NCBI GenBank assembly: GCA_965200925.1
Contig: OZ241738.1
Coordinates: forward strand, 2,507,965-2,571,964
Reading direction: 5' to 3'
Source: Alphaproteobacteria bacterium
GTDB taxonomy: Bacteria > Pseudomonadota > Alphaproteobacteria > UBA828
Length of the DNA stretch: 64,000 bases
The translations under genes were made by a program, and so were the position numbers. Below the pieces are notes generated by a model. The model worked only from the letters and a program-made list of their open reading frames with translations. It made no database searches and was not told the origin of the DNA. Shown here one piece after another: positions 1 through 64,000 of this stretch. Numbering within the stretch: the stretch's first letter is position 1; every line of letters begins with the position of its first letter.

Positions 1-502
1 GGAGGCGCCCGGCGCGGCTGACCGGATCGCGCACGCGGTACCAAGCGAGAACCGCGGCGTCGGAAACGCCCGCCCCGGCCATCGCCGCCTCGGCGGCGGC
101 CTGGAGCGCCCGCCGGGACGGCCAGTCCGGGTTCTCGTCGATGAACCGCGCGATGGCGGCGAACGAAGCGCGCGTGCCCTCGCTGCTGTAGTCCCACCAG
201 CGCAGGAGCCGGGCGCTCAGGGGGCTACCGGCCTCGCGGGCCAAGCGATGGGCCCGCTCCCAATTGCCGCGCGCCGCCGCGTCGAAGGCGCGCGCGACGG
301 GCGCCATCTCCGCGCCCGGCAGAGCGAGGGGGAGCGGCGGCTCCGCGCCCAGGGCGCGCCCGGCGGCGCCCCAGAGCAGCGGCAGCGCCAGCAGGGCGGC
401 GAGGATGCACCGCGCGGCATGCCCTTTGCGCGCGGGCCCTTTGCGCGCGGGCTTCGCTTCGCGGCGGCCGCACGGGCCCGCCGGTCCCGACCTTGTTCCC
501 AC
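1..502 (-). CDS. Soluble lytic murein transglycosylase (Slt-like), N-terminal part, runs off window; start approximate
   Basis: Hand translation (absent from ORF track): signal-like [21 protein letters not shown], then ARLLRWWDY...[26 protein letters not shown], typical of alphaproteobacterial Slt; divergent from dapA as usual. Confidence 0.8.
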
Positions 503-557
503 GATACGCCCAAACTATCCTCGCGGCGGCCGCGATGCACGACCGGGGGAGGGCGGC

Positions 558-1433
558 ATGTTCCGGGGATATCTGACGGCCCTGATCACGCCATTCCGGG
601 GCGGCGCGGTGGACGAGGGCGCCTATCGCGAATTCGTCGCTTGGCAGATCGAGGAGGGTGCCGCCGGGCTCGTCCCCTGCGGGACGACGGGGGAATCGCC
701 GACGCTCAGCCACGAGGAACACCGCCGGGTGGTCGAGATCTGCATCGAGGCCGCCGGCGGGCGGGTGCCGGTCGTGGCCGGCACGGGCTCGAACTCGACC
801 GAGGAAGCGATCGGCCTGACCCGCCACGCCAGGGAAGCCGGTGCGGACGCCGCGCTGCTGGTCATGCCCTATTACAACAAGCCGACGCAGGAGGGCATGT
901 ACGCCCACTACAAGGCCGTCAACGACGCCGTGGACATCCCGCAGATCGTCTACAACATCCCCGGGCGCAGCGTGGTCGACATGGCGATCGAGACCATGGC
1001 TCGCCTCGCCGCACTGCCCAACGTCGTCGGGGTCAAGGACGCGACCGCCGACCTGACCCGCCCGACCAGGACCGCCATCGCCATCGGCGAGGGGTTCTGC
1101 CAGCTTTCGGGCGAGGACGGCACGGCGCTGGGCTTCCTCGCCCAGGGGGGCCATGGCTGCATTTCCGTCACGGCGAACGTCGCACCGCGCCAGTGCGCGG
1201 CGTTCTTCGCCGCCTGGGCGCGCGGCGACGCCGGGGAAGCGGCAGAGCAGCACAAGCGGCTGATGCCGCTCCACGACGCCCTCTTCGTCGAGAGCAACCC
1301 CATTCCCGTCAAATACGCGGCCTCCCTGCTCGGCAAGTGCGCGCCGGAGGTGCGGCTTCCGCTGACCGCCCCGGCCCCGGCCAGTCGCGAACGGATCGAG
1401 ACGGCGCTGCGCCAAGCCGGCGTCCTGAACTGA
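558..1433 (+). CDS. dapA: 4-hydroxy-tetrahydrodipicolinate synthase
   Basis: [37 protein letters not shown] motifs; GGGAGGG RBS before ATG 558. Confidence 0.97.
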
Positions 1434-1461
1434 GGCCGCCGTCGCGCGTCGACCCGGATCG

Positions 1462-1935
1462 GTGGCCAGGAGGAACGCCCCCGGCGGCCGGCAGGTCGCG
1501 CAGAACCGCAAGGCGCGCCGCGACTACCATCTCGAGCGCGCGTTCGAGGCCGGCATCCGCTTGACGGGCACGGAGGTCAAGGCGTTGCGGGCGGGCCGCG
1601 CCAACATCAACGACGCCTATGCCGCAGAACGCGGCGGCGAGGTCTATCTGCTGAACGCCCACATCGCCCGCTACGACGGCGCCGGCGCCTTCAACCACGA
1701 CCCTCTCAGGCCGCGCAAGCTGCTGCTGCACAAGCGCGAGATCGCCAGGTTGCTGGGCGCGCTGCGCCGCGGCGGCGCGACCCTGGTGCCGCTCGCCCTC
1801 TACTTCAACGAGCGTGGCATCGCCAAGCTCTCGCTGGCGCTGGCCGCAGGCAAGCGCAAATATGACAAGCGCGCCGCCGAAAAGGAGCGCGATTGGAAAC
1901 GCCAGAAGGAGCGGCTGATGCGCGCGCGCCGTTAG
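1462..1935 (+). CDS. smpB: SsrA-binding protein
   Basis: [41 protein letters not shown]; dapA-smpB synteny. Confidence 0.97.
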
Positions 1936-1986
1936 CCGTTATTTATCGTCTCCCCAAGGCGCGCGGGCGGCGGAGGATACGGGGGC

Positions 1987-2220
1987 GTGGGAAGCGACAG
2001 GGACGGCGATGACGGCGAGGCGCGGGCGCTCGCGCGGCGATTCCTCGATCTGTGGGAGGAGGAGTGGGCCGCGGCCGCTGGCGCTGCATCTCGGGGCCGC
2101 GATCGGGACCTGGGCGAGTGCGCCGGCGGCGCTGCCGCTCGCCCGGAGCGGCGCGCTGCTCTGGAGGGACGAGGCGCGGGCGGCGGCGCTCCGGCCCGCC
2201 CTCGCGCGCGCCGACCCTGA
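1987..2220 (+). CDS. Small hypothetical protein overlapping the phaC-like gene in another frame
   Basis: GGAGG and GGGGG upstream of GTG; helical ALARRFLDLWEEEW segment. Confidence 0.45.
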   Translation: MGSDRDGDDGEARALARRFLDLWEEEWAAAAGAASRGRDRDLGECAGGAAARPERRAALEGRGAGGGAPARPRARRP

Positions 2221-3253
2221 GGCGCTGGCGGCGGCCGTCCGCGCCGAGGCGGCCGGGCGCGTCGGGCGCTTTCTCGAAGGGATCGAACGCTACCGCGCCC
2301 ACCCCTACCGCCGCCGCCTCGCGGAGCCGCCCGTCCTCTGGCGCGAAGGCGGGACGCGGCTCCTGGCCTTCGGCGGCGCGCCGGCGAGTGCGCCCGTGCT
2401 GCTCGTGCCCTCGCTCGTCAACCGCGCCTACATCCTCGATCTCACGGCGAAACGGAGCTTCGCCCGCTACCTGCGAGAACGCGGCCTGCGACCCTATCTC
2501 CTCGACTGGGGGGCACCCGGCCCGGAAGAGCGGGCGTTCGCCCTCGACGACTATATCCTCGCCCGCCTGGGCGCCGCGCTGGACGCGGCCCGGCGCGACG
2601 CCGGCCGGCCCGTGGTGCTCGCCGGCTACTGCATGGGCGGCCTGCTGACTCTGCCGCTCGCGCCCGGACCGGACGTGGCCGCGCTGGTGCTGCTGGCGAC
2701 GCCCTGGGATTTTCACGCCGACGGCGGCGCCCAGGCCCGCCTCCTGGCCGCCCTGACGCCGGCGTTGACGGCCGTCGTCGAGACGTGCGGTGTGCTCCCG
2801 GCCGATGCCGTCCAGGCGTTGTTCGCCGCGCTCGACCCGCTCCAGGCCGCGCGCAAGTTCACCGCCTTCGCGGCGCTCGCGCCTGCCTCGGCCGCCGCCC
2901 GCGACTTCGTGGTGCTGGAGGACTGGCTGAACGACGGCGTGGCCCTCGCCGGCCCGGTCGCGCGGCAGTGCCTGCACGACTGGTACGGCGCGAACGCGCC
3001 GGCGCGAGGGAGGTGGCGAGTCGGCGGGACGCCCGTCCGGCCCGAGCGCGTGTCCGCGCCGGCTCTCATCGTCGTCCCGGCGCGCGACCGCATCGTGCCG
3101 CCGGCGGCGGCCGCGGCGGCGCGCGCCCGCCTGCCGGCGGTCGAGGTCTGGACTCCCGCCCTCGGCCATATCGGCATGATGGCGAGCCCGCGCGCGAAGC
3201 GCCTCCTGTGGCGCCGCCTCGCGGACTGGATGGCGGCCCACGCCGGCGCTTGA
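2009..3253 (+). CDS. Polyhydroxyalkanoate synthase-like alpha/beta hydrolase (class III PhaC type)
   Basis: VLLVPSLVNRAYILDL, LLDWG, lipase box GYCMGG, D in ARDRIVP, H in LGHIG; followed by two phaB genes. Confidence 0.8.
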   Translation: MTARRGRSRGDSSICGRRSGPRPLALHLGAAIGTWASAPAALPLARSGALLWRDEARAAALRPALARADPEALAAAVRAEAAGRVGRFLEGIERYRAHPYRRRLAEPPVLWREGGTRLLAFGGAPASAPVLLVPSLVNRAYILDLTAKRSFARYLRERGLRPYLLDWGAPGPEERAFALDDYILARLGAALDAARRDAGRPVVLAGYCMGGLLTLPLAPGPDVAALVLLATPWDFHADGGAQARLLAALTPALTAVVETCGVLPADAVQALFAALDPLQAARKFTAFAALAPASAAARDFVVLEDWLNDGVALAGPVARQCLHDWYGANAPARGRWRVGGTPVRPERVSAPALIVVPARDRIVPPAAAAAARARLPAVEVWTPALGHIGMMASPRAKRLLWRRLADWMAAHAGA

Positions 3254-3324
3254 AAATCCGCCGGTGCCGTTCCATATGGGGCGCGCGGGGCAATGGCCGG
3301 CGGGACGCCGGGACGGGGGCACGG

Positions 3325-4047
3325 ATGGCGCGGGTCGCACTGGTAACCGGCGGGACGCGCGGGATCGGCGGCGCCGTGTCGCGGGCGCTCGCGCGCGAAG
3401 GCTATCGCGTCGCCGCCAACTACCACGCGGACGACGCGGCGGCCGAGCGCTTCCGCGCGGCCACCGGCATCGCCGTTCACAGATGGGACGTGCGCGATTT
3501 CGCCGCCTGCGAGGCGGGCGTCGCCCGAATCGAACGGGGGCTGGGCCCGGTGGACGTGCTGGTGAACAACGCCGGCATCACCCGCGACTCCACGCTGCGC
3601 ACGATGACGCCGGAAGACTGGCGGGCCGTCCTCGACACCAATCTCGGCTCCTGCTTCAACCTCTGCCGCGCCGCCTTCCCCGGAATGCGGGCGCGCGGCT
3701 TCGGGCGGATCGTCAACGTAGGCTCGATCAACGGGCAGGCCGGCCAGTACGGCCAGGTCAACTACGCCGCGGCGAAATCCGGCATCCACGGCTTCACCAA
3801 GGCGCTGGCGCTGGAAGGGGCGCGCCACGGCGTCACGGTGAACGCCGTGGCGCCCGGCTATGTGGACACGGATATGGTCCGCGCGGTTCCGGAAGCGGTG
3901 CTCGACAAGATCGTCGCCAGCATTCCTGTGGGCCGGCTCGGCCGCGCCGACGACATCGCCCGGGCGGTGCTGTTCCTGGTCGCCGACGAGGCCGACTTCG
4001 TCACCGGCTCGACCCTGTCGGTGAACGGCGGCCACCACATGTATTGA
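3325..4047 (+). CDS. phbB: Acetoacetyl-CoA reductase
   Basis: MARVALVTGGTRGIG, NNAGITRD, SINGQAGQYGQVNYAAAKSG, LSVNGGHHMY. Confidence 0.92.
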   Translation: MARVALVTGGTRGIGGAVSRALAREGYRVAANYHADDAAAERFRAATGIAVHRWDVRDFAACEAGVARIERGLGPVDVLVNNAGITRDSTLRTMTPEDWRAVLDTNLGSCFNLCRAAFPGMRARGFGRIVNVGSINGQAGQYGQVNYAAAKSGIHGFTKALALEGARHGVTVNAVAPGYVDTDMVRAVPEAVLDKIVASIPVGRLGRADDIARAVLFLVADEADFVTGSTLSVNGGHHMY

Positions 4048-4063
4048 CGGCGAGCGCGACGGG

Positions 4064-4786
4064 ATGAAACGGCGAGCGCTGGTCACCGGAGGTACGCGAG
4101 GGATCGGTGCCGCCGTCGCGCGGGCGCTGCGGGAAGCGGGCCACGCGGTGGCGGTCAACTACCACGCCGACGAGACGTGCGCGGAGGCGTTTCGCGCGGC
4201 CACGGGCATCCCCGCCTACCGGTGGGACGTGGCGGACGGCAGCGCCTGCCGAGCCGGAGTCGCCCGCGTCGAGGCCGCACTGGGCACCGTCGACATCCTC
4301 ATCAACAACGCGGGCACCGTCTCCGACAACAAATTCGAAAACATGACGGAGGAGCAATGGCGGCGCGTCCTGTGCGTCAACCTGGACTCGGTCTTCCACA
4401 TGGCGAAGGCGGTCTATCCCGGCATGATGGCGCGCGGCTTCGGGCGGATCGTCCAGATCGGCTCGATGAACGGCCAGGCCGGCCAGCTCAACCAGGTCAA
4501 CTACGTCGCCGCCAAGGCGGGGATGCACGGTTTCACCAAGGCGCTGGCCCTGGAGGGGGCGAAGCACGGCATCACCGTCAACACCGTGGCGCCGGGCTAT
4601 GTCGATACCGCCATGATGCGCGCGATGCCGGCACGCATCCTCGGCAAGATCCTCGACAAATCCCCGATCCGCCGGATGGGGACGGAAGAGGAGGTGGCCC
4701 ACGCCGTGCTCTTCCTGGTGGACGACAAGGCGGCCTGGACGACCGGCGCGACGATCACGATGAACGGCGGCACCCACATGTATTAG
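4064..4786 (+). CDS. phbB: Acetoacetyl-CoA reductase, second tandem paralog
   Basis: ALVTGGTRGIG, GQLNQVNYVAAKAG, MNGGTHMY; colinear with previous gene. Confidence 0.85.
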   Translation: MKRRALVTGGTRGIGAAVARALREAGHAVAVNYHADETCAEAFRAATGIPAYRWDVADGSACRAGVARVEAALGTVDILINNAGTVSDNKFENMTEEQWRRVLCVNLDSVFHMAKAVYPGMMARGFGRIVQIGSMNGQAGQLNQVNYVAAKAGMHGFTKALALEGAKHGITVNTVAPGYVDTAMMRAMPARILGKILDKSPIRRMGTEEEVAHAVLFLVDDKAAWTTGATITMNGGTHMY

Positions 4787-4814
4787 CCCGCGCGCCGGAA
4801 GGCGGGTTGTTATC

Positions 4815-5576
4815 ATGCCCGCGATGCACCAGGACGTCGTCGATCTCAACGCCTTCTACCTAAGCCGCTTGGGCTGGGTCGTGCGGCGCACGGTCGGCCA
4901 GCAAGTCCGCCGCGTCTGGCCGGACGTGCGCGGAGAGGCGGTGCTGGGGCTCGGCTACGCGACGCCCTTCCTCGGCCTCTTCCGCGGCGAAGCGGAGCGG
5001 GTCCTCGCGGTGATGCCGGCGGGCCAGGGGGTCATGGCCTGGCCCGAGAGCGGGGGCCGGCTGGCGGCGCTCGCCGACGACGCGGCACTGCCCCTCCCGG
5101 ACGGCGCGATCGACCGCATCCTGGTGGTGCACGGCCTGGAGTTCAGCGAACGGCGCGGCCCGATGCTCCGGGAAATCTGGCGGGTGATGCGGCCCGGCGG
5201 CCGCCTGCTGGCGCTCGCGCCGAACCGCCGCGGGCTCTGGGCCCGCGCCGAGGCGACGCCGTTCGGGCACGGCTCGCCGTTCAGCGCGTCGCAGCTCGCG
5301 CGCCTCCTGCGGGAGCACCGCTTCGCGCCCGTGGGCGGGGGCGCGATGCTCTTCCTGCCGCCGGTCGGCTGGCGTCCGGTGCTCCGCGCCGCTGCCCTCT
5401 GGCAGCGGGTCGGCCGGCATCTCGGGCGCCCTTTCGGCGGCGTCGTCTATGTGGAGGCCGACAAGACCGTGTTCGAGGCCCGTCCGGTCGCGGCGTCGGC
5501 GCGCCGTCGGATCTTCGTGCCGTTGCCGGAGCCCCTCCCCGCCGGCGCCCGCACGGCGGCGGATTCCGGCGGATAG
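4815..5576 (+). CDS. Class I SAM-dependent methyltransferase (type 11, YafS-like)
   Basis: DVVDLNAFY, LGLGYATPFL, LPLPDGAIDRILVVHGLE, PNRRGLWAR. Confidence 0.88.
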   Translation: MPAMHQDVVDLNAFYLSRLGWVVRRTVGQQVRRVWPDVRGEAVLGLGYATPFLGLFRGEAERVLAVMPAGQGVMAWPESGGRLAALADDAALPLPDGAIDRILVVHGLEFSERRGPMLREIWRVMRPGGRLLALAPNRRGLWARAEATPFGHGSPFSASQLARLLREHRFAPVGGGAMLFLPPVGWRPVLRAAALWQRVGRHLGRPFGGVVYVEADKTVFEARPVAASARRRIFVPLPEPLPAGARTAADSGG

Positions 5577-5642
5577 GCGCCGCGTTTGCCGAGGATGACA
5601 AAGCTCTTGACGAAGCTCCGTCGAGTGATGCAGACTACCTTC

Positions 5643-6357
5643 ATGCATACTTTCGTACCCCCCCCCCCCCCCCCCGCGACATGCGCGGACGTCCGAACGA
5701 CGGCTAAGTAGCCTCGGCGGCGCGGTCTCGCCGCGCTTCCTCTTCCCACCCCTTATCGCGGCTTCGCTTCTCGCCGCCGCCTGTGCGCCGACGGGCGTGA
5801 AGAACGCGCCGGGCACGCCCACCGCCTACCAGGACGTCGCCACCTCGGGCTTGGTCCGGGGCACCGGCATCGAGTCCCAGGACATCGCGAGCATGACGGA
5901 CAAGATGGTCCGCCACATGCTCGCCAACCCGGTGCTCGGCAACGCCGCCACACCGCCTCGGGTGATCGTCGACGCCGCCTATTTCGAGAACCAGAGCTCG
6001 CAGCGGCTGAACAAGAACCTCCTCATCGACCGGCTGGCGACCCTGCTCCAGATCGCTGCCAACGGGCGGATCCTGTTCGTCGACCGGGAACACGCCGACA
6101 TGGTGGAGAAGGAACGCAAGCTCAAGCGGGAGGGCGTGACCGACGTCGGCACCACCGGGCTGACGGAGGCGGTGGCGGGCGCCGACTACCGCCTCAACGG
6201 ACGCATCACCTCGCTTGACGCCCGCACCGCGGACGGGATCGTCGAACGGTACATGCAGATCGTCTTCCGCATGACGGACCTGGAGAATGGCATCGTCGTC
6301 TGGACCAACCAGTACGAGTTCAAGAAAGCCGGGCAGGATGATGTCGTCTACCGGTAG
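5643..6357 (+). CDS. LpoB/YcfM-family lipoprotein, frameshifted at the C18 tract as assembled (ORF track start 5797 lacks the signal peptide)
   Basis: Frame of 5797 extends upstream to the lipobox LIAASLLAAAC with no in-frame start; mature part DIASMTDKMVRHML...ADYRLNGRITSL...FRMTDLENGIVVW resembles LpoB/CsgG-fold proteins. Confidence 0.7.
5658..5675 (+). repeat. Homopolymer C18 tract
   Basis: GTA followed by 18 C then GCG, counted directly. Confidence 0.95.
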
Positions 6358-6397
6358 GGCACCGGCCGCGAAAAAACCCCACTCAAAGGAGAAGACA

Positions 6398-7624
6398 GTG
6401 AAACGCGCGATGGGAATTGCTCTTTTGTCCGGCTTGGCAATAGCCGGATGTTCGACATCCCCTGAATACGATGAAGCGGCGCTCACCGCCTATCTCGAAG
6501 ACAAGCCGGCGGAAATGCATGGCGTGTTCGAAAAGGTCGTCACCGAGGGTGAGCGCAACCACGTACTGAACCGGCTGCGCGCGGGTGTGGCGGCGATGGA
6601 CGCGGGCGACAACGCGCTTGCCGCGCAGACGTTCGACGAGGCGTTGTTGACCATCGAGACGATGTACGGCGGTAGCGACGAGGCCGCGGAGGCCCGCGGC
6701 ATGTTCACCGCGGAGGATCGCAAAATATTCCGCGGCGAGCCTTACGAGCGGGCCATGGCCTACTATTACCGGGGCGTTCTCTATCTGATGGAGGGCGATT
6801 ACGAGAACGCTCGCGCCAGTTTCAAATCGGGTTCCCTCCAGGACGCCTTGGCGGAAAAGGAAGAATTCCGGCAGGACTTTGCGCTGCTGGAGTACCTGGA
6901 TGGATGGGCGTCGCAGTGCAACGGTGACGTGTCCCTCGCGAGGGACACCTATGCGAATCTCGCGAGGGACGACTATGCGGCAGCGAGGTCGCATAACGGC
7001 GCGCCGGACGTCCCGGACGCGGGAGACAACCTGCTCGTCCTGGCAGAGCTCGGCCACGCACCGGTCAAGTATGCGGAGGGCGAGCACGACGAACTCCTGA
7101 AAATAAAGAGGAATCTCGCGCGCGGTCCGGGATCGGCCAGGGTTCGCCTGAACGACCGCTCGGTGCTTCTCTCCAACGGCGAGAGCGTCCTTTGGCAGGC
7201 GATGACCCGCGGAGGACGGGAGTTCGACTCTATCCTGACCGGCAAGGTGAATTTCAAGGAGGGCATGGAGGACGCGGCCGAGGTGGGAATGGCGGTGTCG
7301 ACCGCGGCCACCACCATGAGCACCATGCAGATGGCGACTGGCGATTACGATGCTGCTCAGATGTCCGGCGCCGTAGGTGCTGTTGCCGGCCTGTTTTCAC
7401 TGTTCGCGAGCGCCGCCGCGAGCGAGACCGAGCCGGCCGCCGATACGCGGCAGTGGGACAACCTGCCGGAGACGGTGGCCTACGGCACGTACCGGAGCGA
7501 TTCCGCTTCCCGCCCGGACGTGGAGTTTGAGGGTATCCCGGCGAACACCCGACCGACGCATTACGGCGGCGACGAGTCCTGCGCCATCGCCTGGGCCAAG
7601 TCGCAGCCCGGCAACCCGGGATAG
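6398..7624 (+). CDS. COG3014-like TPR-containing lipoprotein
   Basis: AAGGAG RBS then GTG; lipobox LAIAGC; FRGEPYERAMAYYY and ADTRQWDNLP motifs. Confidence 0.75.
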   Translation: MKRAMGIALLSGLAIAGCSTSPEYDEAALTAYLEDKPAEMHGVFEKVVTEGERNHVLNRLRAGVAAMDAGDNALAAQTFDEALLTIETMYGGSDEAAEARGMFTAEDRKIFRGEPYERAMAYYYRGVLYLMEGDYENARASFKSGSLQDALAEKEEFRQDFALLEYLDGWASQCNGDVSLARDTYANLARDDYAAARSHNGAPDVPDAGDNLLVLAELGHAPVKYAEGEHDELLKIKRNLARGPGSARVRLNDRSVLLSNGESVLWQAMTRGGREFDSILTGKVNFKEGMEDAAEVGMAVSTAATTMSTMQMATGDYDAAQMSGAVGAVAGLFSLFASAAASETEPAADTRQWDNLPETVAYGTYRSDSASRPDVEFEGIPANTRPTHYGGDESCAIAWAKSQPGNPG

Positions 7625-7630
7625 AGGACG

Positions 7631-8140
7631 ATGTTCCAAGTCGTCGTGCGCGCGATCGGTTCTCCCCGGTCGTATATCCTCGCGGCGGCTGTCGCCATGC
7701 TGGCAGTCGCGGCGTGCCAGCACCCCGCACATGTGGAGCCGAAGCCGCAATGCGACTTCCGCGCCATCAAACGGGCCGCGCCGCCCGAGGGCCCGGTCCT
7801 GGTGTCGCAGGTTCCGGGGTCGGTCACGCACGTGCCGTTGAACGCCGTGAACATCACGGACGTGGCCATCACCAACAAGATCATGGTGCAGACGAACGAC
7901 GCGCACCGCGCCGACAATGGCGACATTGATGTCTTCGCCCGGCTCGTGAACTGCACCGATTATCCGTTGCAGGTCGAGGGGCGCACCCACTTCCTCGATG
8001 CCGGGCAGGTGGACGCCGAACCGGTCACAGCCTGGAGCCGGGTCCATCTTCCGGCGCGGGCACTGGGAAGCTATTCGGCGCGCTCGACCGCCGGCGCAGC
8101 CGTCGAAAGCTACCTGATCGAGCTCCGGGAAGGCCGGTGA
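7631..8140 (+). CDS. YcfL/DUF1425-like lipoprotein
   Basis: Lipobox LAVAAC; LVNCTDYPLQVEGRTHFLD...WSRVHL...YLIELR; context with LpoB-like gene. Confidence 0.65.
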   Translation: MFQVVVRAIGSPRSYILAAAVAMLAVAACQHPAHVEPKPQCDFRAIKRAAPPEGPVLVSQVPGSVTHVPLNAVNITDVAITNKIMVQTNDAHRADNGDIDVFARLVNCTDYPLQVEGRTHFLDAGQVDAEPVTAWSRVHLPARALGSYSARSTAGAAVESYLIELREGR

Positions 8141-9042
8141 CACCGCGCCCATTTTCACGCAGACTCGCCGCGCTCGCGGGCATCGCCGTCTTTTGCGCCG
8201 CGGCCGCCGTCGTGAACGCAGCGGCAGAAGACGGCGGGAAGAGTCTCTACCGGTCGGGAACGCCGGCGGTCCTGAAACCCGCCGGGGGCGAGGCCGGGGA
8301 GACTCGCCGGGCGGCGGTCCCGTCGGCCGCGCGCGCGACGGCTTTCCGCCAAGCATATCGGCAGGCCGGCTTGCCGCGTCTGGCCGTATTCTGGAACCGC
8401 CTCTTCGATGATCGCCTGCGCGAGATGGAGGCGGAAAGCCGGCTCGTCGTCGAAGGCAACCGCGATGTGCGGACCGAGGAGGCCGGCAAGACCTCCCTGT
8501 GGCGCGACAGGGGCGGATGGACGGCGAGCATCGAGACCCGGCGGGAGGGAGCGCGCCCGGAGCCTTTGTCGGAAATCGCCGGGTTCAAGTTCCAGACCGG
8601 TTTCCTCACGCCCTTGATCGAAGCGGGCGCGGCCGTGGTCGATCGGGCGGCGGTCATGCGGCTGACGGAAGCCCGGCGCGCGCTCGCCGACGGTCCGGCC
8701 GGAAACGTCGCGGACCGCCAATTGGTCGAGACGACCGCGTTGATGGAGCACGCCGACCTCCTGATTCAGATCGCGCTCTCACCCTCGGGCGAATCGCCGA
8801 CCGGGACCTTCTTCCATATCTCAATCGTCGATGTGAAGACAGGGAGGCTCCAGGCGAGCTTCTTCAACGACGCGACGTTCGAGAGCGAACGCGGGAAGAA
8901 ATGGACCGCCGTCCGGGGCGGTTATGCCCGGGTCGGGAAGGAACGGAAGGTCGATCTCGAACGGGTGGGGCGTATCCTCGCCGCCCAGGCCATGGAGGCG
9001 CTGGTGCGGGTGTTTGCAACCGGCAACGAGGCGGCCTCCTGA
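8137..9042 (+). CDS. Exported hypothetical protein, possibly CsgG/TolB-N-like fold
   Basis: Signal peptide; PRLAVFWNR, VVDRAAVMRL, IVDVKTGRL; GTGA overlap with upstream gene. Confidence 0.65.
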   Translation: MTPRPFSRRLAALAGIAVFCAAAAVVNAAAEDGGKSLYRSGTPAVLKPAGGEAGETRRAAVPSAARATAFRQAYRQAGLPRLAVFWNRLFDDRLREMEAESRLVVEGNRDVRTEEAGKTSLWRDRGGWTASIETRREGARPEPLSEIAGFKFQTGFLTPLIEAGAAVVDRAAVMRLTEARRALADGPAGNVADRQLVETTALMEHADLLIQIALSPSGESPTGTFFHISIVDVKTGRLQASFFNDATFESERGKKWTAVRGGYARVGKERKVDLERVGRILAAQAMEALVRVFATGNEAAS

Positions 9043-9046
9043 CGCC

Positions 9047-9349
9047 ATGAGGCGGCGGGCGCTCTGCATCGCCGCAGCGGCCTTGCCGGTGGTCCCGCTA
9101 AGAGGCGCCGTCGGCGGCGCTTTCGTCAGCAAGGATATCGGTGGGGGTGAGGGCCGCGTTCTCGCCACCGCCGCAGGGACTCTCGTGGGAACCGCCGTCG
9201 GTGCCGGCATCGGGCGAAGCCTCGACCACGCCAACCGGGGTTACGAGAGCCGACCTACTGGGTTTCGTTCCGGTTTTCGGTGCGCGGGCTGGAGGCCCGC
9301 GCACACGGGGCTTGCTCCGGCTCAAGGTGCACGCCGCGGGTCTGTATGA
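9047..9349 (+). pseudogene. Glycine-zipper (17-kDa surface antigen-like) gene remnant
   Basis: GAVGGAFVSKDIGGGEGRVLATAAGTLVGTAVGAGIGRSLD; no lipobox and a degenerate C-terminus. Confidence 0.55.
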
Positions 9350-9433
9350 CCGAAGGAGAGGAGGAAGACCGCCTGTTCGCCGACCAGCTTGTGGCCCGGA
9401 GAGACAATCTCCGGTCCGAAGCCCGACGGGCCC

Positions 9434-10258
9434 TTACCCGGTCGTGGCGAGAAAGTCGGCGAGAAGCGCGTTGAACTTCTCGGGATATTCCCAGAACATC
9501 ATGTGGCCGCCGAAGGCTTCGACGCGCGCGTTCGGGCAGTGCCTGGCCAGAAACGGTCTGGCCGTCTCCGCCCAATGGTCGGCGACGCAGAATAGCGACG
9601 GCACCTCCGCATCCACCTTCTTCGCCTCTTCCAGATAGTTCGCGAAGCACACGTCGGCGATGAGATTGGCCGCGACGAGCGGTGGCGTCGCCAGGGACTG
9701 CTCGACGATCCACGCGGTCGTCTCCGGCGTCATCTCCCCTTCGATCATGACGTTGTCGGCATACCAGGTGATGACGCGGCGCTGGCCCTGCGCGGTCTGG
9801 ACGCCCTGGAAGAACCCGGCCAGATCGGGGAGCGCGCCCTCGACCCAGTCGCGTCGGTCGTCGCTCATGCCGAGCGGCGGCATATCGACCGCAACGAACC
9901 CGCGAATCCCGTCGGTGCCGCGCTCGCGGACATGGTGCCACGCGGCCAGCGCTCCCGCGGACCAGCCCAGGACGACCGGGTTCTCGACGCTCAGATGATC
10001 GAGGAGGGTGGCCAGATCGGCGGCCTGGGTGGCGTAGTTGTTGCCGTCGCTCGTCACCGTCGAACGGCCGTGGCTGCGGGGGTCGAACGAAATGACCCGA
10101 TGGGAGTCGGAAAACGCGGCGAATTGGTGGTCGAAGACCCTGGTCGTGAAGGTCCAGCCGGGGATGAGGATCAGCGCGTCTCCCGCGCCCTCGTCCTCGT
10201 AATAGAGGTCGATGCCGGGGGCGATCTCGACATAGGAGCCGATGCGTCGAGTGGTCAT
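9434..10258 (-). CDS. Alpha/beta hydrolase (non-heme haloperoxidase/arylesterase-like)
   Basis: LYYEDEGAG, LIPGW, DPRSHGRS, GWSAG nucleophile elbow, GHMMFWEYPEKFN; AGGAG RBS. Confidence 0.88.
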   Translation of the reverse strand: MTTRRIGSYVEIAPGIDLYYEDEGAGDALILIPGWTFTTRVFDHQFAAFSDSHRVISFDPRSHGRSTVTSDGNNYATQAADLATLLDHLSVENPVVLGWSAGALAAWHHVRERGTDGIRGFVAVDMPPLGMSDDRRDWVEGALPDLAGFFQGVQTAQGQRRVITWYADNVMIEGEMTPETTAWIVEQSLATPPLVAANLIADVCFANYLEEAKKVDAEVPSLFCVADHWAETARPFLARHCPNARVEAFGGHMMFWEYPEKFNALLADFLATTG

Positions 10259-10298
10259 GACACTCTCCTGGATCGATCGGGCGGCCTTCCGACGGCGG

Positions 10299-12308
10299 CT
10301 ACAACCGCGCCCGCACCGCGGCGACGACCGCCTCCGCGGTGATGCCGAAATGGGCGTAGAGGTCCTTCGCCGGCGCCGACGCGCCGAAGCCGCGCATGCC
10401 CACCATGGAACCGGCCGGTCCGACATAGCGGTCCCAGCCGAGCGGGCTCGCCGCCTCGACGGCGACCCGCACCGCCCCGGCATCGCCGAGCACGTTCCGG
10501 CGGTAGGATTCGTCCTGCTGGTCGAAGAGCGCCCAGCAGGGGAGGGAGACAAGCCGGGTGGGGACGCCGTCCGCCTCGAGCGTGCGCCGCGCCGCCGCCG
10601 CGACCGCGCATTCGGAGCCGGTCGCGAGCAGGACCGCCTGCGGCCGCCGGGCCGACGCCTCGCGCAGAACGTAACCGCCGCGGGCACAGGCATTGCCGGC
10701 GGCGTCCTCGCGCAGGCAGGGCACCGCCTGGCGCGTCAGCACCAGAACGGACGGCCGCTCGGCGTTCGCCATCGCCAGTTCCCAGCACTCCGTCGTCTCG
10801 ACCGCGTCGGCCGGCCGGAACAGGAGGAGGTTGGGGATCGCCCTGAGGCTCGCGAGATGCTCGCAAGGCTGGTGCGTCGGGCCGTCCTCGCCGAGGCCGA
10901 TCGAATCGTGGGTCATCACGTAAATGACGCGGATCCGCATCAGCGCCGAAAGCCGCAGGGCGGGCCGACAATAGTCGGTGAACACGAGGAAGCTGCCACC
11001 ATAAGGGATGATGCCGCCGTGGAGCGCCATGCCGTTCATGATCGCGCCCATGGCGTGCTCGCGCACGCCGTAATGGAGGTAGCGCCCGCCGTAATCGTCG
11101 GGCGTGATCGTCTTCATCCCGGCGGCCTTCGCGCCGTTGGAATCGGAGAGGTCCGCCGAGCCGCCGAGCAGGACGGGCAGCACGCCGGCCGCCGCGCCGA
11201 GCGCCCGCTTGCTCGCGGCCCGCGTGGCGATGGCCGGCCGCTCCTCCAGCAGGCGTTCCTTGAGCGCGGCCAGCGCGGCGCCGAGGGTGTTCGGCACGGT
11301 GCCAGCGACGGCCGCGTCGAACGCCGCCCGGTCGTTCCCGGCCAGCGCGGCGCGGCGCGCCTCCCATGCCGTCCGCGCCGCCGCGCCACGGGCACCGGCG
11401 GCGCGCCAAGCGGCGAGACTGTCGGGCGGCACCGAGAAGGGCGGATGCGGCCAGCCCAGCGCCTCGCGTGTGCCGGCGACCTCGCCCGCGCCCAGCGGTG
11501 CCCCGTGGCAGGCCGCCGTCCCCGCCTTGGTCGGCGCACCGTAGCCGATCACCGTGCGGCACTCGATCAGCGAGGGGGCCGGCGCGGCCGCGGCGGCCGC
11601 GAGCGCCGCGGCGACCGCCTCCGGGTCGTGGCCATCCACCCGCCGGGCGTGCCAGCCCGCGGCCTCGAAGCGGGCCACGGCATCGTCCGAGGAGGCGAGG
11701 CCGGTCGGGCCGTCGATCGAGACCTCGTTGCTGTCGTAGAGGACGGTCAGGCGGTCGAGTTTCAGATGGCCGGCGAGGGAGATCGCCTCCTGGCTGATAC
11801 CCTCCATCAGGCAGCCGTCGCCGGCGACGGCATAGGTGCGGTGATCCACCAGGGCATCGCCGAAGCGCGCCGCCATGTGCCGCTCGGCCAGCGCCATGCC
11901 GACCGCGTTCGCGAGCCCCTGGCCCAGCGGTCCGGTGGTCGTCTCGATCCCGGCGGCGAGTCCGCGCTCGGGATGGCCGGCGGTCCGGCTGCCCAGCTGA
12001 CGGAAGTTCCGGATCTCCTCGATGTCGATGTCCGGATAGCCGGTGAGGTAGAGCAGCGCGTAGAGCAGCATCGAGCCGTGGCCGGCCGAAAGGACGAAGC
12101 GGTCGCGATCGGGCCAGTGCGGCCGCGAGGAGTCGAATTTCAGGAACCGGCAGAAGAGTACGGTCGCCACGTCGGCGAACCCGAGCGGCAGACCCGGATG
12201 GCCGGATTTCGCGCGCTCCACGGCGTCCATCGCCAGCGCGCGGAGGGCGTTCGCCAGCGCCGCATGATCGGCGCGCGGGCGGGACTCCTCGATCGCTCTG
12301 GAAGGCAT
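10299..12308 (-). CDS. tkt: Transketolase
   Basis: [59 protein letters not shown]. Confidence 0.98.
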
Positions 12309-12541
12309 CCGCTCCGCCGCCCCGTCCCGCGCGCCCGCGCCCCGACGCACGCACCATGCCGCCCCCTTCCCGGACCGTCAACCGCGCGTCCCGGCGCGCC
12401 GCCGGCGGCCCGTTCCGGTGCGGGCTCCCGGGCGGATTGGCCGCCCGCGGCGGGCGGCGGTAGAATGGCGTCGGTTCCGCGCCCGCCGCCCGCGCTCGCG
12501 GGGCCCGACGCGCCGACGCAGCCCGGCGGACCGGGGCGCCC

Positions 12542-14050
12542 ATGGCCTATCGATCGTTGCGTGACTTCATCACCCGCCTGGAGGGCGCGGGACGGCTCGA
12601 GCGGGTTTCGGCGCCGGTCTCCATCCATCTCGAAATGACCGAGATCCAGACCCGCCTGATCGCGGAAGGCGGGCCGGCCGTGCTCTTCGAGAACGCCACG
12701 GGCGCGGACGGTGCACGCTACGACGCGCCGGTGCTGGTCAACCTGTTCGGGACGGTCGAGCGCGTCGCCTGGGGCATGAACCGGGAACCCGGCGAGCTCC
12801 GCGCGGTCGGCGAGACCCTCGCCTTCCTGCGCCAGCCGGCGCCGCCGGGCGGCTGGCGCGAGGCCGTGGGGATGCTGCCGCTGCTCAATGCCGTGCGGGC
12901 GATGAAGCCGAAGACCGTGCATGACGGACCGGCGCAGGAAGTGGTGCTCACCGGCGGGGAGATCGACCTCTCCCGCCTGCCGATTCAGACCTGCTGGCCC
13001 GGCGAGCCGGCGCCGCTGATCACCTGGCCGCTGGTGGTGACGAAGGGGCCGGGCGGGGCCCGCGAAGACGACTACAACCTCGGCATCTACCGGATGCAGG
13101 TGCTGGAGCGCGACAAGACGCTGATGCGCTGGCTCGCGCACCGGGGCGGTGCCCAGCAGCACCGGCGCTGGGCGGCGGCGAAGCGCGCGCCGCTCCCCGC
13201 GGCGGCGGTCATCGGCGCCGACCCCGGCACCATCCTGGCGGCGGTGACGCCCGTGCCGGACACGCTCTCGGAATACCGCTTCGCCGGGCTCCTGCGCGGG
13301 AGCAAGGTCGAGCTGGTGCGGGCGAAGACCGTGCCGCTGGAGGTTCCGGCCGAGGCCGAAATCGTCATCGAGGGCCACGTCAGCCTCGACGACTACCGCG
13401 ACGAGGGCCCTTACGGCGATCACACCGGCTACTACAACGCGGTCGAGCCCTTCCCGGTGTTCACCGTTTCCGCCATCACCATGCGGCGCGACCCGATTTA
13501 CCTTTCGACCTATACCGGGCGCCCGCCAGACGAGCCGAGCGTCCTCGGCGAGGCGCTCAACGAGGTCTTCGTCCCCCTGCTCGCGCAGCAGTTCCCCGAG
13601 ATCGTCGATTTCTGGTTGCCGCCGGAAGGGTGCAGCTACCGCATCGCCGTGGTCGCGATCAGGAAGACCTACGCCGGCCAGGCCCGGCGGATCATGATGG
13701 CGGTCTGGTCCTATCTGCGGCAGTTCATGTACACGAAATGGGTGATCGTGGTGGACGACGACATCGACGCGCGCGACTGGAAGGACGTGATGTGGGCCGT
13801 CGCGACGCGCATGGACCCGGCGCGCGACATCGCGATCATCGAGAATACGCCCATCGACTATCTCGACTTCGCGAGCCCGCAGCCGGGCCTCGGCGCCAAG
13901 ATCGGCCTCGACTCGACCACCAAGCTCCCGCCCGAGACGAGCCGGACCTGGGGGACGCGCATCCGCATGGCCGACGACGTCGTGCAGGCGGTGACCGACA
14001 AATGGGAGTCCTACGGGCTGCCGGGCACCGGCAGGCCGATCTGGCGATGA
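12542..14050 (+). CDS. ubiD: UbiD family (3-polyprenyl-4-hydroxybenzoate) decarboxylase
   Basis: [44 protein letters not shown]. Confidence 0.93.
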
Positions 14051-14078
14051 GCCGCGCCGCCGGAACGGGGAGAAGCGC

Positions 14079-15026
14079 ATGATCGGGAAGACCGCCTTCG
14101 TCACCGGTGCGTCGGGGTTCATCGGCGTGAACCTGGTGAAGCGGCTGGGCGAGGCCGGCTGGTCGGTGACGGCGCTGCATCGCGCGACCTCCGACCTCAC
14201 CTACCTGCGGCGTTTCCCGGCGGCGCTCGCGGTGGGCGACGTGGCGGACCGCGAGTCCGTGATGCGGGCCATGCCGGAGGGCGTCGACGCCGTCTTCCAC
14301 GTCGCCGGCAGCGTCAGCTTCGCGGCGGCGGGCGACGCCGACCAGACCCGCGCCAACGTGGACGGCACCTGCGCGGTGATCGAGGCGGCGCGGACGAAAG
14401 GCGCCGGGCGCTTCGTCCATACCTCGACCGGCGCCGCGTTCGGCCTCCACGACGGCGTGGAGATCGACGAGACCGCGCCCTCCAACGCGGACGCCATCCC
14501 GATCAACTACTTCCGCACCAAGAAGGCGGCCGAAGACAGAGTGCTCGAATCGGCGGCCGCCGGCCTCGACGCGGTGTGCGTGAATCCGGGCAGCGTGGTC
14601 GGGCCCTATGACCGGGTGATCTGGGGCCCCTTCGTCCAGGCCATCGCGCGCGGTGCCATGGCCACGGTCGGCACCGGCGGCGGCAGCTTCTGCCACGTGG
14701 ACGAGACGGCCAAGGCCCACATCGCCGCCTACCACCGGGGGCGACGCGGCGAGCGCTACCTCCTCGCCGGCGCCGTCGCGCGCTTCGCGGAGGCCGCCCG
14801 CGTCGTCGCTGAACTCACCGGCGCCCGCCCGCCGCGGCCGTCGCGCGAACCCGACCCGGCCGCCAGCCCGGAGGTCCGGTTCATGATGGAGCGGACCCAG
14901 ATCCTGAACTGCGACAAGGCGACCCGCGAACTGGGCTTCAAGCCCGTCCCGCTGCGCGCCATGTTCGCCGACCTCTGCGCCTGGATGCGCGAAGAGGGCC
15001 TGCTTCCCGCCGCACCCGGCGCCTGA
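14079..15026 (+). CDS. NAD-dependent epimerase/dehydratase (dihydroflavonol reductase-like)
   Basis: VTGASGFIG, VFHVAG, YFRTK, NPGSVVGP. Confidence 0.9.
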   Translation: MIGKTAFVTGASGFIGVNLVKRLGEAGWSVTALHRATSDLTYLRRFPAALAVGDVADRESVMRAMPEGVDAVFHVAGSVSFAAAGDADQTRANVDGTCAVIEAARTKGAGRFVHTSTGAAFGLHDGVEIDETAPSNADAIPINYFRTKKAAEDRVLESAAAGLDAVCVNPGSVVGPYDRVIWGPFVQAIARGAMATVGTGGGSFCHVDETAKAHIAAYHRGRRGERYLLAGAVARFAEAARVVAELTGARPPRPSREPDPAASPEVRFMMERTQILNCDKATRELGFKPVPLRAMFADLCAWMREEGLLPAAPGA

Positions 15027-15032
15027 AGCCCG

Positions 15033-15986
15033 GTGCGCGGGCCGTCCCCCCGCTGCGCCGCGCTCGAGGCCGGCGACGGCCCACGCCTGCGTGTCGCGAT
15101 CTGGCCCGCGCCGGCGGGCGCGGCGAGGGGCACCGTGGTGCTCCTGCAAGGGCGCGCCGAATTCGTCGAGAAATATGGCGAGACGGCGGGCGACCTGCGG
15201 GCCCGGGGCTTCGCCGTGTTCTCCCTCGACTGGCGCGGCCAGGGCGGCTCGGGCCGGGCGCTCGCCGACCCGCGCAAGGGCCATGTGGAGAGCTACGACG
15301 CCTATCTCGCGGATCTCGACCGCTTCCTGGAGCGGATCGTCCTCTCCTCCGCCCCGCGCCCGATCGTGGTGCTGGCCCATTCGATGGGGGCGCATGTCGC
15401 CCTCCGCCATTGCCTCCGCCACTTCGGCGCGCCCTGCCCCGCGCCTTATTTCGCGGCCCGGCTGGTCCTCACCGCGCCGCTGGTCGCTCTCGCCCTGGGG
15501 CCTGCGCGGCGGAAGCTGGCCGCGGCGCTCGCCGTCGGCGCCGCGGCGTTCGGGCTGGGCGCCTGCGCCGCGCCGGGCGGGACCGGCTACCCGCCGGCCT
15601 TCGACGACAATCCGCTCACCCGCGACCGCCGGCGCTTCGCGCGCAACGCGGCGCTGCTGCGCGAGAACCCGGCGCTGGCCGTCGGCTGGCCGACCCTGGG
15701 CTGGCTCGCCGCCACCCTGCGCTCGGCCGCCGTCCTGCGGCGACCGGGCGGTGCGGAGGCCGTCAGCCTGCCCGTCCTGATCGTCGCCGCGGGCGCCGAC
15801 TGGGTGGTCTCGAACGCGGCCCAGGTCCGCCTCGCCGCGCGCCTGCCCGACTGCGCGTTCGTCACGATTCCCGGCGCCCGCCACGAACTCCTGATGGAGA
15901 CCGACGCCGTCCGCGCGGCCTTCTTCGCCCGCTTCGACGCCTTCGTCGGCGCCGGGCCGCGATTCGATCCAGTCCGCAATCGGTAG
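15033..15986 (+). CDS. Lysophospholipase (PldB-like alpha/beta hydrolase)
   Basis: GRAEFVEKY, DWRGQGGSGR, AHSMG, GARHELLME. Confidence 0.88.
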   Translation: MRGPSPRCAALEAGDGPRLRVAIWPAPAGAARGTVVLLQGRAEFVEKYGETAGDLRARGFAVFSLDWRGQGGSGRALADPRKGHVESYDAYLADLDRFLERIVLSSAPRPIVVLAHSMGAHVALRHCLRHFGAPCPAPYFAARLVLTAPLVALALGPARRKLAAALAVGAAAFGLGACAAPGGTGYPPAFDDNPLTRDRRRFARNAALLRENPALAVGWPTLGWLAATLRSAAVLRRPGGAEAVSLPVLIVAAGADWVVSNAAQVRLAARLPDCAFVTIPGARHELLMETDAVRAAFFARFDAFVGAGPRFDPVRNR

Positions 15987-16163
15987 ATAGAACCGGACCT
16001 TACTCGAACCGGGCTTCGTTCAACCGCCAGCAGGCGTCGGTTCCCCGCAACGCCTCGTTGCCTTTCGCATGGTCCGGAAAGATCGAAGGATCGTATGGTG
16101 TATCACCGTTCGCATACGGGCATGGGCGGTTTCTCCCGGTTCCGGTCGCGGGGGCCGGCCTCT

Positions 16164-17075
16164 CTACCGATCGCGGTCCAGCCGGTAGAAGCGGATCGCG
16201 TTGTCGTGGAAGAGCGCCCGCTGCTCGTCCGCGCCCAGGTCGGCGACGATGGCCTTGAAGGCGTCGTACACGGCGTCCGCGCCGCCGTGCAGCCCGGCCA
16301 CCGGAAAATCGCTCGCGAACATGCAGCGCCCGACGCCGAAGGCCTCGATCGCGTGCAGGACGAAGGGGCGGATGCTCTCCACCGTCCAGTCGTGGTCGTA
16401 GGCGCCGAGGTCGGAGATCTTGACGGCGACGTTCCCGGCCCGCGCGAGGGCGGCCATGCCGTCGCGCCATCCCTTGAGGCCGTCCGCGTCGCGGTCGGCG
16501 GGGCTGCCGGTGTGGTTGAGGAGGATCGGCGTGTCCGGGAAAGCGCGGGCGAGCGCGAGCGCATCGTCCAGCTGCCCGGAATAGATCATCAGGTCGAAGG
16601 AGAGATCGTACTTGCGCAGCAGGCCGAAGCCTCGCCGCCAAGCGGAATCCCGCATGAGGTCGGCGCGGTCCGTGAAGGTCCAGGCCGGGTTGCGGTGCCA
16701 GCTCATGATCTGGCGGATGCCGCGGACGTTGGCGTAAGCCCGCAGCGCCTCCAGGATGGCCTCGACCCCCGGCTCGGCGAGGGAGGCAAAGGCGACGATC
16801 CCGTGCGGGAAGCCGTGTTCGTCGGCGACCTCCTGGAGCCAGCGCGTTTCGCCGAGCGGATCGTCGAAGCTCGCCTGAATGTGGACCGACTTGACGGGCG
16901 CGACCCCGGCCATGTCCGCCAGATAGTCGGCAATCCCATAGTCGCGCATCAGCGGCGCGGTGTTGCCGAAGACCGCCTCGCGCGGCTCTCCGGTCAGCCA
17001 CGAATAGCGGCCGGAGCCGAGCGCCCAGAGGTGATGGTGGGCATCGACGATCGGGCCGTCATAGAGTCCGCTCAT
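16164..17075 (-). CDS. Amidohydrolase_2 family protein (L-fuconolactonase-like)
   Basis: IVDAHHHLW, VRGIRQ, ILLNHTG, VKISD, CMFASDFPV. Confidence 0.88.
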   Translation of the reverse strand: MSGLYDGPIVDAHHHLWALGSGRYSWLTGEPREAVFGNTAPLMRDYGIADYLADMAGVAPVKSVHIQASFDDPLGETRWLQEVADEHGFPHGIVAFASLAEPGVEAILEALRAYANVRGIRQIMSWHRNPAWTFTDRADLMRDSAWRRGFGLLRKYDLSFDLMIYSGQLDDALALARAFPDTPILLNHTGSPADRDADGLKGWRDGMAALARAGNVAVKISDLGAYDHDWTVESIRPFVLHAIEAFGVGRCMFASDFPVAGLHGGADAVYDAFKAIVADLGADEQRALFHDNAIRFYRLDRDR

Positions 17076-17215
17076 GCGCCTTCTCCCCGTCCCCCGCGCG
17101 CCCGATGCGCGCATGGGCGGGCGGGGGAGTCAAGGCGCCGCCTCCCGCGGTGTGGTAGATAGGGCGCGGCCGATCGGCTGCCACGACCCATGCCGCCGGG
17201 GGACCACCGAACACG

Positions 17216-18229
17216 ATGCCGATCGACGATAACGGGCAAGCCGGAAGCGAGGCCCCGCGCGCGGCGGCGCACGAGACCCGGCGCGTCACGGTGCCGGCGC
17301 TGGAGGCCATCCTCCATCGGCCCCTGAAGGTGCTCGATCACGGCTTCGTCCGGGTGATCGACTACATGGGCGACGATTCGGCGATCGTCCAGGCGGCGCG
17401 GGTCTCCTACGGGCGCGGCACGCGGAAGGCGCGGGAAGACCGGGACCTGATCCGTTACCTCCTGCGCCACCGGCACACGACGCCGTTCGAGATGTGCGAG
17501 ATCAAGCTGCACGTCAAATTGCCGATCTTCGTCGCGCGGCAGTGGCTCCGGCACCGCACCGCCAGCGTCAACGAAGTTTCCGCACGCTATTCCCGCCTGG
17601 ACCGCGAATTCTACGTGCCTGACGCGGCCCATCTCCGCTCGGTGCTGAAGAAGCGGGACAGGACGCCCACGCTGTTCGAGATGAAGACGGCGGCGCGCGA
17701 GGCGACCGCCGCCCAATCGGAGTCCAACAGGCAGGGCCGAGGCGCGTTGGTGGATTCGGCGGAGCTCGAGGACACGCTGAAGCGCATCAACGATCTCTCC
17801 GGGCGGGCCTACCGCGTCTACGAGACCCTGCTTAACGAAACCGGGGACGGCGCGCGCAAGGACCCGGCACGCGCCGGGCTCGCCCGCGAGCTCGCGCGGA
17901 CGGTGCTTCCCGTCAACTACTACACGCAGTTCTACTGGAAGAGCGACCTGCACAACCTGCTGCGCTTCCTCTCGCTCCGCGCCGACGCGCACGCGCAATA
18001 CGAAATCCGCGCCTATGCCGAGACGATCCTGGGCGACGTCGTCAAGCGCTGGGTCCCGGAGACGTACCAGGCGTTCCGGGATTACGTGCACGACGCGGCG
18101 TCGCTCTCGGCGGGCGCCCTCGCGGTGGTCAGGCGCATGGTGGCCGGCGACGCGGTCGATCGGGAAACGAGCGGGCTGAACGCGCGCGAGTGGCGCGACC
18201 TGATGGCCGCCCTGGGGCGCGATCCGTAG
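17216..18229 (+). CDS. thyX: FAD-dependent thymidylate synthase
   Basis: QAARVSY, HTTPFEM, RHRTASVNEVSARY signature, HAQYEIR. Confidence 0.96.
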   Translation: MPIDDNGQAGSEAPRAAAHETRRVTVPALEAILHRPLKVLDHGFVRVIDYMGDDSAIVQAARVSYGRGTRKAREDRDLIRYLLRHRHTTPFEMCEIKLHVKLPIFVARQWLRHRTASVNEVSARYSRLDREFYVPDAAHLRSVLKKRDRTPTLFEMKTAAREATAAQSESNRQGRGALVDSAELEDTLKRINDLSGRAYRVYETLLNETGDGARKDPARAGLARELARTVLPVNYYTQFYWKSDLHNLLRFLSLRADAHAQYEIRAYAETILGDVVKRWVPETYQAFRDYVHDAASLSAGALAVVRRMVAGDAVDRETSGLNAREWRDLMAALGRDP

Positions 18230-18364
18230 CCGGGCGCGGGCGACGGTGCACGCCCGGGCGCTGCCTTGCGGCGGGACACGAAACGTGATGGGCTGCGGCC
18301 ATGGATCGCCAGAGGCTCGATAAACCAGCGCCCGCGCGCGGGACCGGCGGCGGCCGGTAGCGCC

Positions 18365-18610
18365 TTGGCCCGGGTCGTCCTGCCGTCGAGCTTGGCGCGC
18401 TATACCGGCGGCGTCACCGAAACCGAGGTCGAGGCGCGCGACGTCCGCGGGGTGATCCGCGCTCTGGAGGCGCGCTACGCCGGCATCGGACGGGAGCTCG
18501 AGGAAGGCATGGCCGTCGCGGTCGATGCCGAAATCCACCAGGACGACCTGTTCGCGGCCGTCGGGCCGGACAGCGAGGTCTGCTTCCTGCCCCGGATCGG
18601 CGGCGGATAA
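18365..18610 (+). CDS. MoaD/ThiS family sulfur carrier
   Basis: About 81 aa beta-grasp-like protein ending FLPRIGGG; TTG start inferred. Confidence 0.82.
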   Translation: MARVVLPSSLARYTGGVTETEVEARDVRGVIRALEARYAGIGRELEEGMAVAVDAEIHQDDLFAAVGPDSEVCFLPRIGGG

Positions 18611-18616
18611 CCCGGC

Positions 18617-19807
18617 TCATCCGGCCGGCGTGGCGACGGGCCTGCCGTGGTGGCGGCCGAGCCACGCCAGGCTTGCCAGCACCGCGACCAGGAACGGGAG
18701 CACGGCGTAGTTCATCGCCTGCCAGCCGAAGGCCTCGTGCGCGGCACCCGAGAGGAGCGCCGCCGCGGCCACGCCAGCGAACACGATGAAATCGTGGGCG
18801 GCCTGGGTCTTCGCCTTCTCGGCCGGGCTGTGGAGATCGGTCACCAGGGTCGTGCCGCCGATGAACAGGAAGTTCCAGCCGACGCCGAGCAGAATCGCGC
18901 CGAGCCAGAAATTGACCAGCGCCACGTCCTGAAGGTTGCAGGCGACGCAGAACGCGATCAGGAGCGCGCCGCTCCCCATCACGGTCGGCGTGCCGAAGCG
19001 CCGGATCAGATGCCCGGTGACGAAGGAAGGGGCGAACATGCCGAGCACGTGCCACTGGATGGTCTGCGCCGATTCCGAAAAGCCGAACCCGCAGAACCGC
19101 ATGGCCAGCGGCGTCGCGGTCATCAGCAGCGCCATCATCGTGTAGCCGATCAGCGAGCCGAGCACCGCGACGACGAAGGCGGGCTGGCGCATGATCACCG
19201 GCAGCGGCCGCCCCTCGCCGCTGCGCTCCTCGGCGCCCGGCGGCGGGATGGTGACGAAGCGGAGCACGACCAGGGTCGTGACGTAGAGCGCGGCCACCGA
19301 GACGTAGACCCCGGCGAAGGCGACGGGCGCCAGCATGTCCATCGACCAGTCGGCGAGCAGCGGCCCGAACGAGGCGACCACGCCGCCGGCGAGCACCAGG
19401 GAGATCGCGCGGCTCTTGAAGGCGTCGCTCGCCGCGTCGGCCGCGGCGAACCGGTAATACTGGGCGAAGCCGTTGAACGCGCCGATCAGCGCCGAACCCA
19501 GGCAGAAGAGGACGAAGCCGCCGGCCAGGATCCCCCAACAGGCGGTGAGCGCGCCGGCGAGCCCGATGAAGGCGCCGACGGTGAAGCCGGCGCGCCGGCC
19601 GATGCGCTTCATCAGGAGCGAGGCCGGGACGGTCGCCGCCATCGTCACCGTGAACTGGATGCCGATCGGCAGCGTCGCCAGCGTCTTCGTCTCGGCGAGG
19701 CCGTGGCCGATCAGGGCGGCGGCGGCGATCACCGCCGAGGTGGAGGTCAGGAACAGCGCCTGGCAGAGCGCCAGCAACGCCACGTCGCGGATGCGCGCCT
19801 CGGGCAT
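18617..19807 (-). CDS. MFS transporter
   Basis: About 12 hydrophobic segments; RIGRRAG, YRFAAAD, IQWHVLGMFAPSF, GVGWNF. Confidence 0.92.
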   Translation of the reverse strand: MPEARIRDVALLALCQALFLTSTSAVIAAAALIGHGLAETKTLATLPIGIQFTVTMAATVPASLLMKRIGRRAGFTVGAFIGLAGALTACWGILAGGFVLFCLGSALIGAFNGFAQYYRFAAADAASDAFKSRAISLVLAGGVVASFGPLLADWSMDMLAPVAFAGVYVSVAALYVTTLVVLRFVTIPPPGAEERSGEGRPLPVIMRQPAFVVAVLGSLIGYTMMALLMTATPLAMRFCGFGFSESAQTIQWHVLGMFAPSFVTGHLIRRFGTPTVMGSGALLIAFCVACNLQDVALVNFWLGAILLGVGWNFLFIGGTTLVTDLHSPAEKAKTQAAHDFIVFAGVAAAALLSGAAHEAFGWQAMNYAVLPFLVAVLASLAWLGRHHGRPVATPAG

Positions 19808-20005
19808 GGCCAAGGATACCACGCCGCGGCCCGCTGGCTTGCGCCGCGCCATCGCGGCGACGGAAGCGAGCCGCTTCACACCCGGCGGGTCAATGGAACT
19901 GCAAGATCGCCGGCGGCGCGCCCGAGGGCATCTGCCGGCGGGCCCTCTTCGACGCCGCCCGCGCCGCCCGCCCCTGAGCCTGTCGAATTTTTTGAAATTT
20001 TTCGC

Positions 20006-20035
20006 TTGACGCGCCCGGCGGGTCGATGCTATCCT
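20006..20035 (+). promoter_or_regulatory. Sigma70-like promoter with extended -10 and AT-rich upstream element
   Basis: TTGACG (20006-11), 18-nt spacer, TGcTATCCT (20027-35); preceded by GAATTTTTTGAAATTTTT in otherwise very GC-rich DNA. Confidence 0.65.
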
Positions 20036-20043
20036 GAACCTAG

Positions 20044-20177
20044 CTCTCCATAGGGGCCTCTCCATAGGGGCCTCTCCATAGGGGCCTCTCCATAGGGGCC
20101 TCTCCATAGGGGCCTCTCCATAGGGGCCTCTCCATAGGGGCCTCTCCATAGGGGCCTCTCCATAGGGGCCTCTCCAT
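20044..20177. repeat. Perfect tandem repeat (VNTR) CTCTCCATAGGGGC, 9 copies plus 8 nt
   Basis: 14-bp unit starting at 20044, 20058 ... 20156, then partial CTCTCCAT; no spacers. Confidence 0.97.
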
Positions 20178-20316
20178 GAAGCGAGAGGAGGCCCCGGCCA
20201 TGTCGTTCTTCGCGAATCGATCCTCCCGTCATGCCGCGCGACTCGGCCCGGCGCTCACGGCGCACCCCGCCCGCCACATTGGCTTTAGTCGCAATCGCCG
20301 CCGGGGAGAACAGACG

Positions 20317-21792
20317 GTGCGCACCGGGAACCCCTTCAAGCTCGCACCCGTCCTCTGTCTCGCACTCGCCATCCCGTTCGCCCTTGCCGCGTGCGGCGGC
20401 GGCGGCGGCACGCCAGCGAAGACGGCACAGAATCCCACGCCCGGCGGTAGCTCGCCCACGCCCACCCCCACGCCCGCGCCCACGCCCCCGGCGCCGCCCA
20501 ACACGTCATACATGGGCGCATCGCCCGGCGCCGCGCCCTTGGCCGCACTCCAACGCATCATTGACAATGAAAATTACGGTCACATCAAATCCCCTGAATT
20601 CAAACGATACAATCGCGGCCCTAGCCTGGAAGACTCCGTAATACACGGCGGAAGTGGGGTACTTCTTGGAACCGAACTGCCGAAAGGCAGCAACGGCAAG
20701 GAATTGAACCGAGACAATCTTGCCCAACATCGCATTCACGAACTCTTCAATATCCAAAGCAGGACGGGTCTTGTCTTTCGCGGCTTGTCACCACTACAAG
20801 AATTGCCAACCATATACCACGACGACATAAACCAGAGATTCGCCAGCGCGGAAATCCTATTCAAGAACGGCTACGGGCTAAACCCTATCGAAAACAATTG
20901 GCCCAACATATCCTCAGCAAAAACGCAGAGGAGTTGCTACCAATACCACATTTCCAACAGCGGCCCATGTAGCGCCAATACCATAAACAACCCCGAAGAC
21001 CAGCTGAAAGTCAGATTCAACGACGCGGGACGTCCCTTATCTCCCCCCATTGAGATGGTCCAATATCGCGATTCCGAAGTAGCCTATCTCGAATATAGCG
21101 CTTTCTTTCTGAATCGAAGCCTCCAAATCAATAGTGCGATAGCGTACCTACCTCTCGATGACCCGATTCCTTCCTACATACGTTCCGGCAACTACCATGC
21201 GGCAAATTTCGGCGGAATGGCCGCAAGCGCAGGGCAAATGACAATTGGCGGCGCCAGCCCTCCCCCAATCGGCACTTGGAAAGGCGGAATGCTTGGCGTG
21301 AAGTATCCACTATCTCCGCGTAATAGTGGGGGCGTCGACCACTCAGCCCAACCGTGCCGCCATCCCGTAAGTAACGGATGCACATACAGCGAGGCAACGG
21401 CAGTCTGGGACGACCTAAGCCGGCTAACTGGCGACGTTACCTTTACCCTTATGGCCGGCGTTCCTCACAGCGAAGACCCGGGCGGCAGGTATACAGGCGA
21501 CGGACAATATCCTTTTTCAATCACTTTTTCGAACATATCCGACCAAGGGGTTGCCGATTGGACTTGGACAGGCGGGATAGAGTATGACGACGTACAGGGC
21601 GCCAAACTCATACCGATTGATTTGGCAGGCCATGCCACCGATGAACCCCCATCCTTTGGCGCAAATGGGAACAAAGGAGGCTTCCTCGGCGGCTTCTACG
21701 GCCCGAACTACGAAGAGATTGGCGGTACTTTTGTTCGCCAACCCGATAACGAATTCGAGATAACCGGCGCTTTCGGCGCAAGGAAGCAATAG
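20317..21792 (+). CDS. Surface lipoprotein with TbpB/Slam-substrate-like C-terminal beta-barrel (alternative in-frame starts 20176, 20200)
   Basis: Lipobox FALAAC-GGGGG, Pro/Thr linker, C-terminal GGFYGPNYEEIGGTF...ITGAFGARKQ; visibly lower GC than flanks. Confidence 0.75.
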   Translation: MRTGNPFKLAPVLCLALAIPFALAACGGGGGTPAKTAQNPTPGGSSPTPTPTPAPTPPAPPNTSYMGASPGAAPLAALQRIIDNENYGHIKSPEFKRYNRGPSLEDSVIHGGSGVLLGTELPKGSNGKELNRDNLAQHRIHELFNIQSRTGLVFRGLSPLQELPTIYHDDINQRFASAEILFKNGYGLNPIENNWPNISSAKTQRSCYQYHISNSGPCSANTINNPEDQLKVRFNDAGRPLSPPIEMVQYRDSEVAYLEYSAFFLNRSLQINSAIAYLPLDDPIPSYIRSGNYHAANFGGMAASAGQMTIGGASPPPIGTWKGGMLGVKYPLSPRNSGGVDHSAQPCRHPVSNGCTYSEATAVWDDLSRLTGDVTFTLMAGVPHSEDPGGRYTGDGQYPFSITFSNISDQGVADWTWTGGIEYDDVQGAKLIPIDLAGHATDEPPSFGANGNKGGFLGGFYGPNYEEIGGTFVRQPDNEFEITGAFGARKQ

Positions 21793-21812
21793 CCGCCGGG
21801 AAGGGTTGCGTC

Positions 21813-22031
21813 ATGGCGAACACAGACTCGACAACTCCCCGGGGAAGGCTTGCGACCAAGGCGGATTTCCGGCTTGGCATGGGGATATTCGCCGTTCTCG
21901 TTATCGGCGCCATCGCCTTGATGCAGGTCGATTTTGGCACTGCTTCAAAAGCCGCGCCCCAAACCGCAGGCACCACCTCAACTTTTGCAACCGGGACGAT
22001 CACGCATTGCCCCCCGAGTGAGTCGCGCTAG
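21813..22031 (+). CDS. Small membrane protein with LATKAD motif (DUF1640-related)
   Basis: LATKADF followed by one transmembrane helix GMGIFAVLVIGAIALM. Confidence 0.55.
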   Translation: MANTDSTTPRGRLATKADFRLGMGIFAVLVIGAIALMQVDFGTASKAAPQTAGTTSTFATGTITHCPPSESR

Positions 22032-22035
22032 CGCC

Positions 22036-22248
22036 ATGGCAGACAAACCCTTCGATACGCTTGCCGCGGCCCAGAAGCTCAAAGCGGCCGGCATCGCCGA
22101 AGCCCAAGCCGAAGCGATTGCCGAAACCCAAGCCGAAGCCGCACGCGCCGCCCGTAACGGGTTAATGACCAAGCTCGAGTTTTGGTCCAGCATCGCCGGG
22201 GTTACGCTCGCCATCCTCATCGCCGCCGCCGTCGGGAAGCTGGGCTAG
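22036..22248 (+). CDS. DUF1640/CCDC90-like membrane-anchored protein
   Basis: FDTLAAAQKLKAAGIAEAQAEAI head motif, LMTK neck, C-terminal TM helix. Confidence 0.75.
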   Translation: MADKPFDTLAAAQKLKAAGIAEAQAEAIAETQAEAARAARNGLMTKLEFWSSIAGVTLAILIAAAVGKLG

Positions 22249-22258
22249 CCCCCGGACG

Positions 22259-23290
22259 TCATTCGGCTTCCATCAGCCCCGCCAGCCCGGCCGCGCGCGC
22301 CGGGTCCATGCCCCCGCCTACCATGCTTTGAAACGCCCGCGCCCGGCCGCTCAAATCCGAAGCGAACAGGCCGTCGAAGGACAGCGCCAGGCCCGGCGTG
22401 TCGAGCTTGCGCGCCAACTCGACAGCGAGAATGTCGCCAAGGGGTTGCACGGTGCTATGCAGGAAGCGGCGCCAGGCTTCCCGCAAGCTCGTTCCGTCGC
22501 CGCCGTTCACAAGCTCCACAGGCACCCCACAGGCCGCGAGAATCGCCAAGGCCGCCCCGTCACGCAGGGAGACCAGGGGTTGGCCAGGCGCGGCCCCCAG
22601 GCGCCGCACGTCCCAATCTCGCGTGCCTTGCCGCGGCCCCTCCGCATCGTCGCCCCAGCCGCCTACCATCGTCGGCACGAGCGCCGTCTTGCCCCTCAGC
22701 GCCGTTATCACCGCTCGCAACGCGGTCGTGCTTTCGGGGTTGTCGTCATCGTCTTCGGCGTCCGCGTCGGGGTCGTCCGGCACCGGTATGAGATTGCCCC
22801 GCGGCCCGGCGGCTTCGTCGCCAAGCGCAAGCTCCGTTTCCGCCAGCACGCGGCCGGTGAGTGAAGCGCCTTGCAGCGGCCCGCGCCCGCGCCAGGGTTC
22901 CAGGCTCGGAGTCGACCAGCGAAGATGAACGACGTCGGCCGCCGCCGCGCGGATCACCCGCGAGTCCGAAGGCCCCGTGAGCGTCAAGTTGTAGCTCCAG
23001 GTTTCCTCGTCCGGCGTCGCGCCGTGGACGTCCCAATGCGAACACGGATCAAGACGCAGACCGCCGCGCCGGTAGGCGAGCCTGCCTACCCATTCGCCGC
23101 GCGTCACAAGCTCGCGCCCGGCGGTATGCAGCACCGCCGGGGTCACGGCCGCCGTCGCCGGCGTCGCCGGCGTGATGGAAGCCGCCGCCAGCGCCCGGCC
23201 GACGATACCGGCCGCCGCTTCCGCCGCCGCAATGATGGCGTCGGCATACGAGATCGATTGCCGCCGTTCCGGCTTTCTGAATGGCCACAT
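22259..23290 (-). CDS. Phage portal-like protein (HK97-type), orphan
   Basis: GGAGGT RBS; MWPFRKPERR start, RELVTRGE, DVVHLRW..PWRGRGPL, ILAACGVPVELV, RRFLHSTVQPL...ELARKL, DLSGRARAFQSMV. Confidence 0.75.
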   Translation of the reverse strand: MWPFRKPERRQSISYADAIIAAAEAAAGIVGRALAAASITPATPATAAVTPAVLHTAGRELVTRGEWVGRLAYRRGGLRLDPCSHWDVHGATPDEETWSYNLTLTGPSDSRVIRAAAADVVHLRWSTPSLEPWRGRGPLQGASLTGRVLAETELALGDEAAGPRGNLIPVPDDPDADAEDDDDNPESTTALRAVITALRGKTALVPTMVGGWGDDAEGPRQGTRDWDVRRLGAAPGQPLVSLRDGAALAILAACGVPVELVNGGDGTSLREAWRRFLHSTVQPLGDILAVELARKLDTPGLALSFDGLFASDLSGRARAFQSMVGGGMDPARAAGLAGLMEAE

Positions 23291-23347
23291 GGCTACCTCC
23301 GTAGCCAGAGGGTAAGATGACCGGGACCGACGGGCAGGGAGTGTGAC

Positions 23348-25375
23348 ATGGCGGCCTATCCGCACCTTTTCTCGGAATGGCAGATCCGCGAGACGACGAT
23401 CAAGAACCGGGTCGTCTTCCCCCCCACCTGCCCGAGCTGGGTCTCGGACCCGTGGAACGGGCTCTTCACCGACATGGCCACCGCCTACTACCGCGAGCGG
23501 GCGAAGGGCGGAGTCGGGCTCATCATCATCGGCGCGGCGCACGTCCACCCGAGCTCGATCATGGCGCCGCTGCTCATGCCGCAGCTCTTCGACGACCGCC
23601 AGATCGAGCCGCTCTCGCGCATCGCCCGCGCGGTCCACGCCGAGGGCTGCAAGCTCGCCATCCAGCTCTGGCATTCGGGCGTGCGCGGCTTCCCCACCTA
23701 CAAGCAGGAGGCCGCCTACGACCCGGACGCCACCTGGTATACGCTCTCGCCGAGCCAGGTGCCGCTCGGGGAGTTTCCCGGCGCCTCGACGCCGAAGGAG
23801 CTGGACGAGGACGAGATCGAGGAGCTGCTGGCGGCCTACGGGGCGGCGGCCGCGCGCGCGCTCGCCGCGGGGCTGGACGGCGTGGAGCTGCATCTGAGCC
23901 ACGGCTACCTGCCCTGGCAGTTCATCTCCCCCCTCTACAACAAGCGCACCGACCGCTGGGGCGGCTCGCTGGAGAACCGCCTGCGCTTCCCCGTCGAGGC
24001 ACTGGCGCGGATGCGCGCGGCGGCGGGCGAGGAAAAATTCGTCGGCTACCGCATCAACTCCACCTCCTTCTGGCCCGGCGACCTCGACATCGACGACGTG
24101 CGCACCATCGTGGCCGCGATCGAGCGCCGGGCGGACGTGGATTACGTCAACGTCTCGGCGGGCGTCCACCACGCCTTCATCCACACGCCGATGGAGTTCG
24201 AGGCCGGCTGGGAGCGCGGCTACGCGCGCAAGATTCGCGAGGTGTCGTCGAAGCCGGTGCTGCTGGTGGGCCGCATCACCACGCCGGACGTGGCCGAGCG
24301 CCTGCTGAAGGCCGGCGACGGCGACGCCATCTGCCTTGCCCGCCAGCTCTTCACCGACCCGTACTGGGCGAAGAAGGCGCAGGAGAACCGCGCCGACGAC
24401 ATCCGCTCCTGCGTCGCCGCCAACTTCTGCTGGAAGAGCGTGAGCCGGGGCGGGCGGGTGCAGTGCATCTACAACCCGGCCGTGGGCCGCGAGGCGACGT
24501 GGGGCGAGGGCACCCTCGACCGGGCGCCGGTGCTCAAGCGCATCCTGGTGATCGGCGGCGGCCCGGCGGGACTGGAATACGCGCGCGTCGCCGCCGCCCG
24601 CGGGCACGCCGTGACGCTCTACGAGGCCGAGGCCGAAACCGGCGGCCACGTGCGCGTGCAATCCCTGCTGCCGAGCCGCGCCGAATACGGCGAGATCGGT
24701 CGCTGGCTCGGGGCGCAGGCGGAGAAGAACGGCGCGACGATCGTCACCGGCGCGCCGGTGACGGAGGAGGATCTCGACCGGGCGCTGGAGGCCGTGGCCC
24801 CCGACCACGTGGTGGTGGCCACCGGGTCGCGGGTGGCGGTGGACGGCTTCCAGGGCTGGACGGGCGAAGCCCTGCCGGGCTGGGAAACGGGCAATTGCGT
24901 GGGCTGGGACGACGTGGCGACGGGGCGGGCGAAACCGCGCGGCACGGTCATGGTGCTGGACGATCTCTGCGACGTGGTGGCCCCGCTGACGGCCGTCGCC
25001 GCCAGGGAGGGGGGCGCGGACGCGGTGACCCTGGTCACGCGCTGGCCGATGGTCGGCATGGAAACCATCCTCGACGTCTATCTCGACTGGATCCTGCCGA
25101 AGCTCTACCGCGCCGGCGTGGAAGTGTGCGTGGACCATTTCGTGCGTCGCATCGCGGGCCGCGCGGTCACGCTCTACAACGTCCACCACGAGGAGGCGGA
25201 GCGCGTGCTGGAGGCGGACTGGATCGTCATGGCGACGGGGCGACGCTCCGAGAACGGCCTCGGCAAGGCGGTGGCCGCCCGCGGCCTTTCCGTCGAGACC
25301 ATCGGCGACGCCACCGCCCCCCGCTCCGCCTACGAAGCGGTCTACGAAGGCCACCGCCAGGCCCGCAAAATCTGA
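23348..25375 (+). CDS. Old Yellow Enzyme-type FMN/FeS/FAD oxidoreductase (trimethylamine dehydrogenase-like architecture)
   Basis: KNRVV, ERAKGGVGLII, GVELHLSHGYL, NKRTDRWGGSLENR, VIGGGPAG. Confidence 0.92.
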   Translation: MAAYPHLFSEWQIRETTIKNRVVFPPTCPSWVSDPWNGLFTDMATAYYRERAKGGVGLIIIGAAHVHPSSIMAPLLMPQLFDDRQIEPLSRIARAVHAEGCKLAIQLWHSGVRGFPTYKQEAAYDPDATWYTLSPSQVPLGEFPGASTPKELDEDEIEELLAAYGAAAARALAAGLDGVELHLSHGYLPWQFISPLYNKRTDRWGGSLENRLRFPVEALARMRAAAGEEKFVGYRINSTSFWPGDLDIDDVRTIVAAIERRADVDYVNVSAGVHHAFIHTPMEFEAGWERGYARKIREVSSKPVLLVGRITTPDVAERLLKAGDGDAICLARQLFTDPYWAKKAQENRADDIRSCVAANFCWKSVSRGGRVQCIYNPAVGREATWGEGTLDRAPVLKRILVIGGGPAGLEYARVAAARGHAVTLYEAEAETGGHVRVQSLLPSRAEYGEIGRWLGAQAEKNGATIVTGAPVTEEDLDRALEAVAPDHVVVATGSRVAVDGFQGWTGEALPGWETGNCVGWDDVATGRAKPRGTVMVLDDLCDVVAPLTAVAAREGGADAVTLVTRWPMVGMETILDVYLDWILPKLYRAGVEVCVDHFVRRIAGRAVTLYNVHHEEAERVLEADWIVMATGRRSENGLGKAVAARGLSVETIGDATAPRSAYEAVYEGHRQARKI

Positions 25376-25418
25376 ATTCGCTTTTTCGCGGGGTGCCGGC
25401 CTCCAGACCCGCAGCCGA

Positions 25419-25769
25419 TCAGCCGGCCTCGCCCGGCGGCACCGTCCGGTTCAGGAATGCATCGAACATCGGCACGGTGAAGGCCGTGTCCCCATGGGCC
25501 GGGCCGTAGGTCATGCCTCTCGCGACGAGCCGGTTCCGCAAGGGCGCGACTGCGGGCGCGTCGCGGCCGAGTACCCCGGCGATGTCGCCCGACCTGTGCG
25601 GCCCCGGGCCCAGCCGCACCATCGCGCGAAGATGGTCCCTCTGCCTCGGTGTGCAGCGATCGTAGTGGACCCGGAAGAACCCCGCGTCGAGCGGCGCCGC
25701 GGCGAGAGCGGTCGCCCTCTCCACGTCCGCGGCGGATTTTCGATGAACCGGGATAAACCCCGTATGCAT
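25419..25769 (-). pseudogene. C-terminal remnant of an AAA-ATPase/winged-helix protein
   Basis: LDAGFFRVHYDRCTPRQRDHLRAM...GPHRSGDIA...AHGDTAFTVPMFD; no P-loop domain upstream. Confidence 0.65.
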
Positions 25770-25783
25770 CGCGCCGGCGGGCG

Positions 25784-26920
25784 TCAGGCCATGACGATGC
25801 GGGGGGGGGCGCGGTCGGCGGAAGCGGCGGCGGAGGCGGCCTTGTCGATCAGCGCGGCGGCGATGCGCCGGTAGGTGCGGGCGTGGGGGCCGTCGGGGCG
25901 GTCGATGACGATGGGGCGGCCCGAATCCGAGGTCGTCCTGATGTCGACGTCGAGGGGAATCTCGCCCAGGAAATCGGCACCCAGCCGCCGCGCCGTCTCG
26001 CGCGCGCCGCCATGGTGGAAGAGTTCGGCGCGGTGGCCGCATTCCGGGCAGACGTAGTAGCTCATGTTCTCGACGACGCCGAAGATCGGCACGTCCACCT
26101 GCTGGAACATGGCGATGCCCCGGGTCACGTCCGCCAGTGCCACGTCCTGCGGGGTCGAGACGATCACCGCGCCGGTGAGCGGCACCCGCTGGGCCATGGT
26201 GAGCTGCGCGTCGCCGGTGCCGGGCGGCAGGTCGCAGAGCAGCACGTCGAGCGCGCCCCACTCCACGTCCCGCAGCATCTGCTCGAGGGCCTGCATGACC
26301 ATGGGGCCGCGCCAGATCATGGCGGTGTCCTCGGCGACGAGGAAGCCGATGGACATGCAGGCGATACCGTAATTGGCCATCGGCCGCAGGCGGCGTTCCC
26401 CGGCCATCTCGGGCCGCCCGGCGAGATCGAGCATCCGCGGGATCGAGGGGCCGTAGATGTCGCAGTCGAGCAGGCCGACGCGCGCGCCCTGGGCGGCCAT
26501 GGCGGCGGCCAGATTGACGGCGGTGGTGGACTTGCCCACGCCGCCCTTGCCGGAGGCGACGGCGATGACGCTGCCGACGCCGGGCAGCAGCGGCGGTGCG
26601 GCCCGCCCGGCCGCGCTCCCGCCCCCGGTGACCGCCGCGCCCCCGCCCCGGGCGGCGGCCGGCGCCGGGCGCTCGGCCGTCAGCACGGCGGTGACGGAGA
26701 GCACCCCCGGCAGGCGCTCGACCGCCGCCTCGCAGGCCTTGCGGAGCGGCTCCCCCGCCGCGCCCCGGTCCGGCTCCACCTCGAGCGCGAAGCCCACATT
26801 GCCGTCCTTCACCACGAGGCCGGAGACCATGCCGAGCGCCACCACGTCGCGCCCACGCGCCGGGTCCGCGACGCCGGCCAGCGCCGCCAGCACGTCCTTC
26901 TCGGTGACCGCCGCCATCAT
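25784..26920 (-). CDS. mrp: Mrp/ApbC Fe-S cluster carrier ATPase
   Basis: VASGKGGVGKST, DCDIYGPS, DLPPGTGD, VSTPQD, ENMSYYVCPECG. Confidence 0.95.
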   Translation of the reverse strand: MMAAVTEKDVLAALAGVADPARGRDVVALGMVSGLVVKDGNVGFALEVEPDRGAAGEPLRKACEAAVERLPGVLSVTAVLTAERPAPAAARGGGAAVTGGGSAAGRAAPPLLPGVGSVIAVASGKGGVGKSTTAVNLAAAMAAQGARVGLLDCDIYGPSIPRMLDLAGRPEMAGERRLRPMANYGIACMSIGFLVAEDTAMIWRGPMVMQALEQMLRDVEWGALDVLLCDLPPGTGDAQLTMAQRVPLTGAVIVSTPQDVALADVTRGIAMFQQVDVPIFGVVENMSYYVCPECGHRAELFHHGGARETARRLGADFLGEIPLDVDIRTTSDSGRPIVIDRPDGPHARTYRRIAAALIDKAASAAASADRAPPRIVMA

Positions 26921-27015
26921 TCCGCCCCGTCCGCGGCGCGCCGTTGCGCGAAAGAACGGTTTGACTTATAAGGCGCGGGTTGCGGCTTGCATAGCCTCGA
27001 GGGAGAAGCGACGTC

Positions 27016-28140
27016 ATGTCCTGGTCCAGTCAAGGCGGCGGCGGAGAGGGCCCGTGGGGCCGCGGCCCCGGCGGGCGCCCGCCCGGCGGCAGAGGCCGCC
27101 GCCAGCCGCCGCCCCCGCCCGACCTCGAGGAGATGCTGCGGCGGAGCCAAGACCGCTTCCGCCGCTGGATGCCGGGGCTGCGCGGGGCGCGCGGCATCCT
27201 GCTGCTCGTCCTGGTGGCGATCGGCATCTGGCTGCTCACCGGCTTCTACCGGGTCGAGCCCGACGAACAAGGCGTCGTTCTGCGCTGGGGCGAATGGACC
27301 CAGACCACCCAGCCCGGCCTCAACTACCACCTGCCCTGGCCGTTCGAGACGGTCATCCTGCCGAAGGTGACCAAGATCAACCGCGCCGAAATCGGCTATC
27401 GCACCCTGATCGATTCCAACAGGGGCGCGGTGACCCGCCCCGTCCCGGACGAGAGCCTGATGCTGACGGGCGACGAGAACATCATCGACGTGAAGTTCAC
27501 CGTGTTCTGGCGCATCCGCGACGCCGGGCGGTTCCTCTTCAACATCCAGGCGCCGGAGCGCACGGTGAAGGACGCGGCGGAAAGCGCGATGCGCGAGGTC
27601 ATCGGCAAATCCCGCCTGCAATCGGCGCTCGCCGAGGAGCGGCTGCTGCTGGCCCAGCAGACGCACCGGCTCACGCAGTCGATCCTGGACGATTACGGCG
27701 CCGGCATCGAGATCACCCAGGTGGAGCCGCAGGACATCGCGCCGCCCGAGGCGGTGATCGCGGCCTTCCGCGACGTGCAGGCGGCGCGGGCGGACCAGGA
27801 GCGGGCGAAGAACGAGGCCGAGGCCTACCGCAACGACATCATCCCGCGCGCCCGCGGCGCGGCGGAACGGCTCGTCCAGGAGGGCACGGCCTACAAGGAG
27901 GAGGTCGTCGCCAAGGCCCAGGGCGAGGCGGCCCGTTTCCTCTCCATCCACGCCGAATACGCGAAGGACCCCGCCGTGGTGCGCCGCCGCATGTATCTGG
28001 AAACCATGGAGGGGGTGCTGGCCGGGATGGACAAGGTCTTCATCGACTCCGCGGCGGAAAGCGACTCCGGCGTCGTCCCCTATCTGCCGCTGCCGGAGCT
28101 GCAACGCCGCCGGGGCGCGGACGCGCAGGCGGGGCAGTAA
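27016..28140 (+). CDS. hflK: FtsH protease modulator HflK
   Basis: GPWG, PPDLEE, PGLNYHLPWP, MLTGDENI, RMYLETME. Confidence 0.96.
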   Translation: MSWSSQGGGGEGPWGRGPGGRPPGGRGRRQPPPPPDLEEMLRRSQDRFRRWMPGLRGARGILLLVLVAIGIWLLTGFYRVEPDEQGVVLRWGEWTQTTQPGLNYHLPWPFETVILPKVTKINRAEIGYRTLIDSNRGAVTRPVPDESLMLTGDENIIDVKFTVFWRIRDAGRFLFNIQAPERTVKDAAESAMREVIGKSRLQSALAEERLLLAQQTHRLTQSILDDYGAGIEITQVEPQDIAPPEAVIAAFRDVQAARADQERAKNEAEAYRNDIIPRARGAAERLVQEGTAYKEEVVAKAQGEAARFLSIHAEYAKDPAVVRRRMYLETMEGVLAGMDKVFIDSAAESDSGVVPYLPLPELQRRRGADAQAGQ

Positions 28141-28143
28141 GCC

Positions 28144-29043
28144 ATGAGCACGCGGACCAAATTCATCATCGCCACCGCGGCGATTCTCGTCGCCATCGTG
28201 CTGATCCTGATTTCCACCTACAAGGTGCGGGAGGACCAGCAGGCGATCCTCCTGCAACTGGGCGAACCCCTCAAGGTGGTGAACCAATGGGGCACGGACG
28301 AGCCGGGCCTGCGCTTCAAGACGCCGTTCGTGCAGAACGTCGAATATTTCGAGAAGCGGGTCCTGGATTTCAACGCGCCGGCGGAAGAGATGATCCTGGG
28401 CGACCAGAAGCGCCTCGTGGTCGACGCCTTCATCCGCTACCGCATCGTCGATCCGCTCAGGTTCTTCCAGTCGGTCGGCAACGAGGCGGTGGCACGGGCG
28501 CGGCTGGGCGCGATCCTCAACGCCAGCACCCGCCAAGTCCTGGGCAAGGTCGAGCTGATCACCGTCCTCTCGGGCGAGCGCGCCAAGCTCATGACCGAGA
28601 TCCGCGACCAGGTGAACCGCCAGTCCACCGGCTTCGGCGTCGACGTGATCGACGTGCGCATCCGCCGCGCCGACCTGCCGGAGGAGAACAGCCAGGCCGT
28701 CTATCAGCGGATGCAGACGGAGCGCGAGCGCGAGGCCAAGGAGTTCCGCGCGCAGGGCGAGGAAGAGTCGCAGCGCATCCGCTCCCGCGCCGATCGCGAG
28801 CGCGTGGTGATCCTCGCCGAGGCCGAGCGCGAGGCGCAGATCCTGCGCGGCGACGGCGACGCAGAGGCGAACCGCATCTCCCGCGAGGCTTACGGCCGGG
28901 ATCCGGAATTCTACGCCTTCTACCGGGCCATGCAGGCCTACCGCGAATCCCTGGGCGATGACGACACCACCATGGTGCTGTCGCCGGACAGCGAGTTCTT
29001 CCGTTTCTTCGGCGAGATCGCCGGCGGCCAGACCCCGGAGTGA
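28144..29043 (+). CDS. hflC: FtsH protease modulator HflC
   Basis: PGLRFKTPF, DQKRLVVDAF, DVRIRRADLP, DPEFYAFYR, LSPDSEFF. Confidence 0.96.
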   Translation: MSTRTKFIIATAAILVAIVLILISTYKVREDQQAILLQLGEPLKVVNQWGTDEPGLRFKTPFVQNVEYFEKRVLDFNAPAEEMILGDQKRLVVDAFIRYRIVDPLRFFQSVGNEAVARARLGAILNASTRQVLGKVELITVLSGERAKLMTEIRDQVNRQSTGFGVDVIDVRIRRADLPEENSQAVYQRMQTEREREAKEFRAQGEEESQRIRSRADRERVVILAEAEREAQILRGDGDAEANRISREAYGRDPEFYAFYRAMQAYRESLGDDDTTMVLSPDSEFFRFFGEIAGGQTPE

Positions 29044-29227
29044 GCGGCATCCCCCCGACCCCGCTCCTGCGTTGAAGAAGAGGGAACAGGCGGGCATCGC
29101 GCCGGCAGGCGCGCGCTTGGCACGCGACGAGGCCTGCACTCCGGAAGAAGTGAACGAGCGTGTTGCCCGAAGGGCGCGCAAACGCTAGAGTACGGCAAAT
29201 CACCACCAACGGAACGGGAAACGACCA

Positions 29228-30256
29228 ATGAAACTCAGAAACATTGCCGGTGCCATTGCGGCAGCCGGTGCGCTGGTGGTCGCCGGGGCGATACCGGCCC
29301 AGGCGGCGACCCTCGACGACGTGAAGGCGGCCGGCACCCTCAAATGCGGCATCAACACCGGCCTGCCGGGCTTCGCCTTCACCGACGACGATGGCAACTG
29401 GACGGGCTTCGACGTTGCCTACTGCAAGGCGCTCGCCGCCGCCGTCCTGGGCGATTCGGGCAAGATCTCCTACGTCAACCTGACCGGCAAGAACCGCTTC
29501 CCGGCGCTGGCCTCGGGCGAGGTCGATGTGCTGTCGCGCAACACCACCTGGACCCTCTCGCGCGACGTCGACCTGGGCTTCACCTTCATCGGCGTCAATT
29601 ACTACGACGGCCAGGGCTTCATCGGCCGCAGGTCCCTGGGCGTGACCAGCGCCGGGGAACTCGACGGCGCGTCGATCTGTATCCAGACCGGCACCACCAC
29701 CGAGCTCAACCTTGCGGACTTCTTCCGCACCAACAACATCACCTACGAGCCGGTGCCGATCGAGACCAACGCCGAGGCGCGCGCCGCCTACGAGGCGGAG
29801 CGTTGCGACGTCTACACCACGGACGCCTCGGGCCTCGCCGCGACCAAGACGACCTTCGCCGACGCCGACGCGCACATGGTGTTCCCGGAGATCATCTCCA
29901 AGGAGCCGCTGGGGCCGCTGGTGCGCCAGGGCGACGATCAGTGGGCCGACATCGCGCGTTGGGTGCTGAACGTGCTGATCAGCGCCGAGGAACTCGGCGT
30001 GACCCAGGCCAACGTCATGGAGATGGCCAAGGGCACCGACAATCCGGAGGTGAACCGGATGCTGGGCTCCGAGGGCTCGATGGGCGAGATGCTGGGCCTC
30101 GACGCGCAATGGGCCGTCCGCGCCATCGCGGCCGAGGGCAACTACGCGGAGATCTTCGACCGCTACGTGGGCCCCGACACGCCGCTCGGCTTGGCGCGCG
30201 GCCTCAACGCGCTCTACAAGGACGGCGGCATCCTCTATTCGCCCCCGATCCGTTAG
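29228..30256 (+). CDS. aapJ: General L-amino acid ABC transporter substrate-binding protein
   Basis: Signal peptide, GFDVAYC, LSRNTTWT, YYDGQGF, ISKEPLGP, GILYSPPIR. Confidence 0.93.
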   Translation: MKLRNIAGAIAAAGALVVAGAIPAQAATLDDVKAAGTLKCGINTGLPGFAFTDDDGNWTGFDVAYCKALAAAVLGDSGKISYVNLTGKNRFPALASGEVDVLSRNTTWTLSRDVDLGFTFIGVNYYDGQGFIGRRSLGVTSAGELDGASICIQTGTTTELNLADFFRTNNITYEPVPIETNAEARAAYEAERCDVYTTDASGLAATKTTFADADAHMVFPEIISKEPLGPLVRQGDDQWADIARWVLNVLISAEELGVTQANVMEMAKGTDNPEVNRMLGSEGSMGEMLGLDAQWAVRAIAAEGNYAEIFDRYVGPDTPLGLARGLNALYKDGGILYSPPIR

Positions 30257-30332
30257 CGTCCGCGCCATGGCCGTCCTGCCCGGCGGCGCGCCGGGCAGGA
30301 CGGCGCCGCGGCCGGCCGCGTAGGGCGGCAGG

Positions 30333-31517
30333 GTGGCCAGGACCGCGACCGCCGGGGGCGGGTTCGATGTCGGCCGCGCGTGGACGGACGAACGCGCCCG
30401 GGGCGCGCTCTTCCAGATCCTGCTGGTGGTGGCGCTGGCGCTCCTGATCGCCTTCGTCGTCTCCAACACCATCGCCAACCTGCAACGCGCCGGCCTCGCC
30501 TCGGGCTATGGCTTCCTGCTTGACACCGCCTCCTTCGACATCAACCAGCGGCTCGTCGAGTACTCGTCCACCTCCACTTACGGACGCGCCTTCATCGTCG
30601 GCGGCGCCAACACCGTCCTCGTCGCCGCGATGGGCATCGCGGCCGCCACGCTCATCGGCTTCGTGGCCGGAGTCCTGCGGCTCTCCAACAACTTCCTGAT
30701 CAGCCGCACAGCGGCGGTCTATGTCGAATTCACCCGCAACGTCCCGGTGCTGCTCCAGATCATCTTCTGGTGGCTCATCATGCTGGCGCTGCCGCCGGTG
30801 CGCGACAGTCTCGCCATCGGCGATTCAGTCTTCCTCAACAACCGCGGCGTGCGCGTGCCCGCGCCGATCTTCGAGGAAGGTTCGGCGATCGTGCTGGCGG
30901 CGATCCTGGCAGGCATCGCCGGGACCTTCGTCGTCTCCCGCTGGGCCAGGCGGCGCCAGGACGCGACGGGGCGGCCCTTCCCCGTCGGCTGGACCGGCCT
31001 CGGGCTGATCGTCGGCATGCCGCTGGCGGTCTATTTCATCCTCGGCCAACCGCTCGATTTCGACCGGCCCGTCCCCCAGCGCTTCAACCTGAAGGGCGGC
31101 CTGAACGTCACGCCGGAACTGGTGGCGCTATGGGTGGCGCTCTCCACCTATACCGGCGCCTTCATCTCGGAAATCGTCCGCGCCGGCATCCTCTCGGTCT
31201 CCAAGGGGCAGACGGAAGCGGCCGGCGCGCTTGGCCTGCGGCGCGGGCTGACGATGCGCAAGATCATCCTGCCCCAGGCCCTGCGGGTGATCATCCCGCC
31301 GATGACCAGCCAGTATCTCAACCTGACCAAGAATTCCTCGCTCGCCGTCGCCATCGGCTACCAGGACATCGTCTCGATCGGCGACACCATCCTGAACCAG
31401 AGCGGCCAGGCACTGGAGGTGATCTCGATCTACATGGCCTTCTACCTGGTGCTGAGCCTGCTCACCTCGGCCTTCATGAACTGGTACAACAAGCGCATCG
31501 CGCTGGTGGAGCGATGA
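30333..31517 (+). CDS. aapQ: Amino acid ABC transporter permease
   Basis: YVEFTRNVP, EIVRAGILSV.KGQTEAA, NLTKNSSLA. Confidence 0.92.
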   Translation: MARTATAGGGFDVGRAWTDERARGALFQILLVVALALLIAFVVSNTIANLQRAGLASGYGFLLDTASFDINQRLVEYSSTSTYGRAFIVGGANTVLVAAMGIAAATLIGFVAGVLRLSNNFLISRTAAVYVEFTRNVPVLLQIIFWWLIMLALPPVRDSLAIGDSVFLNNRGVRVPAPIFEEGSAIVLAAILAGIAGTFVVSRWARRRQDATGRPFPVGWTGLGLIVGMPLAVYFILGQPLDFDRPVPQRFNLKGGLNVTPELVALWVALSTYTGAFISEIVRAGILSVSKGQTEAAGALGLRRGLTMRKIILPQALRVIIPPMTSQYLNLTKNSSLAVAIGYQDIVSIGDTILNQSGQALEVISIYMAFYLVLSLLTSAFMNWYNKRIALVER

Positions 31518-32629
31518 CGGCGCGGCCCTTCCATCGCGCCCAGGCGGAGATGCTGCCCGCGCGTCCGCCGCCCATCGCCAGCGTGGGGCCGCTCGGCTGG
31601 CTGCGGGCCAACCTGTTCTCCAGCCCCTGGAATGCCGCGCTGACGCTGGCGGCGCTCGGCCTGCTGTGGCTGATCGTGCCGCCGTTGATCGACTGGGCGT
31701 TCATCGACGCCGACTTCACCGGCGCCAGCGGCGCCGAATGTACCGAGGCGGGCGCCTGCTGGGCCTGGCTGGACCAACGCATCGAGCAGTTCCTTTACGG
31801 CTTCTACCCGGCCGACGCCTACTGGCGGGTCAACCTCTCGGTCGCCCTGCTGGTGCCGGCGCTCGCCTACCTGTTGTTCGGCGACAGGCTGCCCTTCGCC
31901 CGCCAGGGGCGCTGGTTCTCGCTCGCCTATCCGGTGATCGCGGCGTTCCTGCTGGTCGGCGGGCTCGGCCTCGAAGGCGTGACCACGGACAAGTTCGGCG
32001 GCTTCATGCTCAATCTGGTCGCCGGCTTGACAGGGATCGTGCTGTCGCTGCCGATCGGCATCCTGCTGGCGTTGGGCCGGCGCTCGCGCCTGCCGGCGGT
32101 GCGCATCTTCTCGGTGGCCTTCATCGAATTCATCCGCGGCGTGCCGCTGATCACCCTGCTGTTCGTCGCCATCGTCATCCTCCAGCTCTTCCTGCCGCCG
32201 GAGGTCTCGCTCGATCAGCTCGTGCGCGTGATGATCATGATCACGCTGTTCGCCTCCGCCTACATGGCCGAGGTGATCCGCGGCGGCTTGCAGGCGATCC
32301 CACAGGGCCAATACGAGGCCGCGCAGGCGATGGGCCTGAGCTACTGGCGGTCGATGCGGCTGGTGATCCTGCCGCAGGCGCTGAAGATTTCCATTCCGGG
32401 CATCGTCAACACCTTCATCGGCCTGTTCAAGGACACCACGCTGGTCATCATCATCGGCCTGTTCGACATTCTGGGCCAGGCACGTCTGCTGCAAACCAAC
32501 CCGGACTGGCTGGGCAAGGTGGACTACGAGACTTTCGTGCTGGCGGCGCTGTTCTTCTTCGTCATCTGCTTCGGCATGTCGCGCTATTCGATCAACCTCG
32601 AAAAGCGCCTGGACACGACGAAACGTTAG
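31514..32629 (+). CDS. aapM: Amino acid ABC transporter permease
   Basis: [43 protein letters not shown]; ATGA overlap with aapQ. Confidence 0.92.
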
Positions 32630-32639
32630 GGAGGCGCCC

Positions 32640-33410
32640 ATGCGGGCGGACGAAACGGACGCGGCGGACGGGGAAGAGCCGATCATCCGCATCACCGGCC
32701 TCAACAAGTGGTTCGGGCCGTTCCACGTGCTGCGCGACATCGACCTCGAGATCGCCCGCCGGGAGCGCATCGTCATCTGCGGGCCCTCGGGCTCCGGCAA
32801 ATCGACGCTGATCCGCTGCGTCAACCGCCTGGAGGCCTACCAGGAGGGCCGGATCGTCGTCGACGGCACGGAGCTGACGAACAACCTGAAGAATATCGAT
32901 GCCATCCGCCGCGAGGTCGGCATGGTTTTCCAGCAGTTCAATCTGTTCCCGCACCTGACGGTGCTGGAGAACTGTACGCTGGCGCCGATCTGGGTGCGCA
33001 AGATGCCGAAGGCGGAGGCCCGGCGCATCGCCATGGAGTATCTCGAACGGGTGCGCATCCCCGAGCAGGCGGACAAATATCCCGGCCAGCTCTCAGGCGG
33101 CCAGCAGCAGCGCGTGGCGATCGCGCGCTCGCTGTGTATGCGGCCCACCATCATGCTGTTCGACGAGCCGACATCGGCGCTCGATCCGGAGATGATCAAG
33201 GAGGTGCTCGAGGTCATGGTCGATCTCGCCGAGAGCGGCATGACCATGCTCGTGGTGACGCACGAGATGGGTTTCGCCTCGCAGGTGGCTGACCGCGTGA
33301 TCTTCATGGACGCCGGCCAGATCGTCGAGCAGAACACGCCGGACGAGTTCTTCAACAACCCCCAATCCGACCGCACCAAGCTGTTCCTGGGCCAGATCCT
33401 CTCGCACTGA
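32640..33410 (+). CDS. aapP: Amino acid ABC transporter ATP-binding protein
   Basis: [28 protein letters not shown]. Confidence 0.95.
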
Positions 33411-33438
33411 CCCCGGCCGCGCGCACCGAAAGACGGAG

Positions 33439-34059
33439 CTATGCCTCCATGAGGACGTCGTGGGCGAGGCGGGTCACGACGGAATCGAGGCCTTCGCCGC
33501 TGCGGCAGTTGGTGACCAGCACGGGCCTGCCCGCACGCACCGCCTCCGCCTCCCGCCGCATCGCCGGGAGGTCGACGCCAACATGGGGCGCCAAGTCGCT
33601 CTTGTTGACGATCAGCAGGTCCGCCCGCACGACGCCCGGGCCCTTCTTGCGCGGGATGTCGCCGCCGCCCGAGACGTCGATCACGAACAGCCAGTAATCG
33701 ACCAGATCGAGGGAGAAGGTGGAGGCGAGGTTGTCGCCGCCGCTCTCGATCAGGATCAGGTCGAGCGGGCGCAGGCGTTCCTCCAGGCGGTCGGCCGCCT
33801 CGATGTTGAGGGTGGGATCCTCGCGGATCACGGTGTGCGGGCAGGCGCCCGCCTCCACGCCGACCACGCGGTCGGGCGCGATCAGGCCGCCGCGCCGGAG
33901 CCGCTCGGCGTCCTCGCGGGTGACGAGATCGTTGGTCACGACGGCGAGCGAGGTGCCGCGGGCGGCGAAGAGCGGCAGCAGCCCCTCGATGAGGGCGGTC
34001 TTGCCCGAGCCGACCGGCCCGCCGATCCCGACCCGCGCGCAGATCGCACCTTCCGTCAC
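33439..34059 (-). CDS. ureG: Urease accessory GTPase
   Basis: [35 protein letters not shown]. Confidence 0.92.
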
Positions 34060-34514
34060 CCGCTCCCCCGCTCCTCGACCAGCCGCGCGCGGCCGTCTGC
34101 GAGATGGGCTTCGAGGCGTGCCATGTAGCTCTCCCGCGCGCCATCCAGCGCCACTTCGAGAAGGGCACCCCGGAAGCGCACGCGCCAGTGCAGGTTCCCG
34201 CAGAAGTAGCCGAGATCGAGCGCCGCCGCTACGTCCCGCGGCGCGAGCGCGAGCCATGTCGTCTCGCGCATGCGGACGACCACGGCGCGTTCCTCCTCCA
34301 GAAGGAGCACCGCGCCGTCGGCCAGACGCTGCGCACGCGGGAGCGCGACCGCGCAATCGGTGCCCTTGTCCGTCTCTACCCGCAGACGCCGGCGCGCCGT
34401 GTCGGCCGCGTCGAGGGCGATGTACTCGACGCGGCCTTCATGGCCCAGCGCATGGAGCTTGTCCGCGAACGCGGCATCGCCCGCACGGCCCAGGATCCGG
34501 TTCAGACGCAACAT
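34056..34514 (-). CDS. ureE: Urease accessory nickel chaperone UreE-like
   Basis: [28 protein letters not shown]; GTGA overlap with ureG. Confidence 0.82.
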
Positions 34515-34660
34515 CGCCCGGAGCGCCTCCCTCGCCAGCCCCAAGCTTACGGCCGTTCCCGCCGCCGGCAAGGGTGGGGCGAATGAATCCGTGAACCGCC
34601 GTTCTTTTTGGGGTAAGTAGAGGGCGCGCGAACGCGCCGCGTCGAACGGGGAGGAAGCTC

Positions 34661-35533
34661 GTGACCGATCTGCGATACGAGGCGCCGGAGACGGTGGAGA
34701 CCGCAGTCCGGCTCCTCGCCGAGGCGGATGGCGCGGCCAGGGCACTGGCCGGCGGCACCGACCTCCTGGTCCAGCTGCGCACCGACGTGGTGCGCCCCGC
34801 GCTCATCGTCGACTTGAAGCGCATCCCGGCGCTGATGAGCGTAGAGGCGGACGAGGGCAGCTTCCGAATCGGCGCCGCCGTGTCGGGTGCCGTGCTCGGC
34901 AGGAACGCCGCCGTCAAGGCGGCGTGGCCGGGCGTGGTCGAGGCGCTGGAACTGATCGGCTCGACCCAGATCCAGGGCCGCGCCTCGCTCGGTGGCAATT
35001 TGTGCAACGGCTCGCCCGCGGCCGACGCCGTCCCGGCGTTGATCGCCGCCGGCGCGACCTGCGAGGTGGCCGGCCCTGGCGGCACGCGCTCCGTGCCGGT
35101 AGAGGATGTGGTCACGGGGCCCGGCAGACTCTCCCTCGGCAAGGGCGAAATCGTGGTGTCGTTCGTCCTGCCCAAGCCGCCGCGGCGCTCGGGCGACGCC
35201 TATCTCCGATTCATTCCGCGGACCGAGATGGATATCGCCGTGGTCGGTGCCGGCATCGCGCTCGCCCTGGACGAGGCAGGCGTCTGCACCCATGCGCGGC
35301 TCGGCCTGGGCGCGGTCGCGCCGACGCCGCTGCTGGTCGAGGCGGGGGCGAAGGCGCTGATCGGTGGTGCCGTGGACGAGGCCGCGCTGACGCGCCTCGC
35401 CACCGCCGCCAGCGCCGCCTGCGACCCGATCGACGACAAGCGCGGAACGGTCGAATACCGCATCAGGGTGGCAGGGGTGCTGGCGCGGCGCGCGGCGCTC
35501 GCCGCCCTCGAACGCGCGAGGAAGAAGCGATGA
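34661..35533 (+). CDS. Xanthine/CO dehydrogenase family FAD-binding subunit (CoxM-like)
   Basis: ALAGGTDL, QIQGRASLGGNLCNGSPAAD, PIDDKRGTVEYR. Confidence 0.93.
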   Translation: MTDLRYEAPETVETAVRLLAEADGAARALAGGTDLLVQLRTDVVRPALIVDLKRIPALMSVEADEGSFRIGAAVSGAVLGRNAAVKAAWPGVVEALELIGSTQIQGRASLGGNLCNGSPAADAVPALIAAGATCEVAGPGGTRSVPVEDVVTGPGRLSLGKGEIVVSFVLPKPPRRSGDAYLRFIPRTEMDIAVVGAGIALALDEAGVCTHARLGLGAVAPTPLLVEAGAKALIGGAVDEAALTRLATAASAACDPIDDKRGTVEYRIRVAGVLARRAALAALERARKKR

Positions 35534-36036
35534 CGAAATACCACGTCTCCGCGACGGTCAACGGCGAGCCGGTGGAATTCCTCTGTTCGGCCGAGCAGAC
35601 CCTGCTCGATGTCCTCCGCGACGAGCTCGACCTGACCGGCACCAAGGAGGGCTGCGCCACGGGCGATTGCGGCGCGTGCAGCGTGACCGTGGACGGACGG
35701 CTGGTCTGCGCCTGCCTGATGCTGGGTGCCGAGGCCCAAGGCCGCGCGATCGGCACCATCGAGGGCATGGCCGAGGGCGACAGGCTGCACCCGTTGCAAC
35801 AGCGGTTCCTCGAGGACGCGGCGCTGCAATGCGGCGTCTGCACGCCGGGCTTCCTGGTCGCGGCGAAGGCGTTGCTCGACGAGAACCCCGACCCGACGGA
35901 GACGGAGGCCCGTTATTGGCTGGCCGGGAACCTCTGCCGATGCACCGGGTACGACAAGATCATCCGCGCCGTGATGACGGTCGCGCGTTCACGCGCGCAA
36001 GGCCGCACGACGGCCGCCGAGGCGAGAGGAGAATAG
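35530..36036 (+). CDS. Xanthine/CO dehydrogenase family 2Fe-2S subunit (CoxS-like)
   Basis: GTKEGCATGDCGAC, QCGVCTPG, GNLCRCTGY. Confidence 0.94.
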   Translation: MTKYHVSATVNGEPVEFLCSAEQTLLDVLRDELDLTGTKEGCATGDCGACSVTVDGRLVCACLMLGAEAQGRAIGTIEGMAEGDRLHPLQQRFLEDAALQCGVCTPGFLVAAKALLDENPDPTETEARYWLAGNLCRCTGYDKIIRAVMTVARSRAQGRTTAAEARGE

Positions 36037-36039
36037 ACC

Positions 36040-38328
36040 ATGGCAACCGTCCAACGGGACGCCCGCAACGGAAACGGTTCGCTCAAATACGTCGGCACGC
36101 GCCACGTCCGCCCGGACGGCGTGGACAAGGTCACCGGGCGGGCCAAATTCGGCGCCGATTTCTCGCTCCCCGGGATGCTGGCAGGCCAGGTTCTGCGAAG
36201 CCCGCATGCGCACGCGCGCATCCGCGCCATCGATACGTCGAAGGCGCGCGCGCTCCCCGGCGTGAAGGCGGTGGTGACCCGCGACGAGATGCCGGAAGTC
36301 CCCTCCCAGTGGGTGCCGGCCGGCGAGGTGCAGGTGAATTTCCGCGACATGTCGGAGAACGTCATGGCGCGCGGCAAGGCGCTCTATGACGGCCACGCGG
36401 TGGCGGCGGTGGCGGCGACCACGGCGGCCATCGCCAAGCGGGCGCTGACGCTGATCGAGGTCGACTATGAAGTGCTGCCGCACGTGATCGACGTGCAGGA
36501 GGCGATGAAGCCGGACGCCCCCCTGCTCCACGAGGACATGATCACGGAAGGCGTCGAGCCGGCGCCCGACAAGCCCTCCAACGTCTTCAAGAAGGTCAAA
36601 TTCGAGAGCGGTGACATCACGGCCGGCTTCGCGGCCGCCGACGCGGTCGTCGAGCGCACGTTCACCACAAAGCCGGTCCACCAGGGCTATATCGAGCCCC
36701 ACGCGGTGGTCGCGAGCGCGGGCGAGGATGGCCAGTGCCAGCTTTGGTGCACGACCCAGGGGCAGTTCACCGTGCGCGCTTATTGCGCCAACCTGCTCGG
36801 CATGGACTTGGCGGACATCCGGGTCACGCCATCCGAGATCGGCGGCGGATTCGGCGGCAAGACGGTCGTTTATCTCGAGCCGGTCGCGCTCAGGCTGTCG
36901 CAGCTCGCGGGCCGGCCGGTCAAGATGGTGATGTCCCGCGAGGAAGTGTTCCGCGCCAGCGGCCCCACCTCTGGCGGTGCGGTGAAGATCAAGATGGGTG
37001 CCACGAAGGACGGCAGGATCACCGCCGCCCAGGCTTGGCTCGCTTACCAGGCGGGGGCCTTTCCCGGCTCGCCGATCCAGCCCGGCTGCATGTGCGTGTT
37101 CGCGCCCTACGACATCGAGAACGCCGAGGTGGTGGGCTATGACGTGGTGGTGAACCGCCCGAAGGTCGCGGCCTACCGCGCGCCGGGCGCGCCGATCTCC
37201 GAGTTCGCGGCCGAGGCCGTGATCGACGAGCTCGCCAAGACGCTCGCCATCGACCCCGCGGAGTTCCGCATCCGGAACGCGGCCAGGGAGGGGACGCGCG
37301 CGCTCTACGGCCCGAAATTCGGCCCCATCGGCTGCGTCGAAACTTTGGAGGCCGCCCGCGACAGCGACCATTACAAAGCGCCACTCGGGCCGAACCAGGG
37401 GCGCGGCATCGCCACCGGCTTCTGGTTCAACATCGGCGGTGAATCCTGCGCCACCATCAACATCACCGAAGACGGCACGGCGACGGTGGTCGAGGGCAAC
37501 CCGGACATCGGCGGCTCGCGCGCCTCGATCCAGCTCATGGCGGCGGAGGCCCTGGGGATCGCGCCCGACAAGGTGCGGCCGCTGGTCGCCGACACGAGTT
37601 CGATCGGCTATACCTTCCTCACCGGCGGCAGCCGCGTCACCTTCGCCACCGGCATGGCGGTTGTCGAGGCGGCCGGCCAAGTGGTGCAAGAGCTGCGGGC
37701 GCGGGCGGCAAAGATCTGGGAGATCCCGGTCGAGGCGGTCGTCTGGGAGGAAGGCCAAGCCAAGCCCGCGGGCAGCAATGCCGGCGCGTTCGAACCCATG
37801 AGCCTGGCCGAGATCGCGGCCCAGGCCGGCAAGACCGGAGGGCCGATCACGGCAACCGCCTCGATCAACGCGCAGGGCGCGGGGCCGGGCTTCGGCACCC
37901 ATGTGTGCGACGTCGAGGTCGACAAGGAGACGGGCCGGGTCACCGTCTTGCGCTATACCGCCGTGCAGGACGCCGGCCGCGCGGTGCATCCGAGCTACGT
38001 CGAGGGCCAGATACAGGGCGGCGCCGCGCAGGGCATCGGCTGGGCGCTGAACGAGGAGTACATCTACGACGAACAGGGGCGCCTCGAGAATCCGGGCTTC
38101 CTCGACTACCGGATGCCGGTGGCCTCCGACCTGCCGATGATCGACACGGTGATCGTCGAGGTGCCGAACCCGAACCACCCCTACGGGGTGCGCGGGGTCG
38201 GCGAGGTGCCGATCGTCCCGCCGATGGCGGCGGTCGCGAACGCGGTGGAGAACGCCACCGGCCTGCGCATGACCGACCTGCCGATCTCGCCGCCGCGCCT
38301 GCTCGCCGCGCTCGACAACGGCGGCTGA
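36040..38328 (+). CDS. Xanthine dehydrogenase family molybdopterin-binding subunit
   Basis: KVTGRA, RSPHAHA, HQGYIEP, GGGFGGK, AYRAPG, GQIQGG, RGVGE. Confidence 0.93.
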   Translation: MATVQRDARNGNGSLKYVGTRHVRPDGVDKVTGRAKFGADFSLPGMLAGQVLRSPHAHARIRAIDTSKARALPGVKAVVTRDEMPEVPSQWVPAGEVQVNFRDMSENVMARGKALYDGHAVAAVAATTAAIAKRALTLIEVDYEVLPHVIDVQEAMKPDAPLLHEDMITEGVEPAPDKPSNVFKKVKFESGDITAGFAAADAVVERTFTTKPVHQGYIEPHAVVASAGEDGQCQLWCTTQGQFTVRAYCANLLGMDLADIRVTPSEIGGGFGGKTVVYLEPVALRLSQLAGRPVKMVMSREEVFRASGPTSGGAVKIKMGATKDGRITAAQAWLAYQAGAFPGSPIQPGCMCVFAPYDIENAEVVGYDVVVNRPKVAAYRAPGAPISEFAAEAVIDELAKTLAIDPAEFRIRNAAREGTRALYGPKFGPIGCVETLEAARDSDHYKAPLGPNQGRGIATGFWFNIGGESCATINITEDGTATVVEGNPDIGGSRASIQLMAAEALGIAPDKVRPLVADTSSIGYTFLTGGSRVTFATGMAVVEAAGQVVQELRARAAKIWEIPVEAVVWEEGQAKPAGSNAGAFEPMSLAEIAAQAGKTGGPITATASINAQGAGPGFGTHVCDVEVDKETGRVTVLRYTAVQDAGRAVHPSYVEGQIQGGAAQGIGWALNEEYIYDEQGRLENPGFLDYRMPVASDLPMIDTVIVEVPNPNHPYGVRGVGEVPIVPPMAAVANAVENATGLRMTDLPISPPRLLAALDNGG

Positions 38329-38364
38329 GGCCCGGGCCCGCCGCCTCCGCGGCGTGAAGAAGAC

Positions 38365-39204
38365 ATGAGGCGCGACCGGGAGCCGGTTCTCGCCTGTGAG
38401 GATAATCTGGCCTTTCTGCGCCGGCTGCCGGACGCACGCATAAAGCTCGTCGTCACCTCCCCGCCCTACAATCTCGGGAAGGACTACGAAGCCAGGACTT
38501 CACTGGAGGCTTACGTCGAGGCGCAGCGGCGCGTGGTCGCCGAGTGCGTCCGGCTCCTGCACCCGCGCGGCTCGCTCTGCTGGCAGGTGGGTAACTATGT
38601 CGCGAACGGGGAGATCGCGCCGCTCGACACGATTCTCTACCCCGTGTTCCGGGAGCAGGGGCTGAAGCTCCGCAACCGCATCGTCTGGCACTTCGGTCAC
38701 GGTCTGCATTGCACGAAGCGGCTCTCCGGCCGCTATGAGACGATCAACTGGTGGACGCGAAGCGACGACTACACATGGAATCTGGACAGCATCCGTGTGC
38801 CGTCGAAATACCCTCACAAGCGGCACTTCAAGGGGCCGAACGCCGGCAAGCTCTCCGGCAACCCGAAGGGCAAGAACCCGAGCGACGTGTGGTCGTTCCC
38901 AAACGTCAAGAACAACCACCCGGAGAAGACGATCCACCCGTGCCAGTTCCCAGTCGAACTGGCGGAGCGACTGGTGTTGTCGATGACGGACCCGGGCGAC
39001 GCGGTGCTCGATCCGTATATGGGCGTGGGCAGCACCGTCATCGCCGCCCTGATGCATGACCGCGCGGCCTACGGCTGCGACATCGTTGCCGAATATGTGG
39101 AGATCGCGCGCGAGAGGGTGGAGCGATTGCGCGCAGGCGCCCTCCGCACCCGCCCGATGGGCAAGCCCATCTACGACCCGGCCCTGCCCAGGGGTGGTCA
39201 TTGA
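38365..39204 (+). CDS. Site-specific DNA methyltransferase, beta class (probably N4-cytosine)
   Basis: VTSPPY motif IV precedes HPCQFP and VLDPYMGVGST motif I. Confidence 0.93.
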   Translation: MRRDREPVLACEDNLAFLRRLPDARIKLVVTSPPYNLGKDYEARTSLEAYVEAQRRVVAECVRLLHPRGSLCWQVGNYVANGEIAPLDTILYPVFREQGLKLRNRIVWHFGHGLHCTKRLSGRYETINWWTRSDDYTWNLDSIRVPSKYPHKRHFKGPNAGKLSGNPKGKNPSDVWSFPNVKNNHPEKTIHPCQFPVELAERLVLSMTDPGDAVLDPYMGVGSTVIAALMHDRAAYGCDIVAEYVEIARERVERLRAGALRTRPMGKPIYDPALPRGGH

Positions 39205-39815
39205 TGCGGATCGTCGCTCGCTACTCGCACCTGAATGGCGAAGAATATCTATTGGTGCATCGTCCGACTCTGTGGCAAGAGGTGCAATCCGTGATCCGTG
39301 AGGTCGATGCGGAATCTTGTCGAACCAAGAAGTCGGAAGAGCGGCGTCAAGAAGGCCGATTGCTTTATTCCCCCCGAGATATGAACCGCGCCTTCAAGAC
39401 TGGTCTCGAGAATCGGAAATGGAGCGAGCGCCGCAAGAATTTCTATGTGACGTCTGACGAAAAGCTCATGCGAAACACCCATGGAAAATCGGAGGAAAAC
39501 CAGAAGAAAGCGATCAAGAGAGCCGGATACGAACCAATCATGTCATATAACCAAACCGATTTCGTGAAGGATCGTGTTGCGGTCGAGGTTCAGCTTGGAA
39601 AGTATGCCTTCGTTGCTCACGACCTGTTCGTCAAGCATTTGAGCTTCTATGTTTCAGACATCATCGACGTGGGGATCGAGATACTTCCCATGAAGGAATT
39701 GGAGCGTGAAATGTCGTCGGGTGTGCCATATTATGAACGCGATTTGCTGAACGTCATTCGCCAAGGCAGGGGTGTACCGGCAGTTCCACTCGTACTTGTC
39801 GGTGTCGCACCTTAA
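39204..39815 (+). CDS. BglII/BstYI-family type II restriction endonuclease
   Basis: NQTDFVKDRVAVEVQLGKY, DVGIEILP; lower GC; coupled to the MTase stop. Confidence 0.85.
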   Translation: MRIVARYSHLNGEEYLLVHRPTLWQEVQSVIREVDAESCRTKKSEERRQEGRLLYSPRDMNRAFKTGLENRKWSERRKNFYVTSDEKLMRNTHGKSEENQKKAIKRAGYEPIMSYNQTDFVKDRVAVEVQLGKYAFVAHDLFVKHLSFYVSDIIDVGIEILPMKELEREMSSGVPYYERDLLNVIRQGRGVPAVPLVLVGVAP

Positions 39816-39933
39816 TGCGCTTTCTCGAAAAATTCTGGTTTTTCAAGTCACGCAGCGCGTTGACAGCTTGAATGCACAGCCGCCGGGCCGTACGCGAGCG
39901 GAGCGAGCGCACCGCTCTCTGCTGCACGCCGGC

Positions 39934-41706
39934 TCACCCTTCCAGCTCGTAGACTTCGATGTCGGCGTCGCGACCGCGTACGGGATAGCGGCCACGAAAG
40001 GCGAGGACGGCGTGCCGGGACGAGAGCATCGCCGTTTCCCCGCTCAGCAGGACGGCGACTTCGCTGCCAACCGCCGCCTCTTTGCAGAGTTGCTCGAGCC
40101 GGGCGGCGACGTTCACCGTGTCGCCGATCAGCGTGTAGTTGACCCTGCCTTCCGCGCCGACATTGCCGACGATCGCGGGCCCCGTGTGGATGCCGATCCG
40201 CATCGCGACCGCGTCGGCCCCGGCCGCGCGGCGGCGCGCGTTCTCCGCCGTAACGTTCGCGCGGATGGCGGCAGCGACACGGAACGCCCGGTCGGCCGCG
40301 TTCGCGCTGTCTTCTTCCCAGAAGGCCATGAGCGAATCGCCAATATATTTATCGACCGTGCCGCCCTCCGCCTCGATGCAGCCGACCAGGATGGTGAAGT
40401 GCGCGTTCAGGAGACGCGCCACCCCCGCCGGCGGCATCCGCTCCGACAGGGTCGAGAAGCCCGCGATGTCCGTGAACATCACGGTCACCTGTTTCTCCTC
40501 CGAGACCACCGGTGCATCGCGCTCGACGAGGCGGCGGACGAGCTGCCGCGGCACGTAAGTTTCGAACCAGCACAGACCAGCGACCATCCTGTTGAAGGCG
40601 CGGGCGGCCTCGTCCAGCTCGCGCACCCGGCTGGGCTTCAGCGGAGCGACACGGCCGAATTCGAGCGCCGCCACCGAGCCCGCCGCCGCGGCGAGCGCCT
40701 TGACGGGGGCGCTGACGCGGCGCCCGAGGAAGACGGCGATGGCTACGCTCACCAGGATGACGACGCTGCCTGCGATGCCGGCCGCGATCAGGCGGTTCCA
40801 CTCGACGCCGAACCCATCTTCCGGGCCGACGTAAATCCCGACCGTCAGCGGCACCTGACCGAGGTCGTCGAGCCGCGTGTGGACGAACCCGTACTCGTCG
40901 CCGTCGATCGTCACCGCGTGCCCGCTCACCCTCTCGCCGAGATCGATGAGCAATTCCCGGAAGTCCGGGTTGTGGAAACGGGCGAGGACACGATCGCCCA
41001 CCTCATCCAGCCGCGGCAGAGGGATGTCCTTGTCCCGCCGGTAGGAGCCGCCCGCCATGTTGCGATGCGCGAGCACATGGTCATCGCCGTAGAGGATGAA
41101 CAGGTTGCCGCCGAGGGCGTCCCCGCCGGCGATGAGACGCGACAGTTCGCCGACGGTGACCGCCGACAGCAGCACGCCCAGATAGCGGTCGCCTTCCCAC
41201 ACCGGCGTCCGCACCGTGAGAAGCGTCGAGCCGACGAGGTCCTCCCATACCGCGCCGCTCCAGAACGGCCGGCGCGGACGATTCCGCGCGTCGGCCAGGG
41301 CGGTGGCCAGCTCCGGCAGGTCGGCGACATGCGCCTCTTCGGAAACGCCGCGCCCCCGGAGAACGCGCACGATCCTGCCGTCGGTGTGCACGAATCCCAT
41401 GCCCAGGATCTGCCGGGCCGCCGCCGCCGTCGTCAGCAGCGCCTGCGCGAAGCGCTCGTCGTCCGCGGGGTCGAGCCGGCCGGACTCGATCATGCCCGCG
41501 ATATAGGAATTCGCGTCCTCGACCGGCCGCAGATGGCCGCGGATTTGCCGGACGAAAGAGAAGATGGCGAGCCGCGCGCCGTCTTCGAGCAGCGCCAGCG
41601 TGTTCCTCTGGGCGGTCCACAGGGAGATGCCCTGTACGAGCGCCATGCCGACCACGATCAGCAGCCCGAAACCCGTCACCAGCACCGTCGTGATCGATGG
41701 CTTCAT
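39934..41706 (-). CDS. Membrane adenylate/guanylate cyclase (periplasmic sensor, HAMP, class III catalytic domain)
   Basis: Two TM helices; TVMFTDIAGFS, VDKYIGDSLMA, RIGIHTG, YTLIGDTVNVAARLE. Confidence 0.93.
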   Translation of the reverse strand: MKPSITTVLVTGFGLLIVVGMALVQGISLWTAQRNTLALLEDGARLAIFSFVRQIRGHLRPVEDANSYIAGMIESGRLDPADDERFAQALLTTAAAARQILGMGFVHTDGRIVRVLRGRGVSEEAHVADLPELATALADARNRPRRPFWSGAVWEDLVGSTLLTVRTPVWEGDRYLGVLLSAVTVGELSRLIAGGDALGGNLFILYGDDHVLAHRNMAGGSYRRDKDIPLPRLDEVGDRVLARFHNPDFRELLIDLGERVSGHAVTIDGDEYGFVHTRLDDLGQVPLTVGIYVGPEDGFGVEWNRLIAAGIAGSVVILVSVAIAVFLGRRVSAPVKALAAAAGSVAALEFGRVAPLKPSRVRELDEAARAFNRMVAGLCWFETYVPRQLVRRLVERDAPVVSEEKQVTVMFTDIAGFSTLSERMPPAGVARLLNAHFTILVGCIEAEGGTVDKYIGDSLMAFWEEDSANAADRAFRVAAAIRANVTAENARRRAAGADAVAMRIGIHTGPAIVGNVGAEGRVNYTLIGDTVNVAARLEQLCKEAAVGSEVAVLLSGETAMLSSRHAVLAFRGRYPVRGRDADIEVYELEG

Positions 41707-41801
41707 CCGGAGGCCCCCCGTCCACGGCGCGATCATAGGGGAAGGCGCGCCGAAACCGGACGGACCGAAGCGGGCCGCCCCTCGCCCCGGGGGGCCCCGT
41801 G

Positions 41802-43538
41802 TCAGAGGGGCACCGTTCCGCGTTCCCGCGAGGGGACGAGGATGTCGAGATCGCAGCCGCGGTCGGCCTGTTCGACATGGGCCAGGTGGAGGGCGAGGTA
41901 ACCGCGTTCGGCGCCGGACGGCGGGGGCGGCGGGCGCCAAGCCGCGGCGCGCGCGTTCAGGGTCTCTTGCGAGACGTCCAGCACGAGCGACCGCGCCGCC
42001 ACGTCGAGCGCGATCGAATCGCCGGTCTCGACCAGGGCGAGCGGCCCGCCGACCGCCGCCTCGGGGCTGGCGTGGAGCACCACGGTGCCGAAGGCGGTGC
42101 CGCTCATGCGGGCGTCTGAAATGCGCACCATGTCCTTGACGCCGGCCGCCGCGAGCTTGCGGGGGATCGGGATGTAGCCGGCCTCCGGCATCCCAGGCGC
42201 GCCCTTGGGCCCGGCGTTGCGCAGGACCAGGACGTCGTCCGGAGTCACGTCGAGCGCGGGATCGTCGATCCGTGCCGCCACGTCGGCCACCGAGTCGAAG
42301 ACCACGGCGCGCCCGGTGTGGCGGCAGAGTGCGGGCGTGGCCGCGGACTGCTTGACGATGGCGCCGCCCGGCGCGAGGTTGCCGCGCAGCACGGCGATGC
42401 CGCCTTCCGGGTGGATCGGGGCGCCGCGCCCGCGCACCACCGCCTGCGCCCAGGGGGCGGGGGCGGCCTCGATCTCCGCGCCGAGGGTGCGCCCGGTTAC
42501 GGTCAGGCAGTCGAGATGGAGCCGGGGCGCCAGCGCGCGCAGGACGGGTGCCAAGCCGCCAGCCCGGTTCAGGTCCTCCATGTAGTGGCGGCCGGAGGGC
42601 TTGAGGTCCACCAGCACCGGAGTCTCCCGACCGAGCCGGTCGAGGCCGTCCAGGTCGAAGGCGAAGCCGAGGCGCCCGGCCAGGGCCGCGAGATGGATCA
42701 CGGCGTTGGTCGAGCCGCCGATCGCGAGCATCACCTGGAGCGCGTTGGTGAGGGCAGCCGGAGTCAGAATGCGGTCGGGCGTCAGCCCCTCGCCCGCAAG
42801 GGCCACGGCGCGGGCGCCGGTCTCGCGGGCGATGCGGAAGCGGTCGGCGAGTACCGCCGGAATCGCCGCACCGCCCGGCAACATCATGCCGAGGGCCTCG
42901 GTGACGCAGGCCATGGTGCTCGCCGTCCCCATCACCATGCAGGTCCCGGCCGAAGGCATGAGCCGGCCGCCGATTTCGTTGATCTCAGCCTCGTCGATCC
43001 GCCCGCCCCGATGCTCGCTCCAGTAGCGCCGGCAATCGGTGCAGGCGCCCAGCCGCTCGCCCCGGTGGCTGCCGGTCAGCATCGGGCCGGTGACCAGATG
43101 GATGGCCGGGCGGTTGGCACTCGCGGCGGCCATGAGCTGGGCCGGCACGGTCTTGTCGCAGCCGCCGATCAGCACCACGGCGTCGAGCGGATGCGCGCGG
43201 ATCATCTCCTCCGTGTCCATCGCCATGAGGTTGCGGAAGAGCATGGTCGTCGGGTTCATGAAGGGCTCGCCGAGCGCGATGGTCGGGAAGGCCAGCGGCA
43301 GCCCGCCGGCGGCCAGCACGCCGCGCTTCACCGCCTCCACCAGTTGCGGCACGGTGCCATGGCAGCTCACCAGGTCGCCCGCCACCGAGGCGATGCCGAT
43401 CACCGGCCGGTCCAGCTCGGATTCGGTGTAGCCCATCGATTTCGCGAACGCCTTGCGCAGGAACAGTGAGAAGGCGGGATCGCCGTAATCGGTGAGCGCG
43501 CGCCCGAGCCCGGTCGCGCCTTTCGTCGTTTTCGCCAT
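41802..43538 (-). CDS. IlvD/Edd family dehydratase (likely sugar-acid dehydratase)
   Basis: GGCDKT, GTCMVMGTASTM, GGSTNA, GAPGMPE, SDARMSGT. Confidence 0.93.
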   Translation of the reverse strand: MAKTTKGATGLGRALTDYGDPAFSLFLRKAFAKSMGYTESELDRPVIGIASVAGDLVSCHGTVPQLVEAVKRGVLAAGGLPLAFPTIALGEPFMNPTTMLFRNLMAMDTEEMIRAHPLDAVVLIGGCDKTVPAQLMAAASANRPAIHLVTGPMLTGSHRGERLGACTDCRRYWSEHRGGRIDEAEINEIGGRLMPSAGTCMVMGTASTMACVTEALGMMLPGGAAIPAVLADRFRIARETGARAVALAGEGLTPDRILTPAALTNALQVMLAIGGSTNAVIHLAALAGRLGFAFDLDGLDRLGRETPVLVDLKPSGRHYMEDLNRAGGLAPVLRALAPRLHLDCLTVTGRTLGAEIEAAPAPWAQAVVRGRGAPIHPEGGIAVLRGNLAPGGAIVKQSAATPALCRHTGRAVVFDSVADVAARIDDPALDVTPDDVLVLRNAGPKGAPGMPEAGYIPIPRKLAAAGVKDMVRISDARMSGTAFGTVVLHASPEAAVGGPLALVETGDSIALDVAARSLVLDVSQETLNARAAAWRPPPPPSGAERGYLALHLAHVEQADRGCDLDILVPSRERGTVPL

Positions 43539-43590
43539 CGCTCCGTCCGCTACTCCGCCGATACCGCCCCCTCGCTCCGGCGGCGGGCGG

Positions 43591-44406
43591 TCACTCGGGA
43601 ATCAGCCCGCAGCTGACGCCGCCATCGATGGTGAGCGCGATTCCGGTGATCCACGTGGCCTCGTCCGAGGCGAGATAGACGAAGCCGCCGGCGACCGAAG
43701 CCGGGTCGCCTACGCCGAGGGGATGGAGCTTTTCGAGCCGCGCCGCGAACCCCTCCGGGTCGTCGAGTCGGGAGAGGTGGTAGTCGACCATCGGCGTCCG
43801 CACCCAGCCGGGGCAGATGCAGTTGACCCGGATGCGGTCTTTGGCGCCGTCCAGCGCCAGGCATTTCGTCAGCGTGACGACGGCGCCCTTGGAGGTCCCG
43901 TAGGCCACCTGACCGGGGGTTCCGATCAGCCCGGCGATTGAGGCGGTGTTCAGGATCACGCCCCCGCCGCGCGCGCGCATATGGCCCCAGATCGCCTTGG
44001 CCGTCCGGTAGATGCTGGTGACGTTGACGTCGAGCTGGCGATCCCAGTCCGCGCGCGCCACGTCCTCCGCGGTGCCGATCACCGCCTGGCCGGCGTTGTT
44101 GATCAGGATGTCGACATGGCCGAGCGCTTCGATGGCGCCGACGACGAGTGCCGCCACGTCGTCGTCCCGCGTGACGTCGGCCGCGATGGCGACGGCGGCC
44201 CCGCCCCGATCCTCGATCGCGCGTGCGGTGGCGGCGTTGTCTTCGGCGTCGAGGCCCGCGCAGACGACCGCCGCGCCCTCCCGCGCGAAGCGCTCCGCCG
44301 TCGCCCGGCCGATGCCGGAGCCGGCGCCGGTGACGATCGCCGTCTTGCCCGCGAGCCGCCGCGTCTCCGGCGTGCGTCGCTCGCCCTCGCAATCGCCCGT
44401 CGGCAT
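43591..44406 (-). CDS. SDR family oxidoreductase
   Basis: TGAGSGIG, NNAG, YGTSK, VNCICPG. Confidence 0.93.
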   Translation of the reverse strand: MPTGDCEGERRTPETRRLAGKTAIVTGAGSGIGRATAERFAREGAAVVCAGLDAEDNAATARAIEDRGGAAVAIAADVTRDDDVAALVVGAIEALGHVDILINNAGQAVIGTAEDVARADWDRQLDVNVTSIYRTAKAIWGHMRARGGGVILNTASIAGLIGTPGQVAYGTSKGAVVTLTKCLALDGAKDRIRVNCICPGWVRTPMVDYHLSRLDDPEGFAARLEKLHPLGVGDPASVAGGFVYLASDEATWITGIALTIDGGVSCGLIPE

Positions 44407-44500
44407 GGTTCCTCCCCGGCCCCGCGGCGCGGCCGACCATAGCGGCCCTCTCCCGGGCCGGCAAAGCCTCGCCGGTGCGCGTGGGCTACCGGCCGCCGTC

Positions 44501-47011
44501 CTATTCGGCGAGCGCGGCGGGGAATTCGTCCTTGCTGAACACCAGACGGAAGGTGCCCTTGGCCGGGCCGTCCTGCACGGTCATCGTGCCGCAATTGAAC
44601 GCGCCCTGGAGGGTGTCCAGCACGTGCTTCTTGTACGCGGTCTCCGCGTTGTCCAGATGGACGCCCTTGGTCTCGAACACCAGCACGTGCGGCTTGCCCC
44701 CGGATTCTCCGGCGAGTGCCACGAAATCGGGCCATATGCGGTCGCGTTTCCAGCCCTTCAGATAGTAATCGCCGCCTTGGCGCGCGGCGATCCGGTGCCA
44801 CCATCGCAGCGCCCGTTGTTCGTCGAGATAGCGCGCGAAATTGCGCTCCAGGCCGGAATCGAACTGGTGCATGAAGACCGGCTCGAACAGGTTGAGCTGG
44901 AGGGGTGCACCGCTCTTCCGGGCGAGCAGGCCCGCGTCCTCGGGCACGGCGATTTCGTAGGTCTCGACCATGCGGAAATTGCGTTGGCCGGCATTGAGAT
45001 CGAAGCAGATGTCGCCCCGCCCGAGCTTGTCGCGGAAGACGCGCTCCGCCTGTCTTTCCACCTCGCGGCTCGCATGCCGCCGCAACTCGTAGGCCAGCCA
45101 GCCGCGCCGGTCGTATATCGCCCCGTCCGTTTCGCCGTCGGCGCGCAGATTGGCGACCAAGCGTTGTGCGATGCGCGCCGCCTGCCAGGTGTTCGGAACC
45201 GTGTCCGACAGGCGGCGGACGAACCATGACAGCCGGACGGTCTTGTCGACCTCCAATACGCGATCGGCGTGGACAGAGAGCGGCGAGTCGCCGATATCGA
45301 CGGCGGCCGACTGGCGCAGCGCGGCTTCGGCCTGGCTGTCGCGCGGGTCCGGCGCGTCGATCGAAGCCCAGTCGATTTCAGGCAGGATATGGCGCGTATA
45401 GTCGAGCTCGCGCCAGTCCTCCCCGTCACAGTGCAGCACCCGGGGCAGGAAAATGTCCTGCTCGCGGAATGCCTCGCGCCGGCGGACTGTCACGCGGTTC
45501 GCGCTGCCGGTACCGGAAGCGACGTCGCCGACGAAGACGTCGCCGCCCAGACCGGTCAGCCCCTCGGCCTCCAGCCCGCGCTTGACGGACTCCACCGCCT
45601 CGCCCACATCGGTGTTCCAGCAGAAGACACGGCAGGTGTCGAGGGCCTCCCGGCCGGTGCGCCGCGCGTGCGGCTGGCGCATGACGCGGCCGACCAGCTG
45701 GGTGAGGGCGCGCTTGGCGGTGGTGTTGTCCAGGATCGCCAGCACATAGGCGAAGGGGCAGTCCCACCCTTCCATCAGGGCGGCGCGGGTGATGATCCAG
45801 CGCACCGGCGTATAGGGCGAGAGGAGATCGACCCGGGCGAGCTCGTCGCGTTCCGCCGATTTCACCGCGATGGCGCGTTCGGGCACGCCCAGGCCGCGAA
45901 TCAGATATTCGCGCACGTCCTCGGCGTGGACATGCTTGCCGTCGCGTTGTTTGGTGCCGGTGCGCTCCACGCGCGCCACCGCGATCGGGCGGATGTAGCG
46001 GCCCGTGCGCGCTTCCAGATCCCGCGCCTCGTCGTCGAGCCGTTCGAGCGCGTCGTGCGCCTGCTCCAGCACGTACTTCCATGCGACTCCGGTGAACGAT
46101 TCCACCTGCACCGGCAGTTTGATCATCTCCTCGGCCTTCAGCTCGGCACCGCCGATGTCCACCAGCAGGTTGCTGATGCCCTCGTTGGGGGTGGCGGAGA
46201 GCTCGATGACCATGCGCGGGTCGAGGCGGCTGACCGCGCGCGCGAATTCCTCGCCCGTCTCGCGCTTCCTGCCGTAGGCCTTGTGCGCCTCGTCGAGCAC
46301 CACCACGGGGCGCAACATCTTGAAGACATTGAACAGGCTGTGCTTGATCGGGCCGCCCGCCGCCGCGCGCTCCAGGTCGGGGTGGGCGGCCAGCAGGCGC
46401 GCTTCGCCCGGCGCGTCGTCCTCCGCCGGGAACAGGCTGGGGTAGCGCGCGGAATCGCGGAACATGCGGAGGAACTCCCGCCCCTTTCGCCGGTTGGCGG
46501 CGGGCAGCATCAGCAGCATGACGCAGTGGTAGTTCGCCGCGTCGAGCGCCGAGAACCGATCGTCCTTTTCCAGCAGCTTGACCCGGCGGCCGCTGGCGCG
46601 GTCCAGCATCTGGCGGCAGGGGTGCTGGCGGTCGCGCAGCGCGGCCCGGGTTTGCGCGTAGATGGCGCGGGACGGCACGACCCACAGCGTCAGCCCGGTC
46701 TGGCGGTGGAGCCGCGCCAGCGCGGCGGCGGCGATCAGGGTTTTGCCGCCGCCTGTCGGAATCTTGAGGCAGATATGCGGGATGGGGCGCCCCGCGTCGT
46801 CGGAGCGGTGCACGTGCCTAGCCAAGCCGTCCGACTCCGCCAGCATCTCCCAGGCTCGCGACGGCCAGTCGTGCAGCGAGTCGGGGACCTCCGCCCCGGC
46901 CGCTTCCAGCGCCGCGATGGCCTTGTGCGATTCGCGCGCCGCGGCCTCGAGCGCGTCGCGCCAGCGCACAAACGCTTCCAGCACGCGAATCTGGTATTCC
47001 TTCAAATCCAT
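44501..47011 (-). CDS. Type III restriction enzyme Res subunit
   Basis: PTGGGKT, VLDEAH, SATP, EGWDCP, QLVGRVMR, C-terminal PDFV...FETKG nuclease motif. Confidence 0.9.
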   Translation of the reverse strand: MDLKEYQIRVLEAFVRWRDALEAAARESHKAIAALEAAGAEVPDSLHDWPSRAWEMLAESDGLARHVHRSDDAGRPIPHICLKIPTGGGKTLIAAAALARLHRQTGLTLWVVPSRAIYAQTRAALRDRQHPCRQMLDRASGRRVKLLEKDDRFSALDAANYHCVMLLMLPAANRRKGREFLRMFRDSARYPSLFPAEDDAPGEARLLAAHPDLERAAAGGPIKHSLFNVFKMLRPVVVLDEAHKAYGRKRETGEEFARAVSRLDPRMVIELSATPNEGISNLLVDIGGAELKAEEMIKLPVQVESFTGVAWKYVLEQAHDALERLDDEARDLEARTGRYIRPIAVARVERTGTKQRDGKHVHAEDVREYLIRGLGVPERAIAVKSAERDELARVDLLSPYTPVRWIITRAALMEGWDCPFAYVLAILDNTTAKRALTQLVGRVMRQPHARRTGREALDTCRVFCWNTDVGEAVESVKRGLEAEGLTGLGGDVFVGDVASGTGSANRVTVRRREAFREQDIFLPRVLHCDGEDWRELDYTRHILPEIDWASIDAPDPRDSQAEAALRQSAAVDIGDSPLSVHADRVLEVDKTVRLSWFVRRLSDTVPNTWQAARIAQRLVANLRADGETDGAIYDRRGWLAYELRRHASREVERQAERVFRDKLGRGDICFDLNAGQRNFRMVETYEIAVPEDAGLLARKSGAPLQLNLFEPVFMHQFDSGLERNFARYLDEQRALRWWHRIAARQGGDYYLKGWKRDRIWPDFVALAGESGGKPHVLVFETKGVHLDNAETAYKKHVLDTLQGAFNCGTMTVQDGPAKGTFRLVFSKDEFPAALAE

Positions 47012-47063
47012 CGCGACGCTCCCGGGAAAACCGCGGGCGATCGACGCGCGAACAGGTTCGGGG

Positions 47064-48812
47064 TCAGGTTTCCACTCCCGTTCCCTGGCCCTTGCCGAGC
47101 AGTTCCCAGGGCAGCTGGCAGAAGAGGATGCCCATCGGCGTCAGCTCGCTCTGGAGGATGTATTTCCCCGCCCCGAAGACGACCGCTTTCTTTCCGCCCG
47201 CCCGGTTGGCGGCCTCGATGCGCTCGGCGCGTTCCGTGTTCAGCATGGCGTCGTGTCCGCGCAGATATTCGAGGTCCGGCTCGTAAAGCAGGTAATAATC
47301 TGTCGTATCGCCTTCGTGGAACAACCCGGCCTCGTTCAGCGGCGTGAGGTCGTCGGGGCCGGCGGACACGCCGGTCGCGGTGTGCAACAGATAGGCGGCG
47401 AGCGCGGGCCAGGGGGGCAACGCCTCGCCGGTCAGCATCGCGTCCAGTTCGGTCGGCGGGCCGAGCGTGCAATAGGCGAAGGAACCGCTCAGTCCCTCGC
47501 GCAAGGCGGCGTCCCTGGCGCCCGGAACGCCGCGAATGACGCGGCGCACCCGCTCGGCGCAGACGGTATCGGCATGGTCTTCGCATTCGATCAGGATGAA
47601 TTTGCGGTTGCCGCCGTCCTCCTTGTTGAGCGCCAGCACGGCATGGGCCGTCGTGCCGCTGCCGGCGAAGGAATCGAGCACGATATCGTTATCCGATGCA
47701 ACCAATTCGAGTATTCTGCTGATGACTCGTTCGTCCTTCGGATAATCGAATTGTTCATCGGGAAGGATTTTCACCAGATTCTTATGCGCCGCGCGGCGAT
47801 CCTGATAGAATACGCTTGTCAAGACTTGACCATCCGTTTCATGCAGATAGCGCTTGAGATTGGGAACGCGCGACTCATCCGGGCCGAAATGGACGCGATC
47901 CTCTTCTATAGCCTTCATCATCGTTTCTTGAAGGGGGAATCTCCAACCCCCGGCGGGAATTTTGACCGGGTTTCCGGTTTTCGGATGTAAGACTTCGTAT
48001 TGTGGTCCGCCACTGCCGGGCCACGAAATGTCACCGGCGAAATACACTCCTCTTTCATCGATCCAATTGTAGTGTCGATGCACCCAAGACTTGTGTTTTT
48101 TGTCGAGAGACGAAAACCAATCCTTGAGTTCTTCCGAAGCCGAGGTGAAATCGTCGAGATGCGTTTCTTTCAATTCCTTGGCGACTCGATAAATTTCGGC
48201 GATCCCTTCTTTCTGTACTCGCCAGCGATTGCCATTGGCGCTCAACGACTCCATCTCTCTCGCATAACACAAGATGTAATCGTGTCCCACCGATATGAAG
48301 CGCGCGTCGTTCTTCCCTGTTCCTTCCCAAACGAAGGTTCCGACGAAATTCCCCTCTCCGAAAATCTCGTCCATCACCATCCGCAGATGGTGGCATTCGT
48401 TGTCGTCCACCGAAACGAAGATCGCTCCATCTTCCGCCAGCAATTCCTTGAGCAGCTGCAAGCGCGGCCACATCATGCAGAGCCATTTTTCATGGCGCTC
48501 CATGTCCTCACCGTCCACTCGGCCGTTCTGCGCCAGCCACGCCCGCATCAGCGGGCTGTTCACCTTGTCGTTGTAGCACCAGCCCTCGTTGCCGGTGTTG
48601 TAGGGCGGGTCGATATAGACGCACTTCACCCGGTCGGCGTAGCGCGGGATCAGCGCCCGCAAGGCCTCGAGATTGTCGCCGTGGATGATCAGATTGCCGT
48701 CGGCCCCGTTGGCATTCAGCGAACGGTCGGCGTCGGGGAGCAGCGGGCGGTAGGGCACCGTCAGATGGTGGGCGTAGATCTGCTGCTTGCCCTTGAAATC
48801 GAGCGTCGGCAT
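47064..48812 (-). CDS. Type III R-M Mod subunit (N6-adenine methyltransferase)
   Basis: IHGDNLEAL, YIDPPYNTG, YPKD, VLDSFAGSGTTAHAV; GGGAGGG RBS. Confidence 0.93.
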   Translation of the reverse strand: MPTLDFKGKQQIYAHHLTVPYRPLLPDADRSLNANGADGNLIIHGDNLEALRALIPRYADRVKCVYIDPPYNTGNEGWCYNDKVNSPLMRAWLAQNGRVDGEDMERHEKWLCMMWPRLQLLKELLAEDGAIFVSVDDNECHHLRMVMDEIFGEGNFVGTFVWEGTGKNDARFISVGHDYILCYAREMESLSANGNRWRVQKEGIAEIYRVAKELKETHLDDFTSASEELKDWFSSLDKKHKSWVHRHYNWIDERGVYFAGDISWPGSGGPQYEVLHPKTGNPVKIPAGGWRFPLQETMMKAIEEDRVHFGPDESRVPNLKRYLHETDGQVLTSVFYQDRRAAHKNLVKILPDEQFDYPKDERVISRILELVASDNDIVLDSFAGSGTTAHAVLALNKEDGGNRKFILIECEDHADTVCAERVRRVIRGVPGARDAALREGLSGSFAYCTLGPPTELDAMLTGEALPPWPALAAYLLHTATGVSAGPDDLTPLNEAGLFHEGDTTDYYLLYEPDLEYLRGHDAMLNTERAERIEAANRAGGKKAVVFGAGKYILQSELTPMGILFCQLPWELLGKGQGTGVET

Positions 48813-48876
48813 GACGGCCCTCCCTTCGGCGCCCGTGACCATAGCCGCTTGCCCGTGCACCGGCAACGGGAAATTA

Positions 48877-48891
48877 GAACAAACGAGGAAA
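48877..48891 (-). promoter_or_regulatory. LexA-box-like motif upstream of mod
   Basis: TTTC-CTCGTTT-GTTC on the minus strand, one mismatch to alphaproteobacterial GTTC-N7-GTTC. Confidence 0.35.
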
Positions 48892-48943
48892 TTTCTCGCA
48901 GACGCGGTTGACTCGGGCGCGGGCGAGGCGATAGGGCGGGCGC

Positions 48944-49759
48944 ATGAGGCTGCGGGAGAAGCGCGCGATCGTGACCGGCGGCGGGCGCGGTATCGGCCGC
49001 GCGATCGGTCGCCGTTTCGCGGCCGAGGGCGCGCATGTCCTGCTCGCCGACATCGACGGGGAACGCGCCGCCTCTGCCGCCGCGGAGATCGCGGAGGCCG
49101 GAGGGCAGGCCGATTCGTGCGCGGCCGATCTCGGCACGGTCGCGGGCGCAGACCGTCTGTTCGAGACGGCGCGCGCCTCCTTCGGCGAGCGGCTGGACGT
49201 CCTGATCAACAACGCCGGGATCGCCCATCACGGCGCCTTCCTGGCGCTCTCCCTGGAGGACTGGGAGCGCGTCCTGCGCAACAACCTGACCAGCGCCTTC
49301 CTCTGCGCCCAGCGGGCGGCGCGGATCATGGCGGCGCACGGGGGCGGCGGGCGGATCGTCAACATCGGCTCGATCTCCGGGCAGCGCGGCAGCTACGGGC
49401 GCACGGCCTACGGAGTCGCCAAGGCGGGCCTCCACCAGATGACGCGGATCATGGCAGTCGAGCTGGGCCCGCGGAACATCACCGTCAACGCCATCGCGCC
49501 CGGCCCCATCGACACCGGCATCACCAGCTTCGGGCCCGATCAGGAGCGCCGCTACCTGGAGCGTATCCCGCTCGAACGCTTCGGCCAGGCCCCCGACGTG
49601 GCCGGCGCGGCGCTGTTCCTCGCGAGCGCCGACGCGGCCTACGTCACCGGCGGCGTGGTGAACGTGGATGGCGGCTTCGACGCCGCGGGGCTGATCTTCA
49701 GCTATACCGAGCTGACCACCGTCAAGAGCGACGTGCGCGACCCGGCGAAGAGCGACTGA
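48944..49759 (+). CDS. SDR family oxidoreductase
   Basis: TGGGRGIG, NNAG, YGVAK, VNAIAPG. Confidence 0.93.
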   Translation: MRLREKRAIVTGGGRGIGRAIGRRFAAEGAHVLLADIDGERAASAAAEIAEAGGQADSCAADLGTVAGADRLFETARASFGERLDVLINNAGIAHHGAFLALSLEDWERVLRNNLTSAFLCAQRAARIMAAHGGGGRIVNIGSISGQRGSYGRTAYGVAKAGLHQMTRIMAVELGPRNITVNAIAPGPIDTGITSFGPDQERRYLERIPLERFGQAPDVAGAALFLASADAAYVTGGVVNVDGGFDAAGLIFSYTELTTVKSDVRDPAKSD

Positions 49760-50511
49760 TGCGCGTTTCCGAAAGCGTCGCCCTCGTCACCGGCGCCGCC
49801 GGCGGCATCGGCCGCGCTCTGGTGGCGGAACTGGCCGCTCGCCGCGCCCGCCGCATCCTCGCCGCCGACCTGCCGGGGCCGCTCGCCGGGGCGGCGTTCC
49901 CGGCGGGAGGCCCCGTCGCGCCGCTCCCCCTCGACGTGACGGACGAAGCGGCCGTCCGCGCCGCCGCGGCCGCCCACCCCGGCGTCACGCTGGTGGTCAA
50001 CAACGCCGCGATCGTGCATTTCGAGGGGATCGTCGGCGCGCCAAGCCTCGCCGGCGCGCGCGCGTTGTTCGAGGTCAATTTCTGGGGCTACCTTCACGTC
50101 GCGCGCGCCTTCGCCCCGCTGCTGGCGCGGAACGGCGGCGGCGCCCTGGTCAACGTGCTCTCCGAGGTGGCGCGGGCGAGCGCGCCGTTCGTCGGCCCCT
50201 ATTCCGCGAGCAAGGCCGCGGCGTGGTCGGCGACCCAGGCCATGCGGGCCGAACTTCGCGCGCAAGGCACCCACGTGCTCGCCGTCTTCCCGAGCTCCAC
50301 CGACACGCCCATGCTGGCCGGCATCGGCGGCGACAAGCAGCCAGCGGAAGCGGTGGCGCGCAGCCTGCTCGACGCGCTGGAGGAGGGGAGGGAGGACGTC
50401 TCGATCGGCGCCCACTCGGTCGAGATCGAGGCATCGATGCGGCGCGACCCGAAGGCGGTCGAACGCGAATTCGCGGCCTTCCTCCCCGGCGCGCCGGCCA
50501 TCCCCGATTAG
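49759..50511 (+). CDS. SDR family oxidoreductase
   Basis: MRVSESVALVTGAAGGIG, VNNAA, YSASK; TGATG overlap. Confidence 0.9.
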   Translation: MRVSESVALVTGAAGGIGRALVAELAARRARRILAADLPGPLAGAAFPAGGPVAPLPLDVTDEAAVRAAAAAHPGVTLVVNNAAIVHFEGIVGAPSLAGARALFEVNFWGYLHVARAFAPLLARNGGGALVNVLSEVARASAPFVGPYSASKAAAWSATQAMRAELRAQGTHVLAVFPSSTDTPMLAGIGGDKQPAEAVARSLLDALEEGREDVSIGAHSVEIEASMRRDPKAVEREFAAFLPGAPAIPD

Positions 50512-50516
50512 GGGGC

Positions 50517-52490
50517 CTACAGCGCCAGGGCGGCGCGGTGGCCGTCGTGGATCGCCGAGGCCGCGTCGCGCGGCAGCAGGCAGTCGCCGATGCGGAACGT
50601 GCGGATTCCCGCCGCCTCCAGCGCGCCGGCGAGGCCGTCGCGGGCGATTCGCGGAGTCGCGTAGGCCAGCAGGGCCACGTCTTCGATGGCGGTTTCGGCG
50701 CCGGTGAGCACGTGGCGGCAGGCGACCCGGCCTCCCTCCCGCGCCACCGGCTCGGTCAGCCGCCGCACGTCGATCCCGAGCCGGGCCAAGCGCCGGTCCA
50801 CGCCCAGGCGGGACATCAGGTTGACGAAGCGGGCGATCTCGGCGGCCGGGGTCAGAAGTACGACGCGCGCGAAGCGCCGCGCCAGCAGGTCGACCGCCGC
50901 GTAACAGGCGGCCGTCTGGTCCATGTCCAGCAGTACGGCCGTGCCGGGCGAAGGCGCCGCGCCCGCGGCTTCGGCAGGGGCAAGAGTCTCGACGGCGCGC
51001 CGCAGGTCGACTGCCTCCGCGCCGGCCGCCAGCGCCGGCGGCCGGCGCATCACGGAACCCGTCGCCAGCACCACCGCGTCCGGCGCGAAGGCCCGCAGCG
51101 AATCGGCCGTGGCCGCTTCGCCCAGGCGGAAGACGGCACCCGCGTCTGCCGCGCGCGCGTGCTGGAAGGCCGCCGTCCCCGCCACCTCGGCTCGGCCCGG
51201 CAGGCGCGCTTCGAGCCGCGCCGCGCCGCCCGGCTCCCGCCCCGCCGAGAAGACGGTCACCGCGTGGCCGCGTGCCGCCGCGGTCCAGGCCGCCTCCAGG
51301 CCCGCGAGGCCGGCGCCGACCACCGCCACCCGCCGCCCCGCCGCCGCCCGCGGCGGCCGCCAGCCCGCCTCGCCCGCGCAGGCCAACACCGGGTTCTGGA
51401 AGCAGCGGATCGGCCGGCCGGCGTGAATCTCGCCCCAGCAATAGTTGCAGTAGGTGCAGTGGCGGACCGCGCCGGCGCCGGCCTGCGTCTTGCGCGGCCA
51501 GTCGGCGTCGGCGATCAGCACGCGGCTGAAGCCCACCAGGTCGCAGGACCCGGCCGCCAGCGCCGCCTCCGCCGCCTTCGCCGATTCGATACGGCCCAGC
51601 GCGATCGTCGGGCGTCCGCCGGCCGCTTCACGCAGCCGCGCGTGCAGCGCGAGGAAGGGTTGCGGCGGGTAGTGCATGTCCGGCAGGTGCGCATCGAACC
51701 GGGGGCCGAACGCGCCCTGGCTGAAGCAGAGATAGTCGAGGACGCCTTCCGCGGCGGCGGCGCGGGCGATACGCGCGGCCTCGTCCGGGTCGATCCCGCC
51801 CGGCAGCTTCTCGTCGGCCGGGAGCTTGATGCCGACGATGAAACCGGCACCGCAGGCGGCGCGAACGGCGGCCAGCGTCTCGCGCATGAAGCGGGTACGG
51901 CCCGCGAAGTCGCCGCCGTAGCCGTCCGTCCGGTCGTTGCAGGCGGGCGAGAGGAACTGCGCGATGAGGTAGCCGTGGGCGCCGTGCAGCTCGACTCCGC
52001 CGAAGCCTGCGCGTTGCAGGCGCCGGGCGCTCTCGGCGTAGCCGGCGACGATCCCCGGGATTTCCGCCTCGGCCAGCGGGCGGGCGGCGTTCCAGTAGAG
52101 CGCCTCCGGCCGCGCGGAGGCGCCCACCGGCACCGAATCGAGGCCCCAGAGCTGCTGGCGCCCGATATGGCCGAGCTGGCCGATCAGCAGACAGCCCGCG
52201 CCCTCGACCGCCTCCGCCCAGCGCGCGAAGCCGTCGGCATTGGCCTCGTCGTGGGCGCTCACCAGAATGGGCGCGCCGCTGCTCGTCGGATGGACGTTGA
52301 GGAGCTCGCTCACGATCATCGCCGCCCCGCCCTCGGCGCGCGCCCGGTGGTAGGCAATCAGGCGGTCCGTGACCCTGCGCTCCCGCCCGAGGCCGGTGAC
52401 GGTGGCGGTGTGGACGATGCGGTTGCGCAGCCGGCGGCACCCCAGGGCGAGGGGACTGAACAGCGTCTCGAACGCAGGCGCGCTCGCCAT
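50517..52490 (-). CDS. Old Yellow Enzyme-type FMN/4Fe-4S/FAD oxidoreductase
   Basis: RNRIV, ELHGAHGYL, NDRTDGYGG, CTYCNYC...C, VVGAGLAG. Confidence 0.92.
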   Translation of the reverse strand: MASAPAFETLFSPLALGCRRLRNRIVHTATVTGLGRERRVTDRLIAYHRARAEGGAAMIVSELLNVHPTSSGAPILVSAHDEANADGFARWAEAVEGAGCLLIGQLGHIGRQQLWGLDSVPVGASARPEALYWNAARPLAEAEIPGIVAGYAESARRLQRAGFGGVELHGAHGYLIAQFLSPACNDRTDGYGGDFAGRTRFMRETLAAVRAACGAGFIVGIKLPADEKLPGGIDPDEAARIARAAAAEGVLDYLCFSQGAFGPRFDAHLPDMHYPPQPFLALHARLREAAGGRPTIALGRIESAKAAEAALAAGSCDLVGFSRVLIADADWPRKTQAGAGAVRHCTYCNYCWGEIHAGRPIRCFQNPVLACAGEAGWRPPRAAAGRRVAVVGAGLAGLEAAWTAAARGHAVTVFSAGREPGGAARLEARLPGRAEVAGTAAFQHARAADAGAVFRLGEAATADSLRAFAPDAVVLATGSVMRRPPALAAGAEAVDLRRAVETLAPAEAAGAAPSPGTAVLLDMDQTAACYAAVDLLARRFARVVLLTPAAEIARFVNLMSRLGVDRRLARLGIDVRRLTEPVAREGGRVACRHVLTGAETAIEDVALLAYATPRIARDGLAGALEAAGIRTFRIGDCLLPRDAASAIHDGHRAALAL

Positions 52491-52794
52491 GCGCCGACGC
52501 TATGCCGCCGCCCCGCCCGCCGCAAGCGCGCAACCGGCCTCGCAGGCCTCCCGACGGTGCCCGCGCGGACCGGTTTCCCCTCTGTTCGGCGCCAGGGGTA
52601 AGATGGCTTCGTGAAGACGGTCATCGACATCCGCGACTCATCGCCCGCGCAGACATCCGCGACGCCTCGCCCGCGCGCGGGCGAGGCGGGGGCGGCCACT
52701 CCGCGGGCAGGCCATTCCCGGCCGGAGTCGCGCGCGACGGCATCCGGCGATCCCGGAACCCGTTGACCGCCGTCGCGCGATTCACGACGGCCGC

Positions 52795-54431
52795 ATGACG
52801 GCGCCGCCGGGCGCGGGCATGGACTGCGACTTCGTCGTCGTGGGCGGGGGCACGGCGGGGTGCGTGCTGGCGAACCGCCTCTCGGGCGATCCGGCGAACC
52901 GGGTGGCGCTGGTCGAGGCCGGCGGCGAGGCGCGCCATCCGGCGCTCCGTATCCCGCTGCTGGCCGGCCACGCCTACTTCCTGCGTTCGGTCAATTGGAA
53001 CTACGAGAGCGAACCCGAGCCCCATCTCGACGGGCGCCGCATCCCCTGGCCGCGCGGCAAGGTGCTGGGTGGCACCTCGGCGATCAACGGCATGATGTAC
53101 ATGCGCGGCAACCGCCGCGACTACGACGACTGGCACCGCCGCGGGCTCGAAGGCTGGGACTATGCGAGCGTGCTCCCCTACTTCAAACGCGCCGAAGGGC
53201 ACGGCTCCCGCCGCGACGCCTATCACGGGACGGCGGGGCCGCTCCGCGTCGAGCGCGCGCGCTCGGACAACCCGCTTTACGAGGTCTTCCTGCGCGCCTG
53301 CGCTACGCTCGGCCTGCCGCGCAATGACGATTTCAACGGCGCGATACAGGAGGGCGTGGGCCGGCAGGATTTCTGCTACCGCCGCGGCCGGCGAGAGGAC
53401 GCCGGGCAAGCCTTCCTGGCACCGGTGCGCCGGCGCCCCAATCTGCGGGTGCTGACCCGCGCCCATGCCGAGCGTCGCTCTTCGAGGGGCGCCGCGTCAC
53501 GGGCGTCGCCTGCCGCCGCCTCGGGCGGGTTCGCGCGATTCGCGCGCGCCGCGCGGTGGTGCTCGCCTGCGGCACCGTCGGCTCGCCGGCGCTGCTGCAA
53601 CGCTCGGGCATCGGCGCGCCCGCGCATCTCCGCCCGCTCGGCATTCCCATCGTCGCCGAAAGCCCGGAGGTGGGGCGCAACCTGCAGGACCACGCCGGCG
53701 TTTACGTCCAGTACGCCTGCACGCGGCCGGTCACGCTCTACGGCCTGATGCGCCCCGACCGGGCGGCCCTCGCCTGCCTGCGCGCCTGGCTCTTCGGCGC
53801 CGGCCCCGGCGCCTCGGTCGCGCTGGAGGCTGGCGGCTTCGCCCGCTCGCGCGAAGGGCTGGAGGCGCCGGATCTGCAACTCACCTTCCTGCCCGGCCTC
53901 ACCCTGGACGTGACGCGCGCGAAGCAGGGCCGCCACGGCTTCCTCGTCCATGGCTACCAGCTCCGCCCCGAGAGCCGCGGCACCGTCCGCATCGTCTCCG
54001 CCGACCCCGACGCCGCCCCGGCGATCCGCCCCGGCACGCTGGGCGCCGAAGCCGACCGCCGCGTGGCGCGCGACGCCGTCCGGCTCGCGCGCCGGATCGT
54101 GGGCGGGGCACCGTTCGACCGATGGCGCGGCGCCGAGATCGCGCCGGGTGCGGCCGTCCGTTCGGACGCGGCGCTCGACGCCTGGGTGCGCGGCAACCTC
54201 ACCACCGTCTGGCACCCGGTCGGCACCTGCCGCATGGGCGCGGACGCGGGCGCCGTGGCGGACGCGGCCCTCCGGGTGCGCGGCGTCGCGGGGCTGCATG
54301 TGGCGGACGCCTCCGTCATGCCGGCGATCCCCAGCGGCAACACCGCCGCGCCGACGATGATGATCGCCGAGAAGGCCGCCGACATGATCCTCGGCAAGCC
54401 GCCGCTCCCGTCGGAGGACCCGGCGGCGTGA
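52795..54431 (+). pseudogene. GMC oxidoreductase (choline dehydrogenase-like) split by a frameshift near 53475
   Basis: N-half VVGGGTAG, RGKVLGGTSAING; C-half VVLACGTVGSP, GRNLQDH, WHPVGTCRMG, GNTAAP in another frame. Confidence 0.85.
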
Positions 54432-54455
54432 CCCCCCGCGGGCCGATGGCGCGTT

Positions 54456-55823
54456 CTACGGACTTGCCTCCCGGCGTTCGCCGAAAAGCAGGGTGACATT
54501 GATCCGCCGGTTGGCGTAGCCGGGGCGGAAACGGACGTCGCCGCTTTCATGGATCAGGCTGGAATCGAAGATCACGGCGCGGTTGCAGCGATAGGGCACG
54601 CGCACCGCGGCCCGCCCGGCGACGCGGCGCTCCAGCGGCGCGGGGTCCAGGTTGTAGTCCGCGAAGCGCCAGCCCGGCGGGGTCGCCGCGTCGTACACCA
54701 CCAGCCCCGACCGCGCGGGCTTGCGGCAGGCCTCGTCCGGCGTGATCCAGAGATTGACGTTGACGGCCGCCGCGTCCGCATGCTTGCGGGTGCCGCCGCC
54801 CTGGCCGTATTTGAAGGCCCACGCCTGGGCCAGCCGGTGCCCGCCGAAGATTCGCGGCAGCCGTTCGCCGAGCGCGCGAGCGAGGGCGAGCACCACCGGG
54901 TGGTCGAAGCCCTCGTGCAGATAGGCGCCCAGATAGCCGCCGTGCTCCTTGCAGTCGAACCAGATCGTCGCCTCCAGGCAGAAGCGCCGGAGGGCGGCGA
55001 GCGCCTTCGCGTGCAACAGGTCGTCCACCACCACGAGGGCGGGCGCGGCCTCGGCGTAGCGCCGCTGGAGCGCCGCCGCGTCGAGACCGGGAGCGAGGAC
55101 GGGCGCGACCGCCGCCTCCGGCGGGCGGTGCAGCATCCGGTTGAAGAAGGAACCGATCAGGCGCTGCTCGTCCGCGTCCAGCATGCGCGGGACCGTGGGC
55201 GCGTCCGCGCCGCCGAAGCCCGCGAGCACCCGGCGGAGGCCGTCCCGCGCCGGGGCCAGCGCCGGCCCCGCCCGGCCCCGCGCCAGCAGATAATCGAGCT
55301 GTTCCAGGTCGTGTTCGAGCCTGGTCCGCGAGGCGGTGCGGAAGGCCGCCTCCTGCGCCGGGTCGAGGATGCCGCCGTCCCGCCGGGGGAAGCCGCGATG
55401 GAGGGAGAGCGCCGTGCGGAACCACGTCACGGCCTCTTCCAGCCGCCCCTGCCGCTTGAGGGCCGTCCCGAGATTGACGCGGGCGGCACCTGAGCCCGGC
55501 GCCCGCGCCAGCGCGCCGCGGAAGGCGCGCTCGGCCGCCGCGTCGTCGCCCTGCCCGAGCATGAGATTACCGAGGGCGATGCGCAGCCCCGCCTTGTCCG
55601 GCGCGAGGGCGACGGCCGCCTCGAAGGCACAGCGCGCCCGGGCGAGCGCGCCGCGGTCGGCGGCGACGAGGCCGCGGACGTAATGCGCGCCCGCGTCGCG
55701 CGGGTCGCGGGCGAGGACCCGGCGGGCGAGCGCCTCCGCCTCGGCTCCCCGGCCCGCCCGCCAGGCGGAGAACGCCGCGCGCGAATCAGGCGGCCGCTCA
55801 GCCGCCGCGCGCGAGCCCGTCAC
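54456..55823 (-). CDS. TPR protein with C-terminal 2OG-Fe(II) oxygenase-like domain
   Basis: About 4 TPRs; WAFKY, HAD, NVNLWITP, NRAVIFDS.LIHES, RRINVTLLFG. Confidence 0.78.
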   Translation of the reverse strand: MTGSRAAAERPPDSRAAFSAWRAGRGAEAEALARRVLARDPRDAGAHYVRGLVAADRGALARARCAFEAAVALAPDKAGLRIALGNLMLGQGDDAAAERAFRGALARAPGSGAARVNLGTALKRQGRLEEAVTWFRTALSLHRGFPRRDGGILDPAQEAAFRTASRTRLEHDLEQLDYLLARGRAGPALAPARDGLRRVLAGFGGADAPTVPRMLDADEQRLIGSFFNRMLHRPPEAAVAPVLAPGLDAAALQRRYAEAAPALVVVDDLLHAKALAALRRFCLEATIWFDCKEHGGYLGAYLHEGFDHPVVLALARALGERLPRIFGGHRLAQAWAFKYGQGGGTRKHADAAAVNVNLWITPDEACRKPARSGLVVYDAATPPGWRFADYNLDPAPLERRVAGRAAVRVPYRCNRAVIFDSSLIHESGDVRFRPGYANRRINVTLLFGERREASP

Positions 55824-57420
55824 GGGTCACCCTGAAGCCGGCCTTCTCCCGGTCCCAGGTGGCGGCCGTGACGCCTTCGGCGCGCAGCGCCACCTTGCGC
55901 ACCTTCTGCGTCGGCGTGCGCGGCAGGTCGTCCTTGAACTCGATGAAGCGCGGGACCATGAAGTAGGGCATCTCGGCCGCGCAGTGGCGCAGCAGCGCTT
56001 CCTCCGTCAACACCGCGCCCGGCCGGCGCACCGCCACCAGCTTCACCTCGTCCTCGCCGACGGAGGCGGGGACCGCCACCGCCGCCGCCTCGGCCACCGC
56101 CGGATGCTTGCCGGCGAGGCGCTCCACCTCGAACGACGAGATGTTCTCGCCGCGGCGGCGGATCGCGTCCTTCACCCGGTCGTGGAAGAAGAGGAAGCCC
56201 GCCTCGTCCATGTGGCCGCGGTCGCCGCTGTGGAACCACAGATTGCGGAAGGCCGCGAGCGTCGCCGCCGGCAGGCCGTCATAGCCTTCCATCAGGATGT
56301 GCGGGTGCTTCGCGCGGACGACGATCTCGCCCGCCGCGCCGCGCGGCAATTCGCGGTCCATCTCGTCCACGATGGCGATCTCGTACCAGGGCGCGGCGCG
56401 CCCGGCGGCGCCTTTCGGCGTCGCCTCGCCGGGCCGGGTGTAGGCGACGATGTTGGCCTCGGTCGAGCCGTAGCCTTCCGTCATTTGCAGGCCGAAGCGG
56501 GCCTTGAATTCCTCGAGCACGTCGTGCGGGTTGGGCACCGCGTAGATCATGCGCAGCGGGTTGTCGGCGTCGTCGGCGCGCGGCGGCGCGGCGTGGAGCA
56601 TGTGGCAGATGCCGCCCACGGCCACCGTCACCGTCGCCCCGTGCGCGCGCACCTCCGGCCAGAACCGCCCGACGCTGAAGCGCGGGCGCAGCACCATGCG
56701 GCAGTCGGCGAGCATGGTGCCGAGCAGGATGAACTTCCCGGCGATGTGGAAGAAGGGCAGGAAGTTGTAGGTCACGTCCTCCGGGCCGAGGGACACGATC
56801 TCGTTGAAGACCACGGCGAAGGACAGCGCGAAGTGGTGGTTGATGACCACGCCCTTGGACGGCCCGGTGGTGCCCGAGGTGAACATGATGCAGGCGGTGT
56901 CGGTCGCCGCCACGTCGCGCGCAAGGGCGGGGCCGCCGCCGGCCGCGAGCGCCTCGAGCGAAAGCACGGTGCCGGGAAGCGCGCGCCGCGCCTCCTCCGC
57001 GGCACCGTCCACGACGAAGGTGGCGAGGGCGGGGCAGCGCCCGGCGACGGCGGCGACGATGGGGACGAATGCCGCGTCCAGGACCATCGCCTCGGCCTTC
57101 GCGCTGCCCAGGATGTGCGCCAGGATGTCGCCGCGACAGGCGGTGTTGACGGGCACTTCGACGGCGCCCAGCTTCGCCGTGGCGAACCAGACGGACACGT
57201 GGTTCGGCGTGTTCTCCATCATGGTGGCGACGCGCGCACCGGGTTCGATTCCGCGCGCGGCGAGGCCGGCGGCGACGCGCCCGGCCTCCCGGTCGAGCGC
57301 GGCGTAGCCGTAGTCACGCCCCTCCCAGTGCATCACCGGATGGTCGGGGCGCTCCGCCGCGCGCCGCTCCAGCAGGCGGTGGACCAGCCAGGTTTCCGCG
57401 TTCTCGCCGATGGTCAGCAT
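55798..57420 (-). CDS. AMP-dependent acyl-CoA ligase (CaiC-like)
   Basis: FTSGTTGPSKG, YGSTE, WFHSGD, RRRGENISSFEVE, PRTPTQKV. Confidence 0.93.
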   Translation of the reverse strand: MLTIGENAETWLVHRLLERRAAERPDHPVMHWEGRDYGYAALDREAGRVAAGLAARGIEPGARVATMMENTPNHVSVWFATAKLGAVEVPVNTACRGDILAHILGSAKAEAMVLDAAFVPIVAAVAGRCPALATFVVDGAAEEARRALPGTVLSLEALAAGGGPALARDVAATDTACIMFTSGTTGPSKGVVINHHFALSFAVVFNEIVSLGPEDVTYNFLPFFHIAGKFILLGTMLADCRMVLRPRFSVGRFWPEVRAHGATVTVAVGGICHMLHAAPPRADDADNPLRMIYAVPNPHDVLEEFKARFGLQMTEGYGSTEANIVAYTRPGEATPKGAAGRAAPWYEIAIVDEMDRELPRGAAGEIVVRAKHPHILMEGYDGLPAATLAAFRNLWFHSGDRGHMDEAGFLFFHDRVKDAIRRRGENISSFEVERLAGKHPAVAEAAAVAVPASVGEDEVKLVAVRRPGAVLTEEALLRHCAAEMPYFMVPRFIEFKDDLPRTPTQKVRKVALRAEGVTAATWDREKAGFRVTRDGLARGG

Positions 57421-57497
57421 CGCGTCCTCCCGCGCGCCACTATAGCCGTGCCGCCGCGATCCTGGCACGCTGTGCGCCGGGACTCGCGGGAGAGGCC

Positions 57498-59165
57498 GTG
57501 CTGGAACGGATCAGGCTCGGCTCCGGGCTGGTGCTGTTCGTCTTCGTGGCGACGCACCTCGTGAACCACGCCTGGGGGCTGGCGTCGCTGGAGGCGCTGG
57601 CGGCCGCGCGCGACGTGTTCGTCGCCGCCTGGCGCAGCTGGCCTGGCACGGTGGCGCTCTACGGGGCCTTGCTCGCGCATTTCGCCATCGTCCTCTGGAG
57701 CCTGTACCGGCGCCGCACGCTGCGGCTGAAGCCCGCCGAGCTGGCCCAGGTGGCGCTGGGCGTCGCCATCCCGCTGCTGCTGGTCCAGCACGTGTTGGGG
57801 ACCCGCGGCCTGCACGAGATTTTCGGCACGGTGGACGACTACACCTACGAGATCCTCGTCCTCTGGGTCTTCACGCCGGAGAACGGCATGATCCAGATGG
57901 TGCTGCTCGCGGTCACCTGGGGGCATGGCTGCCTGGGCCTGCACTTCTGGATCAAGCTCAAGCGGTGGTATCGGCCGGCGGCGCCCTGGCTCCTCGCCTT
58001 CGCGGTGATTCTGCCGCTCGCCGCGGCGGCGGGCTTCGTGGCGGCGGGGCGGGAGATCGCCGCCCTCGCCCGCGCGGACCCGTTCTGGCTCGAGGACGCC
58101 ATCGCCGCGCTGAACTGGCCCGGCGAGGAGGCGCTGGCCTGGTACGAGACGTGGCGCTTTCGCGGCTGGGCGGTGCTGGGCGGCATCCTGGCGCTGGTCG
58201 TGCTGGCGCGCTACGCGCGGCTCGCGGTGGAGCGGCGGCGCGGCATGGTCCGGCTCGCCTATGGCGACGGGCGCGTCGTCGAGATCCGCCCGCCGACGAC
58301 CGTGCTGGAGGCGAGTCGCGAGGCCGGCATTCCGCACGCCTCCGTCTGCGGCGGCCGGGGGCGGTGTTCGACCTGCCGCGTCCGCGTCGGCACCGGCGCC
58401 GAGCATCTGGCACCGGCGAGCGCGGAGGAGGCGCGGGTGCTGCGGCGGGCGGGCCTGCCCGCGCGCGTCCGCCTGGCCTGCCAGCTGCGCCCTGTCCGCG
58501 ACCTGGAGGTCACCCCCCTCCTCCTCGCCAACGTGGACCCGCGCGAGGTGCTCCGCCGCGCCGACCGCCGGGAGGGCGAGCGCGAGGTGGCCATCCTCTT
58601 CGCCGACATCCGCTCCTTCACGCGCTTCGCCGAGAAGAAGCTCCCCTACGACGTGGTGTTCGTGCTCAACTGCTACTTCCGGTCCATGGGCCAGGCGGTG
58701 CTGAAGGCCGGCGGCGAGATCGACAAATTCATCGGCGATGGCGTGATGGCGCTGTTCGACGCCGCCACCGGGCCGGAGGAGGCGTGCCGGCGGGCGCTCG
58801 CGGCCGCGCGGGAGATGGGGGCGGCGCTGGAGGCGCTCAACGCCTCGCTGCGGAACGACCTGGGGGAGCCGCTCCGCATCGGCATCGGCATCCATCTCGG
58901 CGCCGTCATCGTGGGCGAGATGGGCTTCGGCACGGCGACCTCGTTCACCGCGATCGGCGACGCCGTGAACACGGCGAGCCGTATCGAGACGGCGACCAAG
59001 GATTACGGCTGCCAGCTCGTCGTCTCCGAGGAGGTGGCGCGCCGAGCCGGCGTCGACCTGGGCGCCCACGCGCTGCACGCGCTGGCCGTGCGCGGCCGCT
59101 CGGAGCCGGTCCCCGTCCGCGCCGTCCCCCGCGCCGCCGACCTGCCCGAAATCCCCGTTCCCTGA
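57498..59165 (+). CDS. Adenylate cyclase with His-rich membrane anchor and 2Fe-2S ferredoxin domain (CyaC-like)
   Basis: Six TM helices with THLVNH/AHF/QHV/GHG; CGGRGRCSTC...RLAC; FADIRSFT, DKFIGDG, IGDAVNTASR. Confidence 0.9.
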   Translation: MLERIRLGSGLVLFVFVATHLVNHAWGLASLEALAAARDVFVAAWRSWPGTVALYGALLAHFAIVLWSLYRRRTLRLKPAELAQVALGVAIPLLLVQHVLGTRGLHEIFGTVDDYTYEILVLWVFTPENGMIQMVLLAVTWGHGCLGLHFWIKLKRWYRPAAPWLLAFAVILPLAAAAGFVAAGREIAALARADPFWLEDAIAALNWPGEEALAWYETWRFRGWAVLGGILALVVLARYARLAVERRRGMVRLAYGDGRVVEIRPPTTVLEASREAGIPHASVCGGRGRCSTCRVRVGTGAEHLAPASAEEARVLRRAGLPARVRLACQLRPVRDLEVTPLLLANVDPREVLRRADRREGEREVAILFADIRSFTRFAEKKLPYDVVFVLNCYFRSMGQAVLKAGGEIDKFIGDGVMALFDAATGPEEACRRALAAAREMGAALEALNASLRNDLGEPLRIGIGIHLGAVIVGEMGFGTATSFTAIGDAVNTASRIETATKDYGCQLVVSEEVARRAGVDLGAHALHALAVRGRSEPVPVRAVPRAADLPEIPVP

Positions 59166-59171
59166 AGGGCG

Positions 59172-60575
59172 CTACCCGTTGAACCCCGGCGGGATGCGGG
59201 TATGCCAGTCGGTGGCCTGCTGGTAGGCCCAGCCGATGCGGAGCGCCGTCGCCTCGTCGTGGCCGCGGCAGACGACGTGCAGCGAAAGAGGCAGCCCCCC
59301 GTCGGTGAAGCCGTTCGGCAGGGCGAGGGCGCACCAGTCGAGCCAGTTGACCGGCCGCGTGAAGCGGGCCGGGGTCTTCGTCTGATCGATCGCGGCCACC
59401 GGCGGCGCCGGCGTTTCCACGGTCGGCGTGAGCCAGGCGTCGAAGTCCTCGAACGCCGCCAGCGCCGCCCGCTTGTCGTCCGCGCGCCCGCGCAGGAGCT
59501 GCTGATAGTCGGCGGCCGAGACACCGCAGCCGAGCTGGATGCGCGGGCGCACGTCGTCGTCCAGCGGCAGCGCCGGGTCGTCGACCAGATCGCCCAGCAG
59601 GGCGTAGCCCTCTGCGCCGATCAGGCGGCCCACCAGGGCGCCGTAGCGGGAGGTGGGCTGCGGCAGCGCCAGCGGAGCCGTGCGCGCGCCCGCCGCCGCC
59701 AGGGTCTCAACGGCGGCGTCGTAGGCGGCGAGCACCTCCGCGTCGAGGCCGGCGCGTTCCGTCTCCGGCAGGAGGCCCAGGCGCAGCCCCGCCACGCCCC
59801 GGCGGAGGGCAGGCCGCGGATCGTCCGGCGCGCGCCGCAGCGTCAGCGGGTCGGCCGCGTCCGGGCCTTGCAGCAGCGCGTAGAGGCAGGCCGCGTCCTC
59901 CACCGAGCGCGCCATCGGCCCCGGCGTGTCGAGGGTGGGGGCCAGCGGCAGCACGCCGGCGGCGCTGATCCGCCCGATGGTCGTCTTCAGGCCGGTCAGG
60001 CCGCACCAGGCGGACGGGATGCGCACCGAGCCGCCGGTGTCGGTGCCGATCGCCCAGGGCGCGAGACGGGCGGCGACGGCGGCGCCGGAGCCGCTGCTGG
60101 AGCCGCCGGCGGCGCGGTGGGTTTCGCGATCCCACGGGTTGCGGGGCGATCCCATGCGGCGGTTGGTGCCCCAGCCGCCCATGGCGAACTCCACCGTGTG
60201 GGTCTTGCCGAGGACGATCATGCCCGCCGCGATCGCCCGCCGCGCGAGGGTGGCCGTCGCCGGCGAGACGCGCGCCGCCCAGTGGCGGCTGCCGCCCGTC
60301 GTCACGCGACCTTCGATGTCGATCAGGTCCTTCAAGGCGATGGGCACGCCGTGCCAGGGGCCGACGCCGTGGCCCGCGCGGATCGCCTTGTGCGCCGCCT
60401 CGGCGGCGAGCAGCGCGTCGTCGCGATAGACCGTCGTGAAGGCGCCGACGGCGGGTTCGTGCGCCTCGATCCGGGCCAGCAGGGCTTCCATGAGATCGAC
60501 CGGACTCGCGCGTCCCGCCCGGATTTCCGCGGCCGCCTCCCCGGCCGTCATGAACGCGAGATCGGCTGTGGGCAT
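59172..60575 (-). CDS. Amidase signature family protein
   Basis: GVPIALKD, GGSSSGSG, GTDTGGSVRIP. Confidence 0.94.
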   Translation of the reverse strand: MPTADLAFMTAGEAAAEIRAGRASPVDLMEALLARIEAHEPAVGAFTTVYRDDALLAAEAAHKAIRAGHGVGPWHGVPIALKDLIDIEGRVTTGGSRHWAARVSPATATLARRAIAAGMIVLGKTHTVEFAMGGWGTNRRMGSPRNPWDRETHRAAGGSSSGSGAAVAARLAPWAIGTDTGGSVRIPSAWCGLTGLKTTIGRISAAGVLPLAPTLDTPGPMARSVEDAACLYALLQGPDAADPLTLRRAPDDPRPALRRGVAGLRLGLLPETERAGLDAEVLAAYDAAVETLAAAGARTAPLALPQPTSRYGALVGRLIGAEGYALLGDLVDDPALPLDDDVRPRIQLGCGVSAADYQQLLRGRADDKRAALAAFEDFDAWLTPTVETPAPPVAAIDQTKTPARFTRPVNWLDWCALALPNGFTDGGLPLSLHVVCRGHDEATALRIGWAYQQATDWHTRIPPGFNG

Positions 60576-60688
60576 CGCGGCCTCCTCCCCCGTTTCGACC
60601 GGCGATACATACCACGGCGCGCTTCGGCGCACGGCCCGGCCCCGGCGCGCGGGGCCGGCGAGCCACGCGCCGGAAAACAGGGGCCGGC

Positions 60689-61090
60689 TCAGGCGGGGTC
60701 GGGGGCGAAATCCTCGCCGTAGCGGGTGGAGGTCCCGGTGGTGTGGAAGGTCTCCCACGCCACGCCTTGCGGGTCACGCACCCATGTCTTGTCGCCGCGC
60801 GCGTAGCAGCAGCGGGCGTCCCGCTGGTCCGTACACGCCGCGCCCGCCGCCTTGAGCCGCCCGGCGAGCGCGCCGAGCGCCGCAGCGCTCTCCACCTGGA
60901 TGCCCAGATGGTCGATGCCGGGCGCCCGGCCGCAGCGGGTCGAGAGGGACAGGTTCACGCGCGGGTCGTCGAGCATCCACTTCGCGTAATCGGGCTTCAG
61001 CACGGTCGGCTCCGCGTCGAACAGGGTGGTGTAGAACGCGACCGAACGGGTGAGATCGGCCACCTCGATGTTGACGTGCAGGCGCTTCAT
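60689..61090 (-). CDS. ArsI/CadI family VOC metalloenzyme
   Basis: MKRLHVNI, YAKWMLDDPRVN, DHLGIQV, vicinal CCYA..DKTW..DP.G..WE. Confidence 0.88.
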   Translation of the reverse strand: MKRLHVNIEVADLTRSVAFYTTLFDAEPTVLKPDYAKWMLDDPRVNLSLSTRCGRAPGIDHLGIQVESAAALGALAGRLKAAGAACTDQRDARCCYARGDKTWVRDPQGVAWETFHTTGTSTRYGEDFAPDPA

Positions 61091-61152
61091 GCCTTCCTCC
61101 TCCGTGCGCGCATCGCTCCTGTCGGCAGAGATGGGGCGCAGGGCCCGCCCGG

Positions 61153-62058
61153 TCAAGCGCCACCCGACCGCCGCGCCGAGTGGATCAGCAGCGCCACGCC
61201 CGCCAGCATGAGCGCGGCGGCGGCCCAGGCGTGCGGGCTGTGGCTCTCGCCGAAGAACAGGATGCCCCAGCCGAGCCCGGCCGCCACCACCACGTAGTTG
61301 AACTGCGAGAAGAACACCGGCCCGGCCGCGCGCACGATGACGAGGAAGGTGACGTACATCGTGACGGTGACGGCGGCGGCGCCCAGGATCGCGAGATCGG
61401 CGACGGCCGCCGGCCCCGGCACGACATAGGTCTCGCCGAGCACCGCCATCGCCGGCGCCAGCATGAGTGCGGCGGCCGACACGATGCCGGCGGCGAAGGT
61501 CACCACCGGCGTCTCCGGCGGGTCGATCAGCGCCGCGAGGTTGTTGGTCAGCGCGAAGGACGCCGGCGCCAGCAGGGCGAGCAGGAACCACCAGACCATG
61601 CCCGGCTCGGGCAGAGAGAATTCCGGCACCGCCATCAGCAGGATGCCGCCCACGCCGCAGGCGACGCCCGCGAGGCCCAGCTTGCGCACACGCTCCAGCC
61701 CGAGCGCCAGCGCGATCAGGTAGGTGAGCGGCGGCGACAGGATCACCACCATCGAGAGGATGCCCGTCGGCAGCTTCGGCGCGAGCCAAGTCATGAGCGC
61801 CACCGGTGCCGCGATGCCGAACAGCCCGATGGCGAAATAGGCGGCGAGGTGGCGCGCCGCCAGCCGGGGCAGCGCGCGGCGCCAGGCGGCGGCGGCCAGC
61901 AGCAGGAGAGCGGCGGCCAATGTCTGCCAGAAGGCGAAGGCGACCGGCGGCGTCCCGCCCTCCACGGCGATCTTGTTCATCGTGAAGATCAGCGGATAGA
62001 CCGCGCCGACCGTGAACAGGAGGACGGTCGGGACGGCGAGCGGCCCGCGGCGGCGCAT
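61153..62058 (-). CDS. DMT/EamA family transporter
   Basis: About 10 TM helices, AGPVFFSQFNY, WGILFFGE. Confidence 0.9.
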   Translation of the reverse strand: MRRRGPLAVPTVLLFTVGAVYPLIFTMNKIAVEGGTPPVAFAFWQTLAAALLLLAAAAWRRALPRLAARHLAAYFAIGLFGIAAPVALMTWLAPKLPTGILSMVVILSPPLTYLIALALGLERVRKLGLAGVACGVGGILLMAVPEFSLPEPGMVWWFLLALLAPASFALTNNLAALIDPPETPVVTFAAGIVSAAALMLAPAMAVLGETYVVPGPAAVADLAILGAAAVTVTMYVTFLVIVRAAGPVFFSQFNYVVVAAGLGWGILFFGESHSPHAWAAAALMLAGVALLIHSARRSGGA

Positions 62059-62087
62059 GAGGGGCCGGGGGTCGGGGGAGGAGCGGC

Positions 62088-62885
62088 CTACACGGCCCGC
62101 GCGGCGGCGGGCGCCGCGAGCAGGCAGTCGTCGGCGAGGGGGACGAGGGGCGCGAAGTCGCGATGGGCGATGTACGCGGGCCGTGCGAAGCGCCGGATCG
62201 CGTTGTCCGCGGCGTTGGCCGAGAGATAGACCGCCCGCCGCCCCCAGGGCGACATGTTAGGCGCCGAGCCGTGCACCAAGTTGCAGTGGAAAAAGAGCGC
62301 GGCGCCGGGCGGGCCCTTGGGCGCGGCGATCCCGCCTTCCGCCGCGAGCCTGGCCACGGTCGTGTTGTCGATGGTCCAGAGCGGGTAGCTCGTGGTGGCG
62401 GTGTCGTGGCTGGCGGCGATGCGGCCCGCCTTGTGGGAGCGCGGGATGAGCATCAGCGGGCCGTTGAATTCCGTCACCTCGTCGAGGAAGACGGCGAGGT
62501 TCATCGCCCGCGGCGCGGGCATCAGGTCGTCGCGGGCCCAGGTGCCGTAGTCCTGGTGCCACTGCCACACGTCGCCGTCGAAGGCGGCCTTGGCGTTGAC
62601 CTTGAATTGGTGGATGTAGACCGCGCCGCCCAGCACCTGCATCGCCGGCCCGATCAGGCGCGGATGGCGCGCGAGGCGGGCGAAGAGCGCGTTGTAGGTA
62701 TGGACGGCGAAGGCCGTGCGCACCGCGCCGCCCTGCCGCTCGCGCACGATTTCTGGCCCCTCCCGGGCGAAGACCGCCGGCAGCTCGGCCCGCAGCGCCG
62801 CCGTTTCCGCCTTCGAGAAGAGAGCGGGAAGGAACAGGAAGCCCTCCCGATCCAGCGTCTCCCGTTGCTCGGCCGAGAGCTCCAT
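62088..62885 (-). CDS. Phytanoyl-CoA dioxygenase family (ectoine/proline hydroxylase-like)
   Basis: HQFKVNAK, WHQDY (HxD), NGPL.LIP.SH, VHGSAPN. Confidence 0.9.
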   Translation of the reverse strand: MELSAEQRETLDREGFLFLPALFSKAETAALRAELPAVFAREGPEIVRERQGGAVRTAFAVHTYNALFARLARHPRLIGPAMQVLGGAVYIHQFKVNAKAAFDGDVWQWHQDYGTWARDDLMPAPRAMNLAVFLDEVTEFNGPLMLIPRSHKAGRIAASHDTATTSYPLWTIDNTTVARLAAEGGIAAPKGPPGAALFFHCNLVHGSAPNMSPWGRRAVYLSANAADNAIRRFARPAYIAHRDFAPLVPLADDCLLAAPAAARAV

Positions 62886-63082
62886 CGCCTCACCATGCGC
62901 CCCCCACCCCTCGCGGTCAAGAAGATGGATTCTCAAATCTGGAATCCGCCTCCGCGCAGGGCATTCCGCAGCGCGCGGAAGAAGCGGAGGATGCGAGAAA
63001 TGCGGGATGGCGCCTTCTCCCCTCTCGCGCGGCCCGGGCCGGACGCCGGATCGCGCTTGTGGCCGGCGGCGGGAGCGGATAG

Positions 63083-63097
63083 GAACATATTATGCAC
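63083..63097 (+). promoter_or_regulatory. LexA-box-like motif
   Basis: GAAC-ATATTAT-GCAC, one mismatch to GAAC-N7-GAAC, AT-rich spacer in GC-rich DNA. Confidence 0.4.
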
Positions 63098-63333
63098 AGA
63101 TGGTCATGCGCCGGGCGTCGGATGCCGGTTTGCCGCGCCCGCCAGTCGTGATACCGTCCGGGCCCGCGTCGGGGAGTGTGCGATGGGAGGCAGCGCGGCC
63201 CGCATGGATGACTCGGCAGCCTGCCGCAGGATGCCGGGCGCCCGGCACGAGACGGCCAATCGCCCGATCGTCGAGCACGGCGAGGCGTGGGGCACGACCG
63301 GCATACGCCCATCCGCGATGCCTTCGCGTTCCC

Positions 63334-64000
63334 ATGCTTGACGCGGCTCTGGCGCGTTTCGAGCGCAACCGGAGCTGGGGCGCCAATCCGGACATCCCCG
63401 CCTGGGTCGATATCGAAACGGTGGGTCTCGATCAGTTCTTCACGCGCGCCCCCATCGCCGAGCGGTGTCACGAGTCCCTTCTGTGGTGGATGGCGCGGGA
63501 CGGTGCGAGGCCGGAGGACTACGCATTCATCGAGCCGGGCGCCGGCGCCGGCGCGTTCTATGATCTCCTGCCGCCAACCCGCCGCATCGGAATCGACATC
63601 CTGCCGTTGCGCGCCGACATCGTGCGCGCCGACTTCCTCGGCTGGCACCCGCCCGCGAACGGCCATCGCCATGCCGTGATCGGCAACCCGCCGTTCGGAT
63701 ACCGGGCATGGCTGGCGCTGGCGTTCATGAACCATGCCGCCCGCTTCGCCGATTACGTCGGCATGATCCTGCCGATGGCGTTTCAGAGCGACGGCAAGGG
63801 AAGCCCCAAGCACCGCGTGGAGGGTTTGCGCTTGATGCACAGCGAGATCCTGCCGCCGGACGGTTTTACCGACACGCGCGGCCAGACGGCGAAGATCAAC
63901 GCCTTGTGGCAGGTTTGGCAGCGGGGCGTGAACAACAATCCCCGAAGAGGCGGATGCGACAGCTGGCTGGATTTGTTCACCGTCGATATGCGCCGGGAGC
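63334..64000 (+). CDS. N6-adenine DNA methyltransferase, gamma class, partial (runs off window)
   Basis: Hand translation from ATG 63334: LDQFFT, FIEPGAGAGAF, IGIDI, ADFL, VIGNPPFG, GMILP. Confidence 0.88.
   Translation, partial: MLDAALARFERNRSWGANPDIPAWVDIETVGLDQFFTRAPIAERCHESLLWWMARDGARPEDYAFIEPGAGAGAFYDLLPPTRRIGIDILPLRADIVRADFLGWHPPANGHRHAVIGNPPFGYRAWLALAFMNHAARFADYVGMILPMAFQSDGKGSPKHRVEGLRLMHSEILPPDGFTDTRGQTAKINALWQVWQRGVNNNPRRGGCDSWLDLFTVDMRRE

Follow-up and report, generated by a model that had tools for sequence, protein, structure and literature searches.

A poly-C tract in the first codons of an LpoB-domain lipoprotein gene is a probable phase-variable switch in an uncultured high-GC alphaproteobacterium

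The window, by which we mean the whole 64,000-nt stretch of DNA that was analysed, carries on its forward strand a homopolymer of 18 C, read directly from the sequence at positions 5658-5675, and downstream of it an open reading frame called from GTG 5797 to 6357 (186 aa, P0123). The frame of this ORF (position mod 3 = 1) is open long before the called start, from 5629, directly after TGA 5626-5628, and runs through a signal-peptide core and the lipobox RFLFPPLIAASLLAAAC (5734-5784, + strand; Cys codon 5782-5784) to a stop at 6355-6357. Its translation upstream of and into the mature part reads YPPPPPPRHARTSERRLSSLGGAVSPRFLFPPLIAASLLAAAC followed by APTGVKNAPG, a lipoprotein signal peptide with the lipobox LAAAC, the cysteine of which is nearly invariant in the homologue alignment; the mature lipoprotein occupies positions 5785-6357 (+ strand). 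From 5629 to 5797, the lipoprotein frame contains no ATG, GTG or TTG. Upstream of the tract, TTG 5586 and ATG 5595, 5628 and 5643 all lie in one other frame (mod 3 = 0), which reads MHTFV-PPPPPP-ATCADVRTTAK and then stops at TAG 5709-5711. The C run encodes prolines in whichever frame it is read, and the ATG frame would run on into the lipoprotein frame if the tract had 3n+2 C. An earlier note on this DNA had described the layout from the letters alone, and direct reading and translation bore it out on three points: the C18 tract lies just 3' of the start codons, the frame of ORF 5797 extends upstream over a signal peptide and lipobox without a start codon, and the ATGs belong to another frame that crosses the tract to the TAG.

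The lipoprotein gene is the first of five co-directional genes, which are separated by gaps of 40, 6, -4 and 16 nt. Gene 2 (6398-7624, + strand), with a GTG start after AAAGGAG, encodes a 408-aa lipoprotein with weak, sub-threshold TPR matches (22.3 vs 27). Gene 3 (7631-8140, + strand) encodes a small lipoprotein of 169 aa that is possibly YcfL/DUF1425-like; we treat this likeness as a lead, with a Pfam DUF1425 match below the cut-off (E 0.081), an Atlas score of 0.97 to a cluster with DUF1425 in 16% of its members, and zero matches in a PDB sequence search with the protein. Gene 4 (8137-9042, + strand) overlaps gene 3 by 4 nt and encodes an exported protein of 301 aa that belongs to no known family. 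Gene 5 (9059-9349, + strand), which begins 16 nt past gene 4, encodes a small protein with weak glycine-zipper matches and was seen in seven of the loci whose flank extends that far. The order of the first four genes is conserved in the related loci L001-L012 and L014, L013 being devoid of gene 2; the methyltransferase upstream of the cluster is not syntenic. A hairpin at 5717-5734, directly 3' of the off-frame stops, was considered as an attenuator and rejected as unsupported (five consensus pairs, one compensatory change, -4.3 kcal/mol), and terminator-like sites showed no excess over shuffled sequences (2 against 2.4).

The mature protein carries a PF13036 domain (78.7 bits vs a gathering score of 22.3, E 5.3e-22) and is encoded by the only PF13036 gene of the genome. 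Its score against the NCBIfam LpoB equivalog TIGR02722 was 53.5 bits, below the cut-off of 110.55, and neither a PDB sequence search with the single protein nor one with a 30-sequence family profile (E <= 1) returned an LpoB chain. The AlphaFold2 model (pLDDT 77), compared by Foldseek, matched the C-domain of E. coli LpoB (4q6z_A) with an E of 2.1e-6 and TM scores of 0.45 and 0.60 (0.60 on the target), and CsgG (1.4e-6), GNA1162 and PelC matched the model as well as LpoB did. Since the fold match extends to all four alike, we describe the protein as an LpoB-fold outer-membrane-type lipoprotein, and the name LpoB appears to apply only as far as Pfam domain and predicted fold go. The label "LpoB-type" that had been given to the gene holds for the domain and probably for the fold, while membership of the equivalog family fell away with the score above.

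Species-representative genomes were scanned with the mature protein, giving 17 loci. The comparison with related genomes, a check named beforehand, found a C run of varied length at the equivalent site in 8 of these 17, where it separates a short ORF on its 5' side from the signal peptide: C20 in L001, C23 in L002, C28 in L003, C16 in L004, C12 in L005, C14 in L007, C21 in L008 and C36 in L009. The assemblies behind these lengths are consensus sequences, probably long-read in many cases, and each length and each ON/OFF state is possibly one base off. A single genome contains both L008 and L009, two copies with 97.6% identity across 3854 bp whose tracts differ in length by 15 C. All nine tract-bearing loci, the window included, have a start codon 2-8 codons 5' of the tract, in a frame that enters the run. 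As assembled, the frame from the proximal start is continuous with the lipoprotein in one of the nine (L003), vs three expected at random; six need one more C, and two, among them the window, need one fewer. L011 retains an interrupted remnant of the tract (ccctcccccctcccc) with an ATG in frame (MHELLNSTLPPPRRLAERPRQRRSGAGIAPLALAAALLAAGC) and is a locked-ON form. In the tract-free loci L006, L010, L012-L015 and L017, the gene begins at an ordinary start codon and its lipoprotein signal peptide is short; three more loci of this kind (L038-L040), all tract-free and with an ordinary Shine-Dalgarno sequence and a TTG start, came from a scan of metagenome contigs. For the window protein, a Tat signal (ERRLSS) was also considered, and it was rejected because the twin arginine is absent from L005 (WR) and L007 (QR).

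A tree of three concatenated cluster proteins (755 columns, midpoint root) placed all nine tract-bearing loci in one clade (support 100/99), inside which L011, L006, L012 and L010 were found too, with the outgroups free of the tract. L006 and L012, both tract-free, pair together, and L011 is their sister (100/100). The history of the tract would take a minimum of three changes and may comprise one gain and two losses, the direction resting on the midpoint root.

Protein clusters supplied natural alleles of the gene. The window product P0123 falls into a 90% cluster of seven sequences. Two of these, P0125 and P0128, come from other assemblies and are each 240 aa long. Their N-termini read MQTTFMHTFV-PPPP-RHARTSERRLSSLGGA...LLAAAC... 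(P0125) and MQTTLMHTFV-PPPP-RHSRTSERR... (P0128). The first ten residues correspond to the window frame from ATG 5628, at the equivalent of which the gene calls of the natural in-frame alleles begin, and the sequence after the prolines is RHARTSERRLSS... on to the lipobox, identical to the window lipoprotein frame at 229/230 positions in P0125 and 226/230 in P0128. Four prolines (GTA CCC CCC CCC CCG CGA) imply a C11 tract, i.e. a length of 3n+2, vs C18 in the window; this length is deduced from the protein, with the DNA unread, and short-read assemblers may favour the bridging of short alleles. Four 90% clusters with 41 members in all contained 10 in-frame proteins, 19 truncated calls of 186 aa and 12 other fragments, and one cluster of 13 had no in-frame member. 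The proline runs of the 10 in-frame members were 4, 4, 4, 5, 4, 11, 4, 6, 4 and 7, and one of them, P0158, was in frame solely from a distal ATG.

Judging from these proteins, the fusion of MHTFV-Pn to the lipoprotein that had been predicted for a 3n+2 tract occurs in nature in the same species. Tract length differs between strains that are 98-99% identical and have conserved flanks (C11 as deduced vs C18, both derived from assemblies), and the database sequences indicate that ON and OFF alleles coexist for an otherwise intact gene under selection. Because gene callers give a 186-aa product that lacks the signal peptide in 19 of the 41 database members, the lipoprotein is systematically mis-annotated.

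The sequence that follows the tract shows a further regularity. In the window, both wrong frames stop 9 and 11 codons 3' of the tract, at TAA 5705-5707 and TAG 5709-5711; the motif TAAGTAG that holds these stops (5705-5711, + strand) is read as the sense codons CTA AGT AGC in the lipoprotein frame. Both wrong frames stop 2-15 codons past the tract in all nine tract loci, and the lipoprotein frame of the same loci is open for 221-245 codons. As a control, among 6240 random in-frame positions in ORFs of the window's own genome, 1.8% had double off-frame stops within 15 codons and 1.1% within 11. The nine loci are kin and therefore not independent observations; nevertheless, the double-stop sequences vary by locus and comprise at least four types (CTAAGTAG, CTAGATAG, CTAGCTAAG, TAA..TGA and others), which argues for selection despite the kinship.

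By its position between the start codon and the functional part, the tract would be a hypermutable switch of the classical translational type, and we regard it as very likely that the C18 run within the first codons of this LpoB-domain lipoprotein gene sets the gene on or off by its length mod 3. Translation would begin at an ATG just 5' of the tract, most likely ATG 5643, possibly on a leaderless mRNA. The ribosome would read a few codons, the C run as prolines, a long n-region of the signal peptide, the lipobox and the mature protein. Replication slippage would alter the number of C, and only with 3n+2 C would the start codon share the lipoprotein frame (ON); with any other number translation would end at the stops 9-11 codons past the tract and no lipoprotein would be made (OFF). 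The OFF state would also lower the expression of the four co-directional genes downstream, the untranslated C-rich RNA being a good place for Rho to load. Rho, which prefers C-rich RNA as its substrate, is encoded in the genome, and a polar effect through about 650 nt of untranslated, C-rich lpoB RNA is plausible. Phase variation had been the reading of the earlier note, and it gained support from the in-frame alleles of the same species, from the 12-36 C of the relatives and from the occurrence of both kinds of allele; slipped-strand mispairing would be the cause, and the switch would be reversible within a lineage.

An alternative is that the broken frame is an artefact of assembly, the true tract having a fixed in-frame length (e.g. 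C17) with a gene that is always ON. An 18-nt homopolymer is hard to call in a long-read consensus, and a single added C puts six of the nine loci in frame, as a systematic one-base under-call would. Near-identical DNA occurs in runs labelled sponge metagenome. The 20 runs listed for the stretch consist of Logan contigs, and in the four runs examined (X14, X1, X4 and X16) no contig bridged the tract, with contigs ending at 5660, 5674 and 5675 and starting at 5660, 5665, 5666 and 5674, so contigs break at the tract in every one of them. No RNA runs carrying the stretch were found among the runs listed. Against an artefact, the lengths at this one site range from 11 (as deduced) to 36, far past a one-base error, in-frame forms with proline runs of 4 to 11 occur together with truncated forms within 90% clusters, and conserved stops in both off frames are sensible only if the wrong frames get read. 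As an explanation of the locus as a whole, a consensus error is in our judgement very improbable. It may hold, however, for the ON/OFF state of the window itself: the description "OFF as assembled" was right in that the frames are broken in the assembly, but the state is unreliable for an 18-nt homopolymer in a consensus and may reflect an error of that kind.

It is equally improbable that the frame is restored without heritable change, by slippage of RNA polymerase or by frameshifting of tRNA-Pro, which would give constitutive low expression whatever the length in DNA. The run is longer than the RNA:DNA hybrid and permits realignment. CCC-C is a +1-prone frameshift site, and a +1 shift is what the window needs. 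Moreover, ribosomes stall at six or more prolines without the help of EF-P, which the genome encodes. The shift needed varies among the loci, however, being -1 in six, +1 in two and none in one, and in-frame alleles exist at the level of DNA. Since the length of the tract is not conserved (12-36), there is no fixed programmed site, and a programmed frameshift or transcriptional slippage site was rejected for its lack of a fixed run length and of a single shift direction. Slippage may nonetheless add leakiness to the OFF state without replacing the DNA switch.

The position of the start codon bears on a further alternative, namely that the tract is part of the promoter or 5' UTR, where it would modulate transcription, and that the lipoprotein starts downstream of it. 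Some other tracts of the genome do resemble promoter spacers, as in TTGAC-G15-TATAGA at C1:633983 and in TTGTCA-C12/14-GTGGTAGGGA upstream of lipoprotein paralogues. Between the tract and the hydrophobic core of the window gene, however, the lipoprotein frame contains no ATG, GTG, TTG, CTG or ATT, the sole ATH codon there being ATC 5755 inside the core, and a start is absent from the same interval in six of the nine loci. In L011 and in the natural alleles, the frame runs from the upstream ATG across the tract. The best -35/-10 pair lies 5' of the ATG rather than flanking the tract, and a promoter-spacer switch of the fim or porA type was rejected, this pair being wholly upstream of both the ATG and the tract. 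Regulation of transcription by the tract is hence less probable still than either of the two preceding alternatives.

The translational switch that we favour would start from a candidate promoter with a -35-like hexamer TTGACG (5607-5612, + strand) and a -10-like hexamer CAGACT (5631-5636, + strand), which ends 6 nt before the proximal ATG (5643-5645, + strand), the most likely start. A strict sigma-70 scan of 5400-9400 found no promoter, so the promoter is argued by homology and relaxed matching alone. The window pair, TTGACG-N18-CAGACT, has 8/12 matches; the homologous pairs have 9/12 matches and a gap to the ATG of 7 nt in L001 and L002, 9/12 and 9 nt in L005, and 10/12 and 7 nt in L008 and L009. 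A TTGAC[GA]-N17/18-xAxAxT pair therefore ends 6-9 nt 5' of the proximal ATG in six of the nine tract-bearing loci, and leaderless geometry is absent from L003, L004 (gap 32) and L007. ATG 5643 has no purine-rich Shine-Dalgarno sequence upstream, gene 2 having its AAAGGAG. This arrangement suggests an mRNA that is leaderless or near-leaderless and begins at or near A 5643. A proximal start codon opens a short ORF in all nine tract loci, and ATGCAT is common to the window, L005 and L011. Because the three ATGs of the window share one frame, the logic of the switch is independent of the exact start.

The mature region shows the signature of purifying selection: dN/dS between the window and the eight tract-bearing loci was 0.085-0.204 at a dS of 0.30-0.95, and between the window and three relatives without an uninterrupted tract (L006, L010 and L011, the last with its remnant) 0.114-0.124. 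The least probable alternative, a pseudogene being lost with the tract as a mutational scar, can point to eight of the nine loci being out of frame as assembled and to the loss of the tract at least twice in the clade, but it is at odds with a mature ORF that is intact in all nine tract loci, with a dN/dS (0.09-0.20) that is the same as in tract-free relatives (0.11-0.12), with the persistence of an uninterrupted tract over a dS of 0.3-1.0 and with the standing of this gene as the sole PF13036 gene of the genome.

The lpoB tract is one of many. The genome is a single contig of 3,548,566 bp with 69.6% GC, in which the counts of C/G runs drop by a factor of 0.18 per extra base, to two runs of 10 nt; above 10 nt, a second population of 37 C/G runs of 11-30 nt was found. 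A geometric fit to runs of 3-8 nt gave an expectation of 0.15 for runs of at least 11 nt (37 observed) and of 9e-7 for runs of at least 18 nt (13 observed), and A/T runs in the same genome do not exceed 9 nt. Twenty-one of the 37 tracts directly precede an open frame of at least 212 aa. A Pfam scan of 20 such ORFs, lpoB being left out, found seven with an autotransporter beta-domain, five Calx-beta/LapA giant proteins (adhesins), one subtilase with a lipobox, two cytoplasmic-type enzymes and five without a match, including three lipoprotein paralogues with C12, C14 and C17. Among further tracts, one lies in a GT2 glycosyltransferase gene and one adjoins an MmeI-type restriction-methylase gene. 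A pair of tracts, C22 and C23, precedes autotransporter copies. With the tracts standing mostly at the front of genes for autotransporters, giant adhesins and lipoproteins, stochastic variation of the surface is suggested, presumably against host recognition or phages.

We searched 41 genomes for C runs. Within the genus, C12 runs were present in 17 of the 20 other genomes, as against none of four from other genera of the family. The load of tracts was very uneven, from 0-2 windows up to 216 per genome. All seven genomes with an lpoB tract had 30-220 C14 windows, the L011 genome with its interrupted tract had 76, and the L006 and L010 genomes, in which lpoB starts in the ordinary way and shows neither tract nor remnant, had none. 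Loss of mismatch repair as a cause of the instability was rejected for MutS, which is intact here: MutS domain V was found in an open frame of 907 aa, and it is present in 20 of the 21 genomes of the genus.

In a handful of animal pathogens, on/off switching by homopolymers is textbook material. Neisseria uses homopolymer phase variation in 5' or signal-peptide coding regions, with poly-G in pilC and poly-C in nalP and mspA. The present locus resembles the Neisseria genes in having a G/C run a few codons past the start, in the control of an exported protein by length mod 3 and in being part of a multi-locus set. Unlike them, it concerns an LpoB-domain lipoprotein at the head of a five-gene envelope cluster, its start looks leaderless, its tracts reach 36 nt, and the host is an uncultured 70% GC alphaproteobacterium rather than a pathogen. 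Bordetella pertussis has poly-C tracts in the fim2 and fim3 promoters and a coding tract in bvgS, and the fim tracts act as promoter spacers. The likeness to B. pertussis lies in a high-GC proteobacterium with long variable C runs and surface proteins, and the difference from fim in a tract within an ORF.

Campylobacter jejuni has tracts of 8-13 nt in a low-GC genome and, to our knowledge, lacks MutS and MutL. The genome studied here keeps MutS and carries tracts of 11-30 nt at 70% GC; like C. jejuni, it has dozens of G/C tracts biased to surface structures, glycosyltransferases and restriction-modification genes. E. coli LpoB is the activator of PBP1B. Our protein shares with it PF13036, an outer-membrane-type lipobox and the fold match to 4q6z_A, but differs in scoring below the equivalog cut-off, in yielding no LpoB chain with the PDB profile and in matching the CsgG fold equally well. 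An LpoB-domain gene that is off in many strains is unlikely to encode an essential peptidoglycan-synthase activator.

Poly-G contingency genes of C. jejuni are the subject of PMC3068675, and homopolymeric tracts are presented as a general device by Orsi et al. (PMC2831843). Of the clusters studied so far, the C. jejuni operon cj0089-cj0090-cj0091 comes closest to the present one. It combines an LpoB homologue, Cj0091, with a TPR lipoprotein and a small lipoprotein; Cj0091 is reported to reside in the outer membrane, to promote adherence and the colonisation of chicks, and to be immunogenic (PMC3100323; PMC11394524). The operon is described as CmeR-regulated and is not reported as phase-variable (PMC3100323); we place H. 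pylori HP0018/HP1457 (PMC11394524) beside it. The present cluster may be similar in grouping an LpoB domain with a TPR-like protein and a small lipoprotein, a likeness by description only, the TPR and DUF1425 matches being sub-threshold, and it differs in that the LpoB-like gene comes first. The traits given for Cj0091 in those texts (outer membrane, adherence, immunogenicity) make such a protein a plausible target of on/off switching.

Our literature searches found no paper linking the LpoB family with phase variation, and nothing relevant on homopolymeric phase variation in sponge symbionts or on homopolymeric contingency loci in Alphaproteobacteria; a search for a poly-C tract in a signal peptide with phase variation gave a match that concerned Neisseria. 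The device itself is known, and the switch is new for the LpoB-domain family and for an uncultured high-GC alphaproteobacterium.

More tentatively, and as a possibility that we hold to be rather less than even, a genus-level lineage that is apparently sponge-associated would keep at least 30 poly-C/G switches by selection. The lpoB tract would have been uninterrupted since the ancestor of its clade (dS to about 1), and its mRNA would be leaderless, the poly-C RNA serving at once as a frame switch and, when untranslated, as a loading site for Rho, by which all five genes would be silenced. If this were true, contingency-locus biology, hitherto a hallmark of animal pathogens, would be at work in a marine invertebrate symbiosis.

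The whole genome from which the window derives (G000, single contig C1) carries 37 poly-C/G tracts of 11-30 nt, against an expectation of 0.15. The majority of these lie at the 5' ends of genes for autotransporters, Calx-beta/LapA adhesins and lipoproteins, and of the 20 clearest cases about 15 have poly-C on the sense strand. Examples are those at C1:192905, 319211, 348595, 393488, 438506, 633983, 770128, 820052, 1185157, 1240135, 1251705, 1394842, 1541050, 2400643, 2403711, 2591196 and 2610304.

Tracts of this kind also lie next to a restriction-methylase gene and in a glycosyltransferase gene. A gene for an MmeI-type methylase and target-recognition protein has a C14 tract (C1:1632144-1632157; 3645-3658 of locus L041) downstream of it, immediately 5' of a fragment that bears an MmeI C-terminal domain. 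The locus may encode a phase-variable restriction-modification enzyme. A G15/C15 tract at C1:3105842-3105856 (2343-2357 of locus L042) interrupts a family-2 glycosyltransferase gene, which is thereby split. Two further tracts, C14 at C1:1717501-1717514 and C16 at C1:3029894-3029909, belong to two copies of one element, both with the same ORF, starting GRGTRKTPVIGAVERGG, downstream of the tract. By eye, this ORF looks like part of an IS1595 transposase; Pfam backs the IS1595 identity only for the intact copy in locus L043.

At the lpoB tract of the window, a G+C-rich hairpin (GCGGCG-CGGTCT-CGCCGC, 5717-5734) lies directly 3' of the off-frame stops, where the DNA of the leader is most conserved. 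The hairpin's covariation was too weak for a call, with compensatory pairs at one of five.

Among the lpoB loci of related genomes, L011 retains a poly-C remnant with interruptions (ccctcccccctcccc; 2869-2995) and an ATG in frame with the lipoprotein. The remnant looks like a locked-ON descendant of the switch, and the genome that carries it is otherwise still tract-rich (76 C14 windows). In the genome of record OZ241350.1, the complete lpoB cluster is present twice (L008 and L009), the copies being 97.6% identical across 3854 bp, with tracts of C21 and C36. Two loci come from records titled 'Candidatus Binatia' (L003) and 'Gammaproteobacteria' (L004), and their lpoB clusters fall within the alphaproteobacterial clade at 83-87% identity; this mismatch reflects either wrong MAG labels or transfer of the lpoB cluster. 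In a distant relative of the same class and a different family (G038), the assembly contains 228 C12 windows, with several tracts crowded into about 150 nt on both strands (e.g. C2:462925-463066 and C7:282287-282340), a pattern that may be real or an assembly artefact.

In the protein collection, 19 of the 41 members of the four LpoB-domain lipoprotein clusters (those of P0003, P0004, P0007 and P0014) are called from the internal GTG, which yields a product of 186 aa that lacks the signal peptide. Because of these calls, the lipoprotein family is systematically mis-annotated by gene callers.

Follow-up and report, generated by a model that had tools for sequence, protein, structure and literature searches.

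In RNA thermometers and translational operators, the Shine-Dalgarno sequence is occluded by a hairpin in which a CCUC-containing strand pairs with AGGAGG and blocks binding of the 30S subunit. The variable surface lipoprotein families of Mycoplasma (Vpma, Vsp, and Vlp) share a 5' region and are expressed stochastically. To our knowledge, repeat-driven contingency loci are described almost solely from host-adapted pathogens, and mostly involve units of 1–7 nt.

Variable repeats are also known from mRNA leaders. In Haemophilus influenzae, the hmw1A and hmw2A genes carry a (ATCTTTC)n tract in the 5'-UTR which is transcribed and varies by slippage (PMC12721329). A G-rich part of the leader, from -108 to -54, is the pairing partner of the hmw1A repeats; RNase III cuts the paired RNA, and expression is altered post-transcriptionally, in inverse relation to repeat number (PMC12721329). 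In Helicobacter pylori, the leader of tlpB (hp0102) contains a variable G-repeat that is targeted by the small RNA RepG, resulting in gradual post-transcriptional control (PMC8295292). In the pil1 locus of Streptococcus gallolyticus, the number of GCAGA repeats in the leader decides downstream expression through RNA structure (PMC3894217).

The locus described here is part of a window, i.e., the whole stretch of 64,000 nucleotides that was analysed, from the genome of an uncultured alphaproteobacterium (G000). In what follows, an arm is one GGGGCCTC sequence of the array, and the cassette is the unit formed by promoter, repeats, ribosome site and start codon. The features of the locus are as follows.

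18617..19852, minus strand: divergent gene for an MFS transporter (Pfam MFS_1, E = 1.2e-20), a neighbour that is not part of the cassette
19898..19977, plus strand: remnant of the 3' end of holA, the 5' edge of a duplicated module (blastn)
19985..20035, plus strand: A+T-rich stretch, then a predicted sigma70-like promoter (TTGACG 20006-20011, 18-nt spacer, TATCCT 20030-20035)
20044..20177, plus strand: perfect 14-bp array of 9.6 copies with nine arms (Tandem Repeats Finder, word counts)
20165..20195, plus strand: predicted hairpin of the last arm with the ribosome site, GGGGCCTC.. / ..GAGGCCCC (minimum-energy folds)
20186..20202, plus strand: cassette Shine-Dalgarno AGGAGG (20186-20191), spacer CCCCGGCC, and ATG (20200-20202) (sequence reading)
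20200..20261, plus strand: initial ~20 codons of the cassette signal-peptide start (MSFFANRSSRHAARLGPAL..), where the duplicated module ends on its 3' side (blastn)
20220..20230, plus strand: CCUCC-containing stretch downstream, the partner of the ribosome site in even-arm model states (fold model)
20273..20316, plus strand: native lipoprotein leader with its own Shine-Dalgarno GGGGAGA at 20303-20309 (blastn match to 3211545-3211647)
20317..21792, plus strand: low-GC lipoprotein gene with a GTG start, lipobox LAAC, Pro/Thr linker, and a TbpB-like C-terminal strand region

The preliminary description had placed 9.6 perfect 14-bp units directly after a promoter-like site, and this was confirmed by Tandem Repeats Finder, which reports the unit CTCTCCATAGGGGC with a period of 14 (100% matches, 0 indels, score 268). 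With up to two mismatches allowed, the unit occurs nine times in the window, every time within the array, where 0.35 occurrences are expected, and this count was reached by none of 100 shuffles. A word of two units has a single site in the whole genome (3,548,566 bp in one contig, 69.6% G+C). When the finder was run genome-wide it returned 787 rows, 10 of which have a period of at least 5, at least 4 copies, and at least 95% matches; among these 10 the window array ranks third by score and is the sole 100% perfect array scoring above 60. The nine arms extend from the first at 20053 to the last at 20165, and each is exactly complementary to GAGGCCCC at 20188-20195, a stretch overlapping the AGGAGG that precedes ATG 20200. 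The complementarity proposed earlier between the unit junctions and the ribosome site was thus verified on the sequence. No Rfam family reached its gathering score at the locus; the only hit, RF00627, has 16.2 bits (E = 0.49) where 70 would be required. A minus-strand reading of the array as coding MERPLWRGPYGEAP repeats, in frame with the MFS gene whose ATG is at 19852, was rejected because other copies of the cassette have no minus-strand gene there.

The sigma70-like site at 20006-20035 (TTGACG-18-TATCCT) has 9 of 12 matches and a TG before the -10 box. It is the only promoter-like site within 19500-20600, a region in which shuffles average 0.1 sites, and the same scan found no terminator-like site at the locus. 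The array begins about 8 nt after the -10 element.

The results from blastn analyses indicate that both edges of the array have a second copy in the same genome. Window positions 19898-20093 are 87% identical to G000:C1:1740345-1740154, and positions 20137-20261 are 93.6% identical to G000:C1:1740192-1740070. At this 1.74-Mb locus, the stretch matching 19898-19977 is the end of a 345-aa holA gene (TIGR01128, E = 6.8e-35), and the last holA codons are followed in order by an A+T-rich tract with a TTGACG box, three 13-bp units (TTCATGGGGCCTC), ..CATGAAGCGAGAGGAGGCCCCGGCCATG, and an ATG. The A+T-rich tract, the TTGACG box and ..CATGAAGCGAGAGGAGGCCCCGGCCATG are common to both loci. A clean Sec signal peptide (MSFFANRSSRRAARLGPALAAASALALGGAAAQA) begins at the ATG at 1.74 Mb; it belongs to P0001, a protein of 452 aa with no Pfam or NCBIfam match. 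On the downstream side, window positions 20273-20387 are 76.5% identical to the remnant of a lipoprotein start at G000:C1:3211545-3211647. Since the matches lead to two separate loci, at 1.74 Mb for the upstream part and at 3211545 from 20273 on, the window locus is, on the evidence of these alignments, a chimera in which a 364-bp module (19898-20261) was duplicated in front of a foreign lipoprotein gene. The module comprises the holA tail, the promoter, the array, the ribosome site, the ATG, and ~20 codons.

This origin bears on the start codon. ATG 20200 is in frame with the lipoprotein gene, as had been stated, with GTG 20317 lying 39 codons on and no stop between. It had also been taken for the lipoprotein's own start, which does not hold: the ATG belongs to the duplicated cassette, and the native GGGGAGA and GTG 20317 have been kept. 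Because the lipoprotein thus has its own ribosome site and start, its production could do without the cassette ATG. On this reading, the locus illustrates how a resident expression module can be captured by a horizontally acquired gene through a 364-bp duplication.

A lipoprotein signal peptide with its lipobox cysteine was recognized by eye after GTG 20317 (..AIPFALAAC GGGGG). The Pfam model TbpB_B_D is matched with 27.7 bits, above its cut-off of 26, by the last 39 residues only; the NCBIfam model slam_lipo reaches 18.4 bits, below its cut-off of 80. Two Slam genes (PF04575) exceed the cut-off in this genome, at G000:C1:3313026 and 3430738, and neither is adjacent to the lipoprotein gene. 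The gene is single-copy and has a GC content of 0.51-0.56, compared to about 0.70 in its surroundings. It has matches in 6 of the 21 genomes of the genus; outside the signal peptide and the C-terminal strands, only one gene, from genome G016 and 37% identical, resembles it. The gene was probably horizontally acquired and would encode a TbpB-like surface lipoprotein. Homopolymer tracts were also noticed at the starts of lipoprotein genes in the same genome, which fits an organism that uses repeat-based switching.

Other genomes were surveyed with a pattern of three consecutive arms, using the same pattern read backward as a control. Of 49 genomes from the order, 4 had the pattern, all of them in the genus of the window (G000, G001, G011, and G016). 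Of 401 genomes drawn from the class as a whole, 2 had it (G000 and G271), as did 2 (G271 and G437) of 25 genomes from a second family, that of G271; the control had no match in any genome surveyed. The copies have a common architecture consisting of a TTGAC -35 box, 13/14-nt GGGGCCTCT units, AGGAGGCCC, an ATG, and a signal peptide. Judged by this shared plan, the window array is one copy of a portable promoter-repeat-start cassette that a few uncultured Alphaproteobacteria carry in front of numerous genes for secreted proteins. The distance from the box to the first arm is fixed, with TTGAC 45-47 nt upstream of the arm in 26 of 29 cassettes, so that the earlier placement of the array just downstream of a promoter-like element was borne out. 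In the remaining three, metagenome contig L107 has TTGCAT at 38 nt, and two show no box (one N gap and one rearrangement).

In G016, of the same genus, the ortholog of P0001 (89% identity) is preceded by nine 14-bp units (CTCTTCTACGGGGC), i.e., a different unit in the same place. Both in the paralog at 1.74 Mb and in G016, the ATG homologous to 20200 opens a bona fide Sec signal peptide and the CCUCC stretch at 20220-20230 is conserved. L024 (70% identity) and L025 (61%), more distant homologs of P0001, lack the array and differ in their 5' region. In G001 (C428), a cassette with an N gap inside its array precedes a 670-aa two-lobed TbpB-like protein.

In the second family, G271 has cassettes with 4, 4 and 8 arms, and each copy reads TTGACA-17-TAGGCT, arms, ..ACAGGAGGCCC(C/T)..ATG, and signal peptide; in one of them a cassette-encoded N-terminal extension is followed by a lipobox, as in the window. 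In G437, the junction motif matched at 20 places, and 17 regions, covering 18 of these places, were examined together with three further arrays from the three-arm survey. This yielded 21 cassettes with 3, 5, 5, 6, 7, 7, 7, 8, 9, 9, 13, 13, 14, 14, 14, 14, 15, 17, 21, 29, and 33 arms. All continue as ..ATGA(A/C)G..AGGAGGCCC.., and then an ATG that opens a signal peptide. This ATG lies 4-7 nt after AGGAGGCCC in both G271 and G437. The mature proteins of the G437 cassettes are mostly ~200 aa and form several families sharing only residues 1-12 to 1-36; one cassette ORF stops directly after the signal peptide. Pfam matched none of the 15 G437 cassette proteins that were scanned, out of 20.

A metagenome scan with a 31-nt pattern over the cassette ATG gave no matches. 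A second scan returned at least 118 matches, and among the 80 examined there were three clear leader-type arrays: L041, with at least 10 arms before a signal-peptide protein, and L113 (at least 9 arms) and L107 (2 arms), both before lipoproteins. The other stretches among these 80 were set aside as two-arm chance matches or other repeats. Parts of the window stretch are present in runs labelled sponge metagenome. A full-text search of a limited literature collection found no published description of a GGGGCCTCT leader array or of the cassette.

All arrays are internally perfect or nearly so, and the units vary between loci in the 4-6 nt that follow GGGGCCTC. Internal perfection combined with differences between loci is, as far as sequence comparison can tell, the pattern left by frequent slippage. 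Turnover of arm number was observed between paralogs: G437 genes with 98.8-100% identical products have 14, 13 and 7 arms, a pair at 98.5% protein identity has 9 and 14, and a pair at 93-97% identity has 14 and 8. The fast change of arm number anticipated in the preliminary description is therefore seen between paralogs whose proteins are 98.5-100% identical (14/13/7 and 9/14 arms).

Of the 21 public runs listed, none was an RNA run; four (X1, X3, X4, and X8) were compared at the locus in the form of Logan k=31 contigs, which end 30 nt into the window array. Contigs from two independent studies (X1 and X4) enter the array from the left, or MFS, flank. The X4 contig carries the promoter variants T20023C, C20029A and T20032C, and X1 contains a 44-nt cyclic repeat contig. 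The depth ratio between repeat contig and flank was rejected as an estimate of copy number because the flanks themselves differ about 6.7-fold (291.7 vs 43.8). One X8 contig joins a paralog-like upstream flank to position 20180 through 31 arm-free letters. This weakly suggests an allele without arms, and the arms would then appear dispensable for at least one allele, as far as a contig can indicate.

As RNA, the arm AGGGGCCUCU is self-complementary with G-U pairs, as well as perfectly complementary to the ribosome site. In the minimum-energy fold of the 189-nt leader (-93.1 kcal/mol, z = -2.47), arms 1-8 are paired mutually and arm 9 is paired with the ribosome site. The hairpin proposed for the last unit at 20165-20195, whose arm side is 20165-20173, is thus present in the minimum-energy folds, although its energy is ordinary for its base composition (60 nt, -20.2 kcal/mol, z = -0.02; 89 of 200 shuffles fold as well). 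Among 27 natural leaders, the ribosome site AGGAGGCCC pairs with an arm in 25 minimum-energy structures, whatever the copy number. The earlier proposal that the arms occlude the ribosome site stands as to the predicted pairing; the mutual pairing of the arms had not been considered in it. A quadruplex-aware fold contained no RNA G-quadruplex in its minimum-energy structure.

Leaders with 0-15 units were examined in a fold model that covers equilibrium structure only. With odd arm numbers, the predicted structure is the hairpin of arm and ribosome site, and opening the ribosome site through the AUG would cost about 14.5-15.3 kcal/mol. With even numbers, the ribosome site is predicted to pair with the downstream CCUCC at a cost of 10.5-10.9 kcal/mol, and the leader without arms has a value of 10.85. 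Accessibility in the model thus alternates with parity, with a gap of ~3-4 kcal/mol and no trend with length, and the ribosome site is mostly paired throughout (mean unpaired probability 0.09-0.18). In the natural leaders, the mean opening cost is 13.2 kcal/mol for odd (n=18) and 10.4 for even arm numbers (n=9), the copies being related rather than independent. The individual costs span 6.0-17.7 kcal/mol, and no trend with arm number is visible by eye. These fold results indicate that equilibrium folding supports occlusion of the ribosome site by the array and a modest parity effect, and not a graded rheostat.

Pairing of arm and ribosome site is possible in every related cassette. The complementarity is kept in all related copies, and on the ribosome-site side only wobble-compatible C-to-U changes occur, namely GGCUCC in G016 and GGCCCU in G271 and G437. 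As these variants are single-sided and no double compensatory changes were seen among related cassettes, the support from covariation is weak. The case for function, as the sequences present it, is one that rests on conservation of the architecture and not on covariation.

The anatomy of the array and the existence of its family are firmly established, and a regulatory role is plausible. We infer that the array is transcribed and that the number of arms changes protein output. In the cassette, a promoter precedes 13/14-nt units that would be transcribed and each bear the anti-Shine-Dalgarno arm GGGGCCUCU; next come the ribosome site AGGAGGCCC(C) and an ATG with the initial signal-peptide codons. 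In this genome it was copied from the holA-adjacent secreted-protein gene by the 364-bp segmental duplication, which set it in frame before the horizontally acquired gene of the TbpB-like surface lipoprotein. Replication slippage alters the number of arms quickly, as the paralogs show, and the effect would be exerted on translation initiation at the cassette ATG. Since the arms can pair mutually as well as with the ribosome site, gaining or losing a single unit would shift the balance between the tighter hairpin of arm and ribosome site and a weaker alternative. Such a cassette would be expected to behave less like a smooth rheostat than like a switch, either odd/even or with a threshold, and the lipoprotein gene would be a contingency locus for a surface protein. 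The cassette is probably a slippage-driven expression switch. To the complete statement, that a portable 5' expression cassette, with the window array as its variable part, acts as a slippage-driven contingency switch for a surface protein, we give an about even chance.

A stricter form of this mechanism, in which the arms pair two by two and each single-unit slip toggles translation, we consider unlikely. An odd number would leave one arm free to clamp the ribosome site, and an even number would leave the site to its weaker partner. Both parities are found among the natural copies (18 odd and 9 even), which are related to each other. Were it true, the up to 21 cassettes in one genome would together form a combinatorial switchboard, genome-wide in reach, for the proteins that sponge-associated Alphaproteobacteria secrete or display at the surface, and duplication of the promoter-array-start module would have spread it.

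The same folds can be read in the opposite sense. Because the ribosome site is predicted to be occluded at every copy number, the number of arms may matter little; the hairpin might serve as a constitutive translational damper or a 5' stabiliser, and the array would be a slippage-prone expansion of its 5' arm that is tolerated because extra arms leave output unchanged. The non-monotonic response of the equilibrium model agrees with this, as do the spread of arm numbers from 2 to 33 with no visible optimum and the X8 contig without any arm. However, none of about 30 cassettes examined is single-armed, the minimum being the 2 arms of L107, three or more lineages retain arrays, one genome at 21 loci, and the model predicts a parity difference of 3-4 kcal/mol. 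The perfect homogeneity within arrays points to ongoing turnover and is by itself no proof of selection. We judge a neutral array to be somewhat improbable. The stepwise tuning suggested in the preliminary description, in which each added arm would lower (or raise) output by supplying a competitor for the ribosome site and lengthening the leader, has a precedent in HMW1A, whose expression is inverse to the number of 5'-UTR repeats (PMC12721329). Longer self-paired arrays would also give longer double-stranded RNA, a possible substrate of RNase III. Nevertheless, equilibrium folding did not bear it out, as accessibility alternates with parity instead of changing monotonically, and the natural leaders, whose table was read by eye, likewise display no gradient; we find it quite unlikely.

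Control at the level of DNA was also considered, either by binding of a protein to the repeats, by an altered promoter-proximal DNA structure, or through a true start downstream of the array. Beginning ~8 nt past the -10 element, the array would cover the initially transcribed region, and a G4 run recurs every 13-14 nt on the non-template strand. Yet the sole promoter-like site in 19500-20600 is upstream of the array, the 13/14-bp period sets successive sites on different faces of the helix, and the quadruplex-aware RNA fold has no quadruplex in its minimum-energy structure. Moreover, what is conserved opposite the arm is the ribosome site together with its GGCCC flank, as would be sensible for pairing in RNA, and a DNA-level function seems very unlikely. 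Finally, short-read assemblies do break in such arrays, as is seen in the N gap of G001:C428 and in the Logan contigs that end after 30 nt, and the array could in principle be an assembly artefact or an element serving the divergent MFS gene. The former is contradicted by the X1 and X4 contigs that run from the MFS flank into the array, by the cyclic contig in X1, by the single 3.55-Mb contig of G000, and by like arrays in five other genomes and in metagenome contigs; the latter by the other cassette copies, which have no MFS neighbour. We regard both as extremely improbable.

If the number of arms controls translation, the cassette would represent a new and easily testable design for the stochastic control of gene expression, and would point to those secreted proteins that these bacteria have to keep variable. 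RNA thermometers and translational operators employ a single fixed anti-Shine-Dalgarno strand, whereas in the cassette this strand has been amplified into a hypermutable array. As in the Vpma, Vsp and Vlp families of Mycoplasma, many different surface proteins share a conserved module of promoter, leader and signal peptide; those families, in contrast, switch by site-specific inversion or a promoter homopolymer, and not by a 13/14-nt anti-Shine-Dalgarno array. The tlpB gene of H. pylori resembles the cassette in having a variable repeat within the mRNA leader, but that repeat is a homopolymer on which a small RNA acts in trans and, unlike the cassette arms, it is not known to be complementary to the ribosome site of its own mRNA. 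The pil1 repeats reportedly lie within a leader peptide and act via a transcription terminator (attenuation), whereas the cassette has no terminator-like site and requires no leader peptide.

By our analysis, hmw1A of Haemophilus is the closest known case, from which the present element differs in unit, target, self-complementarity and range of genes. In both, a tandem repeat lies between the promoter, which is predicted here, and the start codon of a surface-protein gene, and the repeats pair with a complementary stretch of the leader downstream, again by prediction here (25 of 27 natural leaders). The hmw unit is 7 nt long, compared to 13/14 nt in the cassette, and its repeats are not self-complementary and pair with a separate G-rich region, whereas the arms are self-complementary and would pair with the ribosome site itself. 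The hmw mechanism depends on RNase III and its output is inverse to repeat number, while the cassette model predicts alternation with parity and not proportionality. Furthermore, the hmw repeats are described at one or two loci, and the cassette precedes up to 21 unrelated genes. What is new here is a 13/14-nt unit that is itself the anti-Shine-Dalgarno strand, carried in a portable cassette before many unrelated secreted and surface proteins.

In one genome of the second alphaproteobacterial family (G437), which holds 21 cassettes, two stretches have joined or opposed copies:

G437:C1:3017850-3019250 (L191), an 8-arm array that directly adjoins the ORF start (MPFNAIRAF..) of a different cassette in reverse-complement orientation
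G437:C1:3570950-3573450 (L193), two oppositely oriented cassettes with 7 and 33 arms

Since the array of L191 abuts a reverse-complemented ORF start, two cassettes lie head to head there at the inverted repeat formed by arm (the anti-Shine-Dalgarno strand of each repeat unit) and ribosome site. The layouts of both stretches suggest that arms have recombined with ribosome sites. A conserved stretch, ..CTGACACATGAATCCTT(G/A)CGTCACC.., lies 5' of the -35 box and approximately 70-100 nt before the first arm in L171 and L173, the two copies from G437 that were inspected for this feature; it could be a regulator-binding site.

The source genome (single contig G000:C1) also contains other long arrays, both of which include the core CCGACCACTG and have no relation to the cassette:

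G000:C1:506281-506467, 21 bp x 8.9, located within an ORF
G000:C1:3348675-3348783, 14 bp x 7.8, directly 3' of an ORF

The low-GC, TbpB-like lipoprotein gene of the window has the following neighbours:

21934-22248, small coiled-coil ORF
22259-23410 (-), isolated phage-portal-like fragment, scoring 39.2 bits with Pfam Phage_portal (cut-off 39.1)

Because the phage-portal-like fragment adjoins the lipoprotein gene and the coiled-coil ORF, the arrangement suggests that the lipoprotein gene was brought in by a mobile element. Outside the window, the same contig has a truncated lipoprotein signal-peptide remnant homologous to window 20273-20387, followed by a coiled-coil gene resembling that at 21934-22248:

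G000:C1:~3211480-3211650, run of approximately 19-20 G, about 60 nt upstream of the remnant

A homopolymer also occurs at another lipoprotein start, as read by hand in the window:

5658-5675, C18 tract between ATG 5643 and a lipobox

Within 5643-5800, the ATG opens MHTFV-PPPPPP.., and the lipobox (..LLAAAC) lies 3' of the tract and runs on into a 186-aa ORF (GTG 5797 to 6357). A tract of 18 C puts the ATG and the lipoprotein in different reading frames; one of 19 or 16 C would bring them into the same frame. On this reading, the C18 tract is a candidate for a classical homopolymer phase-variation locus.
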